Shown here piece after piece: positions 1 through 64,000 of a stretch of 64,000 nucleotides of DNA. Source of the DNA: Candidatus Poseidoniaceae archaeon. Its GTDB lineage: Archaea; Thermoplasmatota; Poseidoniia; Poseidoniales; Poseidoniaceae. Under the pieces are notes generated by a model. That model was given only the letters and a program-made list of their open reading frames with translations. It was not told the origin of the DNA and ran no database searches. The stretch lies in contig CBFIJH010000003.1 in the NCBI GenBank assembly GCA_965662895.1, forward strand, positions 66,318 to 130,317, in the 5' to 3' direction. A program made the translations under genes and the position numbers. How positions within the stretch are numbered: position 1 is the stretch's first letter; every line of letters starts with the position of its first letter.

Positions 1-211
1 CATGTGCATCTTCCTGAATGGCACAATCAACCACATCTTTTGCTGACCGATCATGACCTAAGTGGATGACTTCAGCACCCGAAGATTGAATCAATCTTCG
101 CATGACGTTGATGGCGGCATCATGACCATCAAACAGGGATGCTGCAGTGATGACACGTACCGGTCCTGTGCTTGTTTCAAACACCGGTTGCTCTTCAGCA
201 TCTTCGGCCAT
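1..211 (-). CDS. icmF: Fused isobutyryl-CoA mutase IcmF, N-terminal cobalamin-binding domain (partial, runs off window start)
   Basis: Not in ORF track. Hand translation from ATG at 211-209 gives [70 protein letters not shown]. The [16 protein letters not shown] and EVIHLGH.RS...VVDCAIQED motifs are the characteristic IcmF N-terminus (DxH B12 ligand). Confidence 0.85.
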
Positions 212-253
212 GAACATCCGAAGCAAATGGAGTTCATGAAATCAAGGGTGCGT

Positions 254-1930
254 CTAGACTTCAGAGATTTCATCATCTGCCAAAGGAGGTAGGCCTTGTT
301 TTGCTCGAACATAATCTGTATAATTCCCAAAGTAGACTTTGATTTTCCCATTCTCAAGTTCCCAAATCCGATTGACGACTTGGTCGAGGAACCATCGGTC
401 GTGTGAGACAGTGATGAGCGAACCTTCGTAGCCAATGAGGGCTTCTTCGAGGGTTTCTTTTGATTCCATATCCAGGTGGTTGGTCGGTTCGTCCATCAAC
501 AGCAAGTTGTTGTCTTCGAGCAAGAGTTTGAGCAAGGCAACACGAGCACGCTCTCCACCGGAGAGTTGCTTGAGTTTGGTTCCAACCTGATCGCTTGAGA
601 ATTGGAACCGTCCCAGAGCAGCACGAATGTCTCCGTATTGGTAATCTGGGCGCAGCTTCTGAATTTGTTCAACAGGGTTCAGCTCAAAGTCGAGTGTGGC
701 GTGATCCTGATGGAAGTAACCAATCACTGTACCAGGCGAAACATCGATTTTTCCGGAATCGAGTTTCAGCTCCTCGTTGATGATTTTGAGCAAGGTCGTC
801 TTCCCTTGACCGTTTCCACCGACAATTCCAATGCGATCTCCTTTCCGGACTTCGAGGGTTTGGTTGTCGAGAATCGGTCGTTCAAGTCCTTCAAACGTCT
901 TGGTTGCATCAACGAGTTCCAACACGTCCATGCTTGCCTTATCGATGGCATCGAGTTTGAGAATCAATGGCTTTCGCTTTTTTGGCACTCGTGCTTTCAA
1001 TGCCTTGAGTTCTTGTTGCATTCGTGTGATCATCTTGTGTTTTGCAGAAATCGACTTGTCGTATTTGTTGGCTCGCTTCATCTGTTGAATAGCACCGGTC
1101 GTGGATTGGATTTTCTTTTCCAAATTACCAATTCGCTCATTGAGCGCTTGTTCGCTGGCAACTTTCTGGACGATGAATTGACTGTAGTTGCCTTTCCATG
1201 GCCATGCTCGCAAGTTGTCGATTTCGACGATTCTGTTGCAGACTTGGTCGAGGAAATATCGATCGTGTGAGACAATAAGTTGGGCTCCTTTGAAATCCTT
1301 CAGGAAGGCTTCCAACCATTCTGTCGTTTGAATGTCGAGGTGGTTGGTCGGCTCGTCGAGGAAGATGACATCAATGCCTGATAGACCGACAAGCTGTCGA
1401 GCAAGAGCAAGTTTTGCCTTTTCTCCGCCAGAGAGTTGAGATACGTGCATGTCCATTGGGTGTTTGTCAAGGCCGAGGCGTTCGAGAATACCTTTTGCAA
1501 TACCAGCAACGTTTCCACCTCCTGAAGAAGCGAGTGTCTGTTGAAGTTCGGAATACCGTTCCATCACAGGTTCCCAATCACCTTCGTAGAAGGCCGGGTC
1601 AACCATTTGTGCTTCAATTGCCGCAATCTCATCTTCCAATTCTTGGAACTGTCGGCCTTTGCGACCAAGTTCTTCTTCGATGGTTGAATCGGATTCAATG
1701 TCGCGAATTTGGGTAAGGTAAGCGATGCGAATTCCTGGTGCAAAATCAATCTCACCAACATCTTGTTGTTGTTCACTAATCGTGTTAAGCAGTGTTGTCT
1801 TCCCCGCCCCGTTGTGTCCGACAATACCGATTCGTTCACCATCGTTGACGATGAGATTGATGTCTTGCAAAACATCGGTTGGTCCGAAACTTCTGTCAAC
1901 GCCTTCAACTGTTATGAGTTCACGAACCAT
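254..1930 (-). CDS. ABC-F family ATP-binding protein (ribosome-associated, EttA/Uup/YheS-like)
   Basis: Two NBDs (GHNGAGKTT, GGNGQGKTT), two LSGGE signatures, two DEPTNHLD Walker B motifs, arm insertion in NBD1, helical inter-NBD linker, no TM segments. Confidence 0.92.
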   Translation of the reverse strand: MVRELITVEGVDRSFGPTDVLQDINLIVNDGERIGIVGHNGAGKTTLLNTISEQQQDVGEIDFAPGIRIAYLTQIRDIESDSTIEEELGRKGRQFQELEDEIAAIEAQMVDPAFYEGDWEPVMERYSELQQTLASSGGGNVAGIAKGILERLGLDKHPMDMHVSQLSGGEKAKLALARQLVGLSGIDVIFLDEPTNHLDIQTTEWLEAFLKDFKGAQLIVSHDRYFLDQVCNRIVEIDNLRAWPWKGNYSQFIVQKVASEQALNERIGNLEKKIQSTTGAIQQMKRANKYDKSISAKHKMITRMQQELKALKARVPKKRKPLILKLDAIDKASMDVLELVDATKTFEGLERPILDNQTLEVRKGDRIGIVGGNGQGKTTLLKIINEELKLDSGKIDVSPGTVIGYFHQDHATLDFELNPVEQIQKLRPDYQYGDIRAALGRFQFSSDQVGTKLKQLSGGERARVALLKLLLEDNNLLLMDEPTNHLDMESKETLEEALIGYEGSLITVSHDRWFLDQVVNRIWELENGKIKVYFGNYTDYVRAKQGLPPLADDEISEV

Positions 1931-1990
1931 GGTGGGTCACCAAACTGAGCCCAACGATGGGGCTTCAAAACCCAATCGGTCAAAAAACCC

Positions 1991-3901
1991 TCAGTTGATG
2001 GTTGCAATCGCTTCTTCGTGACGTTTCAAGAGGTTTCGCAACTTGACCTTCATTGATGGTGTTAACAGGTCATTGTCCGTGGTCCATTCTTCATGATCGA
2101 GGATGATGGTTGCTGGAATCTCGTACCCCTTCCATGTTGGAGCCTGCATTGAATTGGCCTTCAGCTCGGAGAGCATCCAGTCACGGGTTGATTGTCGAGC
2201 ACAAATCTCCTCATCGCTTCCTGATGCGTCAACGCCACCTGCCTTCATTGCAGCTTTCATTGCCTCAAGGTTCGGGTGAACGATGAGGTACGTCTTGAGC
2301 ATGTTTCGTCCATCGAGCGCAGCTTGCTCAACCAATGGTGAAAGTTTGACGTTCTCTTCGAGTGAAGCAGGTGAAACGTACTTCCCATTTTCGAGTTTGA
2401 ATTGACTCTTGACACGGCCAGTGATGGAGAGATAGCCATCAGGTGAGAGTTTCCCGAGATCTCCAGTACGGAAGGTTCCAGGTTCAATGATGACTTCCTT
2501 GGTTGCCTCTTCGTTGTTCCAGTAGCCGAGCATAACGTTCGGTCCAGTAACGATGATTTCACCTTCATCAGGTCGGTCAGGGTCGTCCCATGCATCGGTG
2601 TCGATGGTGACTTCAACCCCGTTCGCAACTTGGCCAACGCATCGAAGCTTCGACTTGCCTGGACCAGACCAGCCGTTTGCGGCCACCAAGGGCGCAGTCT
2701 CGGTCAACCCGTAGCCTTCGTAACAACTGAATCCGACCATTTGAATGAATTCAGCAACGTCGGGTGACAATGCAGCAGCACCGGACATACAGAAACGGAT
2801 GTTTCCACCGAACCGTGCTCGGACCTTGCTCCAAACGAGTTTGTCGTAGAGTTTGTCAAAGAAACCGCTTGGAGGGACAGCATCACATTCGACTCCAGCC
2901 TTAGCAATTCGCTTTGCAGCGGATTTCTTGGCCTTACCGATGAGAATCTTCTTGAGGCCAGTCGCCGCCTCGAATTGTGCGTTTACGCGGTCGTAGAACT
3001 TGTTCCAAACACGGGGAACAGCAAGAAGAACTGCAGGCTTAATTTCGATACACTCGTCAGCAATCTTGGTCAAGTCTGAGATGAGGTTGATGTGAACACC
3101 GCAACGAATCATCCAGTGAAGATCGAATGTACTTCCAAACGAATGCGCCCACGGAAGGAATGCCGCGTTCTTGTCACCGACATAGATCTTGAAGGCGGAT
3201 TGAACACAGAGGACGTTCGAGAGGGTGTTCCAGTTGGTGAGCATAACGCCCTTTGGGTTTCCAGTCGTTCCAGATGTATAGATGAGCGTGTTGAGTGCGA
3301 ATGGATCATCGGCAACATCGATGGCCTCTTCACTTGCTCGACCAGCGGCAACGAATTCTGCCCACTGATGGACGGTGACGCCTTCAGGAGGAAGTTCGTT
3401 TGCTGGCTCGTCACCGAGCAAGAGAACACCACAACGTGGCCACTTTGCTGCATCATCGGGCAAGTTTGCAATCAACTTGTCGAGGACTGTTGTATCGGCA
3501 ACAGCGATGAGTGATGGTTCGGAATCATCCAAAATGTAGGCCCATTCGGCACCGTGCTGGTGTGTGTACATGGCGGTGTATGCTGCACCGAGTGCGTTTG
3601 CTCCATAGGAAAGAGCAGCCCACTCGACGGAATTGTTGAGAATCATTGCAACTCGATCGCCAGCGTTGACTCCAACATCGCGAAGTTGCTTACCAACGGC
3701 AGCCGCAAGGTCACCGAATTCACGGTACGTTAGGTGAACACGTGGCATGCCAGGACTCGGAATGTATCCAAAACATGGATGTTCACTGAATCGCTCTGCG
3801 CTCGTCATAAGCATCTGGTAGAGTGTTCGAGGGTCGTCTCCCTCTGGCTTCTTCCATTGGCGGTCGTCAGGCTGTCGTTCCCACGCAAGTTGTTGTTGCA
3901 T
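1991..3901 (-). CDS. Long-chain fatty acid--CoA ligase (AMP-binding family)
   Basis: YTSGTTGNPKG, YEGYGLTET, FRTGDLG and GRVKSQFKLENGKYVSP motifs. Confidence 0.9.
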   Translation of the reverse strand: MQQQLAWERQPDDRQWKKPEGDDPRTLYQMLMTSAERFSEHPCFGYIPSPGMPRVHLTYREFGDLAAAVGKQLRDVGVNAGDRVAMILNNSVEWAALSYGANALGAAYTAMYTHQHGAEWAYILDDSEPSLIAVADTTVLDKLIANLPDDAAKWPRCGVLLLGDEPANELPPEGVTVHQWAEFVAAGRASEEAIDVADDPFALNTLIYTSGTTGNPKGVMLTNWNTLSNVLCVQSAFKIYVGDKNAAFLPWAHSFGSTFDLHWMIRCGVHINLISDLTKIADECIEIKPAVLLAVPRVWNKFYDRVNAQFEAATGLKKILIGKAKKSAAKRIAKAGVECDAVPPSGFFDKLYDKLVWSKVRARFGGNIRFCMSGAAALSPDVAEFIQMVGFSCYEGYGLTETAPLVAANGWSGPGKSKLRCVGQVANGVEVTIDTDAWDDPDRPDEGEIIVTGPNVMLGYWNNEEATKEVIIEPGTFRTGDLGKLSPDGYLSITGRVKSQFKLENGKYVSPASLEENVKLSPLVEQAALDGRNMLKTYLIVHPNLEAMKAAMKAGGVDASGSDEEICARQSTRDWMLSELKANSMQAPTWKGYEIPATIILDHEEWTTDNDLLTPSMKVKLRNLLKRHEEAIATIN

Positions 3902-3945
3902 AGACTATGGTGTGCATTGCTACACTTAATTTCATCCCCTACTCT

Positions 3946-4683
3946 TCATGGTTGGGGGATTTTTGAAATGGCATTGGCTCTCCAATCCGCACCACCGTTT
4001 CGATTTGCGAGTGGCGAAGCAGGGCTTGGGTGCCACATCGAATCGATATGGACATCGGTCAGTACCGATTGAGCACGCTTTTTTGCGTAGTTGCCAACAC
4101 CAACGACCGACTCGATGGCCATGATGTCAACGACCGCCTTGAGGTGTTTGTCACATGCTTTCAAAACGGGTTCAATGGTTGATTTTGGAAGATCGACAGG
4201 CGTTACATTGCGACCCGTTTCTCCAAGAATGAGAAGTGGACAGTGATTGACGACGAAGATGTTTGAAAAAATCGATTCAGTTGAACCATAATGTTCGGAT
4301 AACATCGACCAGAATCTCGTTCCTGAAACTTCCTGTCGTTCCATCGATAAACCTTCAATCGGTCGTTTTGGATGTGCCCCTGGAGGTGTTCTTACGTCCC
4401 GTTCTTTGATTTGTAGAATGTCTCGAGCCATCGCAGTCGCTCCGAAAGGAACACCTGTCTGCGCCATTCCATAGGGTCCTGGATTCATGCCAAGAAGGAG
4501 CGTTGTAGCACCAAATCCGCTCCATTTGTCGATGAATTGTTCATGATAGGCCCATGCATAATCAAGAGGATTTGTGACGTGTGCGACCGATTTGTGTTTC
4601 ATGATACGACCGATACCTCGATTGCAATCTTCTGAAAGGCGCAATGCTGCATCCTTCAATTGTTCCGAGATGGATTCTACCAT
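3946..4683 (-). CDS. SMUG1-like (family 3) uracil-DNA glycosylase
   Basis: GMNPGPYGMAQTGVPFG, EVSGTRFW, NHCPL and HPSPASP motifs of SMUG1. Confidence 0.9.
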   Translation of the reverse strand: MVESISEQLKDAALRLSEDCNRGIGRIMKHKSVAHVTNPLDYAWAYHEQFIDKWSGFGATTLLLGMNPGPYGMAQTGVPFGATAMARDILQIKERDVRTPPGAHPKRPIEGLSMERQEVSGTRFWSMLSEHYGSTESIFSNIFVVNHCPLLILGETGRNVTPVDLPKSTIEPVLKACDKHLKAVVDIMAIESVVGVGNYAKKRAQSVLTDVHIDSMWHPSPASPLANRNGGADWRANAISKIPQP

Positions 4684-5357
4684 GGAAGTTCGTCCCCTGT
4701 ATACTCGAAGAATCGTCCGCTTCGCTCCTCTGTTTGTTGATTGATCAATCCAATAAGGCCTTCAACAGATACAGAAGCAGGAACGGGAGCACGTTCGCCA
4801 CCCATGTCGGTCTTTGCCCAACCGGGGTGATAGGATGTCACCGTAATGTTGTCATTTTGTCCTTCCACAGCAAGGATTTTACTGATCATGTTCAATCCAG
4901 TCTTGCTGGTCCGGTACGCATATGATCGACCGCTCATACAATCATCAATCGAACCCATCAGGCTTGAAATGTTGGCAATCTTGGTTGGCATTGAACCTTG
5001 AAGCAGTGGCCAGAGTGCTTGTGAAACTCGTAATGGGCCAATGGTGTTCACGTTCAAAACATCGAGTGAGATTTCTGGATCAACCTCCTCAATGGATTGC
5101 CATCGTCCATCCATGCGACCTGCATTGTTGACGAGAACATCGATTGAATCCGTAACTGATTTGATATGATTCGCGAATTCTTTGACAGATGCTGTCGAGG
5201 CAACATCGAGTTGAAACACAGTCAATTGCGCATGTTCAAATTCCATTGCTTTAGGATCACGAACACCTGCAAGAACCGTGTGTCCATCTGCAAGGAGTTG
5301 CTTCGCAAATTCAAGCCCTAGTCCTCTGTTTGCACCAGTAATGACCCATGTCGCCAT
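4677..5357 (-). CDS. Short-chain dehydrogenase/reductase (CsgA/C-factor-like)
   Basis: TGANRGLG, NNAG, YRTSK (YxxxK), HPGWAKTDMGG; stop overlaps the start of the SMUG1 gene. Confidence 0.9.
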   Translation of the reverse strand: MATWVITGANRGLGLEFAKQLLADGHTVLAGVRDPKAMEFEHAQLTVFQLDVASTASVKEFANHIKSVTDSIDVLVNNAGRMDGRWQSIEEVDPEISLDVLNVNTIGPLRVSQALWPLLQGSMPTKIANISSLMGSIDDCMSGRSYAYRTSKTGLNMISKILAVEGQNDNITVTSYHPGWAKTDMGGERAPVPASVSVEGLIGLINQQTEERSGRFFEYTGDELPW

Positions 5358-5388
5358 AGGGATACGTGGTCAAGGGGATTCATTGAGG

Positions 5389-7146
5389 TTACTTGTCGCT
5401 CAATACGGACAACATGATGGAATCGAGATTGACCTTTGCCGCATCAAAAATTGCTTCAAGCGATGGATTCTCCTGCTTACGTTTTAATTTCGCACGAGAT
5501 GAAATGAGATTCCACGCTGCCTTTTTTCCAATACCCGGTATGGCTTCAAGCTGCTTTTCTGTAACTGTATTAATGTTCAAATCTGTCTCAACACCCGTGA
5601 TTGAACGTGCGCCATGTCCTGTAATCATAATGTCCGATGTCGTTTCAAGCGGAATGTGATATGTAACGCCAATGAGGATTGGATATGCACCAATTTGACG
5701 ACCGAAGGTAAGTCCTGCACGTCCATGGATACGCTTCCCAACGTGTTCTTCTGTAAGGTGGACAGGTAAACGCGTTCGCCCATCGTGGGTTTCCCAATGC
5801 ACATCTTTGAGAACATGACCTAGAGGAAACAATTCTTGCAGTAGTGGTGAATCGATGGTCTCACGTACAGCCGATTTGAACCGCTTGAACTCAACTTCTG
5901 GAATGTCTTGGAAACCGTCTCCCTCAACTTGCCGAATGTTGATTCTTCGCAACAAAAGTCCTTCATTCCTCAAGGATTGAAGCAGGTTTAGATTCATTTC
6001 ATAGGTTTCAGGACGTTCTCCATTGAGGCCCGCAATAAAATTCAGTCCTGGTAGGAGTTTGGGAAGTCCCCGTTCACCTCGTTCACGACCGTATTGATTG
6101 ATGAGTCGAAGTGCTGTCTTCAATTGATTGGAATCACAATTCAACCAATTTTCAGCATGGACATTTGGATCGGCTGACTCAAGACCGAACGATAAGACCG
6201 CACCATCTGAGAGTGTTTCAACCAACGTTTTCGTAATTTCAGTCGAAGGTTCGATGTTCTCTGCGATAATGGATGGATTCCCGTTATCGGTATGGAGAAT
6301 CTTCAACCGCTCATCTTCTCGTAATCCATGAAGCAGTTTGGCAATAGGTTCAGGATTTGGAATTGGATATTCAAGTTCCTTCACGCCGTCAGCCATGTAG
6401 GTGTAGGTGTCTGTCATTCCACCGAGTCGAACATGCTGAACTCCGGCATCATGAGCGAGTTTAACCTCTCGGATGATGTCTTCGGGCGTTCGCCAAATCG
6501 GAACACCTTTTTTTGGTTCGATGCAAAATTTGCATCCACGCTTGAATCGCACGCAGCCTTGGTAGACCTCTACCTCATAGGTCAGGGGGCCTTTCTTTTG
6601 CTCCATACCCAAATCAGGATGCTGCACGACGGCTTTGCTCTGTGCGCCAAGGTGTGCCCATGTTGTCCATTCCTCGCTTGTTCTCCGCTCATGTTTCCAT
6701 GTCCCTGTATTGAGGAATTGATGCAAGGTTGCATCGGTATCTTGAACAGACAAGAAGAGATTACTCCGAAGCGGTAACCATCCTTGTTGCTTCCAACCGC
6801 GAACGGCCCACCCGCCAAACAATGCAGGAATGTCGCGGGGCAGAGATCGAATCAGCTCAGTCGACTCTCTGCGAGATATCGGCGTTCCTCGAATGTAACG
6901 GCCAGGAACAACAGCACCAGCGATGCAAACGAATCCTTCCAATTCTCTGAGAATCCGGTCTTGTTCTTGCTCGGAGCATAATCGCCACTGATCGATGGTC
7001 ATGTATGTGTAATCGATGTTGTGCTGTTCGAGAACTCCACAAACATAGCGAATATGAAAACCGACGTATGGAGGAACACCAAAAGCGGCTGGTTCGTCCT
7101 CGTACCCATCGAGAACGAGCCAAGAAGGAGAATCGTTCTCTACCAT
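5389..7146 (-). CDS. Archaeal radical SAM protein with C-terminal helix-hairpin-helix (COG1031-like)
   Basis: N-terminal LDGYEDEPAAFGVPPY, Cys triad CVRFKRGCKFC (CX6CX2C), FGRQIGAYPILIG, HhH LEAIPGIGKK. Confidence 0.8.
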   Translation of the reverse strand: MVENDSPSWLVLDGYEDEPAAFGVPPYVGFHIRYVCGVLEQHNIDYTYMTIDQWRLCSEQEQDRILRELEGFVCIAGAVVPGRYIRGTPISRRESTELIRSLPRDIPALFGGWAVRGWKQQGWLPLRSNLFLSVQDTDATLHQFLNTGTWKHERRTSEEWTTWAHLGAQSKAVVQHPDLGMEQKKGPLTYEVEVYQGCVRFKRGCKFCIEPKKGVPIWRTPEDIIREVKLAHDAGVQHVRLGGMTDTYTYMADGVKELEYPIPNPEPIAKLLHGLREDERLKILHTDNGNPSIIAENIEPSTEITKTLVETLSDGAVLSFGLESADPNVHAENWLNCDSNQLKTALRLINQYGRERGERGLPKLLPGLNFIAGLNGERPETYEMNLNLLQSLRNEGLLLRRINIRQVEGDGFQDIPEVEFKRFKSAVRETIDSPLLQELFPLGHVLKDVHWETHDGRTRLPVHLTEEHVGKRIHGRAGLTFGRQIGAYPILIGVTYHIPLETTSDIMITGHGARSITGVETDLNINTVTEKQLEAIPGIGKKAAWNLISSRAKLKRKQENPSLEAIFDAAKVNLDSIMLSVLSDK

Positions 7147-7225
7147 GCTGCTCGTCTTGGCTACCGATTGATAGCATTATGTCCACAAACGTCGATGACA
7201 ATTGATATTTTGAGGGAAAGAATCT

Positions 7226-8575
7226 TCATCGATTCTTCTTTTTCTTTTCTTCGGCAATGGCTTTCATTTCTCGAGAGGATTTCCCACCGCGAGGCTCTTT
7301 CTTTCCACCGGATTGCGAAATGTCAACTTTTAATCGTCGACCGTTGAGTTCTTTCCCGTTGAGGGCTTTAACGACGTCATCACCCTTGTCTTTCTCATTG
7401 ATAAAGACGAAAGCGAATCCTTTCGGTTTGCCGCCTTTGTCCGTTGCGATGGCAATTTCATTGATCGTCGCTGCATCACCAAAGAATGCAGTAATCGCCT
7501 TTTCATCCGCATCGAATGGCAGGTTACCGACGTAGAGTTTCAATCCCTTTGCCGGTCCTTTCGAACGCTTTTCTTTGTTGTCAGCATCTCGAACACCAAT
7601 GCGACGTCCATGCAAGCGATGTCCATCAAGTTCCTTGATTGCAGCCTCAGCGTGTGATTTTTCCGTGTACGTTACAAATCCAAATCCTCTTGATGCTCCT
7701 GAATCATCGGTCATGACAATGCAATCCGTCATGTCACCATGCTTGCCAAAGAGTTCGCGAAGTTTTTCTGTGTCGACCTCTCGAGGAAGCCCTCCAACGA
7801 ACAAGCGGCACCCTGGCGCTGCTCTCTGTCGACGACCTCCACTCTGACCTTGGCCTACAAACCGGAAATACGTTCGCTCTCGCCCATCTTCACGGACGTC
7901 AGCAGCAATGTATGTTGCGCGACCAGAGGAACCATGAGCAAACAGTTGTTCAGCCTCCTTGCCCCAACGCTTTCCCGAGAGGTTCAATGTGGAGGCACCT
8001 TGCTCCAATTCGGCCCAACCAGCACCGAAGTTATCAGCAAGTGCACGATAACCTTCGTATTCGCACGTTGGACAAGCAACGTTCCAATCACCGTTGACAT
8101 GCGCCTCGAGGGTATCTCCACAGGGGGGACAAATTGCATGCAAAACGCCACAATCATCTCGTTCTCGGAAATCGAGTCGAACAACGGGTTCAATTTCGGT
8201 GACAATCGCACGCGCAACATCTCTTCGTCGTACTGCATCCGCAACGGTGTGAAGGAAGCGATCGACGATTCTCGTGACGTGGAAGTGTCCGTGGAGCTGA
8301 TGCGGAAGAACGTCCCCGCTCTTTCCTTCGACGGCGAGGATGCGTGCTTCACCACCCTTTTCTTGCAGTTTTTCGAATTGGCACAGGACTGTGTCACCAA
8401 TCTGAATGTTAACAATGGATTTTGTAGCGTCAACGATGATGTGTTCGTCTTCAATGCGCATGTAGCCCGTTGTTGTTGCCACGATGTGGTCATCAACAGT
8501 GGTTGTTCCTTCGCCAGCTCGATGTTTGCCGACGGTTCCAATTCTTGTTCCTGGGGTGACGAGGCTCGTCGTCAT
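7226..8575 (-). CDS. csl4: Exosome cap subunit Csl4 fused to two C-terminal RRM domains
   Basis: N-domain VTPGTRIG, S1 domain (IQIGDTVLC...HVTRI...DAVRRRDVARAIV), Zn ribbon GVLHAICPPCG...CPTC...YRALA; then RRM1 (LFVGGL / RGFGFVTY) and RRM2 (LYVGNL / KGFAFVFI) and a Lys-rich tail. Start set at ATG 8575 (ORF track uses GTG 8593). Confidence 0.85.
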   Translation of the reverse strand: MTTSLVTPGTRIGTVGKHRAGEGTTTVDDHIVATTTGYMRIEDEHIIVDATKSIVNIQIGDTVLCQFEKLQEKGGEARILAVEGKSGDVLPHQLHGHFHVTRIVDRFLHTVADAVRRRDVARAIVTEIEPVVRLDFRERDDCGVLHAICPPCGDTLEAHVNGDWNVACPTCEYEGYRALADNFGAGWAELEQGASTLNLSGKRWGKEAEQLFAHGSSGRATYIAADVREDGRERTYFRFVGQGQSGGRRQRAAPGCRLFVGGLPREVDTEKLRELFGKHGDMTDCIVMTDDSGASRGFGFVTYTEKSHAEAAIKELDGHRLHGRRIGVRDADNKEKRSKGPAKGLKLYVGNLPFDADEKAITAFFGDAATINEIAIATDKGGKPKGFAFVFINEKDKGDDVVKALNGKELNGRRLKVDISQSGGKKEPRGGKSSREMKAIAEEKKKKNR

Positions 8576-8671
8576 ATTTTCAACTCGCTGCACAAGCTGC
8601 CGATGTATCGACGCGTTGTGCTATTTTGATGCGAGCGATGCTCCCTTTTCAACCCCTCACATAGGTTTGCA

Positions 8672-9292
8672 TCATTTTTTCTTCTCGAGACGATAGCATC
8701 GTATGCGGGTCGAAGCCTTGTTTTTTGAGTGATGAGCATAGGCAGCAGGTAGGCGAAAATCGTCCTGATAAATTGAATGCAACGCATAGCCATTGTTGTG
8801 AGCAAGGGGTAAAAGATGCTCAGCACCAATGCTGTGAAGAAAATGAATAATCGGTATTTGCATTGCAAAAACCGTCTCAAAAAACACACGATCTGCGCGT
8901 TGGGTTTGAACACCCCACGGAGGGTTCATGATGGCAATGTCAACGGATTTTTGCAAGTCGATTGGACTTCCGATAACGGTCTGTTCGAGTACCGTGCACA
9001 TTGAATCACCCTCGACATCCTGGACATTTTTTCTCAAGACATCGACGGTTGTTGCGTCACACTCGATCAGCGTAACGTGGGCTGCGCCAAGAAAGGCTGC
9101 ACCTATTCCCAGAACTCCATTTCCAGCACCGAGGTCGAGAACGTGTTTCCCTTCGAATCCATCACCAAGATTGATTTTGGTTAACCATGCAGCGGCTAGG
9201 TTCCCTTCAGTTGGATACTGTTCAAGTTCAACGGAGTTGCATGGGTGTGGAGAAAGTGACGAAAGGCGCATCGCAAGATGCCGTTGACGCAT
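8672..9292 (-). CDS. METTL5-family SAM-dependent RNA (N6-adenine) methyltransferase (COG2263)
   Basis: LEQYPT, DLGAGNGVLGIGA SAM-binding motif, MNPPWG; adjacency to csl4 is a known euryarchaeal arrangement. Confidence 0.88.
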   Translation of the reverse strand: MRQRHLAMRLSSLSPHPCNSVELEQYPTEGNLAAAWLTKINLGDGFEGKHVLDLGAGNGVLGIGAAFLGAAHVTLIECDATTVDVLRKNVQDVEGDSMCTVLEQTVIGSPIDLQKSVDIAIMNPPWGVQTQRADRVFFETVFAMQIPIIHFLHSIGAEHLLPLAHNNGYALHSIYQDDFRLPAAYAHHSKNKASTRIRCYRLEKKK

Positions 9293-9296
9293 GCAT

Positions 9297-9539
9297 TCAC
9301 CAACGTCGCTGTTGACCGAATTGTTGGTTGTTGAATTGTTGTTGCTGTTGCATCTGAGCGGCGTACTGAGCCTGTTGCATGGCTTGTTGATTGCTCATCA
9401 TCAAAGCGATTTGACGAATCTGCTCTGCTTCCATTCGAAGACGTTGGATGAGTTGCTCACCAGGTTGTTGGTTGCCACAGAACCTACAAAATCGCATTCC
9501 ATCGTGCAGGGATTGTCCACAAGCCACACAGAACGCCAT
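9297..9539 (-). CDS. Small zinc-ribbon protein with Gln-rich C-terminal tail
   Basis: FCVACG..L..GMRFCRFCG double CxxC, then QQAMQQAQYAAQMQQQQQFNNQQFGQQRRW; 4 nt from the next gene. Confidence 0.75.
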   Translation of the reverse strand: MAFCVACGQSLHDGMRFCRFCGNQQPGEQLIQRLRMEAEQIRQIALMMSNQQAMQQAQYAAQMQQQQQFNNQQFGQQRRW

Positions 9540-9582
9540 CGTCTCACCTAATATTTGCTACCCGTCTTCCAATTTGAACCTT

Positions 9583-10638
9583 TCATTGAACTGCTGTTAG
9601 TTCCATGAACACTGGCCATGTTTCAAACCCAACCGCAGCGGCTCGTTCATTGATAGATTCCCAGCGAGGATCATCAACCATATCACTCGGTTCAACACCA
9701 TTTCCAAGCAGTTCAGTGACCAGAGCACGGAATTCAATTTCGATTTCAGTTTGTGGCTGTTCAGCATCGGCTTGAGGAGCAAGTTCAGCTTCTTCCTCTG
9801 CGATTGCTGGAGGCGGTGAAGTCTGCAATTCCTTCAATTCGTCTCCTGCTGCTTGCATTTCTTCAAATCCATCGGTCGTCGCTTTGGTAATAGCCTCGCT
9901 CACAGACTGTGGTCCCTCATCTCCATCCGATTCGATTGTTGGGAGCGGTACTGATGTCTGTGCAGGTATTGTTACCTCGCTGGCTTCGACGTGTGAAGGT
10001 GCAGGCGCAACTTCGACCTCTTCTGGAATTTGTTCCTCGACAACAACGGGCTCGGGCGTCGCAGGTTCGCTTGCTCTCCCCACGCCGAGGACTTCGGCTT
10101 GTTGTCGAGCCAACTCAGCAGCCTGTCGACGAGGAAGACTAACGAAGCACTTGTTGGGAATGGATGAAGGTGGAAATGGAAGGTAGTACCGTTCGATTGC
10201 TGGGAGACTTGGGTGTCTGAAACAAATCATCGTGATGTTCTCAAATGCTCGTTGTGCAGGGACATCAACCGAAAACGGGACGGGATGGACCGATATCGAA
10301 CCGCGAACCCACTTTTCGCTCGTGACCATGTGCTGCATCCATGGGCCCAAATCGGATGTTGCAAGATCGAGGAACTGGAAAGAAGCATCTCTTGGATTCA
10401 ATCCTTGCTCTTCCAACAAGCGGGCTTCTGCTCGTGGTCGATGAAAAACCCCAATGACGGGTTGTCCATGCTCGACCATATCGCCATGCATTTCGATAAT
10501 TTTTCGCTCTTTTCGTGGACAGATGATCATCACTTGCATTCGCAATGCATCAGAGTCGAAGATGTCGCCCCAGCGATCCTCTGCTTCGGAGAGAAGGCCA
10601 CCGATGGTTGTGCCCGGAATCATTGCTGTTATTCCCAT
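9583..10638 (-). CDS. Hypothetical protein (globular N-domain, Pro/Glu-rich linker, small helical C-domain)
   Basis: 351-aa ORF filling the gap between co-directional genes, 4 nt after the asd stop; no family motif recognised. Confidence 0.75.
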   Translation of the reverse strand: MGITAMIPGTTIGGLLSEAEDRWGDIFDSDALRMQVMIICPRKERKIIEMHGDMVEHGQPVIGVFHRPRAEARLLEEQGLNPRDASFQFLDLATSDLGPWMQHMVTSEKWVRGSISVHPVPFSVDVPAQRAFENITMICFRHPSLPAIERYYLPFPPSSIPNKCFVSLPRRQAAELARQQAEVLGVGRASEPATPEPVVVEEQIPEEVEVAPAPSHVEASEVTIPAQTSVPLPTIESDGDEGPQSVSEAITKATTDGFEEMQAAGDELKELQTSPPPAIAEEEAELAPQADAEQPQTEIEIEFRALVTELLGNGVEPSDMVDDPRWESINERAAAVGFETWPVFMELTAVQ

Positions 10639-10642
10639 GTGC

Positions 10643-11740
10643 TCACGATTCCGATGAAGAAGAGGAGGGATTTAGGTCTACTGATGGAATCAGATTGTTG
10701 AAGTGTGCCAACTCTGCAAGAAGGAGTACGCCTCCTGCGGCGCCGCGAATCGTATTGTGGGAGAGTGCTTGGAAAGAAACAATACCTTGTTCCACCGAAA
10801 CAAGATGAACAGTCGTTGTCATGCCTGCTTTGAGGTCAATCGATGGACGAATACCATCAAGCGTTTTTCCGTTCCACAGATCACGGTCTCGTCGTGGCTT
10901 TGTGTCAATTATGACCATCGGAGCCTTGGGCTGACTTGGAAGAGGAACGATGCGATCTTGAAGGGTCGAATTGAGTTGCGTTTGTACGGAGTTAAATGAT
11001 GGGCTATTGGCGACATGGACTTGGACGTTGACGATGTGGCCATCCACTTCATCCACCCGCTTGCATTGAACATCCCATTCGATGCCCTTCAAGTCGAGAA
11101 TCCGCTCTGCCTCTTCCACGATTTTTTCGGCTTCGCCTGGAATTTCTTTCCCGACAGCATTCCTTCGTTGTTCATCGTCAATGAGGAGTTTCCACCCTGC
11201 TCCAGAAAGCGCCTGCTTACTCCGAACTACAACCTTGGTAATGGTGTGGTGTTCCGAAAGAATCGAGAGTGGGTGGAGGAGCGGAATAAGCGTGCAGTTT
11301 GTCGCACATGCATGCAGGGCTCGATGTGCAGAAGAGCGAACCAGTGCCTCTGGATTGACATCAGCTACGACGAGTGGTACATCTTGATGCATGCGATAAG
11401 CACTTGCATTGGAAAAGACGTCGATGCCGGCGTCAACAAGTCTCTTTTCAATTTGCAGAGCAGGCGCACTTGGCAAAGCACTGAAGGCGATCTGGACTTC
11501 TGCATCCAACAATTTTTCCTCGAGTTGGGGATGATGAATATCGAGAATTTTGATGCTACTCTCAGCAAGAAATGCGGTTTGATCCTGCTCAAGATGCCAG
11601 TCAATTTTTGAGAGTTTCATGCCACTCTTTCGGCCTGCTACTGCGACAAGTTCAAACCACGGGTGGTTTGAGAGCCGCTGTTGCATACGTTGTGAAACGA
11701 GGCCTGAAGCACCGAGTATCGCAACTCGAAGCCTTCGCAT
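10643..11740 (-). CDS. asd: Aspartate-semialdehyde dehydrogenase (archaeal type)
   Basis: VAILGASGLVSQR, FSALPS, SNASAYRM..DVPLVVADVNP, ATNCT (catalytic Cys), QALSGAG, HNTIRGAAGG. Start set at ATG 11740 (track TTG 11749). Confidence 0.85.
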   Translation of the reverse strand: MRRLRVAILGASGLVSQRMQQRLSNHPWFELVAVAGRKSGMKLSKIDWHLEQDQTAFLAESSIKILDIHHPQLEEKLLDAEVQIAFSALPSAPALQIEKRLVDAGIDVFSNASAYRMHQDVPLVVADVNPEALVRSSAHRALHACATNCTLIPLLHPLSILSEHHTITKVVVRSKQALSGAGWKLLIDDEQRRNAVGKEIPGEAEKIVEEAERILDLKGIEWDVQCKRVDEVDGHIVNVQVHVANSPSFNSVQTQLNSTLQDRIVPLPSQPKAPMVIIDTKPRRDRDLWNGKTLDGIRPSIDLKAGMTTTVHLVSVEQGIVSFQALSHNTIRGAAGGVLLLAELAHFNNLIPSVDLNPSSSSSES

Positions 11741-11802
11741 GACAAACAACTAGGCTCCGTTGATTTAGTCCCTTGCTTTCGGAATTTGCCTCAAAGCATA
11801 TG

Positions 11803-11808
11803 TTCAAG
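11803..11808 (+). promoter_or_regulatory. Putative degenerate TATA element (TTCAAG) of sodN
   Basis: Lies at -29..-24 from the sodN ATG; the same or similar hexamers sit at the same offset before several other genes here. Confidence 0.35.
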
Positions 11809-11831
11809 TGCTAAACGGCTAAGGCGTAGTC

Positions 11832-12272
11832 ATGGAGAGCACATCTACCATCGAAGCCTTTGCCCATTGTGACGGCCCATGTGGCGTCTACGACCCTGCT
11901 AGCGCACGTGTTGCTGCTGAAGCAGTTCAATCCATGACCAAGAAAATGGTTGCCTTGAGCAGCAGTGATGCAGACAAGTCATCTGCATCCTACATCAACA
12001 CCATGAGCCGCTATGCCGCAATCAAGGAAGAGGAAGCACAAACATGCAAGGATGAACTTCTCGTCCTCTGGACAGATTTTTTCAAACCTCAACACCTTGA
12101 ATCCAACCCTGATCTTCACACAACATTCTGGATGGCCGCAAAACTTTGCTCAGCGTGCAAGGTCGAAGTCTCCGAACAACACGCCCAAGAATTGATGGAC
12201 GCCGTTGAAGCAATTCACACGATGTTTTGGGCGACCAAGGGACGTGAAGTTTCTTGGGTTCGTGCAAGTTGA
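11832..12272 (+). CDS. sodN: Nickel superoxide dismutase precursor
   Basis: Ni-hook HCDGPCGVYDP after an 11-aa leader; KEEEAQ.CK.ELLVLWTDFFK and TMFWATK motifs. Confidence 0.97.
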   Translation: MESTSTIEAFAHCDGPCGVYDPASARVAAEAVQSMTKKMVALSSSDADKSSASYINTMSRYAAIKEEEAQTCKDELLVLWTDFFKPQHLESNPDLHTTFWMAAKLCSACKVEVSEQHAQELMDAVEAIHTMFWATKGREVSWVRAS

Positions 12273-12281
12273 GGCGATTCC

Positions 12282-12566
12282 TTGGAATCAATTGCTGTAG
12301 TCATAAACGGCGACAGCATGTGGCCTTCTCTGAAAGACGGAGATGCAATTGAAGTCACACCTTATCGAGGACAGGGGCTTTATGTGAACGACATTGTTGT
12401 TTTCAAAGACCCTCGAGTTGAATCCCGAATCTGCGTGAAACGCGTCAAACGAATTGAATCGGATGGATTGTTCGTGGAAGGTGATAACCCTGACCCTACG
12501 GCTTCCACAGATTCCCATAACTACGGGTTGATACGACTGCAATTACTCATTGGTTTCAAACGATAA
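12282..12566 (+). CDS. sodX: Ni-SOD maturation protease (S26/S24 family)
   Basis: GDSMWPSLKDGD (Ser), VKRV (Lys), VEGDNP....STDSHNYG; 9 nt downstream of sodN. Confidence 0.92.
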   Translation: MESIAVVINGDSMWPSLKDGDAIEVTPYRGQGLYVNDIVVFKDPRVESRICVKRVKRIESDGLFVEGDNPDPTASTDSHNYGLIRLQLLIGFKR

Positions 12567-13334
12567 TTTTCCTTTCCCAAGTTCTTCCTCGACCGGAGTT
12601 GGAAACAACTTTCGAACCAAAAGTTTCCTTAAAATGGATGAACCATCGCGTAGGGAACCCAACTTCGCTTCACCCACTCGTGCACTGTATGAGACTGGAA
12701 TATTGGTCAATGGTATCTTCGATATTGCACATTGAGCATACATCTCGGCTTCAATTTCAAAATCCATGCTGTTCAAATTCATCTGCAACAACGCATCACG
12801 ATCGAACAGCCAGTAACCACTACAGACATCATGAATCTCTGTGCTGTGAAGAACGACTGCCGACCAAGTAAGAAGATGATTTCCAATCCAATTAACAGGC
12901 GACATTGCATCAACATTCAGAGAATGACTCAATCGATTTCCAACGATGACACATCCTGCTTTCAGTTGCTTAAGCATCGGAAGCATATCCATTGGGTCAT
13001 AAGTAAGGTCAGCATCAAACATGACCAAGGCATCAAATCCATTCTTGATGGCGAAATCAAATCCAACTCGAACGGCTTCCCCTTTTCCTTCGCTTGGCTG
13101 AACAAGGACTGTACAACCTGCATCGATTCCAATCCTTTGCGATTCATCAATGCTGTTTCCATCAACGATGACGACGTCTGCATGCCAGCCTTGTTCGAGA
13201 AGAGGTTCGTATGGAATCGTCCTCAGAACAACATCCAGTCCCTCTGCTTCATTGAGCACGGGAAGGAGAATCATCAGTCGTTTCACGAATGTCGCTTGAA
13301 CTGGTCGTTTTTCATGGCTTCGCACCAATTGCAC
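12543..13334 (-). CDS. GT2 glycosyltransferase, dolichol-phosphate mannosyltransferase-like
   Basis: LLPVLNEAE, IVDGNSID, GKGEAVRVG, FDADLTY (DxD), DVCSGY, DFEIEAEM. True start probably GTG 13286. Confidence 0.9.
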   Translation of the reverse strand: MQLVRSHEKRPVQATFVKRLMILLPVLNEAEGLDVVLRTIPYEPLLEQGWHADVVIVDGNSIDESQRIGIDAGCTVLVQPSEGKGEAVRVGFDFAIKNGFDALVMFDADLTYDPMDMLPMLKQLKAGCVIVGNRLSHSLNVDAMSPVNWIGNHLLTWSAVVLHSTEIHDVCSGYWLFDRDALLQMNLNSMDFEIEAEMYAQCAISKIPLTNIPVSYSARVGEAKLGSLRDGSSILRKLLVRKLFPTPVEEELGKGKLSFETNE

Positions 13335-15648
13335 TTTTCAATTCGATATGATGGATTCTGAGACCCGTCGAATCTAGAATCTGTGCATTTCTTCCTGAGA
13401 ATCCCAATGGATTGATCCATGTGGTTCCACTTTCAATCAATTCGACACCAATGTCCATGGTGGAATTGAGTTCGACGTTCATGCAATCATGATGCCATCC
13501 CGGGTATTCTTCCACGTTCATCGATTGTCCATTGATGTTGAATTCGTACGAATTAAAATCACCAATTTGTTCGTAAAGAATGCACACGTTTTGCATACCT
13601 TGTACAGACGTCTGATTCACAACATTCTCCCAAAAATAGGTGCCTTTTTGATCAAGAACAATTCGTTCGTCTCCACGGTTGAGAGGGTCATGAAACCGAT
13701 GGTTACGCCACGGGTCTTGTTCCAGTGCGCATCCTTTCAACTGTTCACAAATCGAAGTATTGAGCACTGTCGTGATGATGACACGGGAAGGCGATGGTTC
13801 ATCCCACAACTTCCAGAACCTTGCCCCATGAAACGATTGTTCAACGCTCCAGTACGGTGAAGGTCCGAGTGTGAGCGCAAGGGTCCCTATTGGGCTGGAA
13901 ACTGCGTGGCCTATCTTCAGTGAACGTAATGTTTGGACGTCATCCACTCGGATGGCAGTGGTTGCTGCTGATTGTACAGTTTCATCAAGTGTAAGTAAGC
14001 CCAACGATGGAACGCTTGTGGTCTTCAATGATGGGTCAAATCCGTAACTGTGTCCCCAATGGACGTTTTCTGAGTACACAAATCCATCCGGAGGATAAGC
14101 TGAGAGATACTCCCTAAGTTCGGCATCACCATAAGCGGTTGCATGGAGTTCATCATGTGTCGATAGGTTCACGAGCAAACCAACGCTCAAAACAGATCCG
14201 AGCATGAGACCTACGAGAACGATCGAACTGAACAACGGTCGAATGTATGGGTCCATCTCCAAGCCAAACCATGAGCTCGTGTCACCAATGGTCGTAAGGG
14301 ACGTCGATCGGCTTGCCATAAGCCCGACAACCACTGCGAGAGGTATGTGATAAGCATGCAATGCCATGGAATAAAGGGTGTACGATAAGAGGCTGAGAAC
14401 CTGAATGTTTGCTAACCCTTCAATGAGGTGGACGAATGAGAGCATCCAAATTGCAAGAAACCAGATTGAAAGCAAGCGAATCTCGAAACTTTTTCGACCA
14501 AGGAATACCGAAACGCCGGCGAAGAGCATCAGTGGACCGTTGAACATCAGCATAGGTTTTCCACCTTGCCAACCATATTCTGCGAAAACGGGTTCATTCA
14601 GCATCCGTGGTGCAAAGAAAATGAGTGCAATGACGAACATCGAAGTCACAATGATGATCGATGTCAGGAAAATTGGTTTTCGTTGAACCTTTTCATCTTC
14701 CGACAGACGGTTTTGAACGACCAAACTTGCAAACAGCAAGGCTGCAAGATAGATAGCTCCCGTTGGATGGATAAGCACAGTACAAAACGCAAGGAAGATG
14801 AACACGAGAATGTGATACTGCATTGATTGTTGAAGAGGTCGAAGCACGATAAGCAAACCAACAATCAAGCCCAATTGGCTCGTTACAGTTGGGTATCCTG
14901 AATCAAACACTTTTGCAAACAAAGCAAACGAAGCACCCATGGCAAGAACACTTGATGCTCCTGCTCCTAGACGATCCATACTTCCCCAAATTCCGAGCAA
15001 CAATGCGAACAGAGAAAGATGACCAAGAAGAAGAATTGCTTGTTCAATTTCGGCGGAAGTAATGTGCTCCACCCATGCTAAAACTGTCGGAAATGCGGGT
15101 GGATAGGTCCAAAGGCCAGAATTCGGTGGTTGAACTTCAAATGTTCCAGTGTGCCCAACATTGGTTGCAAGGGTGCTGAACCCAATCCAATCAACACCAA
15201 AGGGTCGCTCAAAGATAAAAATCGGGACAAGTGTTAGCAAACAAAAACAACCAGCAAGAATTTGTAAGACTGGATTGCGATTGTTTTGAAACCATTGTTG
15301 TGCAGCAACTTCTTGCTCAATTTCAGGCTCAGTTTCGCTCAAGACAACGCCATGAATCGCAGCCTCCATTTTCTGCCATTGGGTGTACGTTGTCCGTTCT
15401 GAATGGACCTTGCGGGACAAAAATCCTATGGAGGCGAGATTCAGTAGAAGGATGGTTATGGTAAGATTTGAAGGACTCCATAACTGTACAACGTAGAGGA
15501 ATCCCGAGGTGCCGAACAGTGCAAGTAAACCAAGCGGGAAGCATAACAATGCTCTACGGAAGAGATCTGCAGAAGCATCGAGAATTCGCGTCAATGCTAG
15601 ACCTGGTGCGAGTGTGGGGAGAAGAATTACCAACGCCACGTCCCACAT
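13312..15648 (-). CDS. Polytopic membrane protein, probable GT-C-fold glycosyltransferase
   Basis: Many TM helices, loop PFGVDW followed by YPPAFP, C-terminal soluble domain; co-directional and adjacent to a Dol-P-sugar synthase. The GT-C call is inference. Confidence 0.55.
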   Translation of the reverse strand: MWDVALVILLPTLAPGLALTRILDASADLFRRALLCFPLGLLALFGTSGFLYVVQLWSPSNLTITILLLNLASIGFLSRKVHSERTTYTQWQKMEAAIHGVVLSETEPEIEQEVAAQQWFQNNRNPVLQILAGCFCLLTLVPIFIFERPFGVDWIGFSTLATNVGHTGTFEVQPPNSGLWTYPPAFPTVLAWVEHITSAEIEQAILLLGHLSLFALLLGIWGSMDRLGAGASSVLAMGASFALFAKVFDSGYPTVTSQLGLIVGLLIVLRPLQQSMQYHILVFIFLAFCTVLIHPTGAIYLAALLFASLVVQNRLSEDEKVQRKPIFLTSIIIVTSMFVIALIFFAPRMLNEPVFAEYGWQGGKPMLMFNGPLMLFAGVSVFLGRKSFEIRLLSIWFLAIWMLSFVHLIEGLANIQVLSLLSYTLYSMALHAYHIPLAVVVGLMASRSTSLTTIGDTSSWFGLEMDPYIRPLFSSIVLVGLMLGSVLSVGLLVNLSTHDELHATAYGDAELREYLSAYPPDGFVYSENVHWGHSYGFDPSLKTTSVPSLGLLTLDETVQSAATTAIRVDDVQTLRSLKIGHAVSSPIGTLALTLGPSPYWSVEQSFHGARFWKLWDEPSPSRVIITTVLNTSICEQLKGCALEQDPWRNHRFHDPLNRGDERIVLDQKGTYFWENVVNQTSVQGMQNVCILYEQIGDFNSYEFNINGQSMNVEEYPGWHHDCMNVELNSTMDIGVELIESGTTWINPLGFSGRNAQILDSTGLRIHHIELKSAIGAKP

Positions 15649-15720
15649 GATTCGATGCTTGATGATGCATCACATCAAGTTCATGCATGAACTCATAGGG
15701 GTGAATCCCTTCTTAGGGCT

Positions 15721-16335
15721 ATGTGGGGTTCACCAGATTTGGCAGGAACCGGCGAAAATCAATTTCATCCGATTGTTCAACTTCCTGATGAGTACTGGGT
15801 GCTCAACCTCCAAAGGCCACAAGGCGATTGGGACCAACAGTTTGAGGTGACGATTGGACGTTACGATGAGGACAGAAAAGGCATGTACACACAAGCATTG
15901 TTTGGAGGCGAACGCACGCTTCATGTTGGTCTTGATATCGGCGCTCCCGCATCGACTCCGGTTTTTGCTTTCGAGGATGGAACAATTCACAGTTTTGCCG
16001 ACAACGATGCGGATGGTTCCTATGGTCCATCGATAATTACAGAACACCGTATTTCAATCGATGGGGTTGAACAACAGTTGTGGGTTCTGCTGGGTCATCT
16101 ATCGCGTTCTTCGTTGCACGACCTTGAAATCGGAACAGCATTTCGAAAAGGTGACCAACTCGCAATCATGGGTCATGAGCATGAGAATGGTGGTTGGCCT
16201 CCACACGTCCATATCCAACTCTCATTGTTTGAACCAACCAAACCTGATCTTGAAGGGGTCGTTCGTCCAGAAGATCGAGAACAAGCTTTGCTTCGATATC
16301 CTGATCCAAGAAACATCCTAGGTCGACTGTATTGA
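15721..16335 (+). CDS. M23-family metallopeptidase, no signal peptide
   Basis: HVGLD (HxxxD), YGPSIITEH, LGHLS, GWPPHVHIQ (HxH). Confidence 0.85.
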   Translation: MWGSPDLAGTGENQFHPIVQLPDEYWVLNLQRPQGDWDQQFEVTIGRYDEDRKGMYTQALFGGERTLHVGLDIGAPASTPVFAFEDGTIHSFADNDADGSYGPSIITEHRISIDGVEQQLWVLLGHLSRSSLHDLEIGTAFRKGDQLAIMGHEHENGGWPPHVHIQLSLFEPTKPDLEGVVRPEDREQALLRYPDPRNILGRLY

Positions 16336-17424
16336 AGCCTTATCGTCGAGGAATGCTTTGAGCGATCGAATTGGTCGTATTGCTGCAGGGTCTTTTCCGT
16401 GCAAGAATCCGAGTGCAATGGTTAACCAATCCATGACGATACAATGGTGCAAAAGGGCCTCCAAGAGAGACGACCCTTCCCCATGAATTTTCCAAGCATA
16501 ATCGGTTGGTGTATGCTCAATCATCCAATCGATGCGACTGCGGACGCGTTGATGTAGTCCATCCCATGTTAAGAACAACGTTGCTTGATTGCTTCGAGCG
16601 GGGTCGGCATCTTCGGACACTCCGCCCCATGCGACGAGTTCATTGTGATTCATTTCAGGAATGACGCCGATCCGCGCAAATCTACCAGCATTCTCATTTA
16701 ATTGATTCTTAAACCGAATCAAAACAGGATGCAGTTCTGTCGGTCCGAGCAATGAAATCGGATGCTCTCTCATGGCCATTGCAAGGTCGAGGAGAGGAGC
16801 TCCTGATGGTTTTCGAAAATCGTTGCTCTGACAGGCGTATTCCAGTCGGACAAACATTGCCTCGCGCTCCTCAGGAGATTGTTGGGGAAGGAATCCAAGA
16901 TACTCAATCACTGCGAGTTGACGTGAAAAGAGGTGCCCGAAAGCGGTACGAGGTGGTTGCCCACCAATGGAGGAAATCAGATGGCAATCGTCGTACAATT
17001 CACACAGGCCTGCAAGCATCCCTCCGGTCGTGATAACCACTGCTGTCGCTCCTTGTTTCAATGCAGATTCAGTCGCTGCAAAGGTTTCCTCGGTGTTGCC
17101 ACTGTGTGAGGTTGAGAGAACCAACCACTCTTCAGTCCACCACGACGGCAACCCATATTCTCTGTGAACAACAAACGGTATCGACCCATTTGCATCAGAG
17201 AGTCGGGCGAGAAAATCTCCTCCTGCAGCCGATCCGCCCATTCCTAAGCAGAGAATACCGCTCCATTTTTTCTGTTTCAGGTTCACCAGCCAGGGAAGGT
17301 GTTGTTCGTTCACAACTGTGAATCCTTTTTCGAGATCGCTCACAAAGGATTCTGTGCAACCAATCATATTCTCTGAATCCAATTTCTTGATCAAATCATC
17401 GATACTGGAGGCATCGTCGTCCAT
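16318..17424 (-). CDS. Bifunctional phosphoglucose/phosphomannose isomerase (SIS domains)
   Basis: GMGGSAAGG, STSHSGNTEET, GGQPPRTA, KNQLNENA, IPEMNHNE. Start set at ATG 17424; the track start 17511 overlaps nmd3. Confidence 0.88.
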   Translation of the reverse strand: MDDDASSIDDLIKKLDSENMIGCTESFVSDLEKGFTVVNEQHLPWLVNLKQKKWSGILCLGMGGSAAGGDFLARLSDANGSIPFVVHREYGLPSWWTEEWLVLSTSHSGNTEETFAATESALKQGATAVVITTGGMLAGLCELYDDCHLISSIGGQPPRTAFGHLFSRQLAVIEYLGFLPQQSPEEREAMFVRLEYACQSNDFRKPSGAPLLDLAMAMREHPISLLGPTELHPVLIRFKNQLNENAGRFARIGVIPEMNHNELVAWGGVSEDADPARSNQATLFLTWDGLHQRVRSRIDWMIEHTPTDYAWKIHGEGSSLLEALLHHCIVMDWLTIALGFLHGKDPAAIRPIRSLKAFLDDKASIQST

Positions 17425-17467
17425 GGTTCTGAGAAAGGCCTGACCTTCATATGGGCTCCTATGCGAA

Positions 17468-18535
17468 TCAGTCGTCAAGGCCCATCTCATGCAACGCAAT
17501 GAACTCCCCATCGATTCGAGCTAGTCGAAGTTGGGGGGCACCATCGTAATCCCATGGTAGTCGAACAGAGGTCATGTTCCAGGTGTTTGGGTCGAGAAAT
17601 TCTGCCGCTGAGTCGTCCCGATTTAGGATATCAACAATCAGATGGTCTTTCATTTGTGCGAGAACATTTGCTCCCTCGAGGTCTCTCCATGATGCACCGG
17701 TTCGTTCTTGCCGAGAAATGCGTTCCATGATGGCTCCATCCTTGCTCCAAGAACTAGGTCGCCAAAGATCACCTCTCCATCGAACAACATCGCCAAGATC
17801 GTAGCCTGGTTTTCGATAGAGTAGTGTGAGTCGTGTAACATCAACACCGTCTTTTCGTCCGACCGTTGAATTGGTTTCGGTGACTTGACCGCCCCACGTT
17901 TCCGTCAAGTGTCGCCCCCATGCACGGGCTAAGCCTTTCGAGCCCATGACAACGTCGTAACCTCCTGTTACCGGTCCTTCATTGGTGATGAAGAACATTG
18001 GATCATCACTCAGATTTTCGATAACATCATCAAGGCTCGCTCGTAGATTGTTCAATTCATCATCAGCGAGTTTGCGGCCTGTTGAACGAAGTTGAACGGT
18101 TGCTTCGAAGTAATTCCCAGCTCGTCGTGTGCAGGTGAGACAAACACCATTTGACCGGCGCGCACGCATCGTCTGTTCTTGCGTGTACAGTAAATCGTCA
18201 ATGACCCCTTCAATTTGCATGTGGAGCAACGTGTGTCGGTCAGAAACGACCTGCGGCTCGAAACCGAGGCCGATCTCTTCTGCACGTGCATGAAATTCGA
18301 CGTTGCGTTGAATCAATTCATCCCACAATGTGTCGTCTGGAATGTTGACCCACCGTCCTTGAATATCGATGAGGCCGCAGCGTGCACACTGCGTGAAGTT
18401 GGTGTTTTCAGGTACGATGGCAAGTTTGGTCCGCTTCCGAGTGCACGCTTCGCACATTCGGTCGGTAAAGAGTGGTGGTCCACTTCCGCAAACGAGACAA
18501 AAGTCGCCCCCCAGTCCTTGATTCATTGGACTCAC
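17468..18535 (-). CDS. nmd3: NMD3 family ribosome-maturation protein
   Basis: CLVC/CEAC, CARCG, CLTC zinc knuckles, YFEATVQLR, GGYDVVMGS, RLTLLYR. Start GTG 18535 or ATG 18526. Confidence 0.92.
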   Translation of the reverse strand: MSPMNQGLGGDFCLVCGSGPPLFTDRMCEACTRKRTKLAIVPENTNFTQCARCGLIDIQGRWVNIPDDTLWDELIQRNVEFHARAEEIGLGFEPQVVSDRHTLLHMQIEGVIDDLLYTQEQTMRARRSNGVCLTCTRRAGNYFEATVQLRSTGRKLADDELNNLRASLDDVIENLSDDPMFFITNEGPVTGGYDVVMGSKGLARAWGRHLTETWGGQVTETNSTVGRKDGVDVTRLTLLYRKPGYDLGDVVRWRGDLWRPSSWSKDGAIMERISRQERTGASWRDLEGANVLAQMKDHLIVDILNRDDSAAEFLDPNTWNMTSVRLPWDYDGAPQLRLARIDGEFIALHEMGLDD

Positions 18536-18690
18536 TCCTTTTCGTTTCGACGTATCAACATGTATTGTTCAACGGCTTCAATCCGGTTCTCAAGATCGTT
18601 GCTCCTCGAGAAAACCGTCCATGTCCATAGGCCAATCGCAATGAGCATGCCGAGGTAAGCTACGGCAAGATACGTCATACCTTCCGCCAT
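18532..18690 (-). CDS. Small single-TM CcmD-like protein (52 aa)
   Basis: Not in ORF track. MAEGMTYLAVAYLGMLIAIGLWTWTVFSRSNDLENRIEAVEQYMLIRRNEKE*; ATG 2 nt after the ccmC stop; YLAVAY + TM + charged tail resembles CcmD. Confidence 0.7.
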   Translation of the reverse strand: MAEGMTYLAVAYLGMLIAIGLWTWTVFSRSNDLENRIEAVEQYMLIRRNEKE

Positions 18691-18692
18691 GA

Positions 18693-19391
18693 TTACACCT
18701 CATCCATCGCTTCTTGAATCCTTTCCAATTTTTGTTCAAACGACGTAATTCTCATGCTCATCAAGATGTGGCCTACAATGAAGGTCGTAAATGACACTGC
18801 TCCAAACAGCAGAATCAGGGCCATTTCACTGTTCAAACTTCCACTTTCTCCCCCTCCAATCACCGGGCCTGGATGTCGGATTTGCCATAGACGAGTTGCG
18901 ACGTATGTCACAGGAACGAGAACAAAACCAAACAATCCAAAAGTTGCGAACGTGTCTCTTGTTTCAACACCATCAGGTTGAGATTGCCGTCCGAGGACAA
19001 GGAACAACGCCAAAAATGTCAGCAATCCGAAGGTGTTCAATCGCACATCGGTCCAATCCCATGGAACTCCCCATTCTGCTGCGCCCCAAACCATTCCACT
19101 CCATACGGTCATTAGTCCGGTTGCTAATCCTGCCTCAGCCCCTGCAACGTGCATTCTCCAGCCGAGATTGGAACGTTTGAAAAACCAAAGTGCGGATCCA
19201 ACAAAAAGAAATCCAAATGCAATGAATGCTGACCATGCTGCAGGGACATGCCAATAAAAAATGCGTTGCGCATCTGGAGATTCGAAAGCGTTGATGGATA
19301 CGCTCGGTGCTTTCAGAAATGCTAGGCCAAGCGTGACCCCGATTCCTACGAATCCGAGCAAAAGAATCACCTCTGCGAGTCGCTTGGTCAT
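18693..19391 (-). CDS. ccmC: Heme export / cytochrome c biogenesis protein CcmC
   Basis: FYWHVPAAW, WWD-domain WGAAEWGVPWDWTDVRLNT, LWQIRHP; six TM helices. Confidence 0.9.
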   Translation of the reverse strand: MTKRLAEVILLLGFVGIGVTLGLAFLKAPSVSINAFESPDAQRIFYWHVPAAWSAFIAFGFLFVGSALWFFKRSNLGWRMHVAGAEAGLATGLMTVWSGMVWGAAEWGVPWDWTDVRLNTFGLLTFLALFLVLGRQSQPDGVETRDTFATFGLFGFVLVPVTYVATRLWQIRHPGPVIGGGESGSLNSEMALILLFGAVSFTTFIVGHILMSMRITSFEQKLERIQEAMDEV

Positions 19392-19429
19392 AACGCATCC
19401 ACTGAATCACTTGTTTTGAAGAATTGCAT

Positions 19430-20662
19430 TTACAACAAGTTTGAATCTGTAATCCATTGGACCAGTAATGCAAATGGTAGAATTAAAATTGGAGTAAGAA
19501 TTCTTGTAAATGCAGCTCTCGGGCGTGCCAATCGAGACGTTGCCAGATCAACCCATCGAAGAATTCCCATGGTGATTGCCGTTAACATGCCGCCAAGAAC
19601 GGTCAAAACCCAGGATATCTCATCGTCAAATCCCAACTGCGTTAGTGCGGTCAAACCCGAGCCAAGAAGGAGTGCGTGTATGTACGAATGGGGAATACCT
19701 TGGCGATGAGATTTCCACCAGTCCAATGCGCGATGTTCGTGCAACATTGCAACCATGTTATCGCCGACGAGTCCTGCTGCAAATGCCGCACTCAGGTAGA
19801 GTCCAGATGTCTGGATGAGATTTGAATCAACTGCGGATGGTTCGACAAGAGCCAACAGAATGCCGAGCGTTAGGAATCCTGCGATTCCATTGCTTGCAAG
19901 CGTTGCGAGCGTCCTTTGATTGAGAGCGAGTCCTGTGCGTAGCGCTGTGTTGTTTTTCGCGGTGGTTGTTTTGAAAATTCGCTCATCACGTTGTCCGAGA
20001 TCGAACTCAGTGTTTTCAACCAATTCATCCGATGCAAAGATGTGCGTTGCACATTTCATGAACACAGCATGATGACTCGCCAAGAGAATACAATTGCCAC
20101 GTTCTCTGAGTTCTTCCAAATCTTCAACGAGTAAGAGACGCGAATCTTCATCCAAACCTGCTGCAGGCTCGTCCAGAAACAACAACCGAGGCTCGGTTCC
20201 AACAAAACCAGGTAAAATTCCTGCGAGCATTGCTACCTTTCTGCGCTGTCCTCCCGACAAATGAGCAATGAGGTCGTGTCTGCGATGAGCGAGATTGTAA
20301 CGACGCAGCCAATCGTCAATTTCAATCCGTCCTCCAGCGAGATCAAGGGCATTCAAAATATGCTCTTCAACCCGTTGACTTCCAATGCATGAGTCCGATT
20401 GCAATGTAAGCCCAAAGGCTCTTTTGGCACGTTTTGTTCGACCACTCGAATCAATGATTGGTTCACCGTAATGACGTATTTCACCGGTTTCGAGTGGGAG
20501 AATGCCTGCTGATGCCTCAAGAATTGTTGATTTTCCAGCTCCGTTCTTTTCGTTCAAAAGAATGAGCTGACCTGTTGTGCATATCATGTTGAGATTCTTC
20601 AACACAGTTGAGGAACCTCGACGCACGGAGACGTCCTTGAGTGACAAGAGCACCTCGCCCAT
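19430..20662 (-). CDS. CcmA-like ABC ATPase fused to a C-terminal CcmB-like membrane domain
   Basis: EKNGAGKST, LSGGQRR, LFLDEPAAGLD, LASHH, then ~170 aa hydrophobic domain ending ILTPILILPFALL; directly upstream of ccmC. Confidence 0.7.
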   Translation of the reverse strand: MGEVLLSLKDVSVRRGSSTVLKNLNMICTTGQLILLNEKNGAGKSTILEASAGILPLETGEIRHYGEPIIDSSGRTKRAKRAFGLTLQSDSCIGSQRVEEHILNALDLAGGRIEIDDWLRRYNLAHRRHDLIAHLSGGQRRKVAMLAGILPGFVGTEPRLLFLDEPAAGLDEDSRLLLVEDLEELRERGNCILLASHHAVFMKCATHIFASDELVENTEFDLGQRDERIFKTTTAKNNTALRTGLALNQRTLATLASNGIAGFLTLGILLALVEPSAVDSNLIQTSGLYLSAAFAAGLVGDNMVAMLHEHRALDWWKSHRQGIPHSYIHALLLGSGLTALTQLGFDDEISWVLTVLGGMLTAITMGILRWVDLATSRLARPRAAFTRILTPILILPFALLVQWITDSNLL

Positions 20663-20738
20663 ACCCAATCCACAACCCTCCCATGAATGAATGCTGCGTC
20701 AGGACAAGACCCTTAGTTTGGTAAACGTTGGGAGGGCC

Positions 20739-21785
20739 ATGGGCCAACTGTATCTTTCGACATTTGGCTCCAGTGAGTGGGTTTTTCTCATTCTTTGGTT
20801 CGGTGCAGTCGCAGCCCCTATCGCTTACTCTTTTCGAAACAAGACCCCAATTGCATTAGGAATCTCAGTTGGGCTTTTGTTGGGTTACATTGTTCAGTAC
20901 GCATTTGTTGTGTTTGTTTCATACGGTTTTGAATTCAAATTCGTATGGTTTGATTTCTGGTTAATCCCTTCTCGATTGGATTCGCCAAGTCATCTTCATA
21001 CAATTTTCACTGCTGGTTTCCTTCACAGTATGAACGACGTAACCCACGTATTGGGCAATGTTTTGGTCATTGCACTGGTAGGAATTCCGCTTGAGCAACG
21101 ATTGGGTACAAAGCGATTCACGTTCATCTATGTTGCAGGATTGCTCGGTGGTTCTGTAGCATGGGTGCTTTTCAACGGTGGATCAAATACCCCGTCGTGG
21201 GGTGCTTCCGGGGCGGCATACGGTTTGCTGGGGGCGTATCTTGCAGGCTGGCCAAGGGATGAAATCCCATTCCCATTGATTCTGATACGACCGTGGCCGG
21301 TAACGATAATCGCGTTGTTTTACTTCGGGTTTGAGTTGATTCGAGCATTCAACACTGTTGGGCTGGGAGGTTATTCCACAGTGGCACACATGGCTCACAT
21401 CGGGGGTTTTGTTCTCGCCTATGCTCTCTTGCCGCTCGCTGCAAAAGGTGGACCTTATCCGCTTGGCGTGATTGATGGTGGACCGAAAGGTTTCGGAAAC
21501 GGAAGAGCCGGATTTGAACAAATGAAATCATCGATGGTTGATTTATCGTCGATGGAGGACCCGTGGACTGAACTCGGCCTTGAAGTACCGAAAAATTTGC
21601 GCGAGCCACTGCAGAAATTGAAGGAAGCTGGCGATGAAGCAGAAACACGTATTGCTTGGATGGAACACATTGCAGAAGCAGGGGATTGCCCCGTATGTCT
21701 TGCCCCCCTTGGAATGGTTGAACGACGGACAGGTCCTCAACTCCAATGCTCCAAAGAACCGAAACATTTGGCTTGGCCAAAATAG
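20739..21785 (+). CDS. Rhomboid intramembrane serine protease with C-terminal Cys/His (Zn-ribbon-like) extension
   Basis: Read directly on the + strand (ATGCTGCGTCAG at 20691; preferred ATG 20739 after GGAGG). FLHS...HVLGN, GASGAAYG, AHMAHIGG; tail CPVC...CSKEPKH. Confidence 0.9.
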   Translation: MGQLYLSTFGSSEWVFLILWFGAVAAPIAYSFRNKTPIALGISVGLLLGYIVQYAFVVFVSYGFEFKFVWFDFWLIPSRLDSPSHLHTIFTAGFLHSMNDVTHVLGNVLVIALVGIPLEQRLGTKRFTFIYVAGLLGGSVAWVLFNGGSNTPSWGASGAAYGLLGAYLAGWPRDEIPFPLILIRPWPVTIIALFYFGFELIRAFNTVGLGGYSTVAHMAHIGGFVLAYALLPLAAKGGPYPLGVIDGGPKGFGNGRAGFEQMKSSMVDLSSMEDPWTELGLEVPKNLREPLQKLKEAGDEAETRIAWMEHIAEAGDCPVCLAPLGMVERRTGPQLQCSKEPKHLAWPK

Positions 21786-21827
21786 GTTCAATTCGCTGAG
21801 TTCAACAAACACTCAAGCGATAGCATC

Positions 21828-21836
21828 AAAATATAT
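21828..21836 (+). promoter_or_regulatory. Putative TATA box (AAAATATAT) of the S8 protease gene
   Basis: At -34..-26 from ATG 21862, consistent with a leaderless transcript. Confidence 0.4.
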
Positions 21837-21861
21837 CGATTTGTGGTCAGGAATGGCGATT

Positions 21862-24800
21862 ATGAGCGAAAGGTCGAGATTTTCAAATTCAAGACACGCC
21901 TTGTTCTTGGTTTTGCTTATGTTGACATTGCCAATCGCATCACAATCTCAGGCTCTGAACATTCCCACTGAATTGGACCAGCCGACCCATGCAGACCCTA
22001 TTCTCGTCGATGGATTGCCCCCTCTTGTTTGCGGAGATGATTTGTGTGATCGACCGCTTCGAATGTTCGAACGCGGTGGACGAACAGCCAACATGGAATA
22101 CGGCTGGTGGCAGGCTTATGGCCCTGATCTTGACTGGAACGGAATGGATGACCGTTTGCAACGAATCATGGGAGGGCTTGAGTCGATGTCTCCGACTGCG
22201 ATTCTTGGACCGGACGGTCGAAAAACAGTGGCGATTGTCGTTGATTATGCTTGGCTTCCGACGGATGAAGAATCGAAAGCCCTTCATTCCACACTGGAGA
22301 AACATGGATGGATCGGTCCCGAAGAAGGTGCCTTTTTCGAAGTGATTCGAAGCATTGATGCGATTGCAGTCGACAAAGTTCCTGTTTCAGCGCTCATGGA
22401 TATTTATCATCTCAACGGCGTCGTTGTCGTAGAAATGCAAAACGTCATGGCACCGAGCAACAATGTAGCCTCGAAAGCAGCACTCGCACGCCCGTCTGAA
22501 GTTTACTCAAACACCGCCCACGAACTTGGCTATACCGGTACCGGGGTCACCATCGCAGTCCTTGACACAGGCGTTGATAATGAGCACCGATCACTCAACG
22601 ATTTCGATGACCAGAACGATGAACCTGATGCTGATGCTACGTCGTATTCTGACAGAAAGTGGATTGCAGGGTACGATGCTACAAGTCAAACTCCTGACGA
22701 GTCTGGTAATACGGACCCGGATGATGGGAACGGTCACGGCACTCACGTTGCAGGGTCTGCACTCGGAACTGGAGACGCTTCGAAAGTGCACATGGGTACT
22801 GCCCCGGGTGCAGGACTGATTGACATCAAGGTTCTAACCGATGGAGGAGGGACAAACTCACAATTTAGTCTTCGAGGACTGCAATGGATGATCAACAATG
22901 CTGATACGGATTGGGGCGTGAATTCGACCTACACAGGCATTCAAATCGCGTCGATGTCCTATGGCTCTCTCGGTGGTGGCCCGTTGTTACCCGGTGACTC
23001 TGGTGACAATGGTACAAGCGCCGAAGCAAATCTTGTCAATCAAGCAACATCCGCAGGAATCGTTTGTGTTGTTGCGATTGGTAACGACGGCTCCAACCGC
23101 GTACCTTCGCCTGGAAGCGCGGATACAGCCATAACGATTGGTTCTGTTGATGACAACCAGACCGTCATCCGAACCGATGATATAGGATCAGATTTCTCCA
23201 ACTATGGCCCGAGGGATTCTGATAATGATGATGATGATGTGGATGAACAGAAACCCGATGTTACTGCGTTTGGTTCAAACATTACGTCAGCAACCTACGC
23301 AGCTTCTTTTGTCCCAATTCCTGGATCAGAGGTAGCATTAGCGGATGACCAATACGATTCGAAATCAGGAACGAGTATGGCGACACCAATCGCTTCAGGT
23401 GTTGTTGCGCTTGTCCTGGAGGCTGACCCTTCTCTCACCCCAGAAGAAGTGAAAGAGATCATACGACTTTCATCAGAACCTCGAGGTGAACCTGCAGACT
23501 CAGACATCTCTCGGTGGAATGAGACTTTTGGTATGGGAATCATCGATGCAGCCTGTGCGATTGCGATCGCCACCGGTTTGATTTGTGACAACGGCTTGAG
23601 GGCAAAGACGAGTGACGTCAACATCACCTTCCCTGTCAACGGTACCTGGGTTATGGCGAACACAACAACCCGTATTTCAGGAGAAGTCAATCTAACCGAG
23701 GTCGATTATGAAAAAGTTGAGATTAAGATTGAACAACGGTTCATCTTTAGAGACAAGAACAACGATGGCAAGAACGACAAGCCACCACGAACGCTCCTTG
23801 ATTGGACGGAAGTCAATGGTTCGCTCGATTATTGGTTCTACGACCTTGAACTGCAGGACTCGTGGGTTGCTTCAGATGATGAATTTATTGTCGTTTACGG
23901 GCTTGCCTCAGATGCTGAGGAGAATGAGTCCGAAATAGCGATACGAACCTTCCAACTTTCACGAACAGGTATCACTCTTGAAACGCCAATCTCAAGAAAT
24001 GTGTTGAGTGGGACGATTGAAGTAACCGGTCAAGTTGAAGGTGTCGAACACGATCGTATCGAATACAAAGTCGATGATGGTGATTGGAAAACGGGTACTG
24101 AATTGACTGTACACGATGGTCCGGGACAAGACGGCTACGATGAATGGATGTTTAATTGGGATACCACCGAAGTCGCTGATGGATACAGAGAACTCTTTGT
24201 TCGAATGGTCAACAAATCAGGCTTCTCGAGCGAGATTGAATCACGCAGTTACACCGTTGACAACGTTGCCCCTGCACCATCATTGAGGTTCCAAGGTGAG
24301 GTCGAGATTTTTGACCAAAAGTTACCTGCAGATACAGTGTACGCAGGTAGTTTGTTGGAAGTTCAATTTGAAGTCTACAATGCAGGAGACAAAGCCGCAT
24401 CCGATGTTTTTGTCCGACTTACTGCGCCGGGGGAAGAATCGGAAGTTTATCCCTCACAAGGACTCATCCCTTCACTTGAGAAAGGCGAATCTGTTGGTGT
24501 GACCTTGTTTTGGCAGGCCAGCGTAGCCGGTCTTCATGAGGTGAAAATTGAACTTGATCCAAACGATGTTCAGGGAGATTTAGAACCAGAGGACAACGTC
24601 TTGACATTCCCATTTGAAATCTTTGAACGTCCATCTCAACCTGTACTCCGTTATCTTCCAGGAGCAGTAACGACGCTACCGAACGTTCCTTTGGCTGATG
24701 AAGAGTATACGATTTCCATTCGAATTGATAACCTTGGCCAATCAAACGCTGTAACGCTTGACATGCTCCTTGAGTACTTGGATCCTGTTGACGGGTGGCT

Positions 24801-26742
24801 GCTTGTTGATGAGGAACGAATTGGATTTGTTCCGGGAGCAACAACGGAATCGGGCTCTGCAACGGCGCAATTCCGCCACAACAGCAAAGACATCGGAGCA
24901 GTTGTCTACCGTGCCACATTGACAGGCGATGGTGTCGAGAGCGAATTTAGTCAGTACACCTTCACCGTTGTTACCAGCGATGTATCCACAGGTCAAGGCT
25001 CTTCAACGCTCTCACTATCGGAATCTGAGATCCCAGTCGCTTTCGCAGGAATAGAGACCTCCACGCTGTTGTTTACAACGGTCGATGGAGAATTGCATGT
25101 CCGCTCGATTAACGACAATCTCATGCTGTTGACGGATACCCTCATCGATCAAAACTGGGGCGGAGAGATTGACGTGATTGTACGTGAAGATGGTCTTGTC
25201 CATGCAGCATGGACAAGTCGAAAACAATCGGAACAAGGATACTTCCTTAACGATGTAGCCATGACTTCCTTTTCCGCAACCGGCCAGATGCTTCCAATCC
25301 ATCACCACCTTACACCTTTGAAAATCTCAGAGGGTCAGTACTGGGGTCTTGACCTTGCTGAAGAAGACGATACAGTTGTCCTTTCAGGATATTTCCGTAA
25401 TATTTCTACAGGAGGTTCTTGGTCCGACTTGACATCAATCTTCAGTATTCATTCCAGTACACCAGATGACGGTGAAAATTGGACAAACATGATCACGCAC
25501 TTACCCGTTGTTGACCTTCACCCAGACGATGGTGACAAACTTGCAACTCTCCTTCATGACGGTATCCTGCACATTCTTTACCAAGAATTACGGGACGATG
25601 TAACCGGAAACGAACGAACAGGACTCATGTATTCACGCGGTGAATTAACCTCGAACCTCTGGTCGTATCAATCTTCGATTGGAGATGAGGCACGTTCTGC
25701 ACAACTTGGTATGCTTGCCGATGGCGAAAACAAGTTTTTCTTCGCTGGATGGATTGAAGGCTCTGGTCGAGATTCGAGCATCGTCGTACTTGCAACGAAA
25801 GGGGAATGGGGTGAAGATGTTCAACGAATACCTGCACCAGGAGCAACAAAAGTACTTTTCAATCAACGCGATGATGTGATTGAAGTTGTTCATGATGAAA
25901 TTACAATTCGCGGAGTCGTTTCCCGATATGGGTTGTTGACAACTCAGAAACTAAATTCTGAAGAAGTTCCCGTCATTGGTTTGTCGAACATTGTTTCCGA
26001 AAAGAAATCATTGCTTGGGTACAGCATGAATACAAAGGATGGTCTTCTGTTCACGGTATCTCCTACAGGTCGCTTCTCCATGCAAAAATTCCTCATGGAT
26101 ACGCCCCAGGAACCTGAAGAGCAAAAATCGTTGCTTGAACAGCTCTTGGAACCACTGCCTGGTTCTTACGAAACAAAACTCGGTATCTTTTTTGCTATTC
26201 TATCGGTCTTGGTATTGATTTTCGTGATGGTGGGCATTACTTTGCGCTCCGGCAATAAGGAAGACGAAGCATTGGATGGCTTGGCTGTAGAAGAAGATGA
26301 AATCGCCATCTTGGTGCAGGTTGAAGAAGACGAACCCGAGGAAGAACTCGTTGCATCCGTTCCTGTCGCTGCTCCGATGGTTGTTGAGATGGAGGAACCT
26401 ACGCTCTCTGAAGAGTTGGAGGCGAAGAGCATCGCAGGTGAGGGGAATGCGAGATTGAATCGTCGAATGAAGCGGAAACAAGATCGTGAAATCGCGGAAA
26501 TCGTTTCAAAAGGACTCCCTCCTCTACCTACCCCGATGCCGTTACCAGTTGATTCTCCTACAGAGATTGCTCCTTCGATTCCAGTCCCAGAAATCGCGCC
26601 TGGAGCATTGCCTCCATTGGCAGATTTGCCACCACTTCGACGACAGGCCGTTTGCCCGGCATGCAACGCAAACTTCCCAGTGACGGACTTGATGCGTGCG
26701 AGAGTCGTTTGTCCCATCTGTTCGGAACAATTCAGTCTGTGA
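21862..26742 (+). CDS. Large secreted, membrane-anchored S8 (subtilase) protease with Ig/CARDB-like domains and cytoplasmic Zn ribbon
   Basis: Signal peptide; triad VLDTG, GHGTHVAG, GTSMATP; CARDB-like repeats (VYNAGD, IDNLGQ); C-terminal TM helix, acidic/Pro-rich tail, CPAC...CPIC. Start ATG 21862 or 21853; the track start overlaps the rhomboid. Confidence 0.92.
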   Translation: MSERSRFSNSRHALFLVLLMLTLPIASQSQALNIPTELDQPTHADPILVDGLPPLVCGDDLCDRPLRMFERGGRTANMEYGWWQAYGPDLDWNGMDDRLQRIMGGLESMSPTAILGPDGRKTVAIVVDYAWLPTDEESKALHSTLEKHGWIGPEEGAFFEVIRSIDAIAVDKVPVSALMDIYHLNGVVVVEMQNVMAPSNNVASKAALARPSEVYSNTAHELGYTGTGVTIAVLDTGVDNEHRSLNDFDDQNDEPDADATSYSDRKWIAGYDATSQTPDESGNTDPDDGNGHGTHVAGSALGTGDASKVHMGTAPGAGLIDIKVLTDGGGTNSQFSLRGLQWMINNADTDWGVNSTYTGIQIASMSYGSLGGGPLLPGDSGDNGTSAEANLVNQATSAGIVCVVAIGNDGSNRVPSPGSADTAITIGSVDDNQTVIRTDDIGSDFSNYGPRDSDNDDDDVDEQKPDVTAFGSNITSATYAASFVPIPGSEVALADDQYDSKSGTSMATPIASGVVALVLEADPSLTPEEVKEIIRLSSEPRGEPADSDISRWNETFGMGIIDAACAIAIATGLICDNGLRAKTSDVNITFPVNGTWVMANTTTRISGEVNLTEVDYEKVEIKIEQRFIFRDKNNDGKNDKPPRTLLDWTEVNGSLDYWFYDLELQDSWVASDDEFIVVYGLASDAEENESEIAIRTFQLSRTGITLETPISRNVLSGTIEVTGQVEGVEHDRIEYKVDDGDWKTGTELTVHDGPGQDGYDEWMFNWDTTEVADGYRELFVRMVNKSGFSSEIESRSYTVDNVAPAPSLRFQGEVEIFDQKLPADTVYAGSLLEVQFEVYNAGDKAASDVFVRLTAPGEESEVYPSQGLIPSLEKGESVGVTLFWQASVAGLHEVKIELDPNDVQGDLEPEDNVLTFPFEIFERPSQPVLRYLPGAVTTLPNVPLADEEYTISIRIDNLGQSNAVTLDMLLEYLDPVDGWLLVDEERIGFVPGATTESGSATAQFRHNSKDIGAVVYRATLTGDGVESEFSQYTFTVVTSDVSTGQGSSTLSLSESEIPVAFAGIETSTLLFTTVDGELHVRSINDNLMLLTDTLIDQNWGGEIDVIVREDGLVHAAWTSRKQSEQGYFLNDVAMTSFSATGQMLPIHHHLTPLKISEGQYWGLDLAEEDDTVVLSGYFRNISTGGSWSDLTSIFSIHSSTPDDGENWTNMITHLPVVDLHPDDGDKLATLLHDGILHILYQELRDDVTGNERTGLMYSRGELTSNLWSYQSSIGDEARSAQLGMLADGENKFFFAGWIEGSGRDSSIVVLATKGEWGEDVQRIPAPGATKVLFNQRDDVIEVVHDEITIRGVVSRYGLLTTQKLNSEEVPVIGLSNIVSEKKSLLGYSMNTKDGLLFTVSPTGRFSMQKFLMDTPQEPEEQKSLLEQLLEPLPGSYETKLGIFFAILSVLVLIFVMVGITLRSGNKEDEALDGLAVEEDEIAILVQVEEDEPEEELVASVPVAAPMVVEMEEPTLSEELEAKSIAGEGNARLNRRMKRKQDREIAEIVSKGLPPLPTPMPLPVDSPTEIAPSIPVPEIAPGALPPLADLPPLRRQAVCPACNANFPVTDLMRARVVCPICSEQFSL

Positions 26743-26751
26743 GGTTTGAAG

Positions 26752-28569
26752 ATGTGTGGTATCTTTGGTTATATTGGAAAGAAGAACGCATCTGAATTGC
26801 TCATCAATGGTTTGCTTCGGCTCGAATATCGTGGATACGATTCGAGCGGCATTGTCGTCAAAAATGGCCACCTCGAATCCTACAAGGATATTGGAAAAGT
26901 TTCGGAGATGGCATCGTCACTTCCTCGATTGAAAGGTTCGATTGGAATTGCACATACACGATGGGCAACGCATGGAGGTGTCACGAAAGAAAATGCTCAT
27001 CCGCATTTGAGCAACGATGGAAAAGTTGCCATCGTTCACAATGGGATTCTTCAAAATTCAGAAACCTTACGCAAACGTCTTACACAATTAGGTGTACAAC
27101 TCAATTCAGAAACCGATTCGGAAATTTTTTGTCACTTCATTGCAAGAGAACTTGAACAAGGCAAAGAACCACTGCAAGCACTTCAAAGTGTCCTATCGAT
27201 GGCGAGAGGCACTTGGGGCCTGTGTGTCTTGTTTGAAGATTATGACTATGTCTTGTGCGCTCGAAATGGCTCTCCTCTGATTATCGGCCGAGGAAACGGT
27301 GAGATGTTCATCTCGAGCGATCCACACGCTATCCGAGAACATACGGATCAACTGGTTGCACTTGAGGATGGTCAAATCGCAAAATTAGAACTTGATGCAT
27401 TTCAGGTGATGCAGACCGATGGAAAAGAGGTAGAATCCGTCCCTCTCCATTTGGAAGAGGAATGGGGCGAGAGCGAACTTGGAGAATACCCGCATTTCAT
27501 GCTTAAAGAAATACACGAACAATCCCAATCACTCCAACATTGCATTTCAGGCCGTCTTAGGAATGCTGAAGGTACATCCGTGCTGGGCGGCCTGCAGATT
27601 CAGCCGCACGATCTTGCAGAACTTCCGCATGTACGACTTATCGGATGTGGAACGGCATTGCATGCAGCACAAATCGGACAAATTATCATTGAACAATGGG
27701 CTCGTATCCCTGCTGTTTCTCATGTAGCAAGCGAGTTTAATGCGAACGACCCAGTCATCAACCCTCGAGCGCTTCACCTTGCAATATCGCAATCGGGTGA
27801 GACTGCGGACACGTTGTCAGCTGTGAAAGAAATTCAACGCAAGGGTGCAGATGTTTATGGAATCGTTAATGTCGTTGGGTCAAGCATTGCTCGACAATGC
27901 GGCAAAGGCGTTTACATTCACTCGGGACCTGAGCAATCTGTTGCGTCCACCAAGGCATTCACCAACATGGTCGGGGCTTTGGCATTGTTTTCACTACAAC
28001 TTGGCCGTAGTCGACACCTTTCAAAAACCAAAGGCAAAACAATCGCCCGTGAAATGAGAAAACTCCCTGACAAAATCCGAAATTATCTTGAGAATCCAGG
28101 CCCAATCAAGGAAGCGGTTGATATGATTGTTCAAGCAAAAAGTGTCCTCTTTTTGGGTCGCGGAATTTCATCTCCAGTGGCCTCTGAGGGTGCGCTCAAA
28201 TTGATGGAAATTGCCTACATTCCCTGTCTTGCTTATCCTGCAGGAGAAATGAAACACGGGCCAATTGCTTTGATCGATGAGGATTATCCGGTTGTTGTTA
28301 TTGCTCCGAACGATGGTGTTCAAGACCGAACCTTGAATGCGATTCATGAATGCAAAGCACGGGGTGCCAAAATTATCCTCATTCATGAAGAAGGTGACAC
28401 AATTTCAGAGTATGGTGATATCAGTATCGCCTTCCCATCTACAATACCAATGCTAACACCATTATTGAGCGTCTTACCGACACAACTGATTGCATACCAT
28501 GCGGCACTTGCGCTTGGCAATGATGTCGATCGTCCACGAAATCTCGCAAAATCCGTCACAGTCGAGTAA
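26752..28569 (+). CDS. glmS: Glutamine--fructose-6-phosphate transaminase (isomerizing)
   Basis: MCGI start, LEYRGYDSSG, HTRWATHG, SQSGETAD, VASTKAF, PRNLAKSVTVE. Confidence 0.97.
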   Translation: MCGIFGYIGKKNASELLINGLLRLEYRGYDSSGIVVKNGHLESYKDIGKVSEMASSLPRLKGSIGIAHTRWATHGGVTKENAHPHLSNDGKVAIVHNGILQNSETLRKRLTQLGVQLNSETDSEIFCHFIARELEQGKEPLQALQSVLSMARGTWGLCVLFEDYDYVLCARNGSPLIIGRGNGEMFISSDPHAIREHTDQLVALEDGQIAKLELDAFQVMQTDGKEVESVPLHLEEEWGESELGEYPHFMLKEIHEQSQSLQHCISGRLRNAEGTSVLGGLQIQPHDLAELPHVRLIGCGTALHAAQIGQIIIEQWARIPAVSHVASEFNANDPVINPRALHLAISQSGETADTLSAVKEIQRKGADVYGIVNVVGSSIARQCGKGVYIHSGPEQSVASTKAFTNMVGALALFSLQLGRSRHLSKTKGKTIAREMRKLPDKIRNYLENPGPIKEAVDMIVQAKSVLFLGRGISSPVASEGALKLMEIAYIPCLAYPAGEMKHGPIALIDEDYPVVVIAPNDGVQDRTLNAIHECKARGAKIILIHEEGDTISEYGDISIAFPSTIPMLTPLLSVLPTQLIAYHAALALGNDVDRPRNLAKSVTVE

Positions 28570-29289
28570 TCAGAGAACAGTAAATCGCTGTTCATCCTGT
28601 TTCCAGTTGAACGGTTTGTAACCCAATGCGTGACGCGTATGGCGCATCTTGATGATGCCGAGTTTCCGTTGAACGTCGTCCTCTTTCCGATCCATAACCA
28701 GGTGGATGACACCATCGGAGAGGTAGTCTTCGACCCCATACTCGCCAAATTGTTTGTGATTCTCTCCAGTCATTTCGCATATGAAAAACGAGGTGAGCTC
28801 AAGTCGTCGCACCGCTTCAAAGAGGCGAAAGATTTCATCTCGTGGATTTTCCATCTTTGTGAGCGTGAAAAAAGCACCAAGTGAATCAAAAACCAACAAT
28901 TCAAACCCAATTGATTTTCTGTAGTTGGTGAGTTGTTTGATAAGCTGCCCCATCCAATCAACGCGCTTGCTCATGCCTTGTTCGTCAAGTTGGACTCGTA
29001 AGTCAGACAGATCAATGATTGCAATCCTGTTGCGAACTCGAGGGTCATCAACATTCATCCCCATGTTTGACATGTGGGCTCTCAACGATTCCTTGCCTTG
29101 TTCAAGAGTGACGTAAATCCCACTTGTTTCACCATACAACACTGCATTGTAGAGCATTGAGAAGGTCACGCTCGATTTCATTGCACCCGAGGCTCCTGCG
29201 ACAATGCAAATGTGTCCTTTCGGGATGCCGCCTTGCATGTTCTCATCAAGTCCTTCCACATGCGTGGGAATTCGTTCCATAATGTCCAT
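28570..29289 (-). CDS. KaiC/RAD55-like RecA-superfamily ATPase, single domain
   Basis: RIPTHVEGLDENMQGGIP, variant Walker A AGASGAMKSS, YVTLEQ, LVFDSL, EDYLSDGVI, IIKMRHT. Confidence 0.88.
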   Translation of the reverse strand: MDIMERIPTHVEGLDENMQGGIPKGHICIVAGASGAMKSSVTFSMLYNAVLYGETSGIYVTLEQGKESLRAHMSNMGMNVDDPRVRNRIAIIDLSDLRVQLDEQGMSKRVDWMGQLIKQLTNYRKSIGFELLVFDSLGAFFTLTKMENPRDEIFRLFEAVRRLELTSFFICEMTGENHKQFGEYGVEDYLSDGVIHLVMDRKEDDVQRKLGIIKMRHTRHALGYKPFNWKQDEQRFTVL

Positions 29290-29384
29290 AACCTCGCCTC
29301 GATTTGAGGAGAAGCATTCAACACTTGAAATTCACCCTCGATTTTTTTCAAAAGTCTGATGAGGCCTATCGCCTAGGACTTGTT

Positions 29385-29969
29385 GTGCGCATCCTTCTTG
29401 CATCAGCTTCACAACGAAGAGCTGAAATCTTAGCGAAACGCTTTCCAGATGTTCGACAGAAGGCGCTGGAAGGTGTCAATGAGCGCGTACCGCGTGGGCC
29501 AATATCGCAACAGGTAGAACAGGTTGCAGCACGAAAGGCGGATTCTGTTGAAATCAATGATGAGGCAGATGTGTTTGTTGTTGCAGATACGCTTGTCGAA
29601 GATCCGGACGACCATTGGGAAGCATTGGGCAAACCGTCGACAAAACATGAGGCTACGACGATGCTTCTCAGATTGCGAGGGTCTCGGCATCGAGTATGGT
29701 CTGCTACGATGCTCTATGTTGCAGGGCAATGGCAGACCAGTGTTGAATCCGCACTGGTTGAAATCGAAGAGTTTTCCGATGATGATTTAATTGAACTTAT
29801 TGAATCCAACTCATGGGTCGGTAAAGCAGGTGGTTACGATTTGGCTGGAATGATGGGACAGTACGCAACACTCATCGAAGGCTCAGAATCAACAGTTCTC
29901 GGATTTACTCAAACGTCGCTGGATTTACTTGAAGAGATTCAATCGTTGTTTTCGATAAGTCGATCGTAA
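29385..29969 (+). CDS. maf: Maf family nucleoside-triphosphate pyrophosphatase
   Basis: ILLASASQRR, VVADTLV, LGKP, KAGGY, VLGF. Start set at GTG 29385 (track 29304). Confidence 0.88.
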   Translation: MRILLASASQRRAEILAKRFPDVRQKALEGVNERVPRGPISQQVEQVAARKADSVEINDEADVFVVADTLVEDPDDHWEALGKPSTKHEATTMLLRLRGSRHRVWSATMLYVAGQWQTSVESALVEIEEFSDDDLIELIESNSWVGKAGGYDLAGMMGQYATLIEGSESTVLGFTQTSLDLLEEIQSLFSISRS

Positions 29970-31225
29970 AACATTGGCATTCGATACCAATTATCGGATG
30001 GAAAGACTGTGTGACGTATAAACAAAACAGCAAGAAGAATCGAGGCAATGGCCTGCAAACCGACCCAAATGTAGATTGGGAGATATTCTCGTTCGAGTAA
30101 AATTGATGCATCAAACAGTGACCATGCCATGAGCGCACCTGATGCGAGGAACATGAAGATCAGATGCCAATGTGTAATCCGGGAAGACGGTGAATAGTGC
30201 AGATGGTCTTCGTGAAGATATATCGCAAACCCACAAACGATAAAGAAACATGAATAGGCGATGAGAAGCCAGTGTGCCGGCTGGACATTTGCGAGTCCTT
30301 CATGACCCGTCCAAATCGGTGCAATTGAAACAAGAGCGAGAGCAGGGATGAGCAAATAACCAACGAACACAAACCTGGAATGAGGCTTTGCGTACGTTCC
30401 AATCGACAGACGCATCACTTTTATCGGATTCATCATAAAGAAGACGTTCAATAAAACGAGGGCAAACATCGCATCAACCATGTCTTCTGAAACACGTTCT
30501 CTCGCTCGAAGGAAACTCAAGATGATGTAACCTGCTCCGAGGAGAAGGAGCATTGCGAACCGAAGAGGTAGTGTTCTTTGAGTGGTTGTGTTCCAACCCA
30601 ATCTCCGGTTAAAATGCGACAACAGTGTTGTCGACATCATCATTGTGCAGAAGATTGCTACAATAAAGGCAACTCCAGCTTCAATCATTCCTGTTTGTTC
30701 ACGTGCGAACCATGCGACTGCAACGAGCAGTGCACAACCGACAAGAACAAGTCCTGGGGCATAAGAAAAAACACCAACTTCTCCGGCATTTGATTTTTGT
30801 TTGACAATATCCATTGCGGAAGATGTAAGTGTGAGCAATGCAAGGCACATGAGAACGATACCAATGCCTGCTAATTCAAGAAAGAGGTTCCAGTTTCCGG
30901 AATAGATTCCAACGTGGATGAACACTTGACCAATCGCATTGAGCTGGAGAAAATGCCGCATCGTTGTTTTTTCAAATGAAGGAATGTTGTAAACAAGAGG
31001 AAGTGTATCGAAGGCAATTCCTGCGAGAATACCCATCACAGGACCGAATGCAAACAGGGTAATCAAAACGTAGTTCATGACTGATAATCGCTCCTCGTTT
31101 TCAAAAAGTTCGTACGGTGAAAAGAACGTCAACCAAGTGAGGAGAAACGTCAAAGCGATGAAGAAAATCATCGCAGAGGTAAACAGTTCAAGGTAAGAAC
31201 CGGCGAACTTTTCCTTTCGGCCCAC
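29939..31225 (-). CDS. Polytopic (~12 TM) membrane protein, unknown function
   Basis: 428-aa hydrophobic ORF; GTG start preceded by GAGGTGA; weak internal three-fold repeat. Confidence 0.75.
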   Translation of the reverse strand: MGRKEKFAGSYLELFTSAMIFFIALTFLLTWLTFFSPYELFENEERLSVMNYVLITLFAFGPVMGILAGIAFDTLPLVYNIPSFEKTTMRHFLQLNAIGQVFIHVGIYSGNWNLFLELAGIGIVLMCLALLTLTSSAMDIVKQKSNAGEVGVFSYAPGLVLVGCALLVAVAWFAREQTGMIEAGVAFIVAIFCTMMMSTTLLSHFNRRLGWNTTTQRTLPLRFAMLLLLGAGYIILSFLRARERVSEDMVDAMFALVLLNVFFMMNPIKVMRLSIGTYAKPHSRFVFVGYLLIPALALVSIAPIWTGHEGLANVQPAHWLLIAYSCFFIVCGFAIYLHEDHLHYSPSSRITHWHLIFMFLASGALMAWSLFDASILLEREYLPIYIWVGLQAIASILLAVLFIRHTVFPSDNWYRMPMFYDRLIENND

Positions 31226-31229
31226 ACAT

Positions 31230-31236
31230 TCACCTC
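31230..31236 (-). promoter_or_regulatory. Shine-Dalgarno site GAGGTGA
   Basis: 4 nt upstream of GTG 31225 and overlapping the sepF stop. Confidence 0.7.
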
Positions 31237-31789
31237 AAGATACGCTCAAGAGTCGAGTAAGACCCAGTTCATGTTTTTCGATATCAACCACGACGTCAGC
31301 TCCTGGAATGAGCAGCAACTTGTCTTCGGAATCAAGCGCGAAGACACCAACTCCGATTTGTTCACACATGACTCGGAGTTCTCGTCGACATGCTTGCTGA
31401 TGGGACTCCATGTGAACGAGGGTCCGAAGGTCAACGACGACGGTATCGCCTTGTACAATTCGTTGAGCAATTTCACGTGTACGAATTCGATGTTTTTCAT
31501 CGGGTTTCACATAACGTAGCGCTCGGTTCGGCCGTAGATTCGAACGAATTCCGTGGCTTGAAAGATCGTGAAATGGTTCCCCATCCGGTGTCATAGGACC
31601 GTTCCAGTCTTCGATTTGAGTGGGGCTGGATTGTGGTTTCAAATCCTCGGCAACAGGTTCCTGAACTTTACTGGGTTCGCTCGTCAATTGCTGATTTTGT
31701 GACGTTCTTCGTCCGTCAGAACTTCTCGGAAGAACACCAGCATCAGGATCGGGTAGACCAAAAAATTGCCACAAGTTTCCCATTCGCAT
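31235..31789 (-). CDS. sepF: Cell-division protein SepF-like
   Basis: N-terminal amphipathic MGNLWQFFG, disordered linker, C-terminal core EIAQRIVQGDTVVVDL...LLLIP; ATG overlaps the upstream stop (TGATG). Confidence 0.7.
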   Translation of the reverse strand: MRMGNLWQFFGLPDPDAGVLPRSSDGRRTSQNQQLTSEPSKVQEPVAEDLKPQSSPTQIEDWNGPMTPDGEPFHDLSSHGIRSNLRPNRALRYVKPDEKHRIRTREIAQRIVQGDTVVVDLRTLVHMESHQQACRRELRVMCEQIGVGVFALDSEDKLLLIPGADVVVDIEKHELGLTRLLSVS

Positions 31790-34700
31790 CACAGGTCCAA
31801 ATCATCCAACAGGTCGGAGAGATTTGTGGTCTGTGCAGATGTTGTAGTCATTGAAGATGTCGGTTGATATGTAGGTGCAGGTGCTCGATTTGCGGCGAGG
31901 TATTGCTCTCCATAGTATGCCCATTGTTCCATTGTCCATCCCGTTGGCAATCCCGTTGCTGGAAGCGGTGGGCCTTGATTCGTGGTCGGTTGTGGTGGTT
32001 GCACCGCTGGTTCGGGTTGGATTTGCGCTTGGGGTTGTGCAGGTTGCTCATAGGCTGGCATCTCTTCTGGCGAATAGCTGGGCAATGGAGTTGAATCCCA
32101 TGCTTTGGTTGAAGGTGTTTCGAGGATTTCGGGTTGAGCGCGACGAGTGATGAGGAGGAATGAGGCCAAAACGAGAACCAACCCAATCAAACTGAGGATG
32201 ACAATCGACATGGTCGGTGAAACTCCCAGCGTTTCGCTGAATTCTTCAAGGAAACCTTCTGCTGGTGGTTCAGCGACTTGGATAATGAGCGTCTTCGTAT
32301 CCATCGACAGGTCATCATCGGTAATTGTAAGATTGATGGTCCACGTTCCAGCGGGCAAATCGGTAATCGACACCGATGGACCAGTCTCTCCAAGATCTTG
32401 CTCGCCTCGCCATTCAAACTTCCACACATAGAGCATGTTGAGCAAATCCGAATCCGAATCGTTGGTACCCATTGAGGTCAGATTGAGGGTGTCGCCTTCA
32501 ATCAGGTTGTCAAGTGAACCTTCCATGTACGATATGTTCGCTCTAGGAAGTTTGTTGTCGACTTTCACCACAGCAGAGATTGAAGCCATTGCTCCGTCAT
32601 CATCCATGACCCAAGCCGTAACTGTGCGGTACTTGGGCACACTTGTTTCCCAAGTGTATTCAAAATGTGTTCCAGTTACATCGCAATCGTTGTTCATTGT
32701 TCCATCCAGATCTGCATCACGTGTTCCATCAATATCCCAACATACTTCCAAGCTTTCTTTGTCCGATGGTGTGTCGTCAACGGTGACATCGAAAACAACA
32801 CGATCGTCCTCAAGCACTGGTAGTCCGTCAAGTCGGTCTACAGCATTTTTGAAATTTGGCTGAGCAGTTATTGTAGGTGCAACGTTTTCGATGGTTACCT
32901 TTGCAAGCGAGGTCGATGAGGTTGCCCCATCATCATCGACAGCGCGAACTGAAACGATGTGCTCTCCAGAGATGGGCCACGAGGTTGCAACATCCGATGC
33001 AGAGCCATCGGTCGATGCTGTCAGATTCTCGAGTACATCGCTGAGATTCCAGTCGATGATAAGGCCATCACGGTCGCTGAGTGTATCCTCTCCCTGAGCG
33101 CGTAAAATTACGGTTTGGTCTTCCTGAAGAACCCACGTTCCATTGGCATCAAAGGGGGTGTTAACACCGGCAATCCAAACTTCAATCTCTCCAATTGTTG
33201 GAGCCACGTTAAGGACCTGAATCGATGAGATCACTTCGGTTTCTTCTCCGTCATCGTCGGTCGCAATCGCCCGAATTGGCATCGTTCCCTCTTGCATCGG
33301 TGTGAATGTACACGTCGGTTGCGTGAGTCCCTCCAAGCAATTGAGGTCCGGCCAAGATACACTGACTTGCTGGCCAGATGGAGATGAAGTATCAAGATCG
33401 CCACTATCGGTTGCATCGATGGTGATCGAAGATTCCACAGCAACTTCTGCTGAGTGGTTCAAATTGATGTATGGCGCTCGGTTGAGAATCGTAACATTGG
33501 TCACCAAAACAGTCGAGTCGAGTTCATCGTCGGTGACAACGGTGCGTAGTTCCCAATCCCCATTGTCTGACCAGTTCCAATACATGGAGCAATCGGGTGT
33601 GGTGATGACATCTATGAGTCCAGGTCTGGATTCAATTTCGAACCGGCATTCAACATCTCCACCATCTGGGTCAAATGAGGAACTAGCATCGATAAAGACA
33701 TCTTGGAACGTGTAGTTTCCAGTGTCGATGGAGATGGAGGCATTCGGTGCTCGTCCGATGAAGATATCAATCTCAGCCTGATTGTTGCTTCGATTTGCAT
33801 CACCTGCAACGAGTTCATCAGGATCGACCGTGAAGGTCAATGTCTGGTTGCCGATGGTTGCACCTTCAGGAACCGTCCAATCAATCTCAATTCGTTGTTC
33901 ACTGTATGCATCAATGGAAGGAACCGCTTGACGGCTTGAATCGCCATCGGGTACGACAATTTCCATTTCTGTTGAAGGAGATGGCAGGACCCCTCGATTT
34001 TGTGCTGGTAATGAGAAACTGAGTTGGTCGCCGGGAAGTGCATTGTACCCAATGGATTTCGAAAGGGTTGCAACTTCTCCATCACGAGTTCGAGTGACAA
34101 TGATCGAATCTTCCTGAGCCACGAGATCGATACCAACAACCGATAGGTCGATGACCACGGTTGCGACCCCGATAATTTCCTGTACCGGGTCCCACACTAT
34201 GACGCCATTGCTGCTGAAGTCATCACTGGCGTTTGTATCGTCCGTGACGTTTGATACGTTGATGGACTCCTCAATTTGACCACTTCCGTTCGTGATTGGA
34301 TTGACAAGTGTTCCCGCCATTTCATATCGCAATTGCAAATTCTTGTTCACTTCAGGAATGCCGTTTGGAGCGACAGCATAGGTCGCATAAATCTTCGACA
34401 TTGAATCGGGCAGTGTAGCAATAAACTGGGTTTCAACTTCAATATCGACGTTCCTTGATCCTGGACTTTTTCGTTTGTCGACACTAAACGAATCAACGGG
34501 TTCGTAGTCCTTAAGCAACCAATCGATTGTAAATCCAGCCGAGTTTGAAATCCGAATCCATGAATTAAATCGCACTGCTGGACAGTACCAGTTGAATCCT
34601 GAACTTACACCGGTTTCATTCCATTCGTTGATTTTGTAGGAATCATCGCACCCCTCATACAGAATGTTCTTGCCGTCTTCAGTTGGTATTCCATCCGTTG

Positions 34701-35388
34701 TAACCTGCCAGGAATTGTTCTCTGCAGCTTCTGTATCGAACTCCGTAGGGTCAAAGTAACTTGATGATCCGGTTACAGTGGTTCCGGACATGAATGGCAT
34801 GTACCACTGGTCTCCTGTTCGAAGGGGGAAATCATACCGCTCTTTCGGGGGGTCATAATACGTATCGAAATTGATTGTACCAATGTTTTGGGTCAGGAAG
34901 CCAAGGTTGAATGGAGCAAAATCGACATCAAGTTCAAACTCCGAATTGATGACCGCCTGGTCTCGAACCCGAATAATGTCCTCTCCTTGGTAATCAATGC
35001 TGAGTCGACCAGTTACCCCTTCTAGGGTTGCACCACTGTTACCAGATGAGAATGAACCTTCGATTTTCAGTTTGTACGCCAGAGTTTGAACTCCATCAAC
35101 TGCGATGAAGAAGATATCTTCGACTTCGTACACAGTGTCTCCCGTGAGGGTGTTAAGACTCGCAGATACATTCGCTTGGGCAATGAGCTGGGCGACATCA
35201 AATTGCGTTTCATAGGTCCATTTGTCTCCAATTCTCCAACTTTGGACATCCGTCGAACTTCCTGCACCTGAGGATTCGTACACCGTATCAGGACGTTCGA
35301 GGAGCGTTTGCTCTTGAGCGACAAGATGCGTCAAACTGGAAAAAGTGAGAAGAAACAGAACCAACGTTGCAACAAAACGGTTCGCCAT
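31789..35388 (-). CDS. Large secreted membrane-anchored protein (unknown N-domain, CARDB and PKD-like repeats)
   Basis: Signal peptide, WRIGDKWTYE domain, repeats NRAP/NVAP, DxDxDG-type loops, C-terminal TM, tail GPPLPATGLPTGWTMEQWAYYGEQYL. Confidence 0.85.
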   Translation of the reverse strand: MANRFVATLVLFLLTFSSLTHLVAQEQTLLERPDTVYESSGAGSSTDVQSWRIGDKWTYETQFDVAQLIAQANVSASLNTLTGDTVYEVEDIFFIAVDGVQTLAYKLKIEGSFSSGNSGATLEGVTGRLSIDYQGEDIIRVRDQAVINSEFELDVDFAPFNLGFLTQNIGTINFDTYYDPPKERYDFPLRTGDQWYMPFMSGTTVTGSSSYFDPTEFDTEAAENNSWQVTTDGIPTEDGKNILYEGCDDSYKINEWNETGVSSGFNWYCPAVRFNSWIRISNSAGFTIDWLLKDYEPVDSFSVDKRKSPGSRNVDIEVETQFIATLPDSMSKIYATYAVAPNGIPEVNKNLQLRYEMAGTLVNPITNGSGQIEESINVSNVTDDTNASDDFSSNGVIVWDPVQEIIGVATVVIDLSVVGIDLVAQEDSIIVTRTRDGEVATLSKSIGYNALPGDQLSFSLPAQNRGVLPSPSTEMEIVVPDGDSSRQAVPSIDAYSEQRIEIDWTVPEGATIGNQTLTFTVDPDELVAGDANRSNNQAEIDIFIGRAPNASISIDTGNYTFQDVFIDASSSFDPDGGDVECRFEIESRPGLIDVITTPDCSMYWNWSDNGDWELRTVVTDDELDSTVLVTNVTILNRAPYINLNHSAEVAVESSITIDATDSGDLDTSSPSGQQVSVSWPDLNCLEGLTQPTCTFTPMQEGTMPIRAIATDDDGEETEVISSIQVLNVAPTIGEIEVWIAGVNTPFDANGTWVLQEDQTVILRAQGEDTLSDRDGLIIDWNLSDVLENLTASTDGSASDVATSWPISGEHIVSVRAVDDDGATSSTSLAKVTIENVAPTITAQPNFKNAVDRLDGLPVLEDDRVVFDVTVDDTPSDKESLEVCWDIDGTRDADLDGTMNNDCDVTGTHFEYTWETSVPKYRTVTAWVMDDDGAMASISAVVKVDNKLPRANISYMEGSLDNLIEGDTLNLTSMGTNDSDSDLLNMLYVWKFEWRGEQDLGETGPSVSITDLPAGTWTINLTITDDDLSMDTKTLIIQVAEPPAEGFLEEFSETLGVSPTMSIVILSLIGLVLVLASFLLITRRAQPEILETPSTKAWDSTPLPSYSPEEMPAYEQPAQPQAQIQPEPAVQPPQPTTNQGPPLPATGLPTGWTMEQWAYYGEQYLAANRAPAPTYQPTSSMTTTSAQTTNLSDLLDDLDL

Positions 35389-35412
35389 AGTCAAGTCTTG
35401 CCTCTCTTGTAC

Positions 35413-38400
35413 TTAGGAATTGTCAACTTGTGAGTCCAACCACTGTTGGCCATAATGTTCCCATTGCTCGGTCGTCCATCCCTGTGGTAAGCCTGATTGA
35501 GGAAGAGGTGGTCCAGATGAAGTTGAATTTTGAGAACTTAACGCGTCGAAGGCACCTTGAACAGGTGGGTCTTGAGGGCGATTCCTTCGTGCTGAGATTT
35601 CATGAGGCATCAAACCAACCTCCTCATCACTGAAAATCGCATTTTGTTGTTCATCGAGTCGATTCATTGCTCGCTGGTGACGACCAGATCGCCGCTTTCG
35701 CGTCACGAGACCGAGCGTGAGCATCATGAAGGCGAGGAGTGAAAGTTGGAGAATTGGGTTGGCTTCTTCGCCGACCAGTGCAGCGCTCAAATCCTCAACG
35801 ATTGTTCGCTCAGGAGCCCCTATTTCCACATTGATTGTTCGCGTTCCAGGCCGTTCGGGATTCTCATCCCATGCCATGACGCGAATGGAGTATGTTCCTT
35901 GTTTCTTGAACACGTGCTCGATTTGCTTTCCGACTTTATCTGCATCATTGTCTTTGATTCCATCGCCGTTGCTGTCGGTCATGGTATCCAAATCCCACAC
36001 AACGGTGATGAGATCAAGGTCGTTCAACGAATCAATTGTTCCCGTCGCATCAAGGACACAGGTTTCCAGTGCATTGCAAACAATATCCTTCGTTCGAACG
36101 ATTGGAGGGATGTTGAGGACTTCGACGGTGAGAACTTGACTCACCCGTACTCCATCATCATCCGTGACATGATAGATGACGGTATGCGAACCACTGGTGT
36201 TCCAATGCCAAACAAGTTCATCGCCCTTGACATCGCAGTCATCATCTGCCCCACCGATGTCGTTTGAGTCACGCCCAGGATCAACATCCCAACAGCGAAT
36301 CAATGAATCATAGTCCGATGGCGTATCGGTTGCGTTCCCAATCAATCGAATTTCTTCACCTTCAGCAAGAGGTAACACTTCTTCAAGAGGTTGAACAACA
36401 GGAGGCACGTTTGCAACGCTCACCCATCGTTCGTATGTTCCACTGCTCGCCCCATCCGTATCACTGACCTCAAGCCGCATACGATGCAGTCCTGAGGTTT
36501 CCCACATCATTTCAAATTCAGAGACTCGACCATCGAAGGTTTTGATCAGGTTTGGTTGTGCATCATCCGGCCACCAGCGATGTTTCAAGCCATCCAAGTC
36601 ATCGATTGAATCCAAGGCTTGACCACGTAGCGTGACGATTTGATCTTCTTCAACGTGCCACGTTTGTTGCACATCTAGAGGAATCGAGCCACTTTCGTTC
36701 GTCATGGTAACCGACAAGCCATGCGGATCAATGTTGGTAAATTGGATGTCAATGCTGGCCATTGTCATGGCACTGTCATCATCGACGCCAACTGCCTGGA
36801 AGGTGTGCCATCCTTCAGTGGGTGCAGTTGTGGTGCACACCCGAGTGTAGTACCCTTCCTCACAGATTGCATTTGGCCAATACACATCAACGACTCCGGG
36901 AAAAGGATCCTCTGAGTCTGTATCGTTGGCGTAAGCATAGAGTGTGACTGGATGTTCAACTTTAACTTCATTTCGAGCACTCACAACTTCAATGTTCGGT
37001 GCTCGATTGAGAACAACGACATCAAGAACAGTTTCAATCTCATCCTGCTCTTCGTCGGTAATGGTGACTTCAATTGGATATTCTCCATCATTTGTCCAGG
37101 TCCAGTTGAGCATGCAATCAATCGATTCAACACGCGTCACGGCAGAAGTACGGGTACCATCGTACCAAGGAATGTTGAATGAGCATGAGACGTTTCCTCC
37201 GTCCTCGTCGAAACTCCCTGAAGCATTGATCAAGGTTTCAACATTGGTGTACACTTCGATAGGCTCGAGAACAGCAGTGGGCAAGCGCCCAACGAACAAT
37301 TGGATTTCTCCGAGATCGTTGTTCGAATTTGCATCCCCTGTATTGACTTTCAAGGGATCGGCTTCCCACTGGATTGGGACATAGCCAATCGGTGCGTCAA
37401 CAGGAACGGTCCAAGTGAAATTTACCTTGTGTGATTCGTACGTTGAAAGCGATGGAAGGAAAAGGTCGAAACTGGAGCCGTCTGGATGATAGATGCGCAG
37501 GTCGGATGGTGTTGAGGCTGTAATTCCGCGATTGACGACAGCAACCTCGACGGTGAGGTTATCACCTGGTAGGACATTGTAACCCGAAAGAGTGCTGACT
37601 GTACTGACAACACCGCTTCTGTTTCGAATCACAACGGCACGATCTTCATCTGCAATCAAATCCAAGCCAACAAGATACTCATCGAGCGTAACTGTCGCTG
37701 CACCAACAAAATTTCCAGCCTTTGCAATGACGCCATGGCTTGCCCAATCGGTGTTTGTTGCAGAATAATCACTACTGTTTCCAGAATCAAATATTGTGTT
37801 CAATGAGCCGTTTGAGGCTGTGTTTAGCGTGGTTGACGTGCCGTCGTATACCACTTCGACGGCAACTCCATCGACGGTTGCATAACACGACGGACTCAAG
37901 TGAACCCAGACCTCAAACGGGGAATCGAGTGCGGTAAGGGAACGTTCGGGCACGACATCAACACACGTAGGGCGATTGCCTGGAGCGCTGTTGCTTTCCA
38001 CATCCGTGGCTCCCACTGGAAGGTATTGCTTTAGTCGAAAATCAATGGTCAGTCCAACATCCTCCTCAGCATGACGCCAAGCGTAGTTGTTCACTGCAGG
38101 ACAATACCATCGGTAACCGGTTGAAACACCATCGGAGTTCCATGATGTTAGCTCATACGAAGAATCACATCCGCTGTAAGCGATACCTGCCCCGATTGCA
38201 TTCCGTGGTTGTCCAATCTTTGTGACCTCCCATGTCGTCGTATTCGTGTCTGTTTCGGGCGGTGGAAAGGGCGTGATGTAGTCACTTTGACCCGACCATT
38301 GCGACGAAGCGGTTGTTAGCGAAGTCCATCGCTCACCGTATCGGAGTGGGAAATCATAGGCTTCGGTTGCCGGGCTGTATTCGTTTGTAATGGTGATGTC

Positions 38401-38913
38401 TCCAAGGATTTGGGTCAATGACCCAATTCCGTAAGGAATGAACTTGATGTACAAATCGAGATCGTTCTTGACCGTTGCAAAATCACTTACCCGAAGATAT
38501 TCGGTTTGTGTAAATTTAATTTCCGCATTTCCGGTGAACCCTTCAAGTTCAACACCGCTCTTATCGAAATCCGCAGACATGCGAAGTTTGTAGACCCATT
38601 CTGTACGATTGTCGAATTCAAGTTCAAGAAGATCGATGACTTCTGCAGTCGAATCTCCACGAATTTCACCAACATTGGCTGATACACCGGTGTCTGTTAT
38701 GAGAATGGATGGGTCGAAGGTTCCTGAGTAAATCCATTTGTCACCAACCCTCCAGGTTGGTAAATCGGTGACACCAGGGTCAGCACCACTTTGGTGAATT
38801 TTTTCTTCATCAACAAGCTGGGTATGATGCTCAATCATTGGAATTTGACCAAACCCGAGCATCAACCCAAGCACGAGCAGGGTCAACACACGTGGTTTGA
38901 GCTGTCCGCCCAT
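35413..38913 (-). CDS. Large secreted membrane-anchored protein, paralog of 31789-35388
   Basis: WRVGDKWIYS domain, YDFPLRYG, CARDB/PKD-like repeats, TM, tail GPPLPQSGLPQGWTTEQWEHYGQQWL. Start ATG 38913 (track GTG 38937). Confidence 0.85.
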   Translation of the reverse strand: MGGQLKPRVLTLLVLGLMLGFGQIPMIEHHTQLVDEEKIHQSGADPGVTDLPTWRVGDKWIYSGTFDPSILITDTGVSANVGEIRGDSTAEVIDLLELEFDNRTEWVYKLRMSADFDKSGVELEGFTGNAEIKFTQTEYLRVSDFATVKNDLDLYIKFIPYGIGSLTQILGDITITNEYSPATEAYDFPLRYGERWTSLTTASSQWSGQSDYITPFPPPETDTNTTTWEVTKIGQPRNAIGAGIAYSGCDSSYELTSWNSDGVSTGYRWYCPAVNNYAWRHAEEDVGLTIDFRLKQYLPVGATDVESNSAPGNRPTCVDVVPERSLTALDSPFEVWVHLSPSCYATVDGVAVEVVYDGTSTTLNTASNGSLNTIFDSGNSSDYSATNTDWASHGVIAKAGNFVGAATVTLDEYLVGLDLIADEDRAVVIRNRSGVVSTVSTLSGYNVLPGDNLTVEVAVVNRGITASTPSDLRIYHPDGSSFDLFLPSLSTYESHKVNFTWTVPVDAPIGYVPIQWEADPLKVNTGDANSNNDLGEIQLFVGRLPTAVLEPIEVYTNVETLINASGSFDEDGGNVSCSFNIPWYDGTRTSAVTRVESIDCMLNWTWTNDGEYPIEVTITDEEQDEIETVLDVVVLNRAPNIEVVSARNEVKVEHPVTLYAYANDTDSEDPFPGVVDVYWPNAICEEGYYTRVCTTTAPTEGWHTFQAVGVDDDSAMTMASIDIQFTNIDPHGLSVTMTNESGSIPLDVQQTWHVEEDQIVTLRGQALDSIDDLDGLKHRWWPDDAQPNLIKTFDGRVSEFEMMWETSGLHRMRLEVSDTDGASSGTYERWVSVANVPPVVQPLEEVLPLAEGEEIRLIGNATDTPSDYDSLIRCWDVDPGRDSNDIGGADDDCDVKGDELVWHWNTSGSHTVIYHVTDDDGVRVSQVLTVEVLNIPPIVRTKDIVCNALETCVLDATGTIDSLNDLDLITVVWDLDTMTDSNGDGIKDNDADKVGKQIEHVFKKQGTYSIRVMAWDENPERPGTRTINVEIGAPERTIVEDLSAALVGEEANPILQLSLLAFMMLTLGLVTRKRRSGRHQRAMNRLDEQQNAIFSDEEVGLMPHEISARRNRPQDPPVQGAFDALSSQNSTSSGPPLPQSGLPQGWTTEQWEHYGQQWLDSQVDNS

Positions 38914-38958
38914 GCTGACGCTTTTCTGTTCTTGCACATCAAAGGTGCGATGAAGGGC

Positions 38959-39573
38959 TCACAGAAGGTCTGCTAGTTCGTCTTTGATGATTTCAACTGC
39001 TTCCAAGATTTCGTCCTTGTGGCGAGCACCGGTAATGACCATTTTACCGCTGCCGAAAATGAGACAGACAACCTTGGGGTAATCGAGTCGATAGATAAGT
39101 CCGGGGAATTGTTCTGGCTCGTACTCGACTTTGTCGAACGGAAGATGGAATGTGAGATTGTTGAGGTTCAACTTACGTGGTTCTCCAGCAAGTGGTGCGC
39201 CAGTGAACTTGTCGTTTCCATCGTAATCTTCAGGGTAATGTAGTGCGTAGGTTGCAACCATATTTTGGACTTCGATTTCAACATCTTTGAGATCCCAGGT
39301 GGTGATTCCTGCAGCACGTAGGTCCTTGATCATGCGATCGATACCTGTGTGAATGTTGTCCTCGTCTTTTCCTCCAGTACAGACGGCTCGTCCGGATCGG
39401 AACATGAGAATTGCGAGTTTAGGATCAGTAACGCGGTAAACCACACCTGGGAATTGTTCAGGTTCGTACTCACAGTTGAGTTGAATTGCGATATCAGGGA
39501 GGTCGAGTTCTTCGGCTACACGGGTGCTTGCTACGACATTGACAACAGTCAATCGCTCTTCATCGGTGGTCAT
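38959..39573 (-). CDS. tbp: TATA-box-binding protein with ~20-aa insertion in repeat 2
   Basis: Two repeats with NVVAS/NMVAT, EYEPEQFPG, FRSGRAVCTG / FGSGKMVITGA. Confidence 0.97.
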   Translation of the reverse strand: MTTDEERLTVVNVVASTRVAEELDLPDIAIQLNCEYEPEQFPGVVYRVTDPKLAILMFRSGRAVCTGGKDEDNIHTGIDRMIKDLRAAGITTWDLKDVEIEVQNMVATYALHYPEDYDGNDKFTGAPLAGEPRKLNLNNLTFHLPFDKVEYEPEQFPGLIYRLDYPKVVCLIFGSGKMVITGARHKDEILEAVEIIKDELADLL

Positions 39574-39578
39574 GGGTT

Positions 39579-39643
39579 GCGGCTTTTCAACCGCATATAT
39601 AAAAGAGAGGCTATCTCTTTGATTGAATTCCTTTCAACAAAGG
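39579..39643. repeat. Three inverted repeats in the mvk-tbp intergenic region
   Basis: Minus-strand GCGGTT-GAAA-AGCCGC (39579-39594, one G-U pair as RNA), AAAGAGA-N5-TCTCTTT (39602-39620), CCTTT-N4-AAAGG (39630-39643). Confidence 0.7.
39595..39604 (-). promoter_or_regulatory. Canonical TATA box of tbp (TTTTATATAT)
   Basis: At -31..-22 from the tbp ATG. Confidence 0.75.
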
Positions 39644-39646
39644 TTC

Positions 39647-40627
39647 TCAGATTATATGCTCGGCTCGCAATCCTTCTTGGTTGAAATGTGAAATAAACGC
39701 TCGACCACCTTCCATCTCAATGGCATCAACAGTTTGTTCCGGGTTTCTGGTCAATGCGATCATGCAACCTCCCCCTCCAGCACCGGTTAATTTTACGCCG
39801 AGACTTGATGGTGCAGCAGCCCGAATGAGTTGTTCAAGTTTGGGAGATGAAACGCCGAGTGATCGCAATACGATGTGATTTTCCGACATGGCTTGACCCA
39901 CTGCTTCCATGTTTCCATCCTTGAGTGATTGAATTCCTCTTCGTGCGATTGCACCAATCGTTTCAAGCTCAATTTGTCGTTCTGGATATTCTCGAATCAG
40001 ATCAGCGACCTGTTGGACCATGGCCGATGTTGAACCATGAACGCCCGTGTTACCAATGACAAGAGCAACATCTTCCGGTATGCTGGCATCAAACGTATGC
40101 AAGTGCCACTGTTGCGTAGCACCATTGACTTGCATTGTCCGGGTTTCGATAAAATCGAGTCCCTCTTCAATGACATCGGAGAGGACGACAAAACCGCCAA
40201 ACGAACTTGTTGCTGTGTCCATCGGGCTGGCACGACCTCCTTGTGCTTCTGCTTCTGCGAAATGAGCAAGTTTGCTTGCTTCGAGGGGGTTGATTTCATC
40301 GCTCCGAATTTGCTGGAGAGCGCCACAAAGTGCAACCGAGAGGGCTGCTGATGAGCCAAGGCCAGATGCTTTCGGAATCGAACCTCTGATTCGAATATGG
40401 TGCGGTTGATTGCTCGAGGGCGGAAGTTGGTTGAGGATGTAGTCAATGTGCGGGTTTTTCTTGGGGTCGAACGCTCTTCCATCGAGACGCCACGCGTCAA
40501 ATGTTTCCTCCCTCTCGACTTCAATGGTCATGCGTTGGTTGATGCTGCATGCCAAAGCAGGTTGGCCGTAAACGACGGCGTGTTCGCCGAAAAGAATACA
40601 CTTCCCGGGTGCGCTTGCCTTGACCAT
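39647..40627 (-). CDS. mvk: Mevalonate kinase (GHMP family)
   Basis: SAPGKCILFGEHAVVYG, PKASGLGSSAA, ASPMDT, KLTGAGGGGC. Start ATG 40627; the track extension overlaps the divergent gene. Confidence 0.93.
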   Translation of the reverse strand: MVKASAPGKCILFGEHAVVYGQPALACSINQRMTIEVEREETFDAWRLDGRAFDPKKNPHIDYILNQLPPSSNQPHHIRIRGSIPKASGLGSSAALSVALCGALQQIRSDEINPLEASKLAHFAEAEAQGGRASPMDTATSSFGGFVVLSDVIEEGLDFIETRTMQVNGATQQWHLHTFDASIPEDVALVIGNTGVHGSTSAMVQQVADLIREYPERQIELETIGAIARRGIQSLKDGNMEAVGQAMSENHIVLRSLGVSSPKLEQLIRAAAPSSLGVKLTGAGGGGCMIALTRNPEQTVDAIEMEGGRAFISHFNQEGLRAEHII

Positions 40628-40711
40628 GTCCGTTGCAAACCCACCTGAACCATTAGGATTGGTATTGGTTTCATCGTTGGGTTGAAGGATTGGATGTGTT
40701 TGGGTGGGTTC

Positions 40712-42739
40712 ATGATGGAACATCCACTCGACGTGACCTATGCGGGAATCAAAGGGTATTACCTCCTTCTCGTTCTCGGTGGAATCTCGATTGCCTTCTT
40801 CGTGTATCAAGTTCAAAAAGCCACTCGATTGGTGCTTTTGGGCGCACCTGACAAGCGTTTTGATTCATGGGGAAAAAGGCTGAAAGAGACCCTTACAGTT
40901 TGGCTTGGACAACGTAAGGTACTGGAGGATAAAGTTGCTGGAACAATGCACGTTTTGATGTTCTGGGGTTTCCTTATGCTCTCCTCGGATATGCTCGATT
41001 TGGCAACTGCCAACCGATTCAGCGACCATATTCTTCCCGAAGCATTGAACGGGATTTGGAATGGAATGGTTGAACTTGGTTATACGAGTGCTCTCATTGG
41101 TTGTTTCCTCGCTTTGAACCGTCGTGTTCTCTTCACGCCCGAGAAATTGAAGGGGAAATCGCAACTTGAAGGGAATGTTATTCTTCTCTTGATTATGACC
41201 ATCTGTACGACGTCCTACATTGTTGAAGCAGGTGAAAACCCGCATCCGACGTGGGAAATGATCGGCGCTTGGGTCGCAGACACATTTTCTCCCACGCAGA
41301 CCACAATCAATGCTGCTTACTGGGCGCACATGGTTGCAATCTGCACGTTCTTGTTCCTAATCCCGCTTTCAAAGCACATGCACCTCGTCATGGCCTTACC
41401 GAATGTAGCGTTTTACGACACTGAGCCTATGGCCAAAATGCGACCACTTGCAACCGACGAGAGTGGATCTGCTGTTTCTCTTGAAGAACTCGATTTGGAA
41501 TCGTTCGGTGCTGCAAATTACACGCAACTAACCTGGAGAAGTTTGATTGATGGATGGGCCTGTACATCTTGTGCACGTTGCCAAGATGTTTGCCCTGCTT
41601 ATGCGAGTGGAAAGGCGTTGAATCCAATGCAAATCGTTCACGACGTTCGAAACTATGCGAACGAACATGCTTCACAACTCTTCGCCGGGGAGGCGCCAGA
41701 AGAAGACATCATCGCACGATTTGGTGAAGAGTCAATTTGGGCTTGTACGACCTGTCACGCTTGTGTTGATGTCTGTCCGGTGAACATTGAACACGTACCG
41801 AAATTAACGGATGCGCGACGTCACTTGATGATGGAGCGAATGGAATTTGATGAGGCTGTAGAGGATACAATCATGCCACTCATGGCAACCATCGAGAATT
41901 TAGAATCCGATTCCAATCCCTACGGGTTACCATCCCATGAGCGAGGTGACTGGGCCGCTGATCTTGATGTAAAAGTCGCTGAACCAGCGGAATACATCTA
42001 TTTCGCTGGATGCGCTGCTTCCTTTGATGAACGCAACAAAAAAGTCGCACGCGACACCATCTCCATCATGAAGGAAGCAGGTCTCGACGTTGGCATTCTT
42101 GGTATGCAAGAAGGCTGCAGCGGTGATGCAGCCCGTCGTGCAGGGAACGAATATTTGTTCCAAATGCTTGCGGAGACAAACCTCGAAACTTTCAACGAAC
42201 TTGGGGTCAAGAAGGTCGTAGCTTCCTGCCCACACTGCTTCCATACGCTTGGAAAGGAATACAAGGACTACGGCGGGGAAGACATCGAAGTGATGCATCA
42301 CTCTCAGTTGATTTCACACCTTCAACAGGAAGGAAAATTACCGCAACCCAGTCACGATGGTTCTGTTACCTATCATGACCCATGTTATCTTGGCCGAATT
42401 GGTGGTGAATACGATGCACCTCGGGATGCAATCGGAGGAGTTGATGTGGAAACTGAACGTCATGGCCGTGGATCCTTCTGTTGCGGAGCAGGCGGTGCTC
42501 AGATGTGGATGGAAGAACATGTTCCTGAAGGCAACGATCGGGTGAACATCATCCGTGCAAAGGAACTCGCATCGACGGGTGCGGACACGGTTGCTGTTGG
42601 CTGTCCATTTTGTTCAACCATGGTGACGGATGGATTGTCTGCAATCGATGCGGAAATGGATGTCAAGGATATTGCCGAATTGGTTTGGGAGCAAATCAAA
42701 GCGAACGATGCGAAAATCGAAGAAGCAAAGGCCGCTTAA
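40712..42739 (+). CDS. Membrane Fe-S oxidoreductase, FadF/HdrE-HdrD-like fusion
   Basis: N-terminal TM domain with His residues (MHVLMFWGF, WAHM, SKHMH), two CxxCxxCxxxCP motifs, two CCG-type domains. Confidence 0.88.
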   Translation: MMEHPLDVTYAGIKGYYLLLVLGGISIAFFVYQVQKATRLVLLGAPDKRFDSWGKRLKETLTVWLGQRKVLEDKVAGTMHVLMFWGFLMLSSDMLDLATANRFSDHILPEALNGIWNGMVELGYTSALIGCFLALNRRVLFTPEKLKGKSQLEGNVILLLIMTICTTSYIVEAGENPHPTWEMIGAWVADTFSPTQTTINAAYWAHMVAICTFLFLIPLSKHMHLVMALPNVAFYDTEPMAKMRPLATDESGSAVSLEELDLESFGAANYTQLTWRSLIDGWACTSCARCQDVCPAYASGKALNPMQIVHDVRNYANEHASQLFAGEAPEEDIIARFGEESIWACTTCHACVDVCPVNIEHVPKLTDARRHLMMERMEFDEAVEDTIMPLMATIENLESDSNPYGLPSHERGDWAADLDVKVAEPAEYIYFAGCAASFDERNKKVARDTISIMKEAGLDVGILGMQEGCSGDAARRAGNEYLFQMLAETNLETFNELGVKKVVASCPHCFHTLGKEYKDYGGEDIEVMHHSQLISHLQQEGKLPQPSHDGSVTYHDPCYLGRIGGEYDAPRDAIGGVDVETERHGRGSFCCGAGGAQMWMEEHVPEGNDRVNIIRAKELASTGADTVAVGCPFCSTMVTDGLSAIDAEMDVKDIAELVWEQIKANDAKIEEAKAA

Positions 42740-42758
42740 AATCGTTTGATGATGTAGG

Positions 42759-43688
42759 ATGGATCGAGAAGCCTTGCTTTCTTGGTACAAACGTGTTCAG
42801 CGGCCATTACCATGGCGAGTAAACCCGTCCCCGTGGTCCATCCTCCTTTCTGAAATCTTATTGCAACAAACACAAATGGATCGAGGCATCGCCTATCATG
42901 CAAAACTATTGGAACGCTTTCCAACTGTTCAATCGATGGCTGAATCAAGTGTCGACGAAGTCTTGCATTTATGGCAAGGTGCTGGTTATTATTCCCGCGC
43001 TCGCCGATTGCATGCATTAGCGATTGAAGTCGTTGAATCGCATGAAGGTGTTCTTCCTGACAATTATGCGGGCTTGCTTCAACTGCCAGGGATTGGACCA
43101 TATACAGCAGCTGCAGTCGCCTCGATTGCTTTCTCGAGACCTGTAGCTTGTGTGGATGGGAACATCCGACGTGTTATGGCTCGCCAAACAAACCAGGAAA
43201 ATCCTACCGCAAAGCAAACACAATCCTATGCTGATCAGCTTCTGTTCGAATCCGCACCCGGTGACTGGAATCAAGCGATGATGGAACTCGGCGCTCTTGT
43301 TTGTCGGCCACGAAACCCATCGTGCGATGTGTGTCCAGTTTCTGACACATGTCTGGGGCGAGCACGAGCGCATGAATTGCCACGTCCAAAGAAAACAAAG
43401 AAGAAAATTCTCGAGTTATCCTGCATTGTTCGCGTTGATAAAAAGGGCCGGCCTGAATTGCACCAACGCCCAGACCATGGATTGTTTGCAGGCCTTTGGG
43501 GTCCAAGATTGGAAAAGAATCTCAATACGACCGATTGTGAATTTATAGGGACAATACGGCACCTTCTCTCTCACAGGGAGATGATTGTCTCGGTTTGGAA
43601 AACGGATGGATTGAATGGAATCAACCCGGATTCTGTAGCCCTTTCATCCCTTGATCGAAGAATTCTCGAATTGGCTGGATTGCTCTAG
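42759..43688 (+). CDS. mutY: A/G-specific adenine DNA glycosylase
   Basis: Read on the + strand. LSEILLQQT, WQGAGYYSRARRL, LPGIGPYTA (HhH), VDGNIRRV, [4Fe-4S] CRPRNPSCDVCPVSDTC. Confidence 0.95.
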   Translation: MDREALLSWYKRVQRPLPWRVNPSPWSILLSEILLQQTQMDRGIAYHAKLLERFPTVQSMAESSVDEVLHLWQGAGYYSRARRLHALAIEVVESHEGVLPDNYAGLLQLPGIGPYTAAAVASIAFSRPVACVDGNIRRVMARQTNQENPTAKQTQSYADQLLFESAPGDWNQAMMELGALVCRPRNPSCDVCPVSDTCLGRARAHELPRPKKTKKKILELSCIVRVDKKGRPELHQRPDHGLFAGLWGPRLEKNLNTTDCEFIGTIRHLLSHREMIVSVWKTDGLNGINPDSVALSSLDRRILELAGLL

Positions 43689-44384
43689 AATGTCCCAAGT
43701 GAATGAGGCCAGACATCCGAGCAACGCGAAAAACAGGACAAACTCTGCAGGGGCAGCCACATTGACCCATGGTTGAAGTTGGTCAAGCGGAATCATGTTG
43801 GGTTCGATGTTCAATTCATTGGATCTTTGCTCGATTCCTCGAGCAAGAGAAACGGTCATGACAAAGAGCGACAAAAGCGCAAGAAGCAAGGATGCCAATC
43901 GGAGTTGACGCCCTCGATGGTTTGGATTTTCCAATGAGAAATGTGCAAGGACTGCCCATGCAAATCCTCCATGGAACACAATCATCGAAGTGTAGACATG
44001 GATTTCAATGTGGTCGTACATGTCTGCAAATGCAAGCACAGCCAGATGGCTTGAACTCAATACGCCCAGTATCGTCGCCAAAAGAAGAACTCTTTTTCGT
44101 GCACGTTCATGAAACAAAACGTACAACCGAAGAGCAAGTAGGCATTGGAAAAGTGCAGAAACAAACAGCCCACATGTAAACACGATACGCTCGAGGCCAG
44201 GATGATCTGCTTCTGAAATGAAGAAGGGTATGTCGCGATAATTTCCCGTGAGCAGATGAATTGCTACAGCACCGAAAACCGTGCTCAGCGGGACAAGCCA
44301 TGCCAGTTTGACGAGTTTGTCGTCACGAAGGACGTGTGAAGAGATTCGGACACCGTCTTGGTTACTGATGTCCAAGCCCCTCAT
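43644..44384 (-). CDS. Frag1/DRAM/Sfk1-like membrane protein
   Basis: Six TM helices, PFFISE....LERIVF loop, IHVYTSMIVF, AEFVL. Confidence 0.65.
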   Translation of the reverse strand: MRGLDISNQDGVRISSHVLRDDKLVKLAWLVPLSTVFGAVAIHLLTGNYRDIPFFISEADHPGLERIVFTCGLFVSALFQCLLALRLYVLFHERARKRVLLLATILGVLSSSHLAVLAFADMYDHIEIHVYTSMIVFHGGFAWAVLAHFSLENPNHRGRQLRLASLLLALLSLFVMTVSLARGIEQRSNELNIEPNMIPLDQLQPWVNVAAPAEFVLFFALLGCLASFTWDILEQSSQFENSSIKG

Positions 44385-44452
44385 CAGCGTGTCCTATGCT
44401 CCTTGACGTATCAATCTTCAAGTGAGAGTGGCGACACCGGGGGATTGTTCAC

Positions 44453-45940
44453 ATGCCACTACGAGTGCACGATACACGACGGCGGGAAAAGGTTGATTTC
44501 ACAACCCAATCTCCTGGAAGAGTCTCGATGTATGTCTGTGGCGTCACGGTTTACGACCGCTGCCACCTCGGGCATGCTCGATGTTACATCGCTTTTGATT
44601 TGATTCATCGCTGGCTTGAAGCATCAGGCTATGACGTGGATTATGTGCAAAATTTCACCGATATTGATGATAAAATCATCCTTCGTTCGATAGAGTCTGG
44701 TGAGGATTGGAGAGCGATTGTTGAACGGAACATTGCAACGTATTACGAAGATATGGATGCGTTGAATATCCTTCGCGCTGATCACTATCCTCGATGTACA
44801 GAGTACGTCGATTCAATGATACACATCATTGAGGATTTAATCGAAAAAGAGCATGCCTATGTCGCCAACGATGGCGTCTACTTCCGGGTTGATTCCGCAC
44901 CCGAAAAGTACGGACAGTTAACCGGTCAATCCATTGATGCTGTCCGACAAGGCGCTGGGGGACGTGTCGGTGAGACGGGTTCTGGGAAACGCGATCACAA
45001 GGATTTCGCTCTTTGGAAACAAGCGAAACCAGGCGAGCCAACTTGGCCATCGCCTTGGGGTGAGGGGCGACCTGGCTGGCACATCGAGTGCAGCGCTATG
45101 AGTCTCGATCATTTCGGAACTTCCTTTGATATCCACGGTGGAGGGCATGATTTGCGATTCCCACATCACGAGGCCGAGATTTTCCAAAGTGAATGTCATA
45201 CAGGCCATGCTCCGCTTGCTGGGTATTGGTTGCACAATGGATTTGTCAACATCGATGGAGAAAAGATGAGCAAGTCACTCGGAAACTTCTGGACAATTCG
45301 AGACATCATCCAGAACGTCGATCCGCTTGTTCTTCGCCTTGCATTGGTCAATGCACACTACCGTTCACCAATCGACATGAATGAACAACTTCTGAACGAT
45401 GCTTCCCGAAATCACGACCGAATTCTGCAGGTGTATGCCTCAGCATTGCGTATGGCAAGCGAAGGACGCCACCATGCACTGCCAACTCCTGATAGGGGAA
45501 GCTCTGACCCATTGGCAAAGACACTTGGTCTACTTGAGCGACTTGCAGAAGGCTTCGCTCAAGCCATGGATGATGATTTCAACAGTCGTGAAGCGGTTGC
45601 AAAAGTTCTCGCAGCGACCAAACAACTGCAACTTCTTATGACCCTTGGTACAGATGATGGTGACAAGCGAGCCATTGCAATGTATGCGAAAGAATGGTTG
45701 GAAGAAACGGCCGGTAACATACTTGGAATTCTTCCTACGCCTGATGTCCTCTTAGCGGAACCCGTCGAAGACCCTCGAAAGGCAGAAATTGCTGACCAAG
45801 TTGAAGCCTTACTCGTCGAACGAAGCGATGCTCGAGCCAGCAAGGATTGGTCACGGGCGGACGAAATTCGTGACCAACTCAATGAACTCGGAGTTCGCGT
45901 GACCGACACTGCAGAAGGTCCGGTATGGGAACTCAACTGA
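44453..45940 (+). CDS. cysS: Cysteine--tRNA ligase
   Basis: [45 protein letters not shown]. Confidence 0.98.
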
Positions 45941-48457
45941 TCATTCTTCTTCCATTGAAGGTGGAGGAGCAAGCGGCGGTAATTCAGGAACGAATTGCTT
46001 GTCTTCGTCTTGCCACTGTTTTTCAATCATAACCGTTTGGTCGACGCTCATTTCTTCGTCTTCTTCAGTCGTTCGAGTAAGAATTCCTACAGCTAAAAGA
46101 AGGAGAATGACAAGAATGACCAGGAGTGATTTCGGCCCAAGTAGCGAGGATTCTTCGCTTGAGGCATCATCAACATCTTCTCCAAGAATACAGTTTGGTG
46201 GGCAGTTGGAATCTCTTCCTGAATCTCCGGTGGTGTCGTTGCTGTTCTGATTTGTATCCTCAATGGGCGTATCGTCAACGGGAGTTGTTGTTGAATCACC
46301 GGTATTGTCTTGAGGTTCAAGAACAACGTTGACGCCGGTACGGTCACCGTTCTCCATCGGAATGGCGTAGTAGTCTTCCAATTGACTCAATTGAATGTGG
46401 GTATTCGCATGCATCGAGCCAGTGATCACTCCAAAATGACGCGTATCACCTGTTGTGAAAATACTGTTGAGGACGTTGCCTTGCATGCTTGAGTAACTGT
46501 CCGTACTCGATGACCATGTTGCTGCGACATCGTCAGGATTTAGGGCCATTGCCATTTCCATGTCGGCCAAAATAGTCGACCACGATTGCGTTCCTTCCGG
46601 AACCGAGCGGTCCGTCACATCCACGGCTTTGTTGAATCCTGGACCTTCAACCAACTCCCAATCGTCACCCTTCAATTGTGACATAAGGTCAACATCACCA
46701 AACACAGGCTGTCCATTGACGACCGTCAATCGGACGTCTGCATCAATGGCTTCAATCAAGTTTCGATATGGGTTTTCATGGAAGGTATCAATGACCACAA
46801 GGTCGGCGTATAAGCCGGGGTTGATGGTGCCAACAAAGCCATCCCAGTTGCTCGCAAGTGCTGGGTTTTTCGTCACCATTGCAGCAAGTTCGTAGTCGGA
46901 AAAGTAGGAATCAAGGTTGTTCGAATTCCACAGATCGGCAATCTTCAGTTCATGCAAACTGTTCTTTGAACCACTTGGTCCCCAATCGGGAGCAAGCGAT
47001 ATCCGAACACCGGCTTGGTCTGCTGCGACAACATCGGTTGTATCTCCATAAAGGAGCAGATTTGAGAGTGGCGACCAAGCGAGGTCAGCTCCCACTTCGC
47101 CCATCATTTCAAATTCGGTGGATGTGAGAGCAGTTCCATGGATCACAACCAACTCTCCAACAAGCAGATTGTTTTGTACGAGAATATCAAACTCAGCTCG
47201 GCTTTCCTCATCAACACCCTCGGAAAGGTGCAAGTACCATGCGTTCAAGCTTCCACTTGTGTTGCCCGATTTTATGTGATTGCCTTGATAATCAGACTCA
47301 AGGGTAGTAACTTTTGTGTGCATACCGTCGCCGCCAAAGTTGTATAATTCGATGTTCCGTGAGAGCATACTGTCCCAGGCATCCGTGTTGCTTGAGGGCG
47401 AACCTTGGATTGATGTAACGCCACCAGCAACAGCCATAACTTCTGCATACTTCATTTGCTCATCGGCCATGTTCCACATCGATCCTGATTGTACGAACGT
47501 CTTCATCCAGGAGATGTCACGTTTGTAATTTGGATTGTATTTCCATTGGTTTCGATTTGAATAGCCACCTTCATCAGATTTATCGTTTGTATGAACTTCA
47601 AAGTCCCACAGGGGGATGTGATTGTAATGGACATGGTTGTGCGTGTCGATTAGACCGGGGTAGATTGTACCGTTTGTTTCAACAACAGGTACGCCGGTTA
47701 AATCGACGTTTTGAGGGATATTTTGACCGGACCATACTGCGGAAATTTTACTGTTTTGAACCAGAACATTGCCATCATTGATGACATTGCTTTCAGCGTT
47801 CATGGTCACAACTCGCCCTTTGAGGAGCATGGATTCAACATAACCTCCATCACTAATACCAAAACATCCAATCATATTTTGGGCAACATCAAACGATTCA
47901 TCTTGGGAATATCCAGGTGTTGGAGGTCTAACCTTCCAAATCGAGCCATTGTCAAGTGGAATGTAGGAATTTCCGTACCAGGAATCTCTTTCCGGGTACG
48001 ACAATGCATCAACAAGCGTTCCGTCATCGGTATAGAGGTTCACCGTATCTCCGTCATAATAGTCCAGTTCGATTCGAGAGGCGTTGATGAACACTGAGAC
48101 GTAGCCACCTGGTTGGATGACAGTGTTGCGTGCAAGTTGACACGGCGCGCTTCCTCCATCGGCAATGTCGTCCAAAACCCAGTTGGAGATATTAATCGGA
48201 GCTGTTGTCGGATTGTGCAATTCAATGAATTGATCAGAAAATTTTCCATACTCTCCATCTCCATTCCAATCTGTAGCATTGTAGCAATTCGAACAGGTTT
48301 CGTTGTTTTTCATACTGTTTGGCGAGGCTAAGATTTCTGAAATGATAATGGATTCTGGTGAAGAATTTGAATCGTCTGTTTCTTCTGAAACTCCAAGCGG
48401 CGCAGCAAGAACGCCCAGAAGAAGAAACACGACAAGGAACGATGACACTCTGCTCAT
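45941..48457 (-). CDS. Secreted, membrane-anchored lamin-tail-domain + metal-dependent amidohydrolase
   Basis: Signal peptide; ISEIL...QFIELHN...ISNWVLDD (LTD-like); LIDTHNH, HLSEG, IHG, LAPDW amidohydrolase ligands; C-terminal TM. Start ATG 48457 (track 48523). Confidence 0.8.
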   Translation of the reverse strand: MSRVSSFLVVFLLLGVLAAPLGVSEETDDSNSSPESIIISEILASPNSMKNNETCSNCYNATDWNGDGEYGKFSDQFIELHNPTTAPINISNWVLDDIADGGSAPCQLARNTVIQPGGYVSVFINASRIELDYYDGDTVNLYTDDGTLVDALSYPERDSWYGNSYIPLDNGSIWKVRPPTPGYSQDESFDVAQNMIGCFGISDGGYVESMLLKGRVVTMNAESNVINDGNVLVQNSKISAVWSGQNIPQNVDLTGVPVVETNGTIYPGLIDTHNHVHYNHIPLWDFEVHTNDKSDEGGYSNRNQWKYNPNYKRDISWMKTFVQSGSMWNMADEQMKYAEVMAVAGGVTSIQGSPSSNTDAWDSMLSRNIELYNFGGDGMHTKVTTLESDYQGNHIKSGNTSGSLNAWYLHLSEGVDEESRAEFDILVQNNLLVGELVVIHGTALTSTEFEMMGEVGADLAWSPLSNLLLYGDTTDVVAADQAGVRISLAPDWGPSGSKNSLHELKIADLWNSNNLDSYFSDYELAAMVTKNPALASNWDGFVGTINPGLYADLVVIDTFHENPYRNLIEAIDADVRLTVVNGQPVFGDVDLMSQLKGDDWELVEGPGFNKAVDVTDRSVPEGTQSWSTILADMEMAMALNPDDVAATWSSSTDSYSSMQGNVLNSIFTTGDTRHFGVITGSMHANTHIQLSQLEDYYAIPMENGDRTGVNVVLEPQDNTGDSTTTPVDDTPIEDTNQNSNDTTGDSGRDSNCPPNCILGEDVDDASSEESSLLGPKSLLVILVILLLLAVGILTRTTEEDEEMSVDQTVMIEKQWQDEDKQFVPELPPLAPPPSMEEE

Positions 48458-48549
48458 GTTCGATGCTTGTCGATTGAGCACATCAACCCGTCGATTGAAC
48501 CTTTTGGTAAAATGCATGAGCACTTATACTGTGACCCCTAGGCTTAACC

Positions 48550-48912
48550 ATGGCAACAGTAGAGATGCATGAATCATCCTTCAATGATATCATTGAGGGA
48601 AACGACCTCGTCATCATTGATTTCTGGGCTGAATGGTGCGGACCATGTCGCGCCTATGCACCGGTCTTTGAACGTGTATCCGAGGAATTTTCAGATGTTG
48701 TTTTTGCCAAAGTTGACACCGAAGTTGAACAAGCACTCGCTGGTTCGTTTGGTATTCGTTCCATTCCGACGACGATTGCCTTCAAAGAAGGAATTGGTGT
48801 CTTCATGCAACCGGGGGCTCTCCCAGAGGACGCTCTCCGCGACTTAATCACCAAACTCCAAGGATTGGACATGGACGAAGTTCGTGCAGAACTTGAAACA
48901 CGTCAATCATAA
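48550..48912 (+). CDS. trxA: Thioredoxin
   Basis: DFWAEWCGPC, IRSIPT. Confidence 0.95.
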   Translation: MATVEMHESSFNDIIEGNDLVIIDFWAEWCGPCRAYAPVFERVSEEFSDVVFAKVDTEVEQALAGSFGIRSIPTTIAFKEGIGVFMQPGALPEDALRDLITKLQGLDMDEVRAELETRQS

Positions 48913-48964
48913 GATTTAGCATAAGGCGCAAAGCGTCATATGTCGGTTGTGAGACGATGGATTG

Positions 48965-50764
48965 ATGCGGGGCATCTCGTTGTTGTTGGTTTTTCTTTTA
49001 CCTTCCCTATTATCGGGATGTTTCGGAGAAGATCTACAAAATAATGCAGGTGAAATATCCGATATGATTTACCCCGAACCTTGGGATCGAAAAGACCGTA
49101 GTTATGACGATACGGATGTTTTCTCCCGAGTTACAACAAACGGTTCCTACGATATCGGACCTGTCCAATCAGTGTTCGTTCCGGTTCCGAGTATCACACT
49201 CGCTGATGGTGGCGCAGGCGCAACAGGAGGAGCTGAAGTACACCTCGGTCTCTGGCTCCCTGTGATTGAAGGGTGTGACTATTCTTCCGCAGACAACTTG
49301 AGTGAGTCGTGTCAAGTGCCGGTCATTGCAGAGATTGGCCCATATTACAGCGATGGAGATGTTGATGCCTTAACACCTGCAAACCGATTGGGTCGGATGC
49401 TCATTGAAAATTATGTTCCGCATGGTTACGGTGTTGCTCAAGTCTCGGTTTTTGGTACGGGTGAATCAAATCACTGCATGGATCTCATGGGCACCGATGA
49501 ACAACGTGGAATCGATGCTGCAGTCACATGGCTCGGAACGCAGTCATGGTCCAATGGAAACGTTGGAATTATTGGAAAGTCGTATGACGGATCAACTCCA
49601 TGGCAGGCAGCCACATTTGGCAACCCACACTTAGCAACAATCGTACCAATGTCAGGTCTGATTGGTGTGCATGAATTGATGTGGCGCAACGGTAGCATGG
49701 AAGCACGTGGTATGATTATGCACAACGGCGTTTACGGTTCGTTTGGAATTGATGGGGACGCGGAAGACAGTCATACATTGTGCGAAGGCTACATCCAAGG
49801 CTACGTCAACGGGCCCGCTGCTTATTTGAGCGGAGGAATGGTCGACTATGGAGGAAACACGTATTGGACAGAGCGCTCGTTTCTCGACCGTGTTCTCCAA
49901 AATTACAATGGCTCTGTTTACTTGATTCAAGGAATGCAGGATTGGAATGTTGACCCACACATGTCGTTCCCTGTACATCAGCAGGTTGCCGATGCTGGAA
50001 TCGAAATCAAGACTCTTGCTGGACAATGGGCACATGATTATCCCGACCGTGTTGAAGGCCACTCTTCTCAAGGAGAAGGTCGAGGGGCTGAAGCCTATCC
50101 CTACACACTTCGTTGGGATTGGGCGGATGAAATGCTGTACTGGTTTGATTGGTACCTGAAAGGAGAAGGACGTGCACCTACGCTTGGTGTTGAAATGCAG
50201 GATAATCGAGGCGGGTGGCGCTTTGAGCAAACCTATCCTCCACTCGATGCTGAACATTTGGAACTCACGGGAAGTGATCTTGCACCAACAGGTTCGACAG
50301 TCTCAGCAACCAGTTCTGTAACGCTGAGCTACGGACCTTTCGAAGAAGAAACACGTATCATTGGTATGCCGACCTTCCACATCGATGCTACCCCTAGCTT
50401 AACCGGAGGCCATCTTTTCATTGAAATGACCGATGGGACGGGTATGCATCTCGGGCATGCAGTTATGGATTTGCGATACCATGCTGGCGGTCGAGATGGA
50501 CAAGAGATTCTCGTTCCGTTCGCATCTGTCAATGCTTTGATGGAATTCATGCCGATGGATGTGGTGCTTCAGGAAGGAGAGGGTATTCTCCTCACAGTTT
50601 CGCAAACAGGAGAGGACTACGTTCCATCTCCTGCAGCATCAGGTGCTGTAACAATTGATTGGTCTCAAAGCACGCTCACACTACCGCTTATTGACCGAAC
50701 ATGCGAGGACTTGTTCCAGGTTCCAATGCTTGACTATTCAAGCGATGGTGGACGGCAATGCTGA
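48965..50764 (+). CDS. CocE/NonD (S15 X-Pro dipeptidyl-peptidase-like) hydrolase, predicted lipoprotein
   Basis: Lipobox LLSGC, GKSYDG nucleophile, [13 protein letters not shown]. Confidence 0.85.
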
Positions 50765-50765
50765 A

Positions 50766-52757
50766 TTAAAACAGCGAGAGAATATCGCTGAACACCGTCT
50801 TTGCGTCGCCAGTCGATCGCTCCACCAAACGTCGGACAATGAGTTCTGGAGTTGAGCGAGCCAAGCAGTTTCGTTTTGGTGTTCGGTCCACAATCAACTC
50901 AAGGTGTTCATCCAATCCTTTAGCTTCAATCCCATCAATTCGCAACGCATCACCACCGTAAGCCTCCACAATTGCAGGGGCAAGGTGTGTGACGAGAACC
51001 ATACTTGAATCGGGTTGTTCGTTTGCCGCACGTAACATTCCAGCAATGATTCTCGCACCGGCACCGGGTTCTGTAATTGCCTCAAGTTCATCAGCGAGAA
51101 TCAGTTTAGGTTGTGGATTGCTGACAACTTGGGCGAGGTCGACCAAGGTTGTTTCAAGCGCTCCAGCGCTTTGCGTTCCACTTGACTTTGCGAGAACATG
51201 CAGAGCATCAACACGTCCAACAAGGGCAGTCTGTGCAGGTACGGGTAGTCCCATGTGTGCCAAAATGGTAATGTGTGCAACCAACTCCAGAAGCGTGGTT
51301 TTACCACCACTGTTGGCGCCCGTGAGAAGGGCTATTGGTTGCTGATCACCTTTCGGCGCAGCGAGTCCCAATCCGTAATTGACGGGTTGGACTTCACCAT
51401 CGATGAAGAGATGTCGCCCGTGTTCAAACCAAATGCCATGGTGAACCAAATCAGGTAGTCGCGCATTGTGATGCAATGCCCATGCTGCTATGCTGTACCA
51501 CATGTCGTGTTCAATCAGGCGCTGGATAGCTGTTTCACACAATGGTTTGAGATCGGCGAGTTTTGTCGCTAATCGGAGCAGGTGTTCGTTCCGACTGTCG
51601 TTGATTCTTCGCTCGAGTTCCTCATTGAGTTTATCCAAAACAGAACGATTGAATTTCACGGGCCAGTTTGATGCAAAGAGGTCGAATGGTGATTGAAGCC
51701 CACCGGGCTCAAGGAACGATGAGAATTCGCTACGCCCTTGCTCAAGGATGTCTGTGATAACATCCTCAGTTGCGGATGCAAGTTTTCTTTGGAACGTGGT
51801 CGCATCTGCAAGCGCTTCAAGCATGTCGGAACCCGTCAAATCAAGCGTTGCAGTTTCCATTCCCGCCGAGATTCGTCGATTCAAATCCTCCTCCATCTGC
51901 TTTGCCGTGCTCCAAAGTTCGTCACGAATCGATTCCATGGTTTCAACATCCGCTGAATTGCCCATCATTGCAAAGACGGTTGCGAGTTGCTCCAATCCAT
52001 TGGTTTCATCAAAGATCGATTCCAATGTGGGATGGATTGTTGTACCTTGCTCAATTCTCCACTGCATCAAGTCGAGAATCACCTTCAGCGTCTTTTTGTT
52101 GTTCGTAAACCAATCGAGTGTAAATTCGGGAACCATGACATCGGATCGACTGTTTTCAGGCAGGTTCAGCCAACCCGGAGGCAAATCCTCTGGACCATGA
52201 CGGCCAACCCATGTCACGGTTTTGAAAACGGTGTAATCCTTCCACGATTCTTGGGCACTAGGTGTGAGGATACGTACATGTTGACTCCATTCAGGATGCT
52301 CCAATTGACTGACGATGACTCGTTCATAACGTTGGGTTGGTCGACGAGTATAATTCAAGTTCTTGAAGAGAGTTCGGAGATGCGCAAATTCTTCTGGCGC
52401 TTCCTGAGCAAACAGCAACATTTGACGACAACGAATTCTGCGTTCATCGATTTGATGGCAAGGCATCAGCATTTGCATTCGAGATGAGCTTGCTTTGTTT
52501 GATGCAAAACCCTGCATTTGTGTGATAAGTTGTGCATGCAATTTTACAGCCTCTGTGGTTGCAAGAAACGATGTTTCTGCCCCATTGTATTCTCTCGCAA
52601 GGGCAAGAGCACGCTTGACCGAAATTCCTTCGACCTCTGCAATTCGCGAGATGTCCCCCGATTCGAGCGTTTTTAGGAGTTCTTGACGTCCTCCAAAATG
52701 CGAGTCCAATCGCTTCATCAATCTCTCGCCGATACCCGGTAAGTTCGTGAGCACCAT
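50766..52757 (-). CDS. Archaeal MutS-like ATPase with N-terminal HhH (MutS5/MutS2-like)
   Basis: LPGIGE and VEGIS HhH motifs, TGANSGGKTT, ADELEAITEPGA, LVTHL; no mismatch-binding domain I seen. Confidence 0.85.
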   Translation of the reverse strand: MVLTNLPGIGERLMKRLDSHFGGRQELLKTLESGDISRIAEVEGISVKRALALAREYNGAETSFLATTEAVKLHAQLITQMQGFASNKASSSRMQMLMPCHQIDERRIRCRQMLLFAQEAPEEFAHLRTLFKNLNYTRRPTQRYERVIVSQLEHPEWSQHVRILTPSAQESWKDYTVFKTVTWVGRHGPEDLPPGWLNLPENSRSDVMVPEFTLDWFTNNKKTLKVILDLMQWRIEQGTTIHPTLESIFDETNGLEQLATVFAMMGNSADVETMESIRDELWSTAKQMEEDLNRRISAGMETATLDLTGSDMLEALADATTFQRKLASATEDVITDILEQGRSEFSSFLEPGGLQSPFDLFASNWPVKFNRSVLDKLNEELERRINDSRNEHLLRLATKLADLKPLCETAIQRLIEHDMWYSIAAWALHHNARLPDLVHHGIWFEHGRHLFIDGEVQPVNYGLGLAAPKGDQQPIALLTGANSGGKTTLLELVAHITILAHMGLPVPAQTALVGRVDALHVLAKSSGTQSAGALETTLVDLAQVVSNPQPKLILADELEAITEPGAGARIIAGMLRAANEQPDSSMVLVTHLAPAIVEAYGGDALRIDGIEAKGLDEHLELIVDRTPKRNCLARSTPELIVRRLVERSTGDAKTVFSDILSLF

Positions 52758-52807
52758 CGCTCCACATCGATTGTCAAGGGCTTTTGAGGATAACCCTCAA
52801 AATGTGG

Positions 52808-54211
52808 TCATTCTTGATAATCCGGTAGGTTGAGTTCAACGGCAAACAGAGGGTCAACATGCGTCGAATCATGATAAGCAACGACAACACCTCCATCACG
52901 AAGGATACCTAAACTGGCAAAATCAAATCGAATATCGTTTCCAGCTCCAGATGTTGAATCGAGGTCGCCCTGCCCGATGTATGTGAGTGTGTCTGGCCTG
53001 AGGTCTTGGCTGTATTCCCTCGTGTGGAAGAGCACATCAACATCTGGCCCATCGCTCGATTGGTATCGTACATTAAGCACGAAAAGATCGTGCTCACCGT
53101 TGGCTTGGAATTCCCATTCCTCGATGCTGGAAGCAGCGTCTCCGAGATCGTAGGTGTAATTGTTCCAACTCACTGCACCATCCGTGGAGGAGTAGTGTGT
53201 AAAGGAAGTACCTGAGTTCGCAACACAGTGAATTGTTCCTGTCATGTCGATGTGGCAATACTCACTTGGGAACTGCACGGCCAACTCGTTCCAAGAAAGC
53301 GTGGTATCAAGAAACGCAGCGTTACCATTGTCGAAGTATTGTGGAAACAGCAGACCTCCACTCGGAACTGCAAATGCTCGCATCTCTTTGTGCGGCTTGT
53401 TGACGTCCCAGTGAAAATCCAACGATGCGTTGGTAAAGTCGAGGTCGACTTCGATATCGGGTTGTGAGGATGAACGTCCAGGGAATTGGATTGGATAGTA
53501 ATTCAAACCATCCACTGAGATTTGCCCCCCAGCATTTTGCGACTGATGCCAGAAATTGGAAATAACCAGCGATGCCCATTCACCGTCGCCGATGCTTGAA
53601 GAAATTGGTCCAACAACTTCAACTTGCCAACTTCGATCGTAAAAGGGCTCTGTGATTCGGTTGTAACACCACTTCCATTCCATTTCAGAATCATCGTAGA
53701 GGATTGCATAGAACTTGTCGAGTTTCAGGTCACCCCCCACGTAAGGGAACCACGACATCGAAATGATGTCTCCATTTGTTGCTTGTACGATGCTGCCCTC
53801 ACCAAGACCTTCCGTGCCAGGGTTGGTTGGAACAAAGGTTCGGCATTGCAAATCGGGAGTAACGCCCGGAATCCATGTGTCCCAGTCGTGGCCTCTGTCG
53901 ACCGACCAAACGGGATATTCTCCTCCGATATTCAAGATTGAACCTGAAATGGTTGTTGCAATGTAATGCTCACAGCAGTTCCCTCCCTTTGATTCATCGA
54001 AGACCGCCCACGTCATGGTGGTTGTCTCATTGGTTCGCAGGTCAACGGTCATGAATTCACGTGGAGATTCATGTGGCTGCTCATCGATGAGGACGTACTC
54101 TTGCCATGCTGGTTGGATTTCCTCGGTTTTTACAACGGTTTCTCCATCACCATAACATCCCGCTAGAACCATGCTGAGAACCAGCATGACGGCGAGAAAT
54201 CCTCTGCGCAT
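52808..54211 (-). CDS. Predicted lipoprotein with BNR/Asp-box (sialidase-like beta-propeller) motifs
   Basis: Lipobox VLAGC; Asp boxes SVDRGHDW and SSTDGAVSW. Confidence 0.65.
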   Translation of the reverse strand: MRRGFLAVMLVLSMVLAGCYGDGETVVKTEEIQPAWQEYVLIDEQPHESPREFMTVDLRTNETTTMTWAVFDESKGGNCCEHYIATTISGSILNIGGEYPVWSVDRGHDWDTWIPGVTPDLQCRTFVPTNPGTEGLGEGSIVQATNGDIISMSWFPYVGGDLKLDKFYAILYDDSEMEWKWCYNRITEPFYDRSWQVEVVGPISSSIGDGEWASLVISNFWHQSQNAGGQISVDGLNYYPIQFPGRSSSQPDIEVDLDFTNASLDFHWDVNKPHKEMRAFAVPSGGLLFPQYFDNGNAAFLDTTLSWNELAVQFPSEYCHIDMTGTIHCVANSGTSFTHYSSTDGAVSWNNYTYDLGDAASSIEEWEFQANGEHDLFVLNVRYQSSDGPDVDVLFHTREYSQDLRPDTLTYIGQGDLDSTSGAGNDIRFDFASLGILRDGGVVVAYHDSTHVDPLFAVELNLPDYQE

Positions 54212-54218
54212 GGTCGGG

Positions 54219-54986
54219 CTATTCCTCTGCCATTTTCAAATCCTTGCAAAGTTCGTTAAACATACGCAGTCCGGTCAGAGTATGACTTCCAAACCACGTC
54301 AAGGCTTCACCATCGATGCATTGCGTCCAAGGTCGTTGGCCGCCAATTTCTTCAACAGCGTTGGCAATTTCTTCCCCCTCCTGCTTTGAGAACTCATGCG
54401 GTTCGCTTGAGAGCAGCAATCCTTCAACCGAATGCGATGTGATGTGTTTTGGTGTCACCACAGGATAACCGTTCCCATCTGGCTCGATGTCGGGTACCTG
54501 AAATCCACACGTTTCAAGCAATGCTCCTGCGTACTTCTTGGGAGACACTGCCATGAGTGGGTCGTGCCAAATCATCGGTAAGACCACCGGGCCTTGTTCT
54601 GAGTCCATGCAGTGGATTTCATTGGAGATTGCTTCAGCAAGCATGCTCGCCTTTTCCAACCGATTCAATCGTTGGCCCAGTTGCATCAACATTTCGGGAA
54701 CGTCGCTCGGTCGCTCGACAGTGCTCACAAAGGTCTCGATACCAAGTTTGACAAGTTCGTCATGAATTTGTTTTGGGTTTTCTTCACGATCGAGAATGAC
54801 CAGATCAGGTTGAGCGTTTCGTATCTTTTTCAGATTCGGCGTCTTCGTTCCACCTACAATTGGGATTGCTTTCACGAACGATTCTGGATGGATGCACCAC
54901 GGTGTTCGACCAACAACATGAGAAGCATCAACGCCCAAATCCGCAAGCGTTAGCGTAAGACTTGGAACGAGCGAAACCACCCGCAT
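54219..54986 (-). CDS. Helical-backbone metal receptor (BtuF/FepB-like), no signal peptide
   Basis: RVVSLVPSLT, VVGRTPWCIHP, VGGTKTPN, PDLVILDREEN, LSSEPHEF, DGEALTWFG. Confidence 0.8.
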   Translation of the reverse strand: MRVVSLVPSLTLTLADLGVDASHVVGRTPWCIHPESFVKAIPIVGGTKTPNLKKIRNAQPDLVILDREENPKQIHDELVKLGIETFVSTVERPSDVPEMLMQLGQRLNRLEKASMLAEAISNEIHCMDSEQGPVVLPMIWHDPLMAVSPKKYAGALLETCGFQVPDIEPDGNGYPVVTPKHITSHSVEGLLLSSEPHEFSKQEGEEIANAVEEIGGQRPWTQCIDGEALTWFGSHTLTGLRMFNELCKDLKMAEE

Positions 54987-54995
54987 TCTTCTCCC

Positions 54996-57900
54996 TCAAC
55001 GCTCGTGGACGCGGTATGCGATTTCAGCACCGTCAACATCGAAGGATTCAGCATCTTTGGGCGGTTGATCGGAAGTGAATGTCATCCCTGATGCTCTCGT
55101 TTCCTTAGCGATCCAGTTTTGGTCTTCTTCGAAAAGCTCAGGGGCATTGTTCATCCAAATTTCAACATCGATCATGGATTCGATGGCCAAGTCCATGTCT
55201 TTCCTCTTGGACTGAATCCGACGTGTAATGTCGCGCGCAAGACCTTTCGAAAGAAGATGAGGTGTATCTTGCATGTCGAGAACCAAGCTTACGTGGGATG
55301 TGTCATCGCCCTCGCCGACGGTTATGGTGGAAGCTGCGTATCCTTCTCGCTCCGCACGTCGAATTTCAACATCCGATTCTAAGATATCAACGCCCATGAT
55401 GGTGCATGAACCGTTTTGGATGTCAGCAAGCAGCGCCTCGGGATCCGGATGGTTCTTGATTTGGCCAGCAATGGCATTGACGTCACCTTTTGCTCGCGGA
55501 GCCAAGGCACGGAAATTCACACCAAGTTCAACTCGCTGGAATCGGTCAAGGTCGTTTTCGACAGCGATGTTTTCAACGTTCAATTCTTCGCACAACAGGT
55601 CATGATACGGTTCCAAGTTCGGTCCAGCAACAATCCAACCTTCAGCACATGGGAGTCGCTGCCGGCGTTGAGCATCAATTCGAATCCGACGACCGGTTTC
55701 AGCAAGTTCACGAACAAGTTCCATCTCATGCTCTAGGTCAGCATCATGTGGAGGAAGTTGTTGTGTTTCTGCGACGAGGCTTTCGTCCCATGCATCGGCT
55801 GTCGCACCTTCAGTCGAACCAGGTGTCCCAAGCGGCCACGCTGCAGTATGAACGGTTGTTCCAGTAAGGTTTCGGTGGATGGTGTCAACCATGAACGGAC
55901 TGACTGGAGCAATGAGTCGGCACACCGTAACGAGAATTTCGTGCAGGGTGTGTTGGCAGGCAAGTTTGTCGCCAGATTCAGCCTCATCCCAAAGTCGACG
56001 TCGGCTTCTGCGTACGTACCAATTGGAAACATCGTTAACTATGAAATCCTCGAGTTCACGACATGCTTTGTGGAAATTCCAATTGGTGAATCCTTGATGA
56101 TATGCCTTGGCTGTCGAGTGAAGTTTGGAGAGAATCCAGCGGTCAAGTCGTGGTCGTTGCTCAACTGGCGATATTGCGTTCGTTGGGTCGAAGGAATCCA
56201 ATGCAGCATAGTCGGCATGGAATCGGTAAATGTTCCAAAGTGTCAAGAACATCTTGGCATAGGTTTCGCGAACTCCGTTTGAGTCAAATTTGAGTGGATT
56301 CCAAGGTGCACCTGCTGTGACCATGTACCAACGCGTTGCATCTGCGCCCTCACGATTGAAATGATCCCAAGGGTCCACGATGTTCCCTCTCGATTTCGAC
56401 ATTTTCTTCCCTTCCGCATCGAGAATGAGTCCAAGCGAGAGACAGCGCTTGTAGGCGGGCGAATCAAAAACGGTTGTCGAGACAGCAAGAAGAGTGTAGA
56501 ACCAACCACGTGTTTGGTCAACTCCTTCGCAGATGTAATCAACAGGGAATGAAGAATCAAACGTCTTGTTTTCATCGAACGGGTGGTGCCATTGGGCGAA
56601 CGGTGCACATCCAGAATCAAACCAGCAATCCATCACAAAGGGCTCACGGCGCATTGGTTTACCATTGTCTGAGACAAGGGTGAATGCGTCAACGACAGGG
56701 CGATGCAAATCAACATCATCTGGACAATCAGGGTTTTCAATTCCTGCTGCAATAGCCTTGGCAACCTCTTGTTGCAGTTCTGAAATGGAACCAATGCATT
56801 TCATGTTTCCATCATCATCTCTCCAAACTGGCAGTGGTGTTCCCCAGTATCGTTCTCTTGAAATGGCCCAATCTTTGACGTTTCGTAGCCATTCACCAAA
56901 TCGTCCTTCTCCAACCCAATCTGGGGCCCACTCCACATCATCGTTGAATTCAAGCAACCGGTCTTTGACGGCTGTCATTCGAACAAACCATGAGTCCATG
57001 GCATAGTAGAGGAGGGGATGATCGGTCCTCCAGCAGTGTGGGTAGTCGTGGAGGTAACTTTTCTCCCGATAGAGCAGGCCGGACTGGACAATATCGCTAC
57101 GGTTAATCAGGATGTCCATGACCGAATCATCGCAAGATTTGACGTATCGTCCATCGAGTTCAGGATGGACTCCATCGACGAAGTTACCTTCCATGTTGAC
57201 GGTGTGATAGGCTGGCAATCCAACCTCCATTCCAAGATGATAGTCGTCTTCACCGTACATGACCGCTGTATGGACAACACCTGTACCATCGGTTGTTGTG
57301 ACCCAATCTGCGGACAAGACCGTCCATGCTGTGGTTGACTCACCGCGAGGTACTGCATCAGGGAAGAGTGGCTCGTAGGATTTCCCAACCAAATCTGAGC
57401 CTCGAATCTCTTCGAGAACATCGACATGGTGGCGAAGAACTTCGCCCATCAAGTCCTTTGCAAGAATGAGCTCTTCGCCGACTGAAGCCCCCCCTCGTCC
57501 TTGCCAACCTTCAGGTTCTTCTCGAATTTGACAGCGAACATACGTAACATCGGGACCAACTGCGAGGCCAACGTTTCCTGGAAGCGTCCATGGTGTTGTC
57601 GTCCAGGCGAGAATGGATGCAGAATCATCAACCAGCTTGAATTTCACATACACCGAAGGTTCCTCGACTTCCTTGTAGCCCAAGGCCACCTCGTGACTAG
57701 AATAGGACGTCCCGGTCTGTGGGCAATATGGCAAAACCTTGTGTCCCCTGTACAGCAAATCTTTGTCGAACATTTGTTTTAACGCCCACCAGCATGATTC
57801 GACGTAGTCGTTGTGGAGCGTGACGTATGGGTTGTCCAAATCAACCCAGTAAGCCATGCGCTCTGTCATCTCACGCCAAGCGCTTTCGTATGTCCAAACG

Positions 57901-58271
57901 CTTTCTCGACACGCATCGTTGAATGCTTGCATGCCGAAGTTCTCAATGGCTTCATTGCTCATGAGATCGAGTCGTTTTTGCACCTCAATTTCGACCGGAA
58001 GACCGTGTGTATCCCATCCACCTTTTCGTTCAACGAGAAAACCTTCCATGGATTTCCATCTGCAAACAAGATCCTTGTAGGCTCGAGCCACGACGTGATG
58101 AATTCCGGGCTTTCCGTTCGCAGTAGGCGGGCCTTCGAGAAAGATAAATGGCGCACCGTTTCGATTGGAATCGATGGACTGCTGGAAGGTTTGTTCCTTC
58201 TTCCACGTTTCAAGAAGCGCCGTTTCAAGTGCAACAGCATCAAGGTCACCGGCGGGACTTGGTCGAACCAT
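54996..58271 (-). CDS. ileS: Isoleucine--tRNA ligase (archaeal/eukaryal type)
   Basis: EGPPTANGKPGIHH, GWDTHGLPVE, AWTTTPWTLPGN, DWAISRERYWG, EGVDQTRGWFY, KMSKS. Confidence 0.98.
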   Translation of the reverse strand: MVRPSPAGDLDAVALETALLETWKKEQTFQQSIDSNRNGAPFIFLEGPPTANGKPGIHHVVARAYKDLVCRWKSMEGFLVERKGGWDTHGLPVEIEVQKRLDLMSNEAIENFGMQAFNDACRESVWTYESAWREMTERMAYWVDLDNPYVTLHNDYVESCWWALKQMFDKDLLYRGHKVLPYCPQTGTSYSSHEVALGYKEVEEPSVYVKFKLVDDSASILAWTTTPWTLPGNVGLAVGPDVTYVRCQIREEPEGWQGRGGASVGEELILAKDLMGEVLRHHVDVLEEIRGSDLVGKSYEPLFPDAVPRGESTTAWTVLSADWVTTTDGTGVVHTAVMYGEDDYHLGMEVGLPAYHTVNMEGNFVDGVHPELDGRYVKSCDDSVMDILINRSDIVQSGLLYREKSYLHDYPHCWRTDHPLLYYAMDSWFVRMTAVKDRLLEFNDDVEWAPDWVGEGRFGEWLRNVKDWAISRERYWGTPLPVWRDDDGNMKCIGSISELQQEVAKAIAAGIENPDCPDDVDLHRPVVDAFTLVSDNGKPMRREPFVMDCWFDSGCAPFAQWHHPFDENKTFDSSFPVDYICEGVDQTRGWFYTLLAVSTTVFDSPAYKRCLSLGLILDAEGKKMSKSRGNIVDPWDHFNREGADATRWYMVTAGAPWNPLKFDSNGVRETYAKMFLTLWNIYRFHADYAALDSFDPTNAISPVEQRPRLDRWILSKLHSTAKAYHQGFTNWNFHKACRELEDFIVNDVSNWYVRRSRRRLWDEAESGDKLACQHTLHEILVTVCRLIAPVSPFMVDTIHRNLTGTTVHTAAWPLGTPGSTEGATADAWDESLVAETQQLPPHDADLEHEMELVRELAETGRRIRIDAQRRQRLPCAEGWIVAGPNLEPYHDLLCEELNVENIAVENDLDRFQRVELGVNFRALAPRAKGDVNAIAGQIKNHPDPEALLADIQNGSCTIMGVDILESDVEIRRAEREGYAASTITVGEGDDTSHVSLVLDMQDTPHLLSKGLARDITRRIQSKRKDMDLAIESMIDVEIWMNNAPELFEEDQNWIAKETRASGMTFTSDQPPKDAESFDVDGAEIAYRVHER

Positions 58272-58367
58272 GAATCGCCAAATGCGCCGTTGTTTTCAAT
58301 CTCTCCCTCAAATAACAGCAATTGAATGGACTGACACATTCAAGTCCTTTGAAAACTAGGGCAGCGT

Positions 58368-61300
58368 ATGGCCGGCTCTTCCAATGGACGAGGCATTGCC
58401 CTGTTCGTTTTGTTTTTGTTTGTAGCAAGCCCGTACACGACCCTTGTACCTTCCGCTCCTGCCTCAATTCTCGGGGAGTCAATACCGGTAAGATTTGTCT
58501 CTCAAGGAACGCCCGTAACCGTTGATATTCGCCCTGGCCAGACAAGTCAATCGCCTTTCGAACTTGACCTGCCATCAGGAAGCGGAGCGATTACCGCACT
58601 TGATTTAAACGTCCAGTCAGCAACAATGGAGAATTCACAGTCCCTGCTCTGGGAAGGTGATGCGGCATGGAACCACCCAGATGCCGTGAAAAACAACACA
58701 TTTTCTCAATCTGGTATTTTGACACGCGATGGATCAGCCCCTGACTATGATTTCAACAACGGACTTCAGGGTTGGACTGTTTCCTCAGCAACCTATGTTG
58801 GTCGATACACGAATAATTCGTGCGGTTACAATGGTACGAGCGGTGGGTCGATCAAAACCCAAGCGAGCAGTACCCCTGAGCATGCAACGTCGCCGGCAAC
58901 AAATTTGGCGGGACGTTCGAACATTCCTTTCCATGCTTGGGTCCATGAGGGACGCTCGGGTTGTGGAGAAACTCCTGATTCGGGAGAAAACTTGCACTTG
59001 AAATACAAAACAGCAGGCGGGCAATGGACCACTTTCCATACCTTCCAAGGAGGAGGTTCGCAGACAAGCAACTTCCAATATTCCACAGTTCTTCCTGCCG
59101 CAGCCCTTCATTCCTCTTCGCAGTTCCGGATTGAACAAACCCGCGGGACCGGTACATGTTGTGATTACTGGTTTGTTGACGATGTCAAGGTCGTTATCCC
59201 TCCATTGACGTCTTGGACGAGCCCGACATTCGGCTACAATGTTTCCAACAGTTTCTCCTTGGCAGAAGGCCCTTATGGGCCAATGTACATCAATGCAAAT
59301 CTTCCAATTGGCTCATCGCTGCATTGGACGCTCATCGATGCACAGACGGGAGACAACATCTCTGGATTTGAGTCCATCGAGGGGACACGAGTCCACCTTG
59401 ATGCGGTCGACTGGGAGCATTATGGCTCGCTGCGTGTCCAATTGATGTTCGAAGGTCTTGATAGTGCCTCGATGCCTTCCGTTGAATCCATCTCTGCTGG
59501 AGGATTGGTTTACGATACATTCAGCACAGACCCGGTTGAAAGAGGATGGATGTTGAACAACAGTTCCTATGTTTCAAACAGTATTTCTTCGGTGGCAAAT
59601 GGAACTGTTTACTCGCCATGGTACAGAAGCAATTCCCCAATTGCGGGCTATCAGATTGCAGCGATTCTGCAAGAGTTCGAGGCTTTTGTTCGTCATACAG
59701 AATCCGATTCTTGGACCTCCGTTTCCTTGCCGTATTCTGGAACCCTTTCTCCAAATGAACATGCGTTCCAAGTGAAATTCGTTCATAATTCAACAACGAA
59801 TGCCTCCCTAGAGGAGATTCAGGTTACAATTTCTAGCGGTCAACGCGTGTATTCTCCAACATTGGACTTGGACGGCGACCAAATACTTGAGTGGGGTCAG
59901 CCGGACATACGTATAGGATCATGGGGCTTCCAAGATCGATTTTCTCACGGTGAAAAGTCCCATGACGTTTCCTTCGGTTTGTCGGGTCTAGCGACTGCAT
60001 CCGCTTGGATTCCCGCATCAAATCTTGAGGGATTTGCTGCTTCCGTTTCGACTGACGGTGGAAACATGACTGGTCTTTCAATACGCGTCGCTGGGTCAAC
60101 CATCCTATCGAGGTCGATTGACAATACAACGGTGTATCGTCTTGAACTCAACAGTTCCGAGAGGGAAACCCTCGCTGCTGAGCTTTCAACTCAAAACGCA
60201 CTGTTGAACAACATGGGTCAAGGTTTTGCTCTTGTGGAATTGGAAGTGTATGGTAACGGCGTTGCAACCTTCACCAATCTCGCTGCACCCTATGCAACCT
60301 CGATGACGGTTTCAGCGAATCAACAATCTCCTTTGGTCATGGCAGCAAATTCTGCGTACCGGGCGCCAGGTCCTTCTCCATCGATTTCCTTCCCCTTTAC
60401 CGGTCTATCCAACGGAAAATTAATCGTTGAAGTAACGAATATGGATTTTAGTGACGATGTTGCTACCGGTACGGTCACAATGGAAAATGTCTCCAATCCG
60501 CTCACCACCTCGCAGCGTTGGCTTTCGTTTACGACTCGTTTCAGTGTTGACTCTGAGCGAACAATTTCCTTGATTCGACTTGACGTCCAAGGTCAGCACA
60601 ATCACGGCACTTGGCTCATCCCTGCGAGTGGAGGGGAAGCGCTTGGGCAGGCAGACAGTGATTTGATTGAATTGCACCCGACACATCCGTTTGCAATCGC
60701 TGAGGTCTCCCCTTCGATGAATGAAATTACTGTTAAATTTCGAATTGAACAAGGTTGGGACGACGAGGACTGGTTAACCGCTTCGATGCGACTTGTTCTC
60801 GATAATGGTGTCGTATCACGGCCAGGTCAATTCCTTTGGTATGCTGTTGGAGACCTTCCCGCATTGGAAAATGATTTGATCATCAAATCTGTCAAAATTA
60901 CTGGAGACCATGGACTGATACCAGAATCAACCGTATATCTCGCAGCAGGCATGGATTTGAACTTCTCCATCGATGTTGGATACCAAGGTGTCGATGGTGT
61001 TGATGCCTTTGCAGAAGGTGACGCGGAAGTCCAACTTTGGCGAGGAAACACAATGGTAGCTAACACGACGAGTCTCGATGTTGATATCTGGAATGTTTCA
61101 GATACTGCTCCATTCTCGTTCGGTGACCTCACATGGACAGTGCGTGTTGTTCCATTGAACGGTGGCGATGTTGTCGATGAGTCGGAATATCTTCGTACCT
61201 TCAAAATCGACCCGACAGCGCCTGCTGTTATTGGATCGAACGTTGACTGGTACGATCATCGTCTTGCCTCAACGAGCCAAACCGTCCAATTCCAGATACT

Positions 61301-63224
61301 CGACCCGGTTCTCCTCCCTTCGGATGTGCACGTCATGTTGTGGAGAGAATGGGCAGACGATGTTGATTTGAACGGATGGCCGAGTCCTGACGAATACAAG
61401 CAACGCTCACTCATCATTCCTACCGACTTGACGCTTTCAACAGGGCTCTACACGCTCCTTTTTGATGACTCGATGGGGGCTCTTGGACAAAAAGTTGCAG
61501 GATATTTGGTTGGAACGGATGCATCGGGTCAAGTTCTCGAAGATGGAGGTAGTGGGTTGGAAGGGGAGCATTTGTTCATGTATCAGATTGGACCGGACGG
61601 ACCTCCTTCCCTATCCGCCACAGCGATGTCGTGGGATGATGGTGCAAACCCGTGGTTGCATCCAGGTCAACCGTACACGTTGCGTGTTGATATGAGTGAA
61701 CCCAACGGTGCTTCGGATTTAACAACGGTTGAAATCCAACTCGCATCGAACATTCTCACTTCTCCATTGTCCTACACGTGGGACTTCCGAACAGATAGTT
61801 GTACGTCCAACAGCATACATCTGATTATTCACGATTGCAACATGCTCGCTTTGGATGGTACAACAGCAGGCCCATACGAGAAGGATACCTCCCTCATCAC
61901 TGAACTCGAGTTGGCATGGACTACGCCCGATCTTGGCGATACATTCCGCGAACCAAGTGTGAAAATCATCGATCGAGCAGGACAAGAAGTCCTCCAAACA
62001 TTCCCTGCGTTACGATGGCGATTTTCGCCAAGTCTCATGATCCCTCGAGATTGGGTCTCGTTGGAGTTAACCCAAGGTACTGTTCTCGATGACGGTGCAA
62101 GAATTCCGCCAAATTCCCAGTTTGAGTTAACGGGAGGTTTGGTCTTTGAGGCAACAGAATCCATACCAGCGTTCAATTGCAGTGTTGATGTTGTCTTCGC
62201 AGGACAGACCTTCACTGCGGAAACGTACAATGGAATATGGAATGTCGAACTGGAATCACCTCCAACTTCTGGAACAATTCCTTTGACCTGGTCGGTCGGA
62301 TGTTTACCTCCACAAGGTATCGATGCTACCGAAAAAGAGTCCTCAGTGAAGTGGATGGTTGTCGATGGACTTGGTCCAGAACCAAAAGAAGTACAAACGC
62401 CTCGTCCAGGTTCAATTCTTTCAGCGGAAGAGCATGAAGTTACAATCGTTCTTTCAGAAGAAGGCGGGATCGATTTCGAATCTCTCCGCCTTGCTTGGTG
62501 GGTCGAGGATTCTGTAACAGGTGAATTCATCCGAGGTGGCGATAGCCCGTTCCTCTTGGAAGGAACTGAGATCAGTGGGTTAAGTTTGGTCGGAACCGGC
62601 GTCATGGACTTGAGTGTCATAACCGATGACATGCTCATTGATCGATTCACTGTTTCCGTTCTCGTCGAGGGTCGGGACCTGGCAGGGAATATGGTCCTTG
62701 GAGGTGAGGGGCAATCGGCAGGAAACGAAATCACATCATGGCTCATGGAATGGCGACAACCAAAATTTGAATTGGATACACCGGCAATGGACTATTCTCG
62801 GTTGAATCTCCAAACAGGAGAATCAACGGCAGTTCAGATCTTTGTCAAGAACGTTGGAACACTCGATGGAACAACAGATGCAACGATTTCCGTCGTCCGA
62901 GCAGATGGCACCTCCGAGGTTCTACGACAAACCGAAGTTGAGGTTGCAGAAGGTGGACTTGGAACCATTCTAATTGACTGGGCACCAGAACAACAAGGCC
63001 TGCAATGGATTGAAGTTGTTCTTGAAAATGGTGCAACCGCAAACGGTCCATCGGTTGATGTTCGTCCAAAGGCTGAACCATCATTCAGCGAGGCTGTCTT
63101 TGGCAACGTCAATCCGATATTGGGTTCAATCGGCGCACTTCTCGGCCTTTCCATCATTCTGGCATTGTTGCTCATGGCTCGGAATGCGACAGTTCGCCGA
63201 GGCTCCAAGTCAGAATACGAATAG
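58368..63224 (+). CDS. Giant secreted membrane-anchored surface protein (reelin-subrepeat-like domain, Ig-like repeats, CARDB)
   Basis: Signal peptide, beta-rich repeats, CARDB-like VKNVGTLDG, C-terminal TM; ends at TAG 63222-63224 but the frame continues open. Confidence 0.85.
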   Translation: MAGSSNGRGIALFVLFLFVASPYTTLVPSAPASILGESIPVRFVSQGTPVTVDIRPGQTSQSPFELDLPSGSGAITALDLNVQSATMENSQSLLWEGDAAWNHPDAVKNNTFSQSGILTRDGSAPDYDFNNGLQGWTVSSATYVGRYTNNSCGYNGTSGGSIKTQASSTPEHATSPATNLAGRSNIPFHAWVHEGRSGCGETPDSGENLHLKYKTAGGQWTTFHTFQGGGSQTSNFQYSTVLPAAALHSSSQFRIEQTRGTGTCCDYWFVDDVKVVIPPLTSWTSPTFGYNVSNSFSLAEGPYGPMYINANLPIGSSLHWTLIDAQTGDNISGFESIEGTRVHLDAVDWEHYGSLRVQLMFEGLDSASMPSVESISAGGLVYDTFSTDPVERGWMLNNSSYVSNSISSVANGTVYSPWYRSNSPIAGYQIAAILQEFEAFVRHTESDSWTSVSLPYSGTLSPNEHAFQVKFVHNSTTNASLEEIQVTISSGQRVYSPTLDLDGDQILEWGQPDIRIGSWGFQDRFSHGEKSHDVSFGLSGLATASAWIPASNLEGFAASVSTDGGNMTGLSIRVAGSTILSRSIDNTTVYRLELNSSERETLAAELSTQNALLNNMGQGFALVELEVYGNGVATFTNLAAPYATSMTVSANQQSPLVMAANSAYRAPGPSPSISFPFTGLSNGKLIVEVTNMDFSDDVATGTVTMENVSNPLTTSQRWLSFTTRFSVDSERTISLIRLDVQGQHNHGTWLIPASGGEALGQADSDLIELHPTHPFAIAEVSPSMNEITVKFRIEQGWDDEDWLTASMRLVLDNGVVSRPGQFLWYAVGDLPALENDLIIKSVKITGDHGLIPESTVYLAAGMDLNFSIDVGYQGVDGVDAFAEGDAEVQLWRGNTMVANTTSLDVDIWNVSDTAPFSFGDLTWTVRVVPLNGGDVVDESEYLRTFKIDPTAPAVIGSNVDWYDHRLASTSQTVQFQILDPVLLPSDVHVMLWREWADDVDLNGWPSPDEYKQRSLIIPTDLTLSTGLYTLLFDDSMGALGQKVAGYLVGTDASGQVLEDGGSGLEGEHLFMYQIGPDGPPSLSATAMSWDDGANPWLHPGQPYTLRVDMSEPNGASDLTTVEIQLASNILTSPLSYTWDFRTDSCTSNSIHLIIHDCNMLALDGTTAGPYEKDTSLITELELAWTTPDLGDTFREPSVKIIDRAGQEVLQTFPALRWRFSPSLMIPRDWVSLELTQGTVLDDGARIPPNSQFELTGGLVFEATESIPAFNCSVDVVFAGQTFTAETYNGIWNVELESPPTSGTIPLTWSVGCLPPQGIDATEKESSVKWMVVDGLGPEPKEVQTPRPGSILSAEEHEVTIVLSEEGGIDFESLRLAWWVEDSVTGEFIRGGDSPFLLEGTEISGLSLVGTGVMDLSVITDDMLIDRFTVSVLVEGRDLAGNMVLGGEGQSAGNEITSWLMEWRQPKFELDTPAMDYSRLNLQTGESTAVQIFVKNVGTLDGTTDATISVVRADGTSEVLRQTEVEVAEGGLGTILIDWAPEQQGLQWIEVVLENGATANGPSVDVRPKAEPSFSEAVFGNVNPILGSIGALLGLSIILALLLMARNATVRRGSKSEYE

Positions 63225-63455
63225 GACGAGTATTCCGATTATATTGATGAGGACGAGGAAGAAGACATTGACGACGATGCCGATCTCAACCTGAGCGAAC
63301 CGATTCAAGAATCCGAACCAGTTGCTGCAACAACCCAAACCGCTTCTGCAGATGGATGGACGCAAGGGTCTGACGGCGTTTGGTGGTGGCAAAACCAACA
63401 AGATGGGAGCTGGTGGTACAAAGATGCAAACGGTGAAATTGTTCAATACAAGTGA
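63225..63455 (+). other. In-frame 76-codon continuation of the giant protein beyond the TAG
   Basis: DEYSDYIDEDEEEDIDDDADLNLSEPIQESEPVAATTQTASADGWTQGSDGVWWWQNQQDGSWWYKDANGEIVQYK then TGA 63453-63455; it has no ATG start of its own. Confidence 0.8.
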
Positions 63456-63493
63456 TGCATCATTTCTATGAAACCCAACATAGTGGGACGGAC

Positions 63494-64000
63494 ATGAGCG
63501 AGCAAGATGCCAGCATCGTTGCTTTGCTGCAGTTCAATCCAACCGTTGGTGATATTGCTGGCAATGCGGAACGGCTTGAACATCTTATTCGCCTCGCAGC
63601 GGAGTCAGGTGCTGTCGCATGTGTGAGCACAGAACTTGCCATTTGTGGATACCCCCCTAGGGATTTGTTGATGCAATCGCAGTTTGTTGAACTTGCACAA
63701 CAAGCGGCGTTTGGGCTTGATGTTGGGATTCCATCGCTCATCGGAACACCAACCATTCCTGACCACGCTCGGGAAAAACCCGGGAATGGTGTTGCTTTCC
63801 TTGGCAATGAGGCGCCTGTAAAGATCGTTGCGAGAAAACAATTGCTTCCAACCTATGACATCTTCGATGAAGCACGGTATTTCGATTCCGATGACAGACC
63901 AGGAATTGCTCGCACGCTCTCTGGCCAACTTGAACTGGGTGTGACGGTCTGCGAGGATGCTTGGCAAGTCGCTGGTGAAACACCGTCTGAATACGATGCT
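63494..64000 (+). CDS. nadE: Glutamine-dependent NAD+ synthetase, N-terminal nitrilase domain (partial)
   Basis: Not in ORF track. MSEQDASIVALLQFNPTVGDIAGN...TELAICGYPPRDLL...RKQLLPTYDIFDEARYF...GVTVCEDAW (E-K-C triad). Confidence 0.9.
   Translation, partial: MSEQDASIVALLQFNPTVGDIAGNAERLEHLIRLAAESGAVACVSTELAICGYPPRDLLMQSQFVELAQQAAFGLDVGIPSLIGTPTIPDHAREKPGNGVAFLGNEAPVKIVARKQLLPTYDIFDEARYFDSDDRPGIARTLSGQLELGVTVCEDAWQVAGETPSEYDA

Follow-up and report, generated by a model that had tools for sequence, protein, structure and literature searches.

A single reading frame joins Csl4 to two RRM domains

The window analyzed here is a stretch of 64,000 nucleotides from an archaeal genome of the order Poseidoniales. 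On its reverse strand, positions 7226–8575 form a single open reading frame that translates without a stop into a protein of 449 residues, beginning with MTTSLVTPG, an N-terminus also present in same-genus orthologues. The protein consists, in order, of Csl4 (residues 1–186), a conserved segment of 50 residues, a Gly/Arg stretch, two RRMs and a Lys-rich tail. The features of the gene and its two neighbors are:

8672–9292 (−): small class-I methyltransferase with NPPW motif, upstream neighbor (Pfam MTS/Cons_hypoth95)
7226–8575 (−): csl4-RRM coding sequence (start ATG at 8575; 449 codons; stop TGA, 7226–7228)
8411–8575 (−): Csl4 N-terminal domain, residues 1–55 (Pfam ECR1_N on residues 5–41; 2BA1 alignment)
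8156–8410 (−): Csl4 S1 (OB-fold) domain, residues 56–140 (NF034126 match; 2BA1 alignment; AF2)
8018–8155 (−): Csl4 Zn ribbon with CPPC...CPTC, residues 141–186 (2BA1 alignment)
7868–8017 (−): conserved lineage-specific mid segment, residues 187–236, LNxxGKRWGxEAE ... GRATYIAADVREDGRE (order-wide alignment)
7811–7867 (−): short Gly/Arg-rich low-complexity stretch, residues 237–255 (pLDDT 31–35)
7577–7810 (−): RRM1, residues 256–333, RNP2 LFVGGL, RNP1 RGFGFVTY (Pfam RRM_1)
7547–7576 (−): variable inter-RRM linker, residues 334–343 (23% mean identity)
7310–7546 (−): RRM2, residues 344–422, RNP2 LYVGNL, RNP1 KGFAFVFI (Pfam RRM_1)
7229–7309 (−): Lys/Gly-rich basic tail, residues 423–449, with a conserved SSREMKAIAEE helix (AF2 helix 434–447)
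5389–7146 (−): radical-SAM protein with C-terminal helix-hairpin-helix, downstream neighbor (Pfam Radical_SAM, HHH_3)

The Csl4 part is complete. Residues 5–183 match the NCBIfam profile PRK09521/NF034126 'Csl4' at 90.8 bits, a small margin above the cut-off of 90, and the same profile scores 93.5 bits in a search of the frames of the genome. Residues 5–186 align end to end with the 179-residue Csl4 of A. fulgidus (PDB 2BA1, positions 3–177; E 1e-10), while the Pfam match to ECR1_N on residues 5–41 reaches 27 bits, equal to its cut-off. The S1 domain is modeled by AF2 as five strands with pLDDT 78–89, and the zinc-binding cysteines C149, C152, C168 and C171 are invariant across 71 homologues. 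The three domains that make up Csl4 (COG1096), N-terminal, S1 and Zn ribbon, are thus present in order and above the curated cut-off. The initial annotation had described an uninterrupted frame with a complete Csl4; its coordinates for Csl4 and for both RRMs agree with ours to within a few bases. Its further point that characterized archaeal Csl4 terminates at the Zn ribbon is borne out by 2BA1 and by the proteins of the sister order. The canonical protein ends at what is residue 186 here, where DNFGAG corresponds to DYGKG of 2BA1, and in the sister order the unfused Csl4 stops at the equivalent SSEYGQVQL. The 263 residues beyond the ribbon take the protein past the canonical length of about 180–215 residues and leave the Csl4 core unaffected. 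In one genus (L021), two of the four Zn-ribbon cysteines have been lost.

The C-terminal part gives two matches to Pfam RRM_1 (PF00076; E 6e-38), scoring 78.9 and 57.7 bits individually and 128.9 bits in total against a gathering cut-off of 20.7. Both RRMs carry the intact RNP2 and RNP1 motifs previously reported for them. Aromatic residues F259, F298 and F300 of RRM1 are invariant among 39 family members, as are the RNP aromatics Y348, F387 and F389 of RRM2, and, judged by sequence, the RNA-binding face of the RRMs is intact. The AF2 model shows the beta-alpha-beta-beta-alpha-beta fold (pLDDT 76–83), and Foldseek matches the tandem RRMs of Sxl, hnRNP A1/A2B1, HuD and PABP at E 1e-14. Additionally, the RRMs score 103.7 bits against NCBIfam NF058537 'Rbp_regulator' (cut-off 100).

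The fusion is order-wide and under purifying selection

In the surface ocean, Poseidoniales (Marine Group II) belong to the most abundant archaea. The fusion had been proposed for checking in related genomes, and we found it in 149 of 151 Poseidoniales genomes and in all 22 genera, including closed or one-contig genomes (G003 and G027 among them). Full-length homologues in the databases number in the hundreds. Within the family, the mid segment and RRM1 are 77–78% identical, compared with 51–66% for the N-terminal and S1 domains of Csl4, and the extension has a dN/dS of 0.03–0.05 against congeners, similar to that of the Csl4 core. The extension is under strong purifying selection. Because of the hundreds of full-length homologues, the presence in 149/151 genomes and the low dN/dS, the fusion is not a product of chance: Poseidoniales have a genuine csl4-RRM gene that is strongly selected and conserved throughout the order.

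An RRM census gave exactly two matches in 35 of 36 MGIIa genomes and exactly one in each of 18 MGIIb genomes; among the matches listed, which come from the majority of these genomes, the RRMs lie within the Csl4 frame. No free RRM protein was found in the Poseidoniales genomes by this census. In the sister order, each of eight genomes has a single RRM, which lies in a free frame of about 100 residues and belongs to a protein of about 90; the Csl4 of this order has 184 residues and lacks the extension. Elsewhere, RRM_1 was found in none of four archaeal control genomes and, within the phylum, in 29 of another 189 genomes, consistent with the earlier statement that RRMs are uncommon in archaea. 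The C-terminal module itself varies: two RRMs in MGIIa; RGG, a CxxC-x17-CxxC zinc finger and one RRM in MGIIb (Thalassarchaeaceae). At least one RRM is retained in every family while other modules are gained or lost.

The fusion protein is the only Csl4 of the genome

The fusion is the sole match in the genome above the NF034126 cut-off. A second, unfused csl4, for which a search had been suggested, is not present in the genome, the weaker profile match being Rrp4. The only RRM domains of the genome sit in the fusion protein. The same genome encodes an rrp4-rrp41-rrp42 operon and DnaG; Rrp4 and Rrp42 are top matches, yet below their equivalog cut-offs.

The gene neighborhood points to the same identity. 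The methyltransferase lies upstream of csl4 at 13 of 14 Poseidoniales loci sampled from all three families (it was not found in L022), and radical-SAM homologues that are 58–67% identical lie downstream, likewise at 13 of the 14 loci and in all three families (not found in L006). A homologous methyltransferase also precedes csl4 in the sister order, where the gene stands alone. Because fused and unfused csl4 share this upstream gene, the fused csl4 is the positional orthologue of the stand-alone one. The proposal that an RNA-binding module has been hard-wired to an exosome cap subunit is therefore upheld by the sole csl4, the only RRMs, the order-wide presence and the positional orthology.

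In contrast, the suggestion that the RRMs might replace DnaG finds no support. The DnaG gene is present, and its product, which keeps the N-terminal part, scores 363.6 bits against a curated cut-off of 300. In the archaea studied, DnaG joins the exosome through Csl4 as its docking site, and Csl4 is required for this (PMC3672285). Binding of aRNase J requires the C-terminal domain of Csl4 in P. abyssi (PMC7144898). Since Csl4 binds both proteins, the extension begins at a known cofactor hub.

A conserved segment separates Csl4 from the RRMs

About 70 residues between Csl4 and RRM1 had been taken for a linker. The region exists, but it is not a mere linker: it holds a segment of 50 residues as conserved as the Zn ribbon. 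Residues N198, G201, R203, W204, A208, E209, D226 and R228 are invariant across the order and the segment has a mean identity of 78% within the family, so a simple spacer can be rejected. The segment matched no Pfam family. A profile search of 1.84e9 (1.84 billion) representative proteins returned 25 matches, and those of 387–487 residues carry the segment at the identical position. Shorter matches were taken for family fragments and four matches were spurious, so that outside the family the segment was not found among these representatives; together with the Pfam result, this speaks against a known domain. Apart from one fragment that looked chimeric, the non-family matches were false positives caused by repeats or low complexity.

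AF2 assigns the segment a pLDDT mostly below 50 in both the MGIIa and the MGIIb model, and disorder is predicted for it in isolation. Invariant residues across families, restriction to the lineage and low pLDDT in two independent models together form a pattern that fits a motif which would fold on a partner. The adjacent Gly/Arg stretch has grown into RGG repeats in MGIIb.

At the other end of the protein, the Lys-rich tail reported after the RRMs is indeed present (residues 423–449), with the consensus GGKSxRExxAxxEE. The tail of the 449-residue protein has no Pfam match, and an identity as a SHOCT domain (PF09851) was rejected on this score. Tails of family f2 reach 14–22 bits against SHOCT, below the cut-off of 27 (24 for SHOCT_2).

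Origin of the RRMs

In our trees, RRM2 and the single MGIIb RRM form one clade with 100/100 support, while RRM1 falls with the family-f2 RRMs. By this placement RRM2 is orthologous to the single RRM of the MGIIb proteins, and a recent tandem duplication giving rise to RRM1 and RRM2 is not supported. The RRM census makes it plausible that the fused RRM derives from the sister order's free RRM gene, but trees of 80 columns did not discriminate between this and other origins. The closest free RRMs are a bacterial and fungal mix of 41–53% identity.

Comparison with known systems

Compared with canonical archaeal Csl4 (AF0206, PDB 2BA1/3M7N/3M85; also S. solfataricus and P. abyssi), the protein has the same three domains in identical order and is likewise encoded by a single copy alongside rrp4, rrp41, rrp42 and DnaG. 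It differs in what follows the canonical 180–215 residues or so, namely the segment, the two RRMs and the basic tail. The MGIIb Csl4 shares the Csl4 body, the mid segment and the gene neighbors with the 449-residue protein, but has a zinc finger (zf_Tbcl_2, PF23477) and a long helix in the place of RRM1, and an RGG tail instead of a Lys-rich one. Free prokaryotic RRM proteins (NF058537; 87–96 residues, from the sister order and other Thermoplasmatota) consist of a single RRM with canonical RNP motifs, 41–53% identical to RRM1.

RRMs also choose or deliver RNA to the eukaryotic exosome, as in RBM7 of NEXT and in Nrd1-Nab3. Each of these adaptors is a polypeptide of its own, connected to the exosome by a helicase complex (Mtr4). 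None is known to be fused to a cap subunit, and the parallel implies no homology beyond the RRM fold, whereas here RRMs and cap subunit are one polypeptide and not a separate, helicase-bridged subunit. The resemblance to eukaryotic targeting noted earlier thus holds as an analogy of principle and extends no further, because the eukaryotic adaptors are separate proteins working via helicases. In bacterial PNPase, KH and S1 domains are tethered covalently above the channel of a phosphorolytic ring of the RNase PH type; they take the place of RRMs and sit on the catalytic chain rather than on a separate cap subunit. Archaeal DnaG (S. solfataricus; PMC3672285, PMC4227792) similarly places an extra RNA-binding module on the cap through Csl4, but it is a separate protein with Toprim and RNA-binding domains of its own, while the RRM arm is covalent and of unrelated fold.

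A candidate RNA-capturing arm on the exosome cap

We consider it probable, at roughly 0.6, that csl4-RRM encodes a cap subunit of the exosome whose tethered arm captures RNA. The protein is the single, orthologous Csl4 of the Poseidoniales, in an exosome that would be made up of an Rrp41/Rrp42 ring, an Rrp4/Csl4 cap and DnaG. Its C-terminal arm would have been acquired at the base of the order, and would comprise a docking-type segment, disordered alone, followed by RNA-binding modules (here two RRMs and the basic tail). With the Csl4 body seated in the cap as normal, the arm would depart from the peripheral Zn-ribbon domain, from where about 70 residues would suffice to span over the S1 pore. 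The RRMs could then catch single-stranded RNA and increase its local concentration at the pore, and the captured RNA would undergo 3'–5' phosphorolysis or A-rich tailing. At most three Csl4 per cap would give at most six RRMs per complex. In characterized archaea, RNA capture at the pore falls to the Rrp4 KH domain and DnaG. Cap assembly, RNA capture for the exosome, any sequence selectivity and a binding partner of the mid segment are inferred parts of this model, and the RRMs might supplement DnaG. Against it stands a consideration of need: because DnaG, Rrp4-KH and S1 already provide RNA binding, the need for more is left unexplained.

The arm might instead regulate or gate the exosome, with no recruitment of substrate: it could block the S1 pore, dock the complex to ribosome or membrane, or replace or modulate a cofactor site on the Zn-ribbon domain, such as that for DnaG or aRNase J. 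We judge this unlikely, even though the extension begins at the very domain of Csl4, the C-terminal one, to which aRNase J binds in P. abyssi, the mid segment with its invariant acidic and basic residues (E209, D226, R203, R228) and W204 resembles a protein-binding motif, and the weakly SHOCT-like tail of family f2 is a possible oligomerization motif. The RNA-contacting aromatics of RNP1 and RNP2 are invariant, pointing to selection on RNA binding itself, and at least one RRM has been preserved in every family despite turnover of the other modules. Somewhat less probable still is a moonlighting RNA chaperone: a glycine-rich, cold-shock-like RRM protein acting outside the exosome, like bacterial/cyanobacterial Rbp or CIRBP, with a cap consisting mostly of Rrp4. 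That the S1 domain of Csl4 would then be merely one additional RNA-binding domain seems equally doubtful. The RRMs do exceed the 'Rbp_regulator' cut-off, the MGIIb RGG tails resemble glycine-rich RRM proteins (some carry the JGI label 'cold-inducible RNA-binding protein'), and with no free RRM protein in these genomes any RRM-protein function resides in the fusion. However, the three Csl4 domains and the zinc ligands are kept under strong purifying selection in the sole Csl4 of genomes that retain Rrp41, Rrp42, Rrp4 and DnaG; DnaG needs Csl4 to enter the exosome in studied archaea (PMC3672285), and synteny identifies the gene as the cap-subunit orthologue. As for a mis-assembly, a two-gene read-through or a gene-calling error joining csl4 to an RRM gene, the identical unbroken frame recurs in the 149 of 151 independent assemblies, single-contig genomes included, has no internal stops and keeps its dN/dS of 0.03–0.05 across the junction region, and the database proteins are full-length in their hundreds; such an artefact is practically out of the question.

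A tethered RNA-capturing arm would bear on a wider matter. The contribution of the archaeal exosome to specific pathways is still unknown (PMC7144898). Its choice of substrates is an open question, for which an order-wide RRM-bearing cap subunit offers a testable hypothesis of substrate capture. The fusion is a naturally tethered system suited to reconstitution and also a lead on the role of free prokaryotic RRM proteins. More speculatively, and in our view improbably, it might serve as a 'Rosetta stone': free RRM proteins, in the sister order as in other archaea, would be exosome cofactors, and bacterial ones maybe PNPase cofactors. Archaea would then have their own substrate selection by RRM adaptors, either older than the eukaryotic system or parallel to it and made permanent in Poseidoniales, and the mid segment would dock, as a new motif, to the exosome ring or DnaG.

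Full-text searches of the literature returned no description of a Csl4-RRM fusion. Database names for the fusion proteins are inconsistent: many MGIIb copies are annotated as 'CxxC-x17-CxxC domain-containing protein', 'hypothetical', 'nucleolin' or 'cold-inducible RNA-binding protein', labels that hide the identity of the organism's Csl4.

A single frame joins Csl4 to two RRMs

The initial annotation had described the csl4-RRM gene as a complete Csl4 joined to tandem RRMs through a ~70-aa linker:

7226-8575 (-), csl4-RRM, one open reading frame, 449 codons and a TGA stop

Both the observation and its coordinates are correct. Translation probably begins at the ATG at 8575, since orthologues in the same genus start with MTTSLVTPG; a GTG lies in frame 18 nt upstream. 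Residues 5–183 match the Csl4 equivalog NF034126 (NCBIfam) at 90.8 bits, barely above the cut-off of 90, and Pfam places ECR1_N at the N-terminus and finds two copies of RRM_1 (E 6e-38). Archaeoglobus fulgidus Csl4 (PDB 2BA1, 179 aa) aligns end to end with residues 5–186. Therefore, canonical Csl4 is complete at about G186 and is followed by an extension of 263 residues.

In an AlphaFold2 model built from a 71-sequence alignment, the S1 domain, the Zn ribbon and both RRMs came out with moderate to good confidence (pLDDT 67–89 per ten-residue block). A C-terminal helix was predicted at 434–447, and residues 188–253 were mostly below 50. Using Foldseek, the tandem RRMs matched Sxl, hnRNP A1/A2B1, HuD/HuR and PABP.

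The fusion is conserved across the Poseidoniales

Database names of homologues ('exosome complex RNA-binding protein Csl4 [Candidatus Poseidonia sp.]', 'Candidatus Thalassarchaeum') place the window in the Poseidoniales (Marine Group II), which are uncultured. Csl4-RRM proteins are already in public databases under inconsistent names; full-text literature searches turned up no description of the architecture. The fusion proved to be conserved among relatives: the gene is present, without internal stops, in 149 of 151 Poseidoniales genomes and 22/22 genera, one-contig genomes included. That the fusion is an artefact is extremely improbable.

Within MGIIa, the window's family, the match to the window protein is full length. 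In MGIIb (Thalassarchaeaceae) the Csl4 ORFs are 434–455 aa and encode, in order, Csl4, the mid segment as in the window protein and RGG repeats, followed by a CxxC-x17-CxxC zinc finger (Pfam zf_Tbcl_2) and a helix, and lastly one RRM with an RGG tail. A small third family carries one or two RRMs and a weakly SHOCT-like tail. Beyond the Poseidoniales, we examined 197 genomes from the phylum, 8 of them from the sister order and 189 from elsewhere; their Csl4 matches end at about residue 185, mostly within stop-to-stop frames of roughly 185–260 aa. The Csl4 of the sister order, in the same class, is 184 aa and ends just past the Zn ribbon. In four genomes of the MGIIb genus g15 (G013, G031, G053, G085) the stop-to-stop frames containing csl4 measure 1059–1106 aa; at locus L010 the likely csl4 ORF is ~430–479 aa, with a long stretch free of stops in front of it.

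The fused gene occupies the place of ordinary csl4

All three Poseidoniales families show the order methyltransferase, csl4, radical-SAM/HhH at the loci sampled, except that L006 and L022 each lacked a match to one neighbour. The sister order has this methyltransferase too, immediately upstream of a stand-alone csl4. The common upstream methyltransferase and gene order therefore mark the fused gene as the positional orthologue of a normal csl4 rather than a paralogue. Neighbouring genes in the window are:

5389-7146 (-), 585-aa radical-SAM protein with a C-terminal helix-hairpin-helix
9297-9539 (-), 80-aa protein with an N-terminal zinc ribbon and a Gln-rich tail
9583-10638 (-), 351-aa protein with an acidic Pro/Glu-rich centre, without a Pfam or NCBIfam match

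The radical-SAM/HhH protein, not assigned to a specific radical-SAM family, is 58–67% identical across the three families and better conserved than Csl4, and its gene is the one immediately after csl4 in 13/14 sampled loci. The 80-aa and 351-aa genes share the strand of the methyltransferase-csl4 pair and immediately precede it.

We searched the assembly (1.86 Mb, 26 contigs, 92% complete) for a second, unfused csl4 and found none: the window Csl4 is the only one over the cut-off (93.5 bits in the genome-frame search), and a second, weaker match to the Csl4 profile is Rrp4. A canonical rrp4-rrp41-rrp42 operon is present, with Rrp41 at 323.7 bits (cut-off 318.7) and Rrp4 and Rrp42 as top matches under their equivalog cut-offs. 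Archaeal DnaG, N-terminal part included, is still encoded (363.6 bits versus 300), contrary to the suggestion that the RRMs might replace it. With this operon, Csl4 and DnaG, the exosome is complete. A bacterial-type RNase PH (TIGR01966, 240 bits, cut-off 141.5) is encoded outside the window at C5:136589-137431 (-) of the same genome, giving this archaeon a second phosphorolytic 3'-5' RNase besides Rrp41 and Rrp42.

The extension is under purifying selection

Mean identity to the window protein within its family
Csl4 N-terminal domain: 51%
S1 domain: 66%
Zn ribbon: 78%
Mid segment: 78%
RRM1: 77%
RRM2: 61%
Tail: 42%

In the family alignment, the RNP aromatics of RRM1 (F259, F298, F300) and RRM2 (Y348, F387, F389) are invariant, as are the four Zn cysteines of the ribbon. 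At locus L021 (G144:C18), from one genus of the same family, the ribbon reads CSNSG...CHTSG, with serine for 2/4 cysteines, and may have lost zinc binding. Against four congeners, dN/dS was 0.034–0.045 for the extension and 0.041–0.052 for the Csl4 core; against a more distant congener it was 0.076 and 0.148. Although these ratios are approximate, since dS is ~1–2 and close to saturation, strong purifying selection is clear.

The linker contains a lineage-specific conserved segment

Residues 187–236, the mid segment, hold eight positions invariant in MGIIa and MGIIb (N198, G201, R203, W204, A208, E209, D226, R228) within the motifs LNxxG[KE]RW[GS]xxAE and G.R..Y/F......D.R..G, and match no Pfam family. 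A profile of the segment found only 25 matches among 1.84 billion representative proteins. Matches of 387–487 aa carry it at the window protein's position, and the two read, P0253 and P0255, are Csl4-RRM family members; short matches are taken to be fragments of the family. Three repeat or low-complexity proteins and one chimeric-looking fragment are also among the 25. P0258, a 219-aa metagenome protein, combines a non-Csl4 N-terminal part with an MGIIb mid segment and the start of the zinc finger, and is probably a chimeric contig or truncated call. AlphaFold2 models of an MGIIa and an MGIIb protein both give the segment a pLDDT below 50, with a small local rise at GKRWGKEAEQ. Because it is conserved, confined to one lineage and predicted to be disordered alone, a signature of partner-folded motifs, the mid segment is a putative motif that would fold on a partner, which might be the ring, DnaG, aRNase J or RNA.

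A candidate RNA-capturing arm on the exosome cap

Work in Sulfolobus and Pyrococcus showed that the cap, composed of Rrp4 and/or Csl4, binds RNA over the phosphorolytic ring, that DnaG attaches via Csl4, and that poly(A) preference comes from DnaG and Rrp4 (PMC3672285, PMC4227792). Binding of aRNase J requires the Csl4 C-terminal domain (PMC7144898). The Poseidoniales arm, that is, the extension, begins exactly at this peripheral domain. We favor, with a probability of roughly 0.6, a reading in which Csl4-RRM would act as a working cap subunit whose arm holds RNA-binding domains close to the pore, so that single-stranded RNA could be caught there for decay or tailing. Sequence-selective targeting and a supplement to DnaG, both raised by the initial annotation, are hypotheses here. 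The arm might instead be regulatory or gating, or dock a partner, as the putative partner-folded motif could allow; we regard this as unlikely. Less likely still is that Csl4-RRM, the sole Csl4 of this genome, serves mainly as an exosome-independent RNA chaperone.

Origin of the RRMs and the tail

RRM_1 matches across genomes
MGIIa: 35/36 genomes, exactly two each; within the Csl4 frame among the matches listed
MGIIb: 18/18 genomes, exactly one each; within the Csl4 frame among the matches listed
Sister order: 8/8 genomes, exactly one each; free frame of ~100 aa, one truncated where its contig ends
Other families of the phylum: 29/189 genomes; free frames, 80–158 aa
Archaeal control genomes: 0/4

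The only RRM_1 matches in the window's genome are the two in csl4-RRM, and the census indicates that every RRM of Poseidoniales cells sits on Csl4. In trees of this 80-column domain, whose deep nodes are weakly resolved, MGIIa RRM2 and the single MGIIb RRM form one clade (100/100); the C-terminal RRM is therefore ancestral to both families. MGIIa RRM1 clusters with RRMs of the small third family (81/92), and these two groupings speak against RRM1 being a recent copy of RRM2. Free archaeal RRMs, together with a few bacterial sequences, make up a separate clade; among free RRMs, bacterial and fungal ones come nearest to RRM1 (41–53% identity). The census suggests that csl4 may have captured the lineage's sole RRM gene, which the trees neither prove nor exclude.

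In the third family (loci L011 and L012) and in P0255, the last 30 residues read SKRELEAMLEEGKITKQEFNDALR and similar, with repeated sub-threshold SHOCT matches (14–22 bits versus 27, or 24 for SHOCT_2). The window tail gave no SHOCT match and keeps only the first half (SSREMKAIAEE) of this tail type.
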